A DNA stretch of 54,323 bases, filler included, from Catajapyx aquilonaris (lineage: Eukaryota): the NCBI GenBank assembly GCA_000934665.2. It is 2 parts of 2 records of this genome, joined end to end, with 100 filler letters (N's around TTAATTAATTAA, not from the genome) between each part and the next. Parts side by side here need not be neighbours in the genome. Positions count along the whole stretch, not along the records: positions 1 to 27,070 come from JYFJ02005113.1; 1 more part is not named here. One strand, 5' to 3'. Below the pieces are notes generated by a model. The model saw only the letters and a list, made by a program, of their open reading frames with translations. It did not search any database and was not told where the DNA came from. Position 1 is the stretch's first letter. Every line of letters begins with the position of its first letter. The position numbers were made by a program, and so were the translations under genes. Below are positions 1-54,323 of the stretch, one piece after another.

Positions 1-58
1 CCCCCCCCCACCTATACCCTTGTGCCCCCCCCTGAAAACATTTCTGGATCCGCGCCTG
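1..58. mobile_element. Right end of a non-autonomous TIR (hAT-like) element, truncated by the window edge
   Basis: C-rich tract ending ...aaaacatttctggatccgcgcctg; reverse complement CAGGCGCGGATCCAG resembles the CAGGG(G/C)CG termini of the MITE at 29794-30619. Confidence 0.4.
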
Positions 59-701
59 AACCAATGCCATAACTTTCCTCAACTGACAGAGAACGTTTAC
101 ATATGGATGTTCGAGTTATCAAGTTCTAGGTAGGTCACAGCACAGGGAATGAGCATTTCACACAAGCAGAGTGATTTTAAGACGCCCATCTGTTGATCAT
201 AATGTAGAGTACCATACATTTGAATATCCATCATCATATTCTTAAGTAGTCACTAGTCGCAGCTTCTTCAAGCTCCAGTTTCTTTCCAAAATTGTGATGA
301 AGGAGCTCAGCATTCGCAGAGTAGAGTTGCCTGAAGCAGTGTTCCCAACTGTTAATGTAGAGGACCACAGCTATACTCGTGAGAGACATGAGCCTACTAA
401 ATCCGCAAACGATTTTTGTAGACCTTACAGCATAGTCCATTTGAATCATATTCAGTTGTGTGATCTCACCGCGGACGACGTGGATAGCACCAAGTCATTA
501 CACCCATAAAAATGCCAGGATACCTCATTTTATACCCCATTTGAGTCATTGCCCCAATGCACAACTAGCACTGACTAAACTGATTTTATTAAATATCAGT
601 TTTAATACACAATATGCAACTTATGAAATTGCTCATCATCCACCATTACCATGGAAATTAAAATTCTGCTAAGTGTGTCCATTTTCAGTGCAAAAAAGTG
701 G

Positions 702-1035
702 CACGTCAACTATCTCACTATTCGGAGATCATCATATACCTGATTAAGAACAAAGCAACGTCAATTTAAATATATATATATATATATATATATTTCTATT
801 TGAAGGGATTTTCCGAAAGAACCGGTTTTTTAAATATAAAAACCGGGCTTGGTGAAACCGGTCCTCAATCATAAAAATGTATGCACGAATTGGCTATCGA
901 AAAACCCGCCATAAGGTTTGCCCTCGTTATTCATTCGACGTGGAACGCACGCGTTTTCTACTCTGTTCACATCTGTTCATTGAGACCAGGGATGTCGTGG
1001 ACCAATCCGGATCCAGAATATGCTGTGACGTCACA
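702..1035 (+). promoter_or_regulatory. Sec23 upstream region with CRE / TGACGTG-type bZIP sites
   Basis: CACGTCA (=TGACGTG) at 702-708, GACGTGG at 937-943, and palindromic TGTGACGTCACA at 1024-1035, 180-510 nt upstream of the Sec23 ATG. Confidence 0.45.
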
Positions 1036-1197
1036 AACCTGAGTGAAAAACCAACGCCTGGGTGGCAGTGGGGGTACTTATAATAAATTGAAGATTGCTG
1101 CACCGTGGTGGTCTTTGTGAGTCTGGTGTTGGACACGTCGTCTGCAAGTACAGTACAACACTAGTTACATTTGATCAGAGTGGAATCCTGCAGGTAG

Positions 1198-9228
<8,031 letters not shown>

Positions 9229-9578
9229 ATATATTTAATTGATAATCGATAATTATTTCAAATTGTAAGAATATTATTATTAAAGAATTTGTTGCGGGAA
9301 TGTAGGAATTTTTGCATTTGGTATTCCTCTTTAATAAATATGGTATCATAATGTACGGAAAATGAGAGAACGTCATTGTTTCTTCCATTGTCACTTTATT
9401 CATGTTCTGTGAGGGTATTTCCATGGAAACCTTGATGTCAGATCATTCTTTCATTTTCCATACGTACATTATTTGAAGAAACTCATACATGGATCAATGG
9501 AAACAAGCTAAACTTTACTTGGCAGAAGTTACCAACATAGGGAATGTACAGTACAAATTATCGTCACAATATAGGACC

Positions 9579-11144
9579 TTAATTCAAGAAGCGAATGGAC
9601 ATCTTCTGCTCAACGTCAGTGCGTTCCAAGACTTGGCAGAACTCTTCAAAGGAGATGGTTTGGTCCCCATTTTTATCTGCTTCCATTATGGTTCTTTCTG
9701 CAATGCTGGTGAGTTGCTCCTCACTAATGTTGGCTCCAACCATCATGTGCAAGACATTGAGGAGCTCTTCTCGGGATATCTGGTTGTCATCATCCAAGTC
9801 ATACATCTTGAAAGCAACTGGAAGTATCAAAATTTACCATTAACATTCAGTACACCTCAACAAAGGTTCTGTGTGTGAATGAGTTCTCAAAACTCACATC
9901 AACTGAATCATCATAAGATTAATTGCAGTCTCGCAGTTCTAAACCAAATTCTTAAATGCAACTGACTGATCATAAGCAAAGAAGAGAATAGTAAGCTACA
10001 CTCCATTGACACTCAGCTGCATCTTGAAATTATAATATGGAGTTTTTCATGGCAGGCACTGTTTCAGCATGGCTGCTGACTAAAACTGATATTTATTAAA
10101 ATTGATGAATCTGCACTACTAATAATTGTGCTTTAATACCTTAGTCGAAGGGACATTGCATGCTGCAACCAGTATTTCACAATCATTCCTTTCATTAAAT
10201 GCTGCTTTAAGTGAACCACAAGCAATTCTAAAAATTGGGTACCACCTATCACTGCCATAAAAATTCAAACCCCCGAACTTTCTCGTTAATCCTGTGGCCA
10301 TTTCAAATATGAAAATTGCAAACTCACATCATCATTAACCGCAGTGCTCAGTTTAGACAATTTATTTCGCACTTCTAGCTTTCATTTTATAAGTGGAAGA
10401 TCGGGCATGTTCCGAAGGAAAAATATGAATTGAGGAAAATGTGGCATCTACCGATTCTACACAATGCAGTGAAACCCATCTATAATGCAGAAATCTAGAG
10501 CAGAAACTTGCTCATTCCAGCACTTTGCTTGGCCCTGACACAGGATTTCCAATCTATTTCTGTCATAACAGAATCTTGTTCAGTACTAATAAATTTCATG
10601 GAACAAAGCAACTACACTATAAAGATTGCTTCACTCATTGCAGTCTTGCCTCACTCATTAACAACAAGGAAATTCATGGCTGTCCTTATTAGTCATCCTC
10701 CCCTTCAGCCCTCCAAAATGTAATTACATTCTAGCTTCTCCCGTCTGGAGTTGAGCCTGGACGGCTGTCCCCCACGTATCGGTCTGAAGTGTGCTAGGAC
10801 CGTCATAAACTGCCTGAAGTTGACTCGGTCATCTTTGCTATCTCGAAAGAATACATGCACAATACGATCGCCCAAAGGGTTGATAGCCAGTTCCGGTATC
10901 CTCAGGAAGTCCTCCCGGCTCAGCGACCCATTATCCCCCTTGTCCAGGCTAGTGAAGCGACTGTACAGCCGTTCAATCTGGTGAGGCGTAACTGCAAGCA
11001 CACAACATGTCTGTCATTACAAAACGGGGGCAAGGTTTCCATCACATTAACATGACTTTCTCTTCAATTCAACTTACATCCGGTTTCTTCCTGAATCTCC
11101 GCGATTTCTTCCTCTCGCAAGAGAAGTGACGATCTGTTGCCCAT
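9579..11144 (-). CDS. CHP1: Calcineurin B homologous protein 1 (EF-hand), 189 aa
   Basis: Exons 11144-11078, 10991-10728, 9817-9579 (570 nt). MGNRSSLLLREEEIAEIQEETGFTPHQIERLYSRFTSLD...LAINPLGDRIV...EF hands DLDDDNQISREE and DKNGDQTISFEE...DVEQKMSIRFLN; myristoylatable Gly2. Confidence 0.96.
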
Positions 11145-11541
11145 GATTCTTCGGCACACGCAGCCTCACTGGGACACAAAATTGACAAACCACGGTAACA
11201 AACCTACATACGCTGATACGCAAGGAATGTTCTGTACCAGACGACCTTCTACCAATCTTTTTTGTTACGTCACAACCTGCTGGTAACACTGAAAGTATCG
11301 GATAGATATATCGATATTTACAAATCATTCGAGCAAAAACATCGATATATGTTCTAACTTCACCATTAGTGGCACCAATTATACGTAATTAAATTTCTAT
11401 TCTATTTTATATTTCTTGTACAAATCTTTTCTCAGCACTTTATGCTATAGAAGTGTATAGAAGTATTGGAATTCCGTTTTTGAGATGATCTGGTAATAAG
11501 GGTGACAAGTGAAGGCGCAAGTCCCAGTGGCAACTGGAAAG
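11145..11541. promoter_or_regulatory. Bidirectional promoter of CHP1/NDUFAF1 with DRE motifs
   Basis: Head-to-head ATGs at 11144 and 11542; TATCGATA at 11309-11316, CATCGATA at 11340-11347, TTACGTCA at 11265-11272. Confidence 0.65.
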
Positions 11542-14500
11542 ATGGCGGCGTCCATGCTAGCCTCTCGTGTTGGACTGCTTGGCTGCCGATTGCTTGATTC
11601 CGGCGTGGGCTCAGTGCTGGTTCCTCGCCGGACCCGATTTTATGAGCCCGACAGAAAAGGGGGATACGCACGTCCCATCGATAAGTCTCAAGCAGAACTA
11701 GTCAGGGATGGACTGAAGCAGTTGAAGCAAGAAGTCAAGCTCTGGAGGCAGGAATTACAGGAGAAATTTACTGATGATCCCATCATCATTGTCAGGCCAG
11801 GTAACACTGACAGGCGTTTGGTGCAGGTGTCTTCTCGGTGAGAGTCACTTTGTACAACAAAACCTACGTGGCAAGGCTATACTCTAACAAAGCGCAAGTG
11901 TGCTTGGCATGCCCTTGTTACATGGTACAGCTTTGTTAATAATGTGCATTTATTTGTCAGTAGTATTAGTTGTTAAATAGTTTGTTTATGTGCAGGGGAA
12001 GTGGATGTGGTGTGGGGCTTCAATGAAGGACAGAAGTCTCTGGAGGCATGGATGTCTACAAGTGACAGTGACCATGGAGAAGGAAACAGCACTTGCAACT
12101 TAGATATGAGCCCAGCCGGAAAAGCTCTTTTTCAAGGGAACGTTTGTTCTCGGACTCCACAGGATGGGAGGATCAAACGGGCCGGATATTGCAATATGAG
12201 GACCCTAGTTCCAAAGGTATGTTATATTACAAACAATGCTACTGGGCAAAAAATATTTTTTGGGAACCTTCCAACAAATTTTGGTCACTAGCTGCCTCAA
12301 CTTTTGAAATATGTTGTTAATGGTTTAGGGAACATCACAGACACATGCAAATTGGGAAGGTTTTTTGAAATATTCAATTCTTACAAAAGTGTCAGAGTCC
12401 TTCACTGTATGATTCCACTTGACTCTTCAAGAGGTCATTCCAACGAGAGAATTACTTGGACTGGCAGTTATACTCACACTTGGTGCTGAATGTTCGTGGG
12501 GATGGCCGTACCTACCTGATCAACATTGGTACATCAGGATATTTTGATATTACATGGAATGATGTGTACCACTACGTGCTACACACCAGGGGAGGCCCCT
12601 ACTGGCAGCTGACGAAGGTAATATAACATGCTTTCCAGAACATGGCAGATTGACATTAAAACGTGATAACATGAGATAATTAATGAGAGCTACATTATCT
12701 GAAAGCTTTTTTCTTTCAAGGAATAAAATTATGTTAGAGAAAAAATAACAAGATGCATAGTTGGATAAAAATTTAGTTTTGTATTTCCACCTACATGAAT
12801 TTACTTTATGCTGGCTCCCATAAAAATTGCCACAAAAATGTAAACAAAAATTAACTACCATGGTGATTGTTAATTGCAAATTTTTAAAATGAATTTTTGG
12901 AATACCAGAATGTACCTGTAGAATGGGGCAACTTTGGACGCTTTTTGGTAATTTCCTAGCTGTCCCATGAAGACATATTTATCGAAAATTCTGAATTAAT
13001 GAACGTAGACAGTAGGAAATGTCGTTTATTGAAGACCATAACAGTTATTCACATAAAAGTTGTTTTTCTATGTTAAAATACATCATCTTGGCTGTCCTGA
13101 GTCACCCCACTAGGTGGGGTGTCTCCGGAAGCCCCTTTATTTCACATTGTAGAACGAGTCCACACATTAATGGTGAAGCCCCGGACATTATTAGAGTTCC
13201 TTTTTAAAAACTCATAAAGGTCCCCTCCAAACAAATGGTGTTGGTACAGTACTGGTACCTACTGTATCCCACAAGGGACATATTTTATGATACAACAGAT
13301 ATGAACGCCTGTATTGGCATGCTCATTCCACATGAGTATCATTGATGTCGCTAAAAATATAACACCCTCTGCGAAGGTCTCTGATCTTCGCCAATTTGTG
13401 AAGAACCTGGGTCACCACAAGACAACGAAAGAAACATTTTAGTTGTTTCTTTCACCGACATTTTTTTTTTGCGCATGAATATGACTTGGAACTGTTTCTT
13501 GATGCCCACTCAACGTAGCAGAGTAGCCCTTTTCTGAGTTTCTTTTCCTCCTCAAAAGTTAATGCAGGGTGCCCTCCATGTTTCTTTGCATGTTTGTTTC
13601 GGGTCATGTCCAAAATGGTGCTGCATGGAACCTGGTCCTTTTCTGCTGATTTTTTGCTGGCCTGATGTAAAGAACTTTGCATTTCTCATCGGGCACAGTC
13701 CATTCAAGGTCCTCAGTCCTGTAGTGTTGGTAAGGGCTCGCCCCTACAACTCTGATCTGTACTTCCTCCCCATGTCTGAAGTCACCTCACAAAATTACAG
13801 AAAGACACAAAAGTTATTGAAATTACGGCCCTGAATTTTTGTTCCAACCAATACTCTGGGACGAAGGAGAGAAATCATGACGCTACAAATCGGCTGTGTT
13901 CCAGTTTACCTCCGTACAGTAGGGGAGTGTGGGCACTAGTTACTTTGACACATATCTTAATGTACGTCGTTTTACGTCAGAGAAAGAAAGTGTGTAAGAA
14001 GTACTCTCAATGTGCATCTGGCTTGCTCATGTTGTATTCTGCAGCTCTGGAACCCACTCTGTCCAACGCCCTTGACAAACAGCTTTTTTAGACTCCCAAT
14101 AAGCGTCCACACTGACCCAAGCAGAGAAAAGTGTAAGCGTCCAATTTCACGCCATGTGTCCAAAGTCGTCAATTCTACGGTATGGGACAAAACTGAGTTT
14201 CAATTTTTCATATTATATTATTAGCAACCATTTGCACTAAAAATTGTTGCAGTTCGTGCCAAAAAATTATACTGAAAGAGATCCTTTTGACTGCTAAAAT
14301 GTCCATGGGACTCAGCAAGGGCCATGTGAGATTGCTAAACACCGATTTGCTATGGAGATATGCACCCAAGCATGTATTTTTACACAGCAGAGATTGATAA
14401 CACTGTGTCAATGGCATTACTTTGTTTGCCACAAAATTGGAGGTGTATGATGAGTGTAGCAGTAACTTTGAAATGTTACATGTAACCCTAAGATGTAACC

Positions 14501-15143
14501 TCTCACTTTTTATGCTTATTGGACAGCAGTTAAACAGGGGTAGATGGACTGCAGGATGGTCACTCTCCTCGGTATTCCCAGACAATGTACGAGGGCTGTA
14601 AATAAAGTAGTGGCAACACATCTCGAAAAAATCAGTGAAGTATAAGAAGTTTACACCGCTTATGCCACAGATACTCTTCGATTCACATTCCTACAAGGTA
14701 TCAAATTTAAGTAGTTGTCATCTCCCTTGATGAATATGAGGTAAATCTAAGTAGGGTGTAAAATTTAAAAAACTACATGGAGGAACAAACGCAATATTGT
14801 TTATTGCAATGGTTCTGACAACCTTGGATGACTGAACTCATCAAACCCCTATGTACAATTATTATGCATAGAATTAAAATAGTTCTGGTTTTTCTAATGT
14901 ACACAATATCATCAACAGATTCCCTTCTCACGCTTCTTCTTGTCAGCCAAAGGGCGGGTTCAGGACAAGCAACACCCAATTCCCTTGGACCGCATCAGTG
15001 CCTTTGGACTCTCCGTGGGTGGGAAGCCAGATGGGAATTTTCGTCTGGAGATAGACTACGTTGGAGTGGAGTTCGACCCCACTCACACAGAGGAGTTTGC
15101 TTACGAGCTGTACCGTGTGCCCAGATACATTGCGGGGGTGTGA
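11542..15143 (+). CDS. NDUFAF1: Complex I intermediate-associated protein 30 (CIA30), mitochondrial, 296 aa
   Basis: Exons 11542-11800, 11996-12216, 12432-12617 (AAG acceptor), 14919-15143 (891 nt). Arg/Ser/Leu-rich presequence; motifs [68 protein letters not shown]. Confidence 0.93.
12914..13900 (-). mobile_element. Decayed pogo/Tigger-like DNA transposon fragment in NDUFAF1 intron 3
   Basis: Minus-strand frame [10 protein letters not shown]...[20 protein letters not shown]...EW resembles the HTH-psq/CENP-B N-terminus; TIR-like cctgtagaatggggcaacttt at ~12914; many stops and frameshifts. Confidence 0.5.
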
Positions 15144-15154
15144 GGAGGAACAGG

Positions 15155-17884
15155 TTAGAAGCGTCTGACTGAGGCAGCTCCATTCAAAAGGTAACCAACT
15201 CCAGAAGCTATGGTGGATCCAGCTGTGAGCCAGCAGAGGGCATGGAATCCCCAGTGTGATTCCAGTCCAATGATGGGGAGGCTCAGTCCTGCTGCTACTA
15301 GGGTAAGCTGGACACCAGTGTTCAGCTTAGACTCGGAGGTTGGGCGGAGTTCAGCAGTCTTCAGCCGTCCATCCAGGTAGCGGCGGAGGGTGCGCTGTTG
15401 TAGAACAGTTTTATTTAATTAAAGTGCTGGTGGAAGAAGTCTTGTTCAGAATGCAGTCATTCTTGAACCTATCAATAACATGTGATCCATATTTAATATT
15501 AGTTCCCTGGGTGGTATGCACCATCACCACCACCTAACCTCTCAGCATCAAATAATTTCAAGCACCAGGAGCTGGCTGTAAGGGGCCACATTCTTATATT
15601 GCACAAATTAGAAAAGCTGCAGGCAGTGAACCATGCATCAACTTTTGGCATAATCATGGTAACTATTCCAAGCAATCTGGAAACAATACTTCGGAACCAA
15701 AGTAAATACATACAAATGGGACAGTGTGCTAGAAGCCTATGCAGTGTTGGGAGGAATATTTACATATGGGATGTTAAATGGAAATGTGGAACTGACTGGA
15801 ATGTTATGTGCATATGTAACCACATCCCCTCCCCCATGGAGAAAATTCAGACTGATGGTATAGTCACAATTACCTTCCATTACCCAGGGTAGTCAGTAAT
15901 TGGTGCTTTGTTCAGCAAGTAAGACGATTCCTTGGCCAATTCCAATATCAAACTAATTTATACAATTTTTGGCTGGGAGGGATCATTATGGTGTTATCAA
16001 TGCCAATTACTGTGAAGTCACCCATGCACTGCGGATTCAATGTCAGGAGATAGCCTGTAGGCTACACTACTTGAGCACCGCACAGTACCCAGCAGGAAAT
16101 ACCATGACATTCACACTGGTGATGTCACAAGAATGTATAGTCAATTGTCTCCATAATGCTGCCTCCCGGAATAAAATTTTCACACATGGTATAGGTCAAG
16201 AAATTGTCCTGCCTGCCCATTATGCAGGAGCTACTGACCACCTCTTTGGTATAAAATTACGTTTCTTATTTCACCTCTGAAATGTAATATGTTTGACATT
16301 TTCAGTTAAACATGATACCGTCTAGGCATGATACATTATGAAGAACGTCATCCTTGATTCACAATGAGTGCATTTACACTATAGTGACATTAATTGACTG
16401 GAGATAGCTTCATGAATAAATTGCATTATATATGAGCATTCTCATGGTTTTCCTTACTTACCTGACATTTCCACCATTTACAACAATGGCAATATAACCA
16501 GAAAGAAAGGTTTAGACTTACAGGTGGCGGGAGTGACTGGTAACGGATGTAAAAGGCAGCAGCTACCAGTGAGATATCCCGGCAAATGATCAGAGCGGTA
16601 AGTTGAGCTGCATTTGAGACATGAAGGAACGAGAGGAGTTAAAAGTTAGACAGAAATCTTGCTATTGTATGTCATGCACGTAAATATATTGTCACCTGGT
16701 ATAATTCCAATCCAGGACAGAGTGAGGAAGGAGGTGGCCACCAGTACCTTGTCAGCTAGGGGGTCCAGGAAACTTCCCAGGGCAGAGGCCTGGCTTTTGA
16801 AGTTACGGGCAATCCATCCATCTAACTGAAAAAAAAGATGTCCAATTAAACCTCATAAGCAGCTCATTCAACTGGCAGACTGCCATGATATACAACTACA
16901 CAATTATCACAATATTCGCAAATGGAAAAATGGCAAATAAAATATAGTGAATATGGCAAAAAAAGCAACTACAGTAAATATTGAAGCAATCTGTCACAAG
17001 ACCATTCGGAAGCATGCCGGAAAATTGTTCGTGCAGTAGGGGAGGGTTTTTTGTTGTGTGTTTTTTTTTTTGGTTTTTTGGGGGGCGGTGGAGGGGGGGG
17101 GGNGGGGGTTGGACTTTCATTGGCCTCGGAAAGGTAAATCCTGATCCTTGTCATATACTAGTTGAATAACCCTGCACTAGACATTCAAGATGTTGTAAGA
17201 GTGTTGCCTCAGCCTGTGACAAACAGATGAGGAACCATATTGACTTTTGAAGACAAATTTCATGGCTTCAATATAGAGAGAAATCTACATCACTTGACCA
17301 TTGATGTTACAAAATCACAGATTTTTACTGTGTGTTGCTAATGTCCCTGTTAAGATCTGAACACCAATTACCAGGTCAGTTATCCCAGCTACTCCAAAGA
17401 GGATGAGGGCAGGTCCAAAGTGTGAGTTGACAACAAGGTAACCCAATGGGGCTGACAAAGCCAACCTGGCGACACACAACATGTTGGGGATGGTGTACAC
17501 ACGGTCAGCCTCCTCCTTGAGATGGTCCATCACACGCTCTCTGGTCTCCTTTATGTCCCTGATAAGTGATTCTGACCGTGATCTAATTGTGTCCCTACGG
17601 CTCTCCAACGCCTTCCTGAGTCTGGTGGCACGTCGGGTTCTGGGAGAACTGTTCTGAGCCAAAAAAGGAAACTGCTGGTTCGCTATGGGTGCCAAAAACC
17701 TCATCGACGGTGCTGGGGTCAGCTGCATCGGCACGGTACGGACATGCAAAAGTTGCAGTCTGTGTCCCGGAGGCTGAGGTCGTGGCCATCTCCATCTCGG
17801 CAGGGAGGATGCAGGCGCCGCAGTGGATGTCACACTGGCACTCGCCCTCATAAGCCGGATGGTCCGGATTACCTTGGACGACAT
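15155..17884 (-). CDS. CRLS1: Cardiolipin synthase (CMP-forming), 322 aa
   Basis: Exons 17884-17372, 16825-16696, 16607-16522, 15394-15155 (969 nt). VYTIPNMLCVARL; CDP-alcohol phosphotransferase motif AGITDLLDGWIAR..SALGSFLDPLADK; last exon RTLRRYLD..LRPTSESKLNTGVQL..SVRRF*. Confidence 0.93.
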
Positions 17885-18262
17885 GTCCACGTCTCAGAAT
17901 TAGGTGACCACTCTTATATCATAGGCGTTCAGACAACGAATAAAAACAACATTCCCACAACTACGATTCGGGCATTCCAAGGCGCAGACATGTTGTATTC
18001 TGAAAGCGAAATTGCAATAGCCGCGAGTCTTCAATCACGGTGATTTTACCTGCTGGCTGATCCGCTCTTAGAAAATCACATTTTGGGTCATCCATATGTG
18101 GCAGTGTTGCCAAGATTATCAGCAAAGTAGCCAGGTGAAGGGCTGAAGAACAAGCGAGGGGCACGGTCCGCCCTTTCTGGTTGCGTCAAGCCTGCGTGTA
18201 GCAGACAGCCAGCACTTGTAGCAGACGTTGGGGTGTTGTGTTCAGACGTGACACGTCGCAGG
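17885..18262. promoter_or_regulatory. Probable bidirectional promoter of CRLS1/GNPNAT1
   Basis: 378-nt CpG-richer interval between the CRLS1 ATG (17884, -) and the putative GNPNAT1 first-exon ATG (18263, +). Confidence 0.45.
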
Positions 18263-21200
18263 ATGGGTTCTGCTGATGATGAAGTAGGTTATGGGTTTTA
18301 GGCTGAATGTTTTAGGCGGTGTGGGCTTCATGTACGTTATATCTGAGGGTACAGCACGGGGCACGGTAGAGCAGCCGGCGTTGGCTGTTGTTGCTGGCCC
18401 ATTTCACTTACTAGATTGAAATGTTGGAAGACTAGGTAGTAGAGGTCAGTAGCGAGAATATAGGACACAAAATGCTAGTGTTTGATATTTGTGATTCACA
18501 TATATGGTGGTGGACTACCAACATCTTGGTTAAAAAGGGACAGTAGGGAAGTTATGGATTGTTTGCCTCAGCAAGCAGCAACCAATTTAAAGAGAAGCAA
18601 ACCAGCATTGGAAGAAACAACACATTCACTGGTCATGTTGGTTGCTTCTTTTTACAATGGTTGCTGGGGTAAACAATCTGGGATTTTCCCACCTCACGAC
18701 TCCGGGCCTCATGCTACAACATGGTGAGAATTCCCATCAGCAAGATTCACAGTTCAGCTCCACCTGATTTTGACGACTAAAGGCTGATATAGTGGCAATT
18801 GGGAGGATGCTCTCTCTACTAGAATAGCATAGAGAAAGCCCTCCCCACAGCTGGAAGTTCTCGTTGCTACATTATGGCCTTGAGCGGAATAATCGGGTCG
18901 GATGGAACTCGCCAGTGAGAATTTTCACTGCCATGTGACAAGGTCCGTGGACTTTTTTATCAGTGGGGCTTAACATCGGCCTATTTCTGCTGCTAAGGCT
19001 AAACACCGATGCCAGGGGGTGGTCCTCCTCCTGGAAATTTGGCCACTCTGGGATCTTTAACGTGCACTCGCGCAATGTCACACGGGACTGACGGCTTTAC
19101 TGCCCCTCCAAAGGCAGGCAGACTCATTTTTCTACCACTCGGAGAAAAGTCACCAACCTTGGCCGGGTTCGAACCCACAACTGTGGGACTAAAGACAAGC
19201 GTGCTAACCACCAGACCACCAGCGTCGTGAACTGTGCACTTGCTCAGTGCATAATGCACACATGCTAAAATACTGTATATTCATGCAAAGTCCAACCTGA
19301 AGGTGTGTGCAGTCAAGTGTTGCTATGTGAATGGATTATATTTAACTCTCAAGTAGTGGCCTGCTAGTATACAGTGAGGTCTAGTCAAGTGGAATAATTT
19401 TTGTAATTCCCTCTACCATCTAAAACCGCTAGAATTTTTTTAGCTTGAATCACTTTGAATGTCTATTAGGCCACATTTACAAGTGAGCTATAAATCTAAT
19501 TGTTTGGGACGAAAGTAACAATCACATTTTGATCCCAAACAATTATTTCATCACTCAGCGATGCTCGTCACTGCACATCGATGATCAAATTGTTCACATT
19601 TATACACAGCCTTAATGCCTTTGGGGAGGGGCAAAACCAATCACAGGTTAGAAGTGAAGTATATGTGCGGGGCTGAGAATCAAAAACCATGCAACTACAT
19701 GTAGAGTAAAACTGAGATATTTGAGAAAAACCTGTCATTTCATTACTATAACAGTTTCAGAGGTCAACTTTGGTAAGCGATACGGTAGGCGCAGAGGCTG
19801 TTGATACATCAATATATGTGAAATCTATTTGCATTCGTTCATCAACAATTAAATATTGTCTGTTGCAGTTGGCGGGTTTTGATTCCGACACAACATATTC
19901 GGCGCTTTTCGATGTGAAAAGCTAATGGTGGATGCAATTATTGCAGTATTTCTTCGCTCATTTCGCACGCAGTAGTTGGCGGTTTTTGATGCAGACATGG
20001 CAGACACTGCAGTTGGCGGCTTTTGTTTCGCATTTCTCAAAAATTTGTTCCATAGTTGGCGGGTTTTGATCCTTAGCGTCTTTTCTCCCCTTGATTACAA
20101 TGGGAAGGAGTGCTTGTTTTGATGCCACATTCAGAGGTAATGTGCAGGGCACCCTTAAGAACCATATGCCATGTCAATCTAATTTTTTTTTGAAAATATC
20201 AGTTGGTGGGTTTTGATCCTCAGTCCCTCATTTGTGTGAACTGAGGCTCATTAGTAATATGAAACCTTACTTAAAGTGAGTCAGAAAAGTTATAACATTA
20301 TGTACAGAATCAGAACCTTCACAGAGGAGAACTTACGGTGGGAAAGGGGGCTATATTCTACCCATTTTTCCTATTCTCAGAAGAACTAAAAGTTTACAAT
20401 CATGTTTTATGTACGGTATTTTTTTCCAAGTAAAATGTAGAGAAAACCTCCTCTGCCCTTATAGACATCAGATATGCATTTTATACCATCTGGTAACTCG
20501 TTCTTACTGGCATGGTGTTAGATATGGGGTAATACAGTAGTTTTTGATTAACTCATCATTTTCTGTGAATGATTATAAAAGTACAATGATACAGGAAGGG
20601 TATTATTTCACTTGGAGTAATTCTAACTTGCTGAATGTACAGTATTATGCAAATATGTATCCTACATATGGCAGCCAAATTCAAATATTGTTGCTCTTCT
20701 GTGTGAACACTGAGCATGTATAAACTTGATGTCATATGCATACATGACTAACATGAGGTGTCGACTATTTCTCTTGATAAATCCACTTTTGCACCCTTTG
20801 GACAGTTTATGCCTTGTGGGATTGAACTAAAGACTGTCTCTTCCTAATCAACTTGATGGCATCATGTTCTTATGAAGAATGGAAAATGGATGACCTAGAT
20901 TTTTCTTTGTTGTTTCTGGGGATAGTAAATCACCAGCAGTTGATCAGTGCAAGCATATGAAATGAGCAGGAGAAATATGAGCAGACAAGGTCATGGAGGG
21001 GAACCCATCAGGTTTTTGCTACTCAGGTGTGCAGTCATGCTTTTTGGATGGTTAGGAGGTGTTTTGATCAGGTAGAACTGGATCCAATCAACTGAATGAC
21101 ACAAGGGGTAAATCACTCTTCAAGTCCGTTAAAGTACGGTATAAGGCTCCAAGTCCGACCAAGTCCGGGCTAAAGTTGGGCTTTTTACAAGTCTGTTATA

Positions 21201-24200
21201 CACTCAACTGCAGAGTGATTTATCCCTTGGAAGGACACCAAAATACGTATATTCCTGTAGTGTTTTCCTCCCTCCAGCAGTCTATGGGCTGGTATGAAAT
21301 CATTTCTAAAATTTCTCTACGTCTGGACCTTACCTGACTCCTGCCTAATTATATTGACTACTTATGCATTTTTTTTAAATCAGTAGGGCAGGGGGAAATG
21401 TGAGAAATCTTCACAGTGAAAATGGAAAGGATTTGAAATTGAAGAATAAATAACTATTAAAATTTAGAAGCTGATATCTAATCACTCTATAACCCTGAAG
21501 AGATGTCGAGAAACCTGCTTGTATTCTGGTGCTTAAGTACATATAACCTTGAAGAACTAGGTTGGAATGCATTAAACAACTAACTGTACAGGTTGGGTGA
21601 AAGGAATGACCCAAAGAGGCCTTGAGATTTGAAGGGGGAGAAAGTGGTGGCAGAGAAACAGGTGCAGAGAGCAAGAAGGTTACACGTTTAGTCTGGTTCA
21701 GCAGCCTTAGCAAAAATATGTGTCCTATTCAGATGCGTGAGGATTCACCACTCTACGATCCCTGCCTATTAGAAGATCTCCCTATGAGAGATGGGCTTCC
21801 CAAGACCATCTCAGGACTGAAATTACGACCTCTTCGACCATCTGATTACGACAGGGGTATGGTTTGATTTGCCTTTCCTGACAGTCAGTGACATACACTA
21901 CATACAAAATTCCATTGTGCTGCAGGGTTTCTTGAGCTGCTGTCCGAACTCACTGAGGTTGGGAGAGTGACTCGTGAGCAGTTCAATGGTAAGTGCAAGC
22001 ATCTTTTAATTTGTGTTAAAGACATCCCAATGTGTAATAAGTGATACTTTTAAATCTTTGCAGAGCGACTGAGGTCCATGAGGACCAACCCTCGAACCCA
22101 CTATGTGACAGTCATTGAGGACCTTGACTCAGGAAAACTGGCTGGATCAATCACGTTGGTAGTGGAACAGAAATTCATCCATCAATGTGCACTGGTACTA
22201 GTAGCTTCTTTACTTATCAAGTAATCAAGGGTGGGTTGTGTGATTAATGATAAGTCCAGAACAAGCAATGAATCCTATGGGAATAACATGGATGATGATC
22301 TTATTATGGATTTACCATCAATCAAATAAAAGCAGTCTAATATGGCACACTGCTGATTGTGGGGATGAGTACTCTGGATAAGCAGGTCAGGGGTTGAGCT
22401 TTGGATTAGTTGGATCCCTATATGAAGGTGATTAAACAAAGAGGGAAGTGTAGGACCAGGATTGGTTCGTTAAGAGATTCGCCTGGCTCATTCCCATTAG
22501 CTGATGCATGCCGAAATCCATATCATTCAAATAGCCAGCTAGCCACAGTTGCATTTGCTCCTTTGCACTCAAATGAACAGGATGACAGAAGCATAGAAAT
22601 GGTTTAAACCCGCCTGTTTGGAGACATTCAAGGGGAACATTTGTGGACTCATGATATGCAGGGTCATTTTTAGTTTTTGCCAATATCACCTGAAGTAGTT
22701 ATTTTTGTACGGCCTTTTGTGCCCTGATCCAGGTGCCCAATTATTCCCAGGTGGTCGAATATACTCGTAGCAGTTACTATGTAATAGGGCACCAGGATCG
22801 GAGCGCAACAGGCTGCACAAAAATAACAGCTTCTAGCAAAATTTCCTATAACTAATGTGACTCACATGATTACTTGGCACAACCTGCATATAACTTTTGA
22901 CAGATTGTCATATGTGGAATGTGAATCAGATAAGAGCCTTGAGAATTTGTTGGTTCTCCTTAAGATATGCACCAAGGAGGAGAGAGCTCTTATGAACATG
23001 AGAAAAGTACAATAATTTGTTACAAAATTTCTGTATGTGATGCTATTTAGAGGGTCAGTTGCATATTACATATATGGTATTCATAACTTCAGGTAGTTTG
23101 TCAATATATAGTGTGAATTGCAGAGCATATGTTTATAAAGGTGGGGTTTACCATCAGATGTGCACAGTGGTGGAAATTAATGGAGAAGGACACGTATTGC
23201 CTCCTGGCGGAGTTTTTCCTTTACATAAAGCTGATTCATTTAAAGTTTCTATATCTATTTCACCTAGGCCAGTGCAGTTCTTCTGCAAGAGTACCTTCTC
23301 TTTTCTGGAACTTCTTACACCACTCGAAGGTGCATAACCGAGATACATGATATGTCCGTATTGCACCCCTGCATTCTCCTATAATTTTCAAAGGGTTTTG
23401 TCCTTTTCATGCAGAAAGTCAAATAATATCTCTATGCTCTTCTGTAGTACCTGTCTGATGGGGCACCACCATCTTTAAACAGATGCTATACAACTCTCTC
23501 TCCACCTATTGAGAAACTGTCGGAGGATATGAATCCACAACTGTCTCTTTCACACATCATGCCAAATGGCTGGTTAAAAATTTTTTCTGCACTATTAACC
23601 TTTTCAGTTGATCAAGGGATCATGGGGTGTCTCATTCCATCAGACTCACTCCCCTGAGGTCATGCTATAACTGGTCATGGACCTCAACCTCCATCAGGGG
23701 CTCCAATGTTATTATGAATGAAGAGTAATGTGAATTTATTGGGATATTCGAAGTGTTAATCAGCCACACATGTAGGTCTCAGGGATCCACAATATACTGT
23801 GACAGATTGAGAAAAAGACATCCATGTAAGTATTACCACTGCCTGGTGTTACCCAACACGTCTATTTTTTTGGTATCTGGGAAAATCATATAGGTCATCA
23901 GATAACATTGTGATGGATTTTACACGTAATAGTTGAAAATTCATGATACCCTTATTAAATTCCATAATCTACCTTCATTGGCATAAAAATATGATAATAT
24001 GAGAGGATTGCATATCATGTGATGATAACTTCAGTATTGCATGTGGCAATTAGAAAGTTTTTCACGTAACCCTTGAATCATTTATAGATTTAAACCGCGA
24101 GTAATTGAGAGGAAAAGGCATGTGGCAGCAATCAACTTGGTGTCACACACAATGTCCTTTATGATTTATTTATTTTTTAATTTTTTAAATACCCCGTGAT

Positions 24201-25455
24201 AGGGCCCGAGGTCCACTTCGGGGGGAAGAGGAGGTTCCCAAGGGAGGGCACTGTGCAGTAGTCATTTCTGACATTCTTTAAACACCAGGCCTTTTCTCCT
24301 GGCCCTGGACAGAGTAGGGAGTGCAATTCTGTCCCGGCATGCGGTGACGGGATTTGAACCCCGGCCTCCCGCTTGGCTGGCCAGTGGCGTAACAACCAGA
24401 CCACCATGCCTCCCTGTCCTTTATGATTTTGTCCAGTTTAAGGAAAAGTCCTGGCTAGCATGGGGTGGAATGGTCAGCCCTCGACAAACCCTCGAACTTT
24501 TTTGACTGTAGCCCACATGCATATTGTCAATCGCCAATGAAACTTCAATAAGAAAGTGAATTTTTGATCAGTTTGCAGCCCACGAGTGGGTAACACGCTG
24601 AACTTGGACAACTACTTCACAACATAACTGCAAGCTGGTGATGCAGCTGGAAGGCTGAATCAAGTGTTATCAACCAGCTGAATTCTTCAGTATCAGTGTA
24701 TGCGGTCAATGTGTAATTAATTTTGAGTTTTGTGGCCAACACATTTATTATGCTACACAATATTTAACAAATTTATAACTTCATTACTGCCGTATTGAAT
24801 ATTAATCATGATGGCAAGGAGACCATCACTTGGTGACCATTCAGACAAGCTTATCAGCATCAAAACAATTCCATGGCTACTGATGGAAAATCTAATAGGC
24901 TTGTTGAAGAAATTAACAAAACTACTTTAAAATGTGATCATTTAATGACACTAGCTGGTCATTTAGAGATAGGAATAACAATGAGCATGACATGGACAGA
25001 AGTGTAATGTTCATAGCCTGCTGGAAAAGTCAACCTGTACATCATTAAGTTTATATGATGGCAGTAATAAATAAATGACAATTCAATGACAGCATACATG
25101 ATTTTAATGAGAACTTAAGTTGAAACATATTGGCAAGTTGGGAAATATTTTCACTTTGCATATTACATTATTGGCATGTTAATGAGTGAGGTATCTTAAT
25201 AATAAGAGAAACCAATTTTGTCTTCCACAGAAAGGTCACATTGAAGATGTGGTAATTGGGGAGCAATGGCGAAATCGACGATTGGGCAAGTTCCTAGTGA
25301 CAAGCATCATCGCCTTGGGTCGCAGACTAGGCTGCTATAAACTTTGTCTCGACTGCAAGGACTCTCTGGTTCCTTTCTATTCCTCTGTTGGAATAGTTGC
25401 AGAGGCTAAAAATGCCAATGCACTTATGCTCCGTTACCCTCCACAAAAACTGTAA
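18263..25455 (+). CDS. GNPNAT1: Glucosamine-6-phosphate N-acetyltransferase (GNAT family), ~187 aa
   Basis: Exons [18263-18283, MGSADDE, less certain], 21733-21856, 21926-21988, 22064-22194, 25231-25455. Motifs LRPLRPSDYDRGFLELLSELT, YVTVIED, TLVVEQKFIHQCA, GHIEDVV, LGCYKLCLDCKDSLVPFY. An alternative start exists at ATG 21733. Confidence 0.9.
18953..19226 (-). mobile_element. tRNA-derived SINE in GNPNAT1 intron 1
   Basis: Minus strand: A box TGGTCTGGTGG, B box GGTTCGAACCC, ~200-nt body, A-rich tail; imperfect flanking repeat cgtggact/cgtgaact. Confidence 0.7.
19667..20229. mobile_element. Non-autonomous TIR element (Sola-like termini)
   Basis: TIRs gcggggctgagaatcaaaaacc / gggttttgatcctcagtccctc; ~5 internal copies of gttggcgggttttgat; flanks atgt/attt. 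Confidence 0.55.
21102..21229. mobile_element. 128-bp MITE with 8-bp TSD (P- or hAT-type)
   Basis: TIRs caaggggtaaatcactct / agagtgatttatcccttg; flanks gaatgaca (21094-21101) and gaaggaca (21230-21237). Confidence 0.65.
22692..22833. mobile_element. Decayed palindromic MITE
   Basis: gaagtagttatttttgtacggcc...ggtgccc mirrors gggcacc...ggctgcacaaaaataacagcttc. Confidence 0.5.
24168..24414 (-). mobile_element. tRNA-derived SINE with perfect 15-bp TSD
   Basis: TSD tgtcctttatgattt at 24153-24167 and 24415-24429; minus strand A box TGGTCTGGTTG, B box GGTTCAAATCCC, A-rich tail. Confidence 0.85.
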
Positions 25456-25505
25456 AGTTGCTTCTGCCACCCCCAATCCAAAATATACATGTGATGTGGC
25501 CATTA

Positions 25506-26577
25506 TTAAGAAAGTATTCTTTTGGCTCCCAGTTTCATTGGGCCTTTTTTAGGTTTGGAATTATTTTCCTTGGAAGATGACTGGGTCGATGACAATACTG
25601 CAAATGGGTTTTCATTGCCTCGATCATCACCCCAGTTGTAAGTACTGGTTGGGTTTTCTTGTCGAGTGGACTGAGATGCTACTGGGTCATCTTCCAGGGG
25701 AGCCCATTCATCATCTTCGACATCCCAGCCAGTGCTCGATTCTTCTACAGATGTATTAATAATTTGGGGTTCTTCCACCTGGAAATAAAAGTTGTAAATG
25801 GTCCTTTTCACAAGGAACAGTACAAAACTCAATTGCTATACATAAGTGTAAACTTTTTGGAGGCAGAAAATCTGATTTTTTGGTTTCCATCTCAGGAACC
25901 CCTTAGCACACTACTGGTAAAAATACCCTTGTACCCCAGCAAGCAGTGCCAAGTAGCCAGGCAAGCAGGTACAGGAAGGAGAATTCCAGCTTGCCTGACC
26001 ACTTGGTGCTGCTGTTTTTTCTAGTAGTGTACCAAGTCAATTTACATTCACTTCCCATCCTTATCACTGCCAAAAATACTGTACAAAGGATCATTTTCAG
26101 AATAAATTTTGCAGTGCCTCATTGCCTGTGTACATTGTAACTTCTTTTGTCCCAGTGAACTTCAGAAGCTAGTTTTTATGCATAAAGCAGAGCTTCTAAT
26201 AGTTAGTTCATTTGGGCAAAAGAGTGCACACATACCATTATATCAGGGATTGGTTTCAGAAAGCAATCATCTTACCTCCAGAGATCCCCAATCCTCATTA
26301 TCCCAGCCACCTTTATCCTTATATTCATAAGACTGTAGGTGTTCTTGGTCCACCTTCAATGGTGCAGAGGTAGATACATCTTCTACAGTAGATGGAAGAG
26401 AGCTTCTTCTTGTTTCTGTGCTTGGTTGAGGCGTAGTGGGAGATGTGACTGCAGATGGTGCATTAGATGATGATCCTTTTGGTCGGTAGAGCTTCGAGGT
26501 CACTGCGCTGACAGCCCATCCAGCCCAGGATGATGCAGACTCAACCACATTGCCAGTCTCAGCTTTGGCTTCAGCAT
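25506..26577 (-). CDS. SCYL1: Last two coding exons of N-terminal kinase-like protein SCYL1/yata (5' exons not seen)
   Basis: Exons 26577-26276 and 25778-25506, phase-consistent; SSWAGWAVSAVTSKLYR, acidic GWD..DWGSLE repeats, C-terminus KGPMKLGAKRILS. Confidence 0.85.
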
Positions 26578-27070
26578 CTGCATAAATCACATTGTATGAT
26601 TGTGATGTTTCTCTCTCTCTCTCTCTCTGGGGTTTGTTAGAAAATGGAACCTTTACTTCTACATGCCATTCAGACTACCAACAATGCATAATACTCAATA
26701 GAATTTCTACCCTTGCATTTCCAAAAGTCGCATAGAATTATGATATTGGCAGCTCACAACATAGAACCATTGGGAATAAATTATTTAACCCTTTGAGGCC
26801 TATGGACATCATATGATTGCATCCTGGTTTTTCAACTGGGTGCGCTCGAGTTTAGACAGAAATGGTGCAGTCGGATGGTTTGGCAATAACTGAACTCAAT
26901 GAAGGCATACACTTGGTCCCAACGTATGACAAATACCTGTTATCATAGGGATTGTGTGAAGTAGTAGCTAAAGGTATGTACTATCAGGGTCAAAAAGATT
27001 GTCGGACTGTTATGGAATCGTCCGCGACTTTTTCTCCCGCCAATCAGTGTGCCAGGTGCAGGTGATTTGG

Positions 27071-27170
27071 NNNNNNNNNNNNNNNNNNNNNNNNNNNNNN
27101 NNNNNNNNNNNNNNTTAATTAATTAANNNNNNNNNNNNNNNNNNNNNNNNNNNNNNNNNNNNNNNNNNNN
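27071..27170. other. Artificial scaffold/concatenation spacer
   Basis: 44 N + TTAATTAATTAA (27115-27126, stops in all six frames) + 44 N, exactly 100 nt. Confidence 0.95.
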
Positions 27171-29405
27171 AGCCGTTTCAGCATTTGTCTCTAGATGCCC
27201 AAGGCCCGTTTCCCCGAAGTGGGGGGAAAAGATATATATTGGTGGTCTGTTGTAAACTCAGTAAGTGTGTGGAAGCCTACCCTCTAAGCACCATCAATGG
27301 CAAAAAGGTTGCCGATTGCCTGTTGGACTTTTGTAACCGCCACGGTTACCCTCAGCGCATCACAATTGATGGGGCAAAGTATTTTAGTGGCCGAATATTT
27401 TCCGCCACATGTAAGGCACTAGACATCAAAGTGACGGTGACTAATCCTTACGCCCCATGGCAGAACTTGACGGAATCCGTCAATGCCCAGATCAAAAGGC
27501 TGTTGATCGCCTATACAAATGAGCACCGAGATTGGTATAAAACTATACCATCGCTGCTCTTTGCATGGCGAAATTCGCCATCTGAAATTAGCGGATTCTC
27601 GCCAGCACAGCTCGCAACGGGTAGAGTCTTTCATCTCCCGTTTGAGAATCAGTATTTGTCGACGGCAAAGACTGTCTCAATGGAAGATGTCCATGAATAT
27701 GGAGAGAAGTTGAAGCTTCGTTTAGCGAAGTCCATTGCTTATGCAAGGAGCCGGATAACGGCGGCCCGAAAAAAGCAAAAGAAGTATTACGACAGGCGTC
27801 GTAGATTCGGTCATTTTAATGAGGGTGATTTGGTGCTTAGGAAAGCACATGTGCTCTCGGATGCTGCTCGTGGAATTAGTCAGGCTTTGGCTAAGAAGTA
27901 CACCGGACCTTATAAGGTCTCCAAAATTGTCAGTGACGTGTCGTACTTGTTGTTGAACATGACCACGCATAAGACAATCGGTCCCATTCATATTTCTGAG
28001 CTCAAGAAATATGTCGCACCACGCCACAGTGGTCATTAATATGGGGGTCCATTTACACGACAGCAAATGGAGTCATTTATGGCTTACATTCAGCCCGGTA
28101 TGTTTTGCACCGGGGGACTTTTTCTTTTCAGAGCAGGACCCACTTCTGGACAACAGAAGTGAGGGGGCCGATCCTAGCACTGCACTTTATTTTACAACCC
28201 GTACATACCGGTTGAGTGAGTGCTGCTCTTTCCTTAGGGGGGCCAGTCGGTTCTCTTTGGGAGGAGTCCTCCCCCTTATTTCCGACCCACCTTTTCCTTC
28301 CACCCATCCATCCATCCCTTTTCATACCCGGAGTGGAGGGTGGGCATGACCCTCTTTTTTTCTTTTTTTTGGGAAGTTTGCTGTTTGGCGCTTTTATTTC
28401 ATTGCTTTAATGGGGGCACTCCTATTACTTGAATAGGAGTGGATGCTGGTGCAGTTGCTGCGTATGTACTGGTCATGTGGTGCATACGTAGCAGCTCCGA
28501 AGTATTTGTTTTGGTTTTTTTTTCTTTTCCCCCCTTTTTTTATGTCCGCTGCTAAATGATTGCTTTTGTAAAGTACGATTTTGGTGTTATTTTCGTATGC
28601 GACTGGCATTGCGAGTTTTCTGTGTGTGTATCCAGACATTTTTTTAAACTTCTTTCAATTACGTAGTGTGCGTTGTGGTGTTTATGCTGGGTATCCTTTT
28701 CCTTCCTACTCTTTTCCCTTCGTTGTGCCGCAGTTCACAGGCAGTTATGGGTGGGTGAACTGCGCGTGAGTGTCATACAGTGATTTGAAGTGACTAGGTG
28801 ATGTGGCTTGTTGGCGCACTATGTGTGCTGCCGTGCTGTCCGGACGCTGCGCTTGTGCAGGAGGTCTTCGTACGGTCCTGAAGAGGTGGATGCGTGACAT
28901 CTGCTGCCAGCTGACCATGGGTCCTTTAAGAGGACCAGCGATTATTGGAGGAAGATGAATCTTGGCGGGACGATGTATCGGCAAGACTTGGGCTCTGTCC
29001 GGAGGTCATCGAGCTGCTGGAGTGGACTGGACAACAAAAGATTCGAAGCTGTTATCGGCCGTGGACACCGTTTTTTGTTGCTGTGTTGGACACTGATTTT
29101 ATGAAATATTATGTTTCCCATTTTAAACCCCTACCTGCCCTCATATATACCAGTATGTCACTTGTTTTTTAAAAGGGGGGGATGTGTGACGTCCCACTCA
29201 CCAGGGGGCTGGGCTGACCCAGTTATTTCCCCCCTGGTGGGTGGGGCCACCAGAAGGAGCCCTCAGCTCCTGCACTATGGTACCCCTCCTGAGACTTGTA
29301 CTCCAGCCCCTTTTGGGGACAGTTCAGAATAAAACACCTGTGTGAACCGAACCCACTGTGTATCATTTGAGTAGCCTGGGCGACGACGGTGCCTTAACCG
29401 TTACA
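27171..29405 (+). mobile_element. 3' part of a Ty3/Gypsy LTR retrotransposon (integrase, long 3' UTR, PPT, 3' LTR)
   Basis: Integrase ORF to 28039; polypurine tract aaaaggggggga at 29171-29182; LTR TGTGACG...CGTTACA at 29185-29405 with AATAAA at 29328-29333. Confidence 0.85.
27185..28039 (+). CDS. Gypsy integrase (rve DDE core + GPY/F domain), 5'-truncated by the gap
   Basis: SLDAQGPFP..YILVV, ITIDGAKYF, YAPWQNLTESVN, GFSPAQL, KYTGPYKV..IHISELKKY. Confidence 0.9.
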   Translation: MSLDAQGPFPRSGGKRYILVVCCKLSKCVEAYPLSTINGKKVADCLLDFCNRHGYPQRITIDGAKYFSGRIFSATCKALDIKVTVTNPYAPWQNLTESVNAQIKRLLIAYTNEHRDWYKTIPSLLFAWRNSPSEISGFSPAQLATGRVFHLPFENQYLSTAKTVSMEDVHEYGEKLKLRLAKSIAYARSRITAARKKQKKYYDRRRRFGHFNEGDLVLRKAHVLSDAARGISQALAKKYTGPYKVSKIVSDVSYLLLNMTTHKTIGPIHISELKKYVAPRHSGH

Positions 29406-29793
29406 AACTCCAGGGGGAAATAAGCAGATCGGTCTCATTAGTGGAGTTTATTACCTGCAGAATTTATTGCCATAAATAATTGAATTCCATTACTTTTAAC
29501 AGAGCATTAGAATTCAGCATAATTGATGACATGAGTGTGCACATGCGATTCATTGCAAATAGATCGCTCAGAGAGATTATAATTTTCGAATTGGGAAAGA
29601 AGGCTAGTCAAATAGGCAAGCCACCACGGAGCAATGGCTTAGTACTGCCCATTCAGCAGCCTTGACCTTTCTGATTGATTGCAATGAAGGGATGGGATGT
29701 TGGTAGGAATCAACTCATCCAAGGCAAGCAATAAGGACCCTATGGCAAACTGGGCCCAAAAGGACGTTCCTGTACTAAAAAGGCTAATCCGCC

Positions 29794-30619
29794 CAGGGGC
29801 GTGTATACAGGGGGCGGGTTTTGGGGGTTCAACCCCCCCCCCCCCCCCGAAATCCTAGAAAGTGTTGCCAGGCCCAAGCAAATTTCCCTAGATTTAGAGA
29901 AAAAGAGGGAAGACTATGCAAAAGTGGTCGAAATCCAGGGAAAATTGAACACGGCGTAGAATAATATATGATATTGTACAGTGCTGGACATAATAGCCGT
30001 CGCTGAATGTTTTTTTCCGGCGGAGGCGGCGGCGGCGTTACCTGGCAACCCTGTCCGGCGGGCCAATTCAAACATCAGCCCATGGAGACTGCTTCCATTG
30101 TTGCCACTGTTTACAAATCGAGTGAGTGAGTGCGCAGGCGGAAGAGACCCGTCGCTGGGTCGTCCGCGTCACTCGTTCGATATGCAAACAGTGGCAACAA
30201 TGGAAGCGATCTCCATGGGCTGATGTTTGAATTGGCCCGCCAGACAGGGTTGCCAGGTAACGCCGCCGCCGCCGCTGCCGGAAAAAGAACATTCAGCGAC
30301 GGCTATTATGTCCAGCACTGTATTATGGAAAAAATGTACAAAATTTACACGACAACGAAAATTCGCGCGCTGACGCGCGTGTGAGTGACTTATTATATGC
30401 AGGGCTTACTGTAGAGCTTGCTTACAGCCGATGTGCTTTAAGAAGAATCCACTGTACTTTGTCAGTTACATTCACCTAAGTTTGTGTGACCTTGAACACA
30501 AATTTCTCCCGCGGAGGGTATTATTTATTTATACCGTGATCGAGCTCCGGGGGGGAGGGGGGGGGGAAAGGTGTAAGGTAGCAAACCCCCTCCGAACAAA
30601 AATCCTGCATACGGCCCTG
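29794..30619. mobile_element. hAT-type MITE with 8-bp TSD
   Basis: TSD aatccgcc at 29786-29793 and 30620-30627; TIRs caggggcgtgtatacagg / cctgcatacggccctg; absent from the paralogous site at ~37994-38001. Confidence 0.85.
29979..30320. mobile_element. Palindromic Tc1/mariner-type MITE nested in the hAT MITE
   Basis: TA flanks (29977-29978, 30321-30322); CAGTGCTGGACATAATAGCCGTCGCTGAATG termini; ~145-bp near-perfect inverted arms. Confidence 0.9.
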
Positions 30620-30633
30620 AATCCGCCTCCAAT

Positions 30634-31307
30634 GGGGAAGTAGCCTTCATTTTGGAAACTACATAATAAATTCGCCCATAATTTTTGAATTTTTTTGGCG
30701 TATTCCGTCTTAAGATATCAGTTTCAGTTCCGGAGATATTGACGTTTTTACGTAGGCAAATGGTGACGTCACTGTTTGCCTGGAAAATGTTGTCGTCACG
30801 CGAAGTGAAATGAACGCAAGAATGGTGTTATAGAACGCGCCCCGTCATTGTTGTAAAATGCTTCGCTGTTGTTAGCAACCGTCCCATTCCGTGAGCAAGA
30901 TAGCGGCCGGGGCGCGTATTTATTCCAGGCCGCTCAAGTAGCTTCTGGGCTGACAGTGGTGCCAACTGGTAGGAATTATCTGTCACCCGAATTCGGCACA
31001 TGAAGGCCCCTTTTCTCCACCTCGATGGCCTACAGCTTCCTTGCGAATGCTTACCGTCGTGTCGGCGGTTAATTGAACGTCAAATTCCTCATATCTCGCA
31101 GTCAACCAGGCATTTCAGAGTACCCTTTTGATTGGCACCACTCTGTTGCTCCGTTTTTCCCGCCAATTTTGAAGGCACTTTTAAATGTGCCGTAATTTAT
31201 CCAGTAATGTCATTTTGATGCAACAGAGTGATGGAATGTATGTTTACAGGCATGGGCTAGCTAGTTATGAACGAAAATCCCAAATCCCAGACCAAGGCTA
31301 CTTCCCC
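30634..31307. mobile_element. 674-bp non-autonomous TIR element (PHIS group: ISL2EU/Spy-like)
   Basis: Perfect 14-bp TIR GGGGAAGTAGCCTT / AAGGCTACTTCCCC; flanks aat|att; absent from the paralog at 38004-38010. Confidence 0.75.
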
Positions 31308-31423
31308 ATTATGCCTCCAGAGCCCATCCTAAAAAACTGTCAGTAGCTAGCATACTTGACTAAGGCATTGTCGTGCGAACAGAATCTTGAACAACTCAAT
31401 CACACTTCTCGTCCTTTGTGCGT

Positions 31424-31842
31424 TCAAGCATGCCTTTTCAAACCTTCTGCCCTACTGTACCTTTTCCTGCATATCTGGCAACCATATGGCTTCTCGCCTG
31501 CGTGAGTCCTCATGTGAGTTCGTAACTGTCCCAAATGAACAAACCTCTTGTTACAAACCTGACATATGAAAGGTCTCCCACCTGTGTGAGTCCTCCTGTG
31601 CATGGACAGAGAAGTTGTGTGATTAAAACCACTTCTTGCAAATAAAGGCCCATTCACACAGGCCGTCGACGGTTTTGGTTTTGGTTTTGGACCAATCAGA
31701 GTGGGCCCTCACGGTAACCATGACGCGTTGTTTACGTGAGGGCCCGTTCTGATTGGTCCGCGGCGTCGACGAGACCAAAAACCAAAACCGTCGACGTCCT
31801 GTGTGAATGGGCCTTTATGCAACTGAATGGCTGTGTGGGTTC
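31424..31842 (-). pseudogene. Out-of-frame terminal C2H2 fingers of zinc-finger copy A
   Basis: [53 protein letters not shown] lies beyond the frameshifts at ~31912 and ~31831 and is interrupted by a MITE. Confidence 0.75.
31646..31814. mobile_element. Palindromic PIF/Harbinger-like MITE inserted in a zinc-finger repeat
   Basis: TIRs AGGCCCATTCACACAGG / CCTGTGTGAATGGGCCT; TAA/TTA flanks; absent from the paralog at ~38320. Confidence 0.85.
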
Positions 31843-33312
31843 TCATGTGCGAATTAAAATTTCCTGACTGACTAAACTTTCTCTTACAAATCTGGCAACT
31901 AAATGGCTTCTCCCTGTGTGGGTCCTCATGTGGGCATTCAAATTACTTAACACACTAAACTTCTTCTTGCAAATTGAGCAACTGAATGGCTTCTCCCCTG
32001 TGTGGGTCCTCATGTGGATAGTCAAATCTCCTGACCGACTAAACTTTCTCTTGCAAATTATGCAACTGAATGGCTTCTCCCCTGTGTGGGTTCTCAAGTG
32101 TGTATTCAAATGTCCTGACCGACTAAACTTTTTCTTGCAAATTAAGCAACTGAATGGCTTCTCCCCCGTGTGGGTCCTCATGTGTTTATACAAAGTTCCT
32201 GACTCTCTAAACTTTCTCCCACAAACCTTGCAACTGAATGGCTTCTCCCCTGTGTGGGTTCTCATGTGGATATTCAAATGTCCTGACCGACTAAACTTTT
32301 TCTCACAAACTTGACAACTGAATGGCTTCTCCCCTGTGTGGGTCCTCATGTGTGCATTCAACTTTCCTGACACACTAAACTTTCTCTTGCAAATTATGCA
32401 ACTGAATGGCTTCTCCCCTGTGTGGGTCCTCATATGGACATTCAAACTCACTGAATGACTAAACTTTTTCTTGCAAATCTGGCAAGTGTATGGCTTCTCC
32501 CCTGTGTGGGTTCTCAGGTGTGAATTCAAATGTCCCGCCTGACTAAACTTCCTCTCACAAACCTCACAACTGAATGGCTTCTCCCCTGTGTGAGTTCTCC
32601 TGTGGTTAGTCAAAGTAGCTGCATGACTAAACTCTCTCTTGCAAACCTTGCAACTGAATGGCTTCTCCCCTGTGTGGGTCCTCATGTGGCTATTCAAACC
32701 TCCTGACTGGCTAAACCTTTTCTTGCAAACCTGGCAACTGAATGCCTTCTCCCCAGTGTGGGTTCTCATGTGGTTATTCAAACGTCCTGACTCAATAAAC
32801 CTTTTCTTGCAAATTATGCAACTGAAAGGCTTCTCCCCTGTGTGGGTTTTCAAGTGACGCCGTAACAGTCCCATACTGACAAACCTTTTATTACAAACCT
32901 GACACCCAAATGGCTCTTCACCTGTGTGCATTTTCATGTGCTCCAACAAAGATGATGTGTAACTAAACCTCTTCTTGCAAATCAGGCAACTGTAAGGCTT
33001 CTTCTCCCCACTGTGCACCCGCATGTGCCTATTCAAACTTCCTGAATGACTGAACTTTCTCTTACAAACTTGGCATGTGAATGGCTTCTCCCCTGTATGG
33101 GTCCTCATGTGGCTAGGCACATTATTGGCGTGCCTAAACTTTCTGTTGCAAACCTTGCAGCTGAACGGCTTCTCTTGGGAATGGATTCTCATGTGACTCT
33201 TCAAGTCACGAAACTTCCTCTTGCAAATGTGACAATACTGACCCCCCAAGTGTTTCCTCCTCTGCTTGTCCTTCTGGATCCCATTCCTCTTCTTCTCTTG
33301 GGCACCTTTTTT
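31843..33312 (-). CDS. Tandem C2H2 zinc-finger exon, copy A (16 fingers, TGEKPF linkers)
   Basis: Open frame with 84-nt periodicity; candidate phase-0 acceptor tttcag|AAA at 33312; ends via a 1-nt deletion in the linker at ~31912. Its own 5' exons are deleted, so coding status is uncertain. Confidence 0.8.
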   Translation of the reverse strand, partial: KKGAQEKKRNGIQKDKQRRKHLGGQYCHICKRKFRDLKSHMRIHSQEKPFSCKVCNRKFRHANNVPSHMRTHTGEKPFTCQVCKRKFSHSGSLNRHMRVHSGEKKPYSCLICKKRFSYTSSLLEHMKMHTGEEPFGCQVCNKRFVSMGLLRRHLKTHTGEKPFSCIICKKRFIESGRLNNHMRTHTGEKAFSCQVCKKRFSQSGGLNSHMRTHTGEKPFSCKVCKREFSHAATLTNHRRTHTGEKPFSCEVCERKFSQAGHLNSHLRTHTGEKPYTCQICKKKFSHSVSLNVHMRTHTGEKPFSCIICKRKFSVSGKLNAHMRTHTGEKPFSCQVCEKKFSRSGHLNIHMRTHTGEKPFSCKVCGRKFRESGTLYKHMRTHTGEKPFSCLICKKKFSRSGHLNTHLRTHTGEKPFSCIICKRKFSRSGDLTIHMRTHTGEKPFSCSICKKKFSVLSNLNAHMRTHTGRSHLVARFVRESLVSQEILIRT

Positions 33313-33470
33313 CTGAAATTAATGACGGCTCATAAATGCAGGTGTATTTGAAAGGAACCTGTTGGGCTGGGGATGCTAGCCACGCAATGTTACTGCGTGG
33401 CCCGAAAGTTCTGTTACAAATCTCAGAAGCCAATTTTTGGTAATTTAAAGCAAATATGCAGAATCCATGT

Positions 33471-34480
33471 GGGTCATTCCAAGTCAGCGGGATCCCCTTT
33501 GTACCCTTGATGTGGTGGATTTGAATGATATTCGCAGGTTATGGTGACCTAGCGCTGCTAAAACATTGTACCAAAGCGTTTTGAAATATTTTGATTTTTA
33601 CCCGCTTTTTGGGGGGTGGTAATTTTGAGCCTTTTCTTTGAGAGCCATTTTTCTTTTGGCTGTTTCTCCGCAACTAATCGTGAGACAGATGTGCTTTTGA
33701 TATCAATTTATTCAGAAAGGTTGATATAATCGTATTCTATGGTTAATTCTAAAAGGTTGAATTTTTGCGTTAAGAAGATTGAAATTGCAAATTTTAAACA
33801 TTTAATTTTTAAAATTATAACACTTTATTTTCCGCTGGTTTTCCCACGTATGTTGTAGCCCTACATGTGAACTACATGTGACTATATCAGTCCTGTTGGC
33901 TAGTATAATACTACGGAAGATTGGGCCTCTTAAGTGAGACCCCCTCCATATATGTCGTCATAATGATGGGTACACCCAACATGCAAATCGCCCCACCTTG
34001 CTCAGTGCAAATGTTGATATTCAAGTTGGGATGATCACTGGTGAGAGTACGACACATGTCAGACTCTCCTTTGGTAGCCTACACCCCACTCCCTCCCCAA
34101 GCAAACCCATGCCTCCCACCCCACAATAAACACAAATTGATTTGTCAGTTCGGCCCCGTTTGGACCCTTCATGTGGCGGATTTTTATGATTTTCTGGGTT
34201 TTCCATGACACAGCGATGCTAAAAACATTGTACCAAAGCGTTTTGAAAAATATTGATTTTTGCCGATTTTTGGGGGAGTGAATTTCGTTGCAGACTCTTC
34301 TTATTCTTTTGGCTTTTTCTCTGGAACTAATCAAGATACAGAAGTGAATTTGGTGTCATTGTACTCCAGAAATACTGGTAGAAGCGGACGCCATGGTAAA
34401 ATGTGAAATTTAAATTTTGTTTGTTAAAATGTTTAAATTTAAAATTTATTTAATGTTTCGATTTTAAAATTTAAACATTT
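33471..34480 (+). mobile_element. Left end of a Sola2-like DNA transposon
   Basis: Starts GGGTCATTCC exactly where homology to copy B breaks; internal direct repeat 33495-33720 ~ 34150-34380. Confidence 0.55.
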
Positions 34481-35029
34481 TTTGTCTATGGATGACCTAT
34501 AAAATTTTCCCTTGGCTTACTCTGTAGCTAAGCTGGCCCTATTTCGAATGGTTCATGCAAATTATCCGTGTCAAACAGTACAAATGACCAGCACAATACA
34601 TCTTGGTGCGAGTCTTGTCGGGTTTCTGACTAATCAGGCACACAGAATATCAGAATATGGCACATATAACAGTGATTTCTTGCCAAAAAAATATAATAAA
34701 TCTGAACTACTACATCACCAAAAGTAATAGAGTTTAGAGTCTAGACTCTAAACTGCATCAACACCGAATGTCCTCATATGAGGTCATTGTCCTTTTGTAC
34801 TTGTTTTGATCAACATTTTAGAACTATCATTTTTCCTGCTCACTATTGGCAAAATGTTCATAAAATGCAACAGGAACTGACATTGTGTTAGGAAAATGTT
34901 CTCTGGTCTCCTGTTCCTCCAGAGAATTTGCAATAATATTTTTCTCCGTTCGATTTTTGCTTCGTTTTTTTTTCGCAATATTCTCGTCTTTTTTCCCCTC
35001 CGGTTTTTGAAATAAAAATGAGGGTCAAG

Positions 35030-35590
35030 ATGCCGTACATGTTCCCTCACCTCCACAACGGATGGCAGGACGACCAGGCCATCCTGTCTGAAGAGGACAG
35101 GGTCATAGTGTACCTTTCTGTAATGAGGCTAAGTACTGTGCAAACGTCGTGTGTGTACACCTCAGGTCATGCGGTTTGGACACGACTGGGATCCAACCTG
35201 TATGAAGATGGACGAGGTGCTGTAGGCACTCCATGGAGGAGAAGGTGAGAGTGTTTGCAGCCGTCATGTACCTGGTGGACATCACAGAAGTGCTGGACTT
35301 CAACAAAATGTACGCCACACTCTTAATGGCACGTAAAAGTAGCTTCAAGGAGACCAATACCCACACATGTCCGCAGGTACGAGCTGTACGACCCGTGCAC
35401 GGTCATGTTCTTCTTCCGCAACAAGCGCATCATGATTGCTCTTGGCACAGGAAACAACAATAAGATCAACTGGACCTCGGAGGACAAGCAGGAGATGATC
35501 GACATTGTCGAGACAGTCTACCAAGGGGGAAGAAAAGGTCGAGGTCTGGTCGTGTCCCCCCAAAAACACTACTCCACGAAGTATACATAA
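35030..35590 (+). pseudogene. TXNL4A: Unprocessed Dim1/TXNL4A (U5 snRNP 15 kDa) pseudogene, copy A
   Basis: MPYMFPHLHNGWQDDQAILSEEDRVI|VMRFGHDWDPTCMKMDEVL*; ..YELYDPCTVMFFFRNKRIMIALGTGNNNKINW..GRKGRGLVVSP. Introns 35108-35165 and 35310-35376 are retained; TAG at 35223-35225 plus frameshifts. Confidence 0.9.
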
Positions 35591-35619
35591 TTATACTGAG
35601 CCCATGCAAACTTGACCGC

Positions 35620-35755
35620 TCCTGTAAGTCTATATAGTCCAACTGAAGTCCCTAACACCCACACAAAGTCCATGAAGTCCTTAACGTCCGGACCAAATCC
35701 TTGGAAGTCCAGACAAAGTCCTGGAAGTCTGACTATAAGTCCGTGAAGTCCTTTG
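35620..35755. repeat. Cluster of AAGTCC/AAGTCT motifs (probable TE subterminal repeats)
   Basis: About 11 copies of (g)aagtcc at roughly 10-20 nt spacing. Confidence 0.5.
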
Positions 35756-38302
35756 TACACTATAATATGAAATGATTAACCCCTCGTTAAAATAGGTAAG
35801 CAGGACTTGGAAAATCAAAAGTTGACAGTTCACTTGATGTAATTATTTTTGTATTATTTATTTTTCTCACCTCAGCCTCACCTCCACAAATTGGTAATTC
35901 CCTACATTAAAAACCTCCAACCCATTACTTCTTACTTTTCTTCTCTCTTTTTTTTTTTGCCCCTCCCCAAGTGCATAACTTTTTTTTGCCCGGACAGCTG
36001 TCCACCCATTTCTCCAAACCCTCCCCATGCAATCATGCNGTCACAGTGGCCCAGAAAAATGTTCAGTTTGGTGACTCTTTGGAATTTTTTTGTTTGTTTT
36101 TTGTAACCATTTTCTTTTCCAAAATCCACTTTTCTTGCAAATCAGTCTGGTTTGTAACACATTCACTGTCGGCTGGTCTTTAAAATAAAGAGGAAACATC
36201 GGCCATTGTTTAAAAACAGGGGGTCAAACTGTAAGAGAGAAAATAATTTGCCGTCCCCCTTCTCCTCGTGAAGTAACCTTTTCGCTTGCCTTTTAAACCC
36301 CCCCCCCCCCCAAATAATTAAAAACCATCATTCTCAAGTTATACATGAAAGCCCTGTTGGCATTTTATAAAATGTAAAAATTCATGCTAATGAACACTAA
36401 CAGATTTCCCAAAATGGTAGCCCTCCTTCCCTACTCTGCTACTTCTACTCAAACACACATATTCAATCTTCATTCTCCTTTGCTATCCCATTCTTTTCCC
36501 TTCCTCAGCTTCTTCAACCAACTCGACGCACAAAATACTACAACCGACAGCACATCAAGCAATCTCAGGGTGTCCCCCATTTTCTGCACATCTAGAGTGG
36601 CGATTTTCGATATTAGCCAGATATAAAAACATTTCGTGAGCCAAATCATCGTCATCATCATCATATTTCTCACGGCTTTTCCCAAAAATGGGGTGCCCGA
36701 GGATAATGAGGTGGTCCTCGCTACGCTCATAAATGAGCAATTATATACATTAAAAAAAAAACTAGAGACTGGTTGTGAGCCAAATGCATCTCCTAAATGT
36801 AGTCACCTCAATTGGCAACAAAATTTCATCAATATTTTTACTTGAATTATTCATACCACATGTTAGGCCTAACCGACATGTTATGCCTAAAGAGAGGTTT
36901 CGAGCCATAGGCTTTGTCATAACATTACGACTACCACGCCACGAGGGCTTTAATTCGATAGGCCTACTGTTTATCGGAGAAGGAAGGGAGAAAAGTGTCA
37001 TATTTTGATGACCGTGAGAGATGACGCAGCCTACATCTGCGATTTTTTGGGGGAGTAACTGCACAATCTCTCTTTTTTTTTAAAAAAAAACACTTTTAAA
37101 TCATTAATCGAACCAACACTATCGCGTCGGAATTTGACATTACTATCGAATTAATCACAATAGTTTAATGGGAGAAGGGTTCCCGATAAACTCGGCGAAT
37201 GACCATTCGGCGACTACCATTCATTCAAAATGAAATTCGCCGAACGTATTTTTCGGGGACAGGAGCATCCACCGAAAGCGGTTTTCGGCGAAATTACAAT
37301 TGGGCTAGCACACTTTTCGGCGACAGGACAATTCACTGAAAAAGCTTTTCGACGAGATGGAAATAGACACAGAAGAGATTGGAGCGATGGATCCAGCTCC
37401 CTGACACAAACACGATACGGCGTTTAATATAAAAGGCACCGCTAGGCGGGAGAAGTGGCGCTAGTGCGCCTCCACAACCGTCTAGTCCTAGTGGGGAGTC
37501 CCTTCGCGCGGACGCCTGCTTGAAACCGTTCAAACCTACCTAGCGAAACAGTTATACTGTCTGTTAGCGGCGGAAAAATATTGGCGACTTCATAGTCAGA
37601 GCCCGGACACTATTAACGGAACGATAAATGCAGTTGTAATCAAGTTTAAAATTAAAAATTAAATTGTCCCTTACATTCGGCAGTTGGCACACAATATTTT
37701 CTTCAAAAGTTTCACTGCAATCACACAGAAAATCGGTCTAATATTTAAGAGTAAAAAGTGACGTCATTTCAACCTGGACTACACATCCCTCTCTCATCAT
37801 CTTTGGTCAGCAGGTAGCAAACCCCCCCCCCNCCCCCCCCCCCCCCTTCTCGATGATGACGTAATATGTGTACGGTCCCTTGATCGCAATGCAGGGATGG
37901 GATGTTGGTAGGAGTCAATTACTCATCCAAGGCAAGCAATAAGGACCCTATGGCAAACTGAGCCCATGGACTGATTCCTGGACTGAAAAGGTTAATCCTC
38001 CATCAATATTATGCCTCCAGAGCCCATCATAAAAACTGTCAGTAGCTAGCACACTGGACTAAGGCATTGTCGTGCGAACAGAATCTTAAACAACTCAATC
38101 ACTTTTCTCCTTTGTGTGTTCTAGCACGCCTTTTCAAACCTTCTGACCTACTGTACCTTTTCCTGCAAATCTGGCAACCATATGGCTTCTCGCTTGGGTG
38201 AGTTCGTAACTGTCCCAAATGAACAAACCTCTTGTTATTATACATATGAAAGGTCTCTCACCTGTGTGAGTCCTCGTGTGCATCAACATAGAAGTGGGGT
38301 GA

Positions 38303-39742
38303 TTAAACCTCTTCTTGCAAATCATGCAACTGAATGGCTGTGTGGGTTCTCATGTGCGAATTCAAATTTCCAGACTGCCTAAACTTTCTCTTGCAAACCT
38401 GGCAACTGAATGGCTTCTCCCCCGTGTGGGTCCTCATATGCTTATTCACATCCCCTGACTGGCTAAACTTTCTCTTGCAAATCTTGCAACTGAATGGCTT
38501 CTCCCCACTGTGGGTCCTCATGTGCGAATTCAAATTTCCTGACTTACTAAACTTTCTCTCACAAACCTTGCAACTGAAAGGCTTCTCCCCTGTGTGAATC
38601 TTCATGTGGGTATTCAAATCACATGACTGATTAAACTTTCTCTTGCAAACTTTGCAACTGAATGGCTTCTCCCCTGTGTGGGTTCTCATGTGCGTATTCA
38701 AATTTCCTGAACAACTAAACTTCCTCTCACAAACCTTGCAACTGAATGGCTTCTCCCCTGTGTGGGTCCTCATGTGGACATTCAAATTTGCTGACTGGTT
38801 AAACTTTCTCATGCAAATTATGCAACAGAATGGCTTCTCGCCTGTGTGGGTCCTCATGTGAATTTGTAAATTTCGTGAATGACTGAACTTTTTCTTGCAA
38901 ATTGAGCAACTGAATGGCTTCTCCCCTGCGTGAATCTTCATGTGATTATGCAAATATCGTGACTCACGAAACCTTTTTTTGCAAACCTGGCAACTGAATG
39001 GCTTCTCCCCTGTGTCTGTGTGGGTCCTCATGTGCCAATTCAAATGTCCTGACTCACTAAACCTTTTCTCACAAACCTCACAACTGAAAGGCTTCTCCCC
39101 TGTGTGGGTCCTCATGTGACTCCGTAACCGTCCCATACTGACAAACCTTTTATTACAAACCTGACACCCAAATGGCTCTTCACCTGTGTGCATTTTCATG
39201 TGCATCAACAGAGATGATGTGTAACTAAACCTCTTCTTGCAAATCAGGCAACTGTAAGGCTTCTTCTCCCCACTGTGCACCCGCATGTGCCTATTCAAAT
39301 GTCCCGACTGACTAAACTTTCTATTACAAACCTTGCAACTGAATGGCTTTTCCCCTGTGTGAACCCTCATGTGGTTGTGAAGAGATTGCGACAGAGTAAA
39401 CTTTCTATCACAAACCTGGCAACTGAATGGCTTCTCCCCAGTGTGAATCCTCATGTGGCTATTCAAAGAGTCTGACCGACTAAACGTTCTCTTGCAAACC
39501 TCACAACTGAATGGCTTCTCCCCTGTATGGGTCCTCATGTGGCTAGTCACATCATAGGCGCGCCTGAACCTTCTGTTGCAAACATTGCAGTTGAATGGCT
39601 TTTCTTGGGAATGAATTCTCATGTGCCTCTTCAAGGAATGAAATTTCCTCTTGCGAATGTGACAACAATTACCCCCCAAGTGCTTGCTAAGCTGCTTGTC
39701 CTGCTGGATCCCATTCCTCTTCTTCTCTTGGGCTCCTTTTTT
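38303..39742 (-). CDS. Tandem C2H2 zinc-finger exon, copy B (15 canonical fingers + 1 degenerate); probable terminal exon of the gene starting at 53591
   Basis: Open 510-codon frame; candidate phase-0 acceptor tttcag|AAA at 39742 (alternative cag|AAC at 39838); ends through an 8-nt linker deletion at ~38338. Confidence 0.85.
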   Translation of the reverse strand, partial: KKGAQEKKRNGIQQDKQLSKHLGGNCCHIRKRKFHSLKRHMRIHSQEKPFNCNVCNRRFRRAYDVTSHMRTHTGEKPFSCEVCKRTFSRSDSLNSHMRIHTGEKPFSCQVCDRKFTLSQSLHNHMRVHTGEKPFSCKVCNRKFSQSGHLNRHMRVHSGEKKPYSCLICKKRFSYTSSLLMHMKMHTGEEPFGCQVCNKRFVSMGRLRSHMRTHTGEKPFSCEVCEKRFSESGHLNWHMRTHTDTGEKPFSCQVCKKRFRESRYLHNHMKIHAGEKPFSCSICKKKFSHSRNLQIHMRTHTGEKPFCCIICMRKFNQSANLNVHMRTHTGEKPFSCKVCERKFSCSGNLNTHMRTHTGEKPFSCKVCKRKFNQSCDLNTHMKIHTGEKPFSCKVCERKFSKSGNLNSHMRTHSGEKPFSCKICKRKFSQSGDVNKHMRTHTGEKPFSCQVCKRKFRQSGNLNSHMRTHTAIQLHDLQEEV

Positions 39743-41001
39743 CTGAAATTCATGGCAGCTCATAAATGCAGGTGAATTTGAAAGGAACGTGTTGGGCTGG
39801 GGATGCTTGCCATGCAATGTTACTGGGTAGCCCAAGTTCTGTTACAAATCTCAAAAGGTAATTTTTGGTAATTTAAAGCAAATATGCAGAATCCATGTGA
39901 ACAAATTACTAATCTAGAACTGAAACAATCACTTTTTTGCGTGCATTATGTTCGCCTCCTGCGTCAATGCAGAACTTCAGGCACTTCGGGAAGTTGTAAA
40001 CTGTTATGATCCCTGCCGAACGTAGGAGGCAGGGAAATTGAGAGCAAGGAAAAATACGTCCGTTCTTAATTACAGCTAGTCAAAGAGTGTTTATTGATAT
40101 ACAATCACTATGCAACGGAACTATGCAACACCTCCCCCAGTAGAAACAAACTTATGGTACACTAGCAGGTTACCCGGCGTTGCCCGGGTATGTTGTGGTG
40201 CTGGTAAAGATAGGGGTACATATCTGTGATAGATTACCTGCTTGTCTTAATAGCGTACAGTCGACACGGATATTCTGATTGGGTGTGTAAAAGGAGGAAT
40301 ACGGATGGAGTTGGCCCAGGAAAAGACTGCACAGCCATGTGCTTTTTCCCCCTGCATTTTTGACTCCTTGACCCCCCCCCCCCCAACCCCACTTCACACC
40401 CCCACCTCGTTCCATATATGTTTGCTCTGAAGAACTTTAGAAATGTACGTACAGATGTATGATGGGAAATTTTGTTTTCAACACGGAGTAATATTTTGCT
40501 AATACTGTATTATTTAATGGTATTTACTTTGTCTGGAAGTCTACTTTCAAATCCCACAAAATCCCGGAATTACCATAAGATACGAAGTCACGTGAGGTGG
40601 CCAATTAGCGTAATTGGTGGATGCGCTGAATTTACGGAGATGGTTTAACCTGTTGAGGGCCACGGAAGTCATATGACTTCCGAGGAAAGACGTGCCTCAG
40701 GGCCCACGGAAGTCATATGACCGTTTGCTACTTGTGCGCTCATTTGTTCTCATTTAAAAAGAGCCAATGACTTTTAAGCTGTTCTTGCCATGCCAACTCG
40801 TGGTTGGGAGTTCAACGATCACGGACTGCGTGATTGGCTTGAATCTGCGAGGTAAGATGGATGCTGCTGCCCCCTGTTGCCTGAGATACAAAATATCTGG
40901 CGTCAGGCGGTAAAAAAAGTGTCCGAACCCTACCAGACGAGGCATGCCCCATGCAGCCATGAATGAGAGGATCTTGGAAGCTGGCCGGCCAATCAGGTGG
41001 G

Positions 41002-41304
41002 TAGGGCTGTGCAATATTTCGATATATCGACTGTCGATACGACATTTTCCTAATATCGAAGTTGCGATATCCGACGCTTGGCATGTTCGATGTATCGAAT
41101 ATCGCGATTTTTCGATGTCGGTTTTTCGATTTTCGATATATCGACTTCGATTCGATATTTTTCGATGTCGGTTCGATTCGGTTTTCGATCTTTTTCGATG
41201 TCGGTTTTCGATGTCGGTTTTTCGATTTTCGATATATCGACTTAGATTCGATATTTTTTAAGTATCGAAAGTAGATATGTAATTTCGGATATCGCACAGC
41301 CCTA
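41002..41304. mobile_element. hAT-type MITE rich in TCGA motifs, nested in the piggyBac-like element
   Basis: TIRs TAGGGCTGTGCAATAT / ATATCGCACAGCCCTA; degenerate 8-bp TSD caggtggg / cagatggc (6/8). Confidence 0.8.
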
Positions 41305-41755
41305 CAGATGGCCCCCTATCAGCGCGGATCCGCTCCCCTCGTCGGTAGTACAAAACTGCAAATAACAGCTACTTTGCAATAACTGTTATTGAAGTAACCG
41401 TTACTGAAAATAGTTGCAACTCATCAGCAGCCATAGAAATTCTGCTGGGAATTGGTGTTGGCATTATTGAAAAAGGATGAAGTAATGGGAGAGACTAAAT
41501 GTGGCAGGGGAAGGGGCACGCTGTACCAACATCATGACAACACAGCAGAATAACGTCATAGCGGAATCGCATGCATTAGCTGCTTCTGAGTCGCAAATAG
41601 CATAATAACTAACTGCCACTGAGTTGCAGTTATTTCAACAGTTATTACAAGTAGCAGTCTCGCTACTTTTGATCCGCCACACTAGCTGCTGTCGTTTATT
41701 CTCTCTGAACCACGGCGGAGGGAAAGTGCTCTGAAGTCTGAACCATACTCTGAAC

Positions 41756-42255
41756 ATGGCAAAAATCCGACCTGGAGCAACACACTTACATAGCGGCCTC
41801 GGGGCCGCCCCCGGGCCGCCCGCAAACCACAGTTCGCCCCTGGTCACACTCGACACCATTAAAACGCATTGCAGTGGTATGAGGACACGGCGAAAAATCC
41901 GACCAGGAGCAACACACTTACATAGCGGCCCCGGGGCCGCCCCCAACCACAGTTCGCCCTTGGTCACACTCGACACCATTGAAACGCATTGCAGCGAAAA
42001 ATCCGACCTGGAGCAACACACTTACATAGCGGCCCCGGGGCCGCCCCCGGGCCGCCCGCAAACCACAGTTCGCCCTTGGTCACTCTCGACACCATTGAAA
42101 CGCATTGTAGCGAAAAATCCGACCTGGAGCAACACACATAGCGGCCCCGGGGCCGCCCGCAAACCACAGTTCGCCCCTGGTCACACTCGACACCATTGAA
42201 ATTCATTGCATTTGTGTGAGGACACGGCGGAAAATCCTACCTGGGGCAACGCACT
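41756..42255. repeat. GC-rich minisatellite, ~104-132 bp unit x ~4.3
   Basis: aaaaatccgacctggagcaacacac recurs at ~41761, 41893, 41997, 42114 and 42231. Confidence 0.9.
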
Positions 42256-43247
42256 TGCAAAGCTGCTTTAGAAAACTAAGGTCAGGTCACTCATTTCTGC
42301 TCATTTTTATCGCCTGAATTTGGGAAAAAAAACTCGGGCTGTGGGGGCTTACAATTGAAAAGAAAACCTGGCCCTCAACAGGTTAATTTGCTAGGTATTG
42401 TGGCATAAGGGCATTTCCTACGGGAGACAAAGTGGCGCTGCGGAAACGTATGCTCCCACGAATGTTAAGGTTCCGGGTTCGATCCCAGCCCGGGGTTACC
42501 TCCTTCATCCCGTGCAGAGTTGGGTCGTCTCTGGCTTCGTTTCGAGGGGAATCTCCTCAGACTAATCCACCCGGGGGAGTTCACAAAATATACCGTTTGA
42601 GAATTGCACTTGCACCTTGCACATCCCCTCCCAGTCACCCTGCCCGTGGGCCCGGGCGCTACGTCAAAAAGGTTCCATCAAGACGAAATAAAGGTTCCTC
42701 CCTGCGGTACGATGCAGGGAGGTAAATAGCTAAAAAAAAAAGAGGCTTTTCCATGGGAATGCAAATTGATTTATTGTTATTGATGTAAGCTAATTGTTGA
42801 GGCAGGAATATGCGTGTTGTGGGAGTCAGGGTCACCTACATGAGTGCCACCCCCACCTAAACAGGGTATTGTCTCTCCGCCATATTGGATCTAAATCACA
42901 TAGGAAAATCGCATAGGAAAAAAACCATTGAAAAAAACAAAAACGAATCGCTTGCCAATTCCCTATCCTGCAGCATGGGGCGGCCATATTGGATCTAGAT
43001 TGCATAAGGACTACGTGAAGACAATACCCGGGTTAGGGTGGGGGAGGCAACCATGTAGGGGACCCTGGTGGGAGTTAGGTACATTTTGGGAAGCTGAAAC
43101 ATGCGGCGTTAGATTCCTTGGAAAAAGTAACCCCCGATATGCTAATTGAAGGCGGTGCGGTGTAGGGGCCTTCCCCTGGATTTCTATAAGGGACAAACAA
43201 ACTCTTAAACAAACTAACAATCAAGCTTCCTTATTTATAGATATAGA

Positions 43248-46200
43248 AAGTCTTTCAGAGCTGTGGGAAGCTGCCGGACCCTCTGCGGTCGTTGCTCCGG
43301 CCGCGGTGCAGACACGGGACTCCCTTCTGTGAACTCAGGATCTGTCTTTGGTATCCTAGGGCGCATGTGGTCCACATGCCGACGTATCTTCTGTCCGGTA
43401 GATATAGCAGTACTGTAGGTCCTGGGGCCTTCAACTGCAGATACCACTCCAGGGAGCCATGACTCCGGTTTCTTGATGAAATCTCGCACGTAAACAGCAT
43501 CTCCTGGTTCGAAGTGTGGGTCCTGCGACGTTGAAGCATAATACTTTCTCTCTTGTCTGATGGTCATTTCGTCAGACACATCTGGATATAATCGGTCTAG
43601 GGCAGTGTGAATTCTCCTACCCATTAACATCTCCGATGGCGACCGTCCTGTAGATGATGTTGGTGTCGTGTGGTGTGCTAGCAAAAATCGAGCAACTTTC
43701 ATCTTAATGTCACCTTCACTCATCTTCGCCAGCGCCTCCTTTGTAGTCTGTACCATTCTTTCAGATTGTCCATTAGAAGCTGGATGATACGGTGGCACTA
43801 GAATTTGACGAATCACATTCTTCTCTGCAAACTCTTGCATCTCTCGCGAAGCAAATGTTGCACCGTTGTCGGTAACCATAACATCGGGCAGACCGTGCGT
43901 TGCAAACAGTCTACGTAGCTCAATGATGGTAGATGTAGCGGACATCGAGCGCATGGGCAGTACCTCCAGCCACTTGGGAGTACGCGTCCACTACAATCAA
44001 ATAAACGACACCGTTGTGTGGTCCCGCGAAGTCCATGTGTAAGCGGGACCATGGTTTCTTGGGGTACTCCCAAGGATGTACTGGGGCATTTGGTGGCAAG
44101 TCCCGTGTAGATTGGCACTTGTCACAGAGGTGAACGAACTGTTCCACCTCTTTGTCGAGTAGAGGCCACCACAGATAGCTACGTGCTAACGCCTTCATGT
44201 GGTTTATGCCCGGGTGTCCCGCATGAAGTAACGTTAATGTGTCCTTCCTGGCTTGAGCAGGGATGACAACGCGAGTACCCCATAGCACGCACCCATTGTG
44301 AACAGACAATTCAGATGACCTTGTCCAGTACGGTAGCAGCTCCAAGTCATCAGGTTTGCTTGTAGGCCATCCCGAGAGACAGTAGTGCAGAACCTTATTC
44401 AAAATTTGGTCCTTTGTGGTAAGTGCGGCAATGGATTTCGCACTCAGGGGAGACTGCGGGACGGATTCCAGTAGCAAGACTTCCATAGGGTCAGGTACAG
44501 CACAGTTAGGAACCTTCAGAGGTAATCTGCTGAGTCCATCTGCGTGTCCCATCTTCTCTCCGGGTCGGTGTACTAGCGTATAACTGTAGCGCGCCAGCAT
44601 TAGGATCCACCTCAACATTCTGGGGGAAACTACTGTTGGAATGGGTTTGGCAGACTGCAGTAGTCCCAGCAATGGCTTGTGGTCAGTAACGAGAGTGAAC
44701 GTACATCCAGCAAAGTATCTGTGGAAATGTTTCACTCCGTACACCAGTGCGAGAGCCTCCCTGTCTAACTGAGAAAAGTTTCTTTCGCTCCCATGTAATG
44801 TGCGGGAAGCAAAAGCAATGGGGGCCTCGCGACCGTCTGGAAGTAGGTGAGAAAGTACACACCCTACCCCGTACGGTGAAGCGTCACAAGCTAGCAGCAA
44901 GGGTTTCTTTTCGTCATAATGCACAAGTACCTCTGCCTCCAGCACTCTTTCCTTTGCCGCCTCGAACACCTTCTGGTGGTCCTTGGTCCAATTCCACTTC
45001 GCCGACTCATCTAGGAGTCGATGTAATGGCTCCAACAGGGTAGCTCTATCCTTGAAGAACGTCCCGTAAAAATTTAACAGACCCAAAAATGAGCGTAGTT
45101 CCTTCACATTTGTAGGGGAAGGTGCTGCTCTGATGGCTTCTACCTTGTCCTTAGCCTGGTGCGTCCCAGCAGCATCTATCTGGTAGCCCAGGAAACGAAC
45201 GATATCCACTCCAAAAGCCCATTTCGTAGCGTTGACCTTCAGTCCAGCATCTTGCAGGCGTTGTAGCACCACTCTCACACGGTTATCGTGTTCCTCTTGT
45301 GTAGCACCTTGTACCAGTATGTCGTCAAGGTAAGCAGAAACACCAGTGATGCCAGCCAAGGTGTTGTCCATGCAACGCTGGAAAATCCCTGCGGCGCAGG
45401 AAATGCCAAACTGAAGCCTATTTACTTTGAACAATCCTTTGTCTGTATTGATTGTAAGCAGGCATGCAGTTTTCTCAGTAACAGGTAACTGCTGGTAAGC
45501 TTGTGTCAGGTCGATGCGTGAAAACACCACTCCACCAGCCAATGTAGACAGGATTTCAGCAGATGTAGGTATGGGGTAGGCATCAGCATTGATTGCAGTA
45601 TTGGCAGTACCTTTGTAGTCCCCGCATATGCGCCAAGATCCATCCGGCTTCCTGACTGTCACTATTGGAGAGGCCCATTTTGAATGTCTGACCGGCTCCA
45701 ATATTCCGTCTCTTTGCAGCTTGTCCAATTCCTCTGAGATTGACGTCACCAGAGCGAATGGAAGCGGTCTCGCCTTCATGAATTGAGGATGAGCGTTCTG
45801 ATCCACTTCTACTGACACTGGAGGTCCCTTGTACTTCCCTAGACCACTGCTGAATAGAAGAGGAAATTCCATCCGCCAATCAGGAATCTTGTAATTGTTG
45901 ATGGCATATATGCCCTGCACGGTGATTCCCAGCGTTGCAAACCAGTTTCGACCAAAAAGTGTTTGTCCCAGGCCATTGACCACCACCAAAGGCAACGTAG
46001 TTTTCTTCCCCTGGTGGTTTACTTCCACGTCTACAACCCCTTTCATTTGTAGTGCTTGATGACGCCACGCCTGTAGGACCACAGACGTAGGACGTAGTAA
46101 GGGTGGATTAACTGGCCACAACCGTTGAAAAGTGTCCGTTCCAATTATGGACACATCTGCACCGGAATCGACTATCATGTCGACTTGTCGTCCGTGCATC

Positions 46201-46274
46201 ATCAAACGCGTCTTGCATTTAGGTGTGGTTTGAATTGTTCCCACCTGGCAAATGTTGTACATCTTGCCATCCAC
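43248..46274 (-). pseudogene. Gypsy pol (protease-RT-RNase H-integrase) with one frameshift
   Basis: IVDSGADVSII, WASPIV..RICGDYK, YLDD, LACDAS..DHKPL, HHCC, LHMDFAGP, VTDNG..SNGQSER; +1 nt at ~43976-43978 (VDAYS|KWLEV). Confidence 0.93.
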
Positions 46275-46289
46275 GGAGAGGGTTAGCTA

Positions 46290-47812
46290 ATAATGCTATG
46301 TGAGGTCCGGTGAGCTCGAATCAGGCATAGAGGTATTTCAAAGTCGTACTCAGATTTTTCCAGAAGTCACACCAAATGTTGCGCTGTTCTTTGCACAGTA
46401 ACCTGGCCACGTTTCACGTTGCAGTAATGGCTGGACTGTATACCATGAAACGGTTTCACTGTCTGCCATAGTTATTCCCTATAGTTTCACGAAATTCTGT
46501 GATTTCTTCGCTTGTCAAGTGCAGCAGGGTGCGTGCAGTCCAGGACAGCGGTACTTCGTGTAATTTATCCGTATTAATCGGAGACCAAGCCCTGACAGCC
46601 TCTGCCTGATTTGAAATGGAACCACCCTATTATGTTGGCACTGATAATGAATTGTGCAACAATTTCCTTTAAAACACCATTATGTTTACTTTCAAAACTT
46701 ACTCCAATCAGTTGCATTGGAGGTTGGACTAAATACTTTCCAGACAATAACTTGAAAAACAACCGATGGACTTCCTTACTAATTTCACATTCTTCGACAG
46801 TGGGCCAGTGCTCCCTTTTTGCCATTGGCTGAGCTGTATGTGTCCATGTGGATGGTTTATATCCCTGATCGGGATCGAGGATGAAAGGCTATGCCGGGCC
46901 ATCCTCGTTAATATTAACTTAATCAAGTGGGCCAAAATGATTTCCAGCCGGTGCACAACAGCCTCGAAGGATTCACAAAGTATATTTATGTTCACTCTCA
47001 TTCGGGGAGGAAAGGCATTTTCCAAAGTAAAATCCCTTGCAATGCTTTATTGCAGCTAAGACAACAATGTGAGCATTGTTTTGGAACCATGACATTTGAA
47101 ATTCACTTGAGAGGGGAACCCCACGCATGGCTTACAATGCCAATTCGACGCTCCTCTCAACGCCCTTTTCAAAAAATCGCCACGCCGCGCCGTTGATCTT
47201 TGGATGAGCGTAATGGGGCATGTATCATTTCGTTGGCCATGACACGAGGATTCCAGTGATACATAGCAACAAGTGCCACAGAGCGAAAACCGGGGGCGAA
47301 TGTCTCGAAATTGATCAAAAACCCAAAGTTTCCGATTTTTTATCTCCAGAAATATGCATGACTCAAGCTTCAAACTAGACACATTGCAACTTGTGTGGGT
47401 CTATATTCGTGTCACTAAATATGAAATACGTGGCGCAATTACATCACTAATTTTCGGAGGGCCAAATTCTTGGAGATTTGACCGATGTTAAGCCAGTCGG
47501 GGTTTTTCTGGTTCCATTTGCGAGTGAAACCACTTTCATAGCTACATTCTCCTAGTCTTCCTCTTTCTTTTGATGTACATGTCTGATGGGTTTGGACGAC
47601 TCCCACACCCAGAAATAATTCGCCGGAGAAGAGCTGATATCCTGGCCGACCCAAATTTTTTGGGAGCACCCCCTTCCCCGCGGTGTTGCGCAAAAGGGCT
47701 GAAATTTGATATTTCGCATTAGGTCCGAGGTGTGCACAACCCTGATTTTTTTTCCCCGGCCAAATCGGAGATGGTCGAGCAACACTTCGACTCAGTTGAG
47801 ATGGAATGACCC
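46290..47812 (-). mobile_element. Heavily decayed Sola2-like DNA transposon
   Basis: Terminus GGAATGACCC at 47803-47812 (=GGGTCATTCC); broken minus-strand coding remnants (..NEDGPA*PF.., ..LHLTSEEITEFRE..QTVKPFHGIQSSHY) loosely resemble a Sola2 transposase. Confidence 0.4.
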
Positions 47813-48730
47813 ATGTGCATTTGAAAGGTATTTTTATGCTCTGTGGAGTCTACAAGATGGCCATAACCATTCGGAAGAAATCCAAATATTTTATATCAAA
47901 GATGGCAGCCAAAATTATCATTTTTATGTTGATCAATATTCGACCCATACGATTTATTTTGAATGGCACTTAAAATGACAAGACTGAGCAAATTAACTTG
48001 CAATTTCCGCAAACTCTGGAGAACTTTTTTATACATGTCAAATATGAAAACATGTTAAGTGCCAGATGTGTCCTGTAAATGTAGTCACCTCACCCTGCTT
48101 TGAAATTTTCATGTCGCATATGACAAGACAGTCAGATTCTAGAATTCCAACTGGGTAGTAATAAACCCCTATGTCAATGACGAATTAAAAAGATAAACTG
48201 CATTACTTTGGAAAAGTCCCCATTTTTAGACACTTCTGATTAAGGACCAGGTTTAAGAATTTTCTTTGTCGTATATGGATGAGTAGGCTGACGTATAAAA
48301 TTGTCCCTTGGCTTACTCTGTAGCTAAGCTGGTCCTATTTCGAATGGTTTATGGAAATTATCTCTGCTAATCAGTACAAATGACCAGCACAATACACCTT
48401 GGTGCGAGTCTGATGGGTTTCTGACTAATCAAGCACACAGAATATCAGAATATGGCACATATAACAGTGATTTCTTACCAGAAATGTATAACACCTGAAC
48501 TACTACATAACTAAAAGTAATAGAGAGAGAGAGAGATATCCTCTAGTCTAGACACTAAACTGTCCTAAAATGTCTTCATATGAGGTCATTGTCATTTTGT
48601 CCTTGTTTTGGTCAATATTTTAGAACTATAATTTTTCCTGCTCACTATTGGCAAAATGTTCAGAAAATGCAACAGGAACTGACATTGTGATACAGAAATT
48701 TTCTCGGGGCTCTGGAGGATATTGCATTAC

Positions 48731-48853
48731 CTGTAGCTCGGGATTGATGTGCTTCTTCAGCATGTGCCTCTCCAGGTCCCTCTTCGTGGCAAATGCACCG
48801 TCGCAATGGGCGCAGTAGAGAAGCTGGTACATCAGGATGAAGGGTTCCAATAC
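48731..48853 (-). CDS. Internal exon (one C2H2 finger) of the copy-B zinc-finger gene
   Basis: Pyrimidine tract + ttgcag|GTA..CAG|gtaatg; 123 nt, phase 0-0; LYCAHCDGAFATKRDLERHMLKKH. Confidence 0.75.
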
Positions 48854-49119
48854 CTGCAATGAGAAGATGAAAAATTCTCCTCACATACTAATTATTGAAA
48901 ATTCTTGAAAATTTGTAAAGTTCGCACACAGTTAAAAAAATTAGTTGCTTCCATGGGATGGCCTTTAACATTTATTTCCAAGCTCACCTATGTCAGCAGA
49001 GATTTATCATCAGTGCACAACATGCTAAACGCTGCCACAAAGGCATGATGTGATTGAAAGTATCATTTTTATGACAAGTGTTACCTTAGCTTAAACCTTA
49101 AATATTCATTCATGGCATT

Positions 49120-51059
49120 TTTGGAATGGTGTCCAAGATCACCTGGGCAGCCAACCCCTTTGATGGGGAATAAACCCTAGAGGTAGTTTTGGACATTTTT
49201 GTGGGTAACGAACCAACGCAATGTACGCTCTAATTTTTCTGACTTTCATTCGCGATTTGCCATGCTTGTGGAAAACTTATGACGATTTTTTTCCCCCCCA
49301 TCGAGTTACATTACGAGTACCACATTTTGCCATCATTCCAACACAAGCATATCATTCGATAGCGACAGAAGAGCCAAAACAAAGATGGTAAAGGTTTTGA
49401 GACACGCATTTCTGCACTGGGTTACATTGCGTCGTAACTCTCTGAATCATAAATGGCAATGCTCATAGAGCGCACCAAAAGCCACGTGTCCCCCTAGACA
49501 CCACAGACCGTCGGGCCGGAGAGTTGAAAGTCTGAGCAGCTGGTGCCGCAGAACAGCAAACACTGGGCAGTTTCACAGTTGGCATTGTTTAGTGAAGATG
49601 TTGAGCATCCAACGCATGATGAAATGTGGGATTCAACATGTCAGCTCTATCGCAAAAATGCAATTTCTTTTATATTTGTTATAATTTTGTGTACAATGTA
49701 AATACAGACACATGTAATCATGCTAGTCACGTTATGACAAGTTATGCGAGCATTAAAAAAAATTGTTGCATTTTGGAGGTTTTCGGATGTTGGAATTTCG
49801 GATAATTTAAAGGACTCTCAGCCTGCACTTTCTTCCACACAAACCTGCATTCGACATAAGCTGTTTGTTGGCAGAGGATCTCTACACTAGAGCCTATTAC
49901 AGCATTCCTGAAGAGACGGTTTGATAATGCCTTATCAATAGTAGGCACCAGAGAGAACCACTTCTTCAAACCATTGGACAAAAGAACCCATTTGGTGAAA
50001 CGGATTTCAGTTTCTGACAAATCTTTCAAGGCTACTGTTTGTGGTGTAACAAAAGAGTTGGTCAATATTATTCCAGGAAAGTTTTATGCAGTTATCTATG
50101 ACAGTAAGTGGTGGATTGGGAAGGTACTGGACAACTGCGCAGAGGAAAGGGATGCGAAAGTTCAGTTCATGCATCCGCTGGGTCCTTCAGCAACATACTT
50201 TTGGCCAACTAAAAATGACTGCTGTTGGGTACCCTATGTCAATTTACTCAGAGAAGTTCCAGTTCCTTCATCATCATCATCATCTGTATCAGGAAGGACA
50301 TATGTCATAGATGAAAAGGTTCACAAACACATGCAGGAAGTGGCAACAAGTTGGATGTGACCCTTCACTGCAAAGGTAAGTTAACAGTGAAATATGTTTC
50401 AAATATAACATCAGATGGTATTGTAACATTAGAGGGTACAATTTTAACTGTTCTGACAAATGTGTGAGCTATTTCAGGTTCAAAGAGACCTTTAACTTAG
50501 GTATGGAAAGGTTGATTGTGAAGTATAATTTTTACAAACAAATTAATTTTTTATTTGATAACCACAAAAAACACCCTCCCTATTTTTTAAATATAACAAG
50601 TACATGGTTATCTCATTCTACAAAAAAAAAATCCATACTGGTGTTAGTTATGGTTTGCGATCTGTGGCTTGTCGAAGCGACTGACGTATAACGTTACTAA
50701 AACTCCCTTTGCATACGCAGTTGAGTAATTGTCTGCAGCACTTGGCACCACTTTTATATCTTATTTGTAAAGAGAGAAGAAAAAGCTTTAATTTGACACC
50801 AAAATCAGCCCAATCGGTGAAAAAATAAGTAAATTACGAGGATTTTTCTAAACTGACGCAGACACTCCGACCACTTGAATTGCGCCAAAATCGACATTTT
50901 CAAAAATTTCTCCTGAACCCAATTTTGGACCAAAAAATCTGGGAAAAATAATTTGATGCCACCTCATACATAGCTGCTCATGTTAAAATTTTGAAAAAAA
51001 TTTGAGATGTGAGAGCACGGTCGAACATTAAAATCAGGTGATCTGGCGTGGAATGACCC
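49120..51059 (+). mobile_element. Internally deleted Sola2-like transposon with C-terminal transposase fragment (49887-50360)
   Basis: LKRRFDNALSIVGTRENHFFKP..GKFYAVIYDSKWWIGKV..VQFMHPLGPS..FWP..DCCWVP..SGRTY; right terminus GGAATGACCC at 51050-51059; left boundary approximate. Confidence 0.65.
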
Positions 51060-51716
51060 ATAACCGAGGTCTGTTACAGCCAAATCGCCACTTTTCCAAC
51101 GAATATGCAAAGTTTTCTGCTTTCCACATGCTTACAATGCTCACAACTGCACATTGATTAATGAAACTACCCGCAACAATGCAAAATTAGCTCACCCGTA
51201 ACTTAGGGAGTTCCAGAAAAATTCTGTCAATTTCTTTGCCTCCTCATTCTTGCCAAATATACCGGAAAAATAATGTCTTTGACCTTTTCAGCAAGAGTTA
51301 GATCAGTGACAGGTGGGGAAATGACCCCCGCTCCAGTATGCAGTGCTTTCCTTGTGTGAGAAAGGAAGCTGAGTAATCAAAAAGCAGCATATTTTCCCAC
51401 TGAGGGGCCAATAAATGGACTGTTATAGACAAGACGAGGTGAAAATGAGCCTCTTATAACAGGAGTGGAAATACACACAGCCTTATGGAAGTTTGCTGAC
51501 TCGACTGGCCTTTCCAGACTGTTATGAGTGGAGTCCGGATTTTTAGGGGTGAAAAACCCATGAACTAAGCACAAAACACCTTGAAATAGGCACTTTTGAA
51601 AATAGGCATGAAAAAACCGCAAACAGGCCCAAATATTTTACTTGTGCGGGCGTATGGACGATTATGTTACAGAAAATCAAAAGACGGACTAATTTTATAG
51701 GCCTAAAGTACAAATA

Positions 51717-52278
51717 CAGGGTGTTTATTGTAACTCTGCAAAGACTTTCAGGGGTAATAGAGGGGACCAAGACAAGTATTTTTTACATAGTAACCTGTGT
51801 CCGGAAACGCCATCTAGAGGGGGTTCATAGACGAGGAACGGGTGCGCTCAGACGCTTCATGCGGGAGGCGCTAGGCGAGCGGACTGTTTTGTTGATAGAT
51901 GGTGCTCGGATAGTAAACATCGATGCGATGCGCCATAACCTGGCAACAGCAGAGCCATCTAGCAACTAAAGTACGCCTCCTAGGAGATGCGTGGATAGCC
52001 AACAGCGGATTTGTTGTTGCCAGGTTATGGCGTATCGCGTTGTTGTAAGCAAACAACGACGCGATATGCAATAACCTGGCAACAACTGCAATCTATCTAT
52101 CAACAAAACAGTCCGCTCACCTAGCACCTCCCGCGTGACGCGTCTGAGCGCACCCGTTCCTTGTCTATGAACCCCCTCTAGATGGCGTTTCCGGACACGG
52201 GTTCCTATGTCAAAAATTCTTGTCTTGGTCTCCTCTATTACCCCTGAAAGTCTTTGCGGAGTTACAATAAACACCCTG
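51717..52278. mobile_element. Tc1/mariner-type MITE with ~184-bp TIRs
   Basis: TA|CAGGGTGTTTATTGTAAC ... GTTACAATAAACACCCTG|TA; 51717-51900 mirrors 52095-52278. Confidence 0.9.
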
Positions 52279-53378
52279 TATAACGTCACAAATCAGAGCA
52301 GAAACCAAATGACAATGATAAATGAACAGAAAAGTACTGTTTATAGCCCGTTTCCCCTTGCACAGTCCTACCAAAAAATGATCTAGATTTTAATTAGTGA
52401 AACTAATTACTTCTGAACTATTTTGGTCCTTTCAGGAGAAACAACAGATACTCTGTAAAAAATTTAAAAATATATAAATAAAAAATAAATAAATAAAAAA
52501 CATGCCTCTGAAGGAATAAGTAAGGAATAGGCCCAATGAGGCCCGAAATGGCTTCAAATAGTTCAGAACCTATCCGCAAAAAAAGCAGAATAGGAGTAAA
52601 AAGCCAGAACAGACAAAATCGTCTCCAAAACCACGATATGGGTCATTTTAGGCACAAGAAAACCTAGCTTCTCCTCATGGATAGGGGTGGAATCTTTTGC
52701 TGCTCTACTTGTTACTGCTAATTTAGCAGCACCATTGCACTACACTGGTACTGCTGAGTTAGAAGTAGCTAGTAGTGTGACGAAAATTCCACCCTAGCTC
52801 TCTTCATAAAACCATCCCAACATTTGACCCAGGAACCGTTCCGCGCCTGAAAGTTACGGCAACCGTGCCGTGCACTCTTTTAGGACCCCAAGCCTTATTT
52901 CAATTTTTATTAATTTTGATATAATACTTTTCAATGTATTGACTTGTATACAATCATGCCTAAAATGATCGCTAATTCAAAATAAACATGCACTTCCTGT
53001 TATATACTTTAAAAAAATGGCAAACAATTCATTGTAATTGTAATTTTAATGCATTTTAATTCCTTCGAGATCCGAAAAGACCCCACTGCACGGTTCCAGG
53101 GCTCAGGAACTAAATAGGCATCTGCCTAGAAATGTTGGCTTTAGTTATTAGCAAAAGTCCGTTATTTTTTATAATCATCTTTATAATTTTTAGTAATCCA
53201 TGATGACCCTTACGGGTATTTCGGGGGGAAAAGTCAGTTGCGGCCGAGGCTGTTATATTGCGCTCTTCTCACACACGTAACCCGTAGACCGGGGGTTTCC
53301 TGCATTGCAAACCACTTCTATCGAACATTTGAATTCAGCTCAACAGGCTCAACATGCGAGCAGGTCTTCTTTTCTCAC

Positions 53379-53591
53379 CTGGCTCTGCCTTCCTCCTTCG
53401 GACCCACCACCATTTCCATTCCCACCCTCTTCCTCCTGGATGACCCTTCCTCTGACCTCCTCTGGCTCCTCCACCTTGACCCTGTCCCACCTGGAGTGAG
53501 TGAAGCTGTGCGCCAACAGGTCAATCTTCCTCTTGAAGACGTTGTTGGGGCACTGGGGACAGGGGAACCTGCCCAACTTAAGGATGTCCAT
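53379..53591 (-). CDS. First coding exon (C2H2 finger + acidic/Gly linker) of the copy-B zinc-finger gene
   Basis: GCCATGG start context; 213 nt MDILKLGRFPCPQCPNNVFKRKIDLLAHSFTH..VKVEEPEE..RQSQ; donor CAG|gtgaga, phase 0. Confidence 0.72.
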
Positions 53592-53883
53592 GGCTCCTCC
53601 AACAACACCGTGTGTTCCAAGGACCAAACGTTCCGAACCAAAGCAGCGGAGAAAGAGAGGGGACAAAAAACGACAACGGCCATGAGCCGAACACAGGCAG
53701 TAGTCCACTACCGACACTTTCAAGCGGCCGGATGGCAACCCTGGAGCGCAGGGAGTAGGCCACGATTCCTGTTCCACCTGAGAATCTGCAATTGATAATA
53801 TTTGGTTCGATTCTGCTTCGTGTTTTCGCAATTTTCTCGTCTTTTTTTCACCCTACTGTTTTTGAAATAAAAAGAGAGTCAGG

Positions 53884-54323
53884 ATGTCGTGTACATGCTC
53901 CCTCACCTCCACAACGGACGGCAGGTCAGCCAGGCCATCCTGTCTGAGGAAGGACAGGGTCCTGGTGTATGACCCCGTTTTGTTTTTGCTGTAATGAGGC
54001 CTAAGTCGGGGGCTAAGTACTGCGCAAACTGTGTACACTTCAGGTCATACGGTTTGGACACGAGTGGGATCCAACCTGCATGAAGATGGACGAGGTGCAG
54101 TAGCAGGCACTCCATGTGCGGAGAAGGTGAAAGAGTTTGCGGTCATATTACCTGGTGGACAGCGGGACATCAACAGAATGTACGCCACACTCTTAACGGC
54201 ACGTAAAAGTAGCTTCAAAGAGACCAATACCCACACGTGGCTGCAGGTATGAGCTGTACGACCCGTGCACGGTCATGTTCTTCCGCAACAAGCGCATCAT
54301 GATCGATCTTGGCACGGGAAACA
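53884..54323 (+). pseudogene. TXNL4A: Unprocessed Dim1/TXNL4A pseudogene, copy B (truncated by window end)
   Basis: atgtcgtgtacatgctccctcacctccacaacgg (2-nt insertion near the start); VIRFGHEWDPTCMKMDEVQ* with TAG at 54101-54103; a deletion in LVDITEVPDFN; both introns retained. Confidence 0.88.

Follow-up and report, generated by a model that had tools for sequence, protein, structure and literature searches.

A convergent NDUFAF1-CRLS1 gene pair with stop codons 11 nt apart, in which each poly(A) signal probably lies within the partner gene

The gene for NDUFAF1/CIA30 on the + strand and a gene assigned to cardiolipin synthase, CRLS1, on the - strand run tail to tail in the window, the 54,323-nt stretch of DNA (filler included) that was analysed, and only 11 nt separate their stop codons. 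The most probable explanation, to which we give roughly three chances in four, is that each gene uses a poly(A) signal in an intron of the other and that the overlap of the two transcripts is a by-product of compaction of the locus.

Gene models and transcript evidence

The + strand gene is NDUFAF1/CIA30, with an N-terminal extension, an intact and expressed open reading frame and putative mitochondrial targeting. The spliced frame encodes 296 residues and all introns are GT..AG. PF08547 (CIA30) was matched in three of the four ORF pieces, those of exons 2, 3 and 4, the last exon included; together they covered profile positions 5-157 of 157 and each scored above the 24-bit cut-off. Exon 3 was 61-79% identical to 65 proteins, all of them carrying PF08547 and many annotated as complex I intermediate-associated protein 30. 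Among named CIA30 relatives, the closest were all from arthropods, and the host genome would be that of an invertebrate, probably an arthropod.

Sequence comparison points to a CRLS1 ortholog, rather than another CDP-alcohol transferase, on the - strand. The spliced frame was intact (322 residues, all introns GT..AG), and PF01066 was matched in exon 1 (E=2e-4) as well as exon 2 (Table 1), where the residues compared with P0004 were LDGWIARNF...LGSFLDPLADK; DG..AR..G..D..D is the CDP-alcohol phosphatidyltransferase motif. The terminal exon gave 0 matches when scanned against Pfam; an exhaustive search found 236 relatives of it at E<=1e-3, and PF01066 was present in 20 of the 20 that were scanned. 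Among the best relatives, four of seven named clusters were "cardiolipin synthase (CMP-forming)" and three were hypothetical or uncharacterized, and the relatives matched exons 1, 2 and 4 colinearly. In NCBIfam the top matches were pgsA and ClsA; the scan was confined to fragments of exons, which kept every match under its curated cut-off. Neither the terminal exon nor exon 1 gave a match in word-indexed protein searches, exon 1 had none in PDB, and an Atlas look-alike search, used as a lead only, placed 27 of 30 named matches in the PF01066 set with a score of 0.94. From the family names we infer CRLS1 enzyme activity and an inner-membrane location.

The RNA data were the contigs of one public run (X1) from one study, which are cDNA because they carry splice joints; they are unstranded and the kind of library is not on record. 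The contigs contained six GT..AG/CT..AC joints and had 0 base differences from the window. Record 1 covered 11534-11797, 11993-12213, 12429-12615 and 14917-15394, record 2 covered 15365-16432, unspliced and colinear with the genome, and record 3 covered 15365-15394, 16522-16607, 16696-16825 and 17372-17972. The spliced contigs thus confirmed the four-exon model of each gene, last exon included, and both mRNAs were present in the same run. The joints 12615->14917 and 16522->15394 entered exactly the last exons of the original prediction, with acceptors CAACAG/ATTCCC (+, exon start 14919) and CAACAG/CGCACC (-, exon start 15394).

Runs of N elsewhere in the window (17103, 27071-27170, 36039 and 37832) might suggest that misassembly produced the 11-nt spacing; alternatively, the transcripts might avoid the overlap by using other last exons. 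Either is highly improbable and was largely refuted by the cDNA, since an independent contig agrees with 14917-15394 letter for letter and without gaps, and the two joints lead into exactly these last exons. For these exons the overlap is obligate, as had been claimed: both are used in cDNA and one contig is unbroken over 14917-15394, across the spacer. The contigs are unstranded, and de Bruijn contigs may chain reads from two genes, so record 1 by itself proves an RNA that bridges the spacer, not the extent of each mRNA.

Table 1. Positions of the coding exons, candidate poly(A) signals and 3' regions of the gene pair in the window
Feature	Position	Strand	Basis
NDUFAF1/CIA30 coding exon 1, ATG 11542	11542..11800	+	cDNA contig with GT..AG joint; ORF check
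NDUFAF1 coding exon 2	11996..12216	+	cDNA, ORF; CIA30 Pfam match on ORF 11977-12291
NDUFAF1 coding exon 3	12432..12617	+	cDNA, ORF, CIA30 Pfam match
NDUFAF1 last coding exon, TGA 15141-15143	14919..15143	+	cDNA, ORF, CIA30 E=1.3e-8
Inter-stop spacer, 11 nt, GGAGGAACAGG	15144..15154	.	Direct sequence
CRLS1 terminal coding exon, TAA 15157-15155	15155..15394	-	Joint 16522->15394, ORF, homology
CRLS1 coding exon 3	16522..16607	-	cDNA, ORF
CRLS1 coding exon 2, DG..AR..G..D..D motif region	16696..16825	-	cDNA, ORF, PF01066 E=3e-11; 67% identity to P0004
CRLS1 coding exon 1, ATG 17884	17372..17884	-	cDNA contig extends to 17972; ORF, homology
ATTAAA, proximal candidate signal, originally proposed for NDUFAF1	15418..15423	+	In last CRLS1 intron; RNA reads through
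AATAAA, distal	16415..16420	+	12 nt before cDNA contig end; then T/GT-rich stretch
AATAAA (TTTATT on +), candidate CRLS1 poly(A) signal	14800..14805	-	Inside NDUFAF1 last intron
Probable NDUFAF1 3' UTR, ~1289 nt	15144..16432	+	Record 1 continuous to 15394 plus record 2, 15365-16432; strand inferred
Predicted CRLS1 3' UTR	14785..15154	-	No AATAAA-like hexamer in 15154-14919; AATAAA 14805-14800 and T-rich stretch
Maximal mature-mRNA complementarity zone, 476 nt	14919..15394	.	Exon bounds from cDNA and ORFs

Transcript ends and the extent of the overlap

Both stop codons were read directly from the sequence, the CRLS1 TAA appearing as TTA at 15155-15157 on the + strand, and they and the 11-nt spacing were correct to the base in the original prediction. 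Poly(A) signals were sought as any of 18 hexamer types described in the literature on such signals. On the + strand the nearest was the ATTAAA 275 nt past the NDUFAF1 stop, followed by a GT-rich stretch. On the - strand a T-rich stretch follows the nearest canonical signal, the AATAAA 350 nt past the CRLS1 stop; a weak AATAAT stands closer, at 292 nt, and 15154-14919 contained neither AATAAA nor a one-mismatch variant. The two hexamers are therefore the nearest canonical signals, as proposed. Since an 11-nt spacer leaves neither gene room for a 3' UTR of its own, each poly(A) signal must lie in the last intron of the partner.

No second copy of NDUFAF1 or CRLS1 and no inverted repeat was found in the window. 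Rfam gave 0 matches at E<=0.1 over 11000-18500, and seven intronic ORFs contained 0 Pfam families, so that neither last intron shows an Rfam family or a Pfam domain as another explanation of its RNA.

The NDUFAF1 3' UTR is probably about 1.29 kb long and antisense to all of the CRLS1 terminal coding exon plus 1038 nt of the last CRLS1 intron. Record 2 ends at 16432, 12 nt past the AATAAA at 16415 (+) and ahead of a T/GT-rich stretch, and the RNA of 15395-16432 was assigned to the + strand because of this position. Of the intron's 1127 positions, only 63 (5.6%) fall 10-30 nt past AATAAA or ATTAAA. An NDUFAF1 end at the ATTAAA at 15418 had been proposed; the contig that continues to 16432 speaks against this signal as the sole stop point, and possibly it is used as well, giving an end near 15440.

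It is doubtful, though not far-fetched, that NDUFAF1 ends at 15418 after all and that the RNA of 15395-16432 belongs to an unspliced or intron-retaining CRLS1 transcript, or to one with an internal CRLS1 start. The GT-rich stretch after ATTAAA fits such an end and the contigs carry no strand; record 2 may come from CRLS1 pre-mRNA, or from an intron that was retained, with coverage that breaks at 16432 by coincidence, the missing 89 nt (16433-16521) perhaps having been lost as a short dead end, if the assembler behaves in this way. However, a break 12 nt past a canonical AATAAA on the + strand is expected in 5.6% of cases, the remaining five NDUFAF1 and CRLS1 introns are without a contig (contigs do drop rare or short branches), and record 3 crosses the 15394/16522 joint with no branch.

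For CRLS1, the 3' UTR is predicted from the hexamers to cover, in antisense, all of the last coding exon of NDUFAF1 and to end near 14785. No contig covered 12616-14916, which counts neither for nor against this end, as contigs drop rare or short branches. The claim that each 3' UTR is antisense to the last coding exon of the partner is accordingly probable for NDUFAF1, where a contig extends to 16432, and a prediction for CRLS1. The length originally given for the complementary mRNA, about 460-650 nt, was too high at its upper end: complementarity between the mature mRNAs cannot exceed 476 nt, because the remainder is intronic in the partner.

Origin of the overlap and the pair in other organisms

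The preferred explanation is that the intergenic spacer shrank to 11 nt and left neither gene room for its own 3' UTR, so that each would be cleaved and polyadenylated at a signal within the last intron of the other. Transcription of NDUFAF1 would cross all of the CRLS1 terminal coding exon and probably stop at about 16432 (AATAAA 16415), possibly also at about 15440 (ATTAAA 15418), and that of CRLS1 would cross all of the last coding exon of NDUFAF1 and stop at about 14785 (AATAAA 14805-14800). The overlap would then be most simply a by-product of the loss of spacer and tail in a tightly packed locus. Other measures of packing point the same way. Sec23 (stop 9228) and a CHP-like gene (stop 9579), which also converge in the window, are only 350 nt apart, the spacer of the only related locus found is 149 nt, and the CRLS1 tail in the window is the shortest of the six in alignment A2.

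That locus, L019, came from metagenome data. The search pattern was designed from the 6-sequence alignment A2, one of 25 sequences being too diverse; a scan with a single exon gave 592 pattern matches, 0 of them confirmed. The same convergent NDUFAF1-CRLS1 pair was found in 1 of 51 metagenome loci, L019, which is from another organism. Seven more of the 51 contain introns and extend at least 2.3 kb downstream; none of these seven, whose taxa are unassigned, had the pair. A sensitive tblastn with NDUFAF1 at E<=5 gave only two extra matches, both at chance level (L036 and L029). The neighbouring CHP-like and Sec23 genes were found in 0 of the 51. L019 and the window share the two genes, their convergent order and an NDUFAF1 last exon of 74 residues, 56% identical and ending at the same position. 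In contrast, the L019 spacer contains an ATTAAA on each strand, its CRLS1 tail is 16 residues longer, it has extra short introns, the pair is flanked by an inverted duplication (about 750 nt) of the 5' half of NDUFAF1, and the outer neighbour is RICTOR rather than the CHP-like gene, with no tblastx similarity in that flank. In the mayfly Ephemera danica the two proteins are on different contigs (1,431,748 and 154,037 nt), so the genes are not adjacent. As to the suggested comparison of synteny and stop-to-stop distance, the pair itself recurs in L019 and is separated in the mayfly.

Retention of the pair in L019 despite different outer neighbours could hint at selection on the pairing, which a pure by-product would not predict. 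One may therefore ask whether the overlap is a selected regulatory module, in which double-stranded RNA leading to endo-siRNA or editing, or interference between polymerases, couples cardiolipin synthesis with the expression of an assembly factor for complex I. Arthropods, to which the CIA30 relatives belong, have a Dicer-2/Ago2 siRNA pathway, and cardiolipin and complex I are known to be functionally linked. Nevertheless, we regard such a module as unlikely: the 149-nt spacer of L019 with its own signals means that overlap with coding sequence is not conserved, the genes are not neighbours in Ephemera danica, and both mRNAs occur in the same run with 0 base differences in the overlap, where contigs would hide rare variants. 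Two mitochondrial genes as neighbours are not in themselves beyond chance, since about 1 gene in 15 is mitochondrial by our own estimate. Still less likely is a broader version, an old tail-to-tail arthropod unit that was selectively retained while its flanks were reshuffled and whose 3' complementarity (UTR to UTR in L019, UTR to coding sequence here) keeps complex I assembly in balance with the supply of cardiolipin, by way of dsRNA/siRNA or colliding polymerases. A regulatory consequence of the overlap, be it dsRNA, siRNA or polymerase collision, is thus possible but unsupported, and compaction remains the preferred explanation.

If the arrangement is structural only, it matters for annotation, since each 3' UTR and poly(A) signal would lie inside the partner gene. 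Unstranded RNA-seq would mis-assign reads between NDUFAF1 and CRLS1, and a knock-down or edit of one terminal exon would hit both genes. Were the pairing both conserved and regulatory, it would show in a compact, natural form how antisense can couple a respiratory-chain assembly factor to synthesis of the lipid that complex I needs, which goes beyond the present evidence.

Relation to known natural antisense pairs

The two genes are on opposite strands with facing 3' ends, both are transcribed and they share genomic sequence, the extent on each strand being assigned indirectly. The pair is a genuine convergent cis-NAT of an already known kind, and this particular pair is new: an overlapping NDUFAF1-CRLS1 pair was not found in the literature searched, where papers naming both genes are, by title or abstract, gene lists.

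Convergent, tail-to-tail cis-natural antisense pairs of animals were catalogued by Zhang et al. 2006 (PMC1524920), and they resemble the present pair in that both partners code for proteins, lie on opposite strands and overlap in their last exons. They differ in that here the stops are 11 nt apart, so a UTR must cover the coding exon of the partner and not a UTR alone. Pairs of convergent genes in Arabidopsis share a polyadenylation region (PMC3032780); the sense and antisense transcripts of neighbouring genes likewise have long overlapping 3' regions, whereas that system is from a plant and the candidate poly(A) sites here are separate, each in an intron of the partner.

The nearest functional parallel is in Drosophila, where 3' UTR cis-NAT loci yield Dicer-2/Ago2 endo-siRNAs (PMC11840564, PMC13228617). 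The abstract of PMC13228617 speaks both for and against a regulatory role: Ago2 represses hundreds of mRNAs in the testis of D. simulans, including in cis between bidirectionally transcribed loci, whereas the transcripts under endo-siRNA repression in D. melanogaster number fewer than a dozen, and the regulatory effect differs greatly even between sister fly species. The analogy is reasonable but unproven, and reasonable because the closest named CIA30 relatives are all from arthropods. The fly loci and the present pair alike have convergently transcribed mRNAs whose 3' regions are perfectly complementary, and the host here is probably an arthropod; the fly examples, as described in these sources, are known from small RNAs, and the NDUFAF1-CRLS1 pair from its genes and cDNA contigs.

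Transcripts across the convergent gene ends

The stop codons of NDUFAF1 (the CIA30 complex I assembly factor gene, + strand) and CRLS1 (cardiolipin synthase, - strand), the 11-nt gap between them and the poly(A) hexamers assigned to each gene were all present in the sequence as originally described. The hexamer scan used 18 types known from the literature and also returned a weak AATAAT on the - strand, 292 nt past the CRLS1 stop.

Features of the convergent gene ends, the aligned cDNA contigs (records 1 to 3) and the neighbouring pair
Feature	Position	Strand	Remark
Sec23 last exon stop	9226-9228	+	Second convergent pair, window 9139-9581
CHP-like EF-hand gene stop	9579-9581	-	Second convergent pair; inter-stop gap 350 nt
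NDUFAF1 splice acceptor CAACAG	last exon from 14919	+	
NDUFAF1 stop TGA	15141-15143	+	Window sequence
Inter-stop spacer GGAGGAACAGG	between NDUFAF1 TGA and CRLS1 TAA		11 nt; window sequence
CRLS1 stop TAA	15157-15155	-	Window sequence
CRLS1 splice acceptor CAACAG	last exon from 15394	-	
ATTAAA	15418-15423	+	Earliest + hexamer of the 18 types, 275 nt past NDUFAF1 stop
AATAAA	14805-14800	-	Earliest canonical - hexamer, 350 nt past CRLS1 stop
Record 1	11534-11797, 11993-12213, 12429-12615, 14917-15394		NDUFAF1 mRNA continuing past its own stop
Record 2	15365-16432		Colinear with genome; RNA extending into CRLS1 last intron
Record 3	15365-15394, 16522-16607, 16696-16825, 17372-17972		CRLS1 mRNA

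The RNA came from the single public run that contains this stretch, its type not on record, whose contigs were aligned over 11200-18200; it was identified as cDNA by six joints, each bounded by GT..AG or CT..AC, with zero base differences. With cuts set to GT..AG, the NDUFAF1 exons spliced to an intact 296-residue ORF (ATG 11542, stop 15143) and the CRLS1 exons to one of 322 residues (ATG 17884, stop 15155). The joints and intact ORFs therefore establish that both expected last exons, and not the different ones that might have undone the prediction, are those in use, and rule out an assembly artefact as the source of the 11-nt spacing.

Record 1 was continuous across the spacer (14917-15394) and each 31-mer of a contig derives from one read; RNAs that bridge the spacer and include both coding-region ends must therefore exist. 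Since a contig may chain reads of two genes, the extent of individual mRNAs is not deducible from record 1 alone. Contigs also lose short or rare branches, and missing cover below 14917 counts neither way. A low-complexity run (17044-17102) in the first CRLS1 intron, beside a single N at 17103, was skipped as a repeat in the alignment; this N, others at 36039 and 37832 and the N's at 27071-27170 were put down to assembly gaps or ambiguous bases.

Extent of the overlap

Record 2 crossed the CRLS1 exon/intron boundary (15394/15395) unspliced, continued 1038 nt into the last intron and ended at 16432, 12 nt past an AATAAA (16415-16420, +) and just before a T/GT-rich stretch. The best reading is an NDUFAF1 3' UTR of about 1289 nt (15144-16432), antisense to the CRLS1 terminal coding exon in full and to the greater part of the last intron. 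The unspliced crossing could also reflect a retained intron or pre-mRNA, which we consider unlikely; the contigs covered no further intron of either gene, and only 63 of the 1127 intron positions (5.6%) have an AATAAA or ATTAAA 10-30 nt upstream. Passage of the NDUFAF1 UTR over its partner's last coding exon is thus supported, although the UTR is probably longer than had been claimed. The proximal ATTAAA at 15418 is a candidate NDUFAF1 signal that is possibly used too. No Rfam family or Pfam domain was detected in the region scanned.

On the - strand, neither AATAAA nor a one-mismatch variant was found in 15154-14919, and a T-rich stretch follows the canonical AATAAA beyond it. For these reasons the CRLS1 UTR most likely crosses the entire NDUFAF1 last coding exon, as the original prediction had it. 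Complementarity of mature mRNAs has a ceiling of 476 nt (14919-15394), so the predicted 460-650 nt holds only up to that value; if record 2 is NDUFAF1 UTR, at least 240 nt (the CRLS1 terminal exon) is complementary. The 3' overlap itself is supported. Each gene would be forced to use a cleavage signal within its partner's last intron, and converging polymerases would have to cross one another's terminal exons.

Gene identities and neighbouring features

Pfam matched CIA30 in three + strand ORF pieces, the last exon among them, and CDP-alcohol phosphatidyltransferase in two - strand pieces. The CRLS1 terminal exon, which lies within the overlap, gave no match in Pfam or in word-indexed protein searches; an exhaustive HMMER search returned 236 relatives (E<=1e-3), the best of them 43-51% identical and aligned at the C-termini of proteins of ~290-390 residues. 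PF01066 was present in 20/20 relatives scanned, and one relative (P0004) was colinear with CRLS1 exon 1, exon 2 and the terminal exon. Seven of ten clusters looked up are named, four as 'cardiolipin synthase (CMP-forming)' and three as hypothetical or uncharacterized, all invertebrate. NDUFAF1 exon 3 was 61-79% identical to 65 PF08547 proteins, and all 24 organism-named matches belong to what we take, by our own classification, to be arthropods (mostly insects, two springtails, one decapod). Judged by these relatives, the host is an invertebrate, probably an arthropod and only possibly an insect.

NDUFAF1 and the CHP-like gene are arranged head-to-head (11200-11542). The contig of NDUFAF1 begins at 11534, 8 nt upstream of the ATG, and a cDNA contig at 11200-11433 continues beyond the aligned stretch toward the CHP-like gene (- strand), which suggests a bidirectional promoter of ~100 nt between them. 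CHP1 and NDUFAF1 are linked on human 15q15 as well. A Gly/Pro-rich low-complexity insertion of ~55 residues in the Sec23 trunk-domain exon (4618-5244) breaks the Pfam match (175 residues over 123 profile positions). By eye, + strand ORFs at 21610-22224 (…LKLRPLRPSDYDRG…, …YVTVIEDLDSGKLAGSITLVVEQKFIH…) resemble a GNAT-type glucosamine-phosphate N-acetyltransferase.

By-product or coupling, and the pair in a second organism

A metagenome scan with a six-sequence alignment gave 51 loci that encode CRLS1 terminal-exon relatives, only one of which, L019, a contig of another organism, was matched by NDUFAF1 in tblastn (E about 1e-57); two further matches at E<=5 were at chance level. L019 carries CRLS1 on the + strand (TGA ending 1977) and NDUFAF1 on the - strand (TAG 2129-2127). 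In the proposed comparison of synteny and stop distance, L019 shares the convergent order but not the spacing; in Ephemera danica the two proteins are encoded on contigs of different length and the pair is therefore not adjacent. No CIA30 match was obtained in the 2.3-4 kb downstream flank of seven other intron-bearing loci of unnamed taxa (L004, L005, L014, L020, L022, L024, L037). These loci and Ephemera danica weigh against wide conservation.

We regard the overlap as a structural by-product, with a probability of roughly 0.75. The Sec23 and CHP-like stops are also close, so tight tail-to-tail packing is a local habit of this genome, and the 3' UTRs of that pair may overlap as well. Selected regulatory coupling of NDUFAF1 and CRLS1, two functionally linked genes, may be hinted at by their adjacency in a second organism and is nevertheless improbable. 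Both mRNAs occurred in one run, and the overlap had no base differences, though contigs mask rare variants such as those from editing. One paper lists convergently transcribed mRNAs among the sources of Drosophila endo-siRNAs (PMC11840564); another reports regulatory effects of such siRNAs on <12 transcripts in D. melanogaster versus hundreds in D. simulans testis (PMC13228617). Our literature search found no paper treating the two genes as a pair.

L019 also contains an inverted segmental duplication (173-920 / 2684-3512; five collinear arm pairs, 88-92% complementary) that puts a diverged second copy of the NDUFAF1 5' half (the promoter region plus the first exons) on the CRLS1 strand, immediately upstream of CRLS1. 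There, similarity to CRLS1 begins only at residue 121. This second copy could be a pseudo-copy, a borrowed promoter/presequence or a metagenome mis-join. At 4774-5456, on the strand opposite to NDUFAF1, are exons for the RICTOR N-terminal domain (PF14664, E=6e-21 and 5e-9).

Beyond NDUFAF1, L019 thus has RICTOR where the window has the CHP-like gene; that flank showed no similarity to the window, and the shared part is the pair alone. The NDUFAF1 last exon encodes 74 residues in both. The stops are 149 nt apart in L019 and 11 nt in the window. An ATTAAA for each strand lies inside the L019 spacer, at 2038 (+) and 2029-2024 (-), so that the UTRs there need overlap only one another and not the partner's coding sequence. 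The window CRLS1 ends in …SVRRF* (15155-15230) without the lysine-rich tail, 3-16 residues longer, of all five aligned relatives and L019; it stops 16 residues before L019's and is the shortest of the six in the alignment. The short CRLS1 and small spacer fit with the lineage of the window having lost both spacer and CRLS1 tail.
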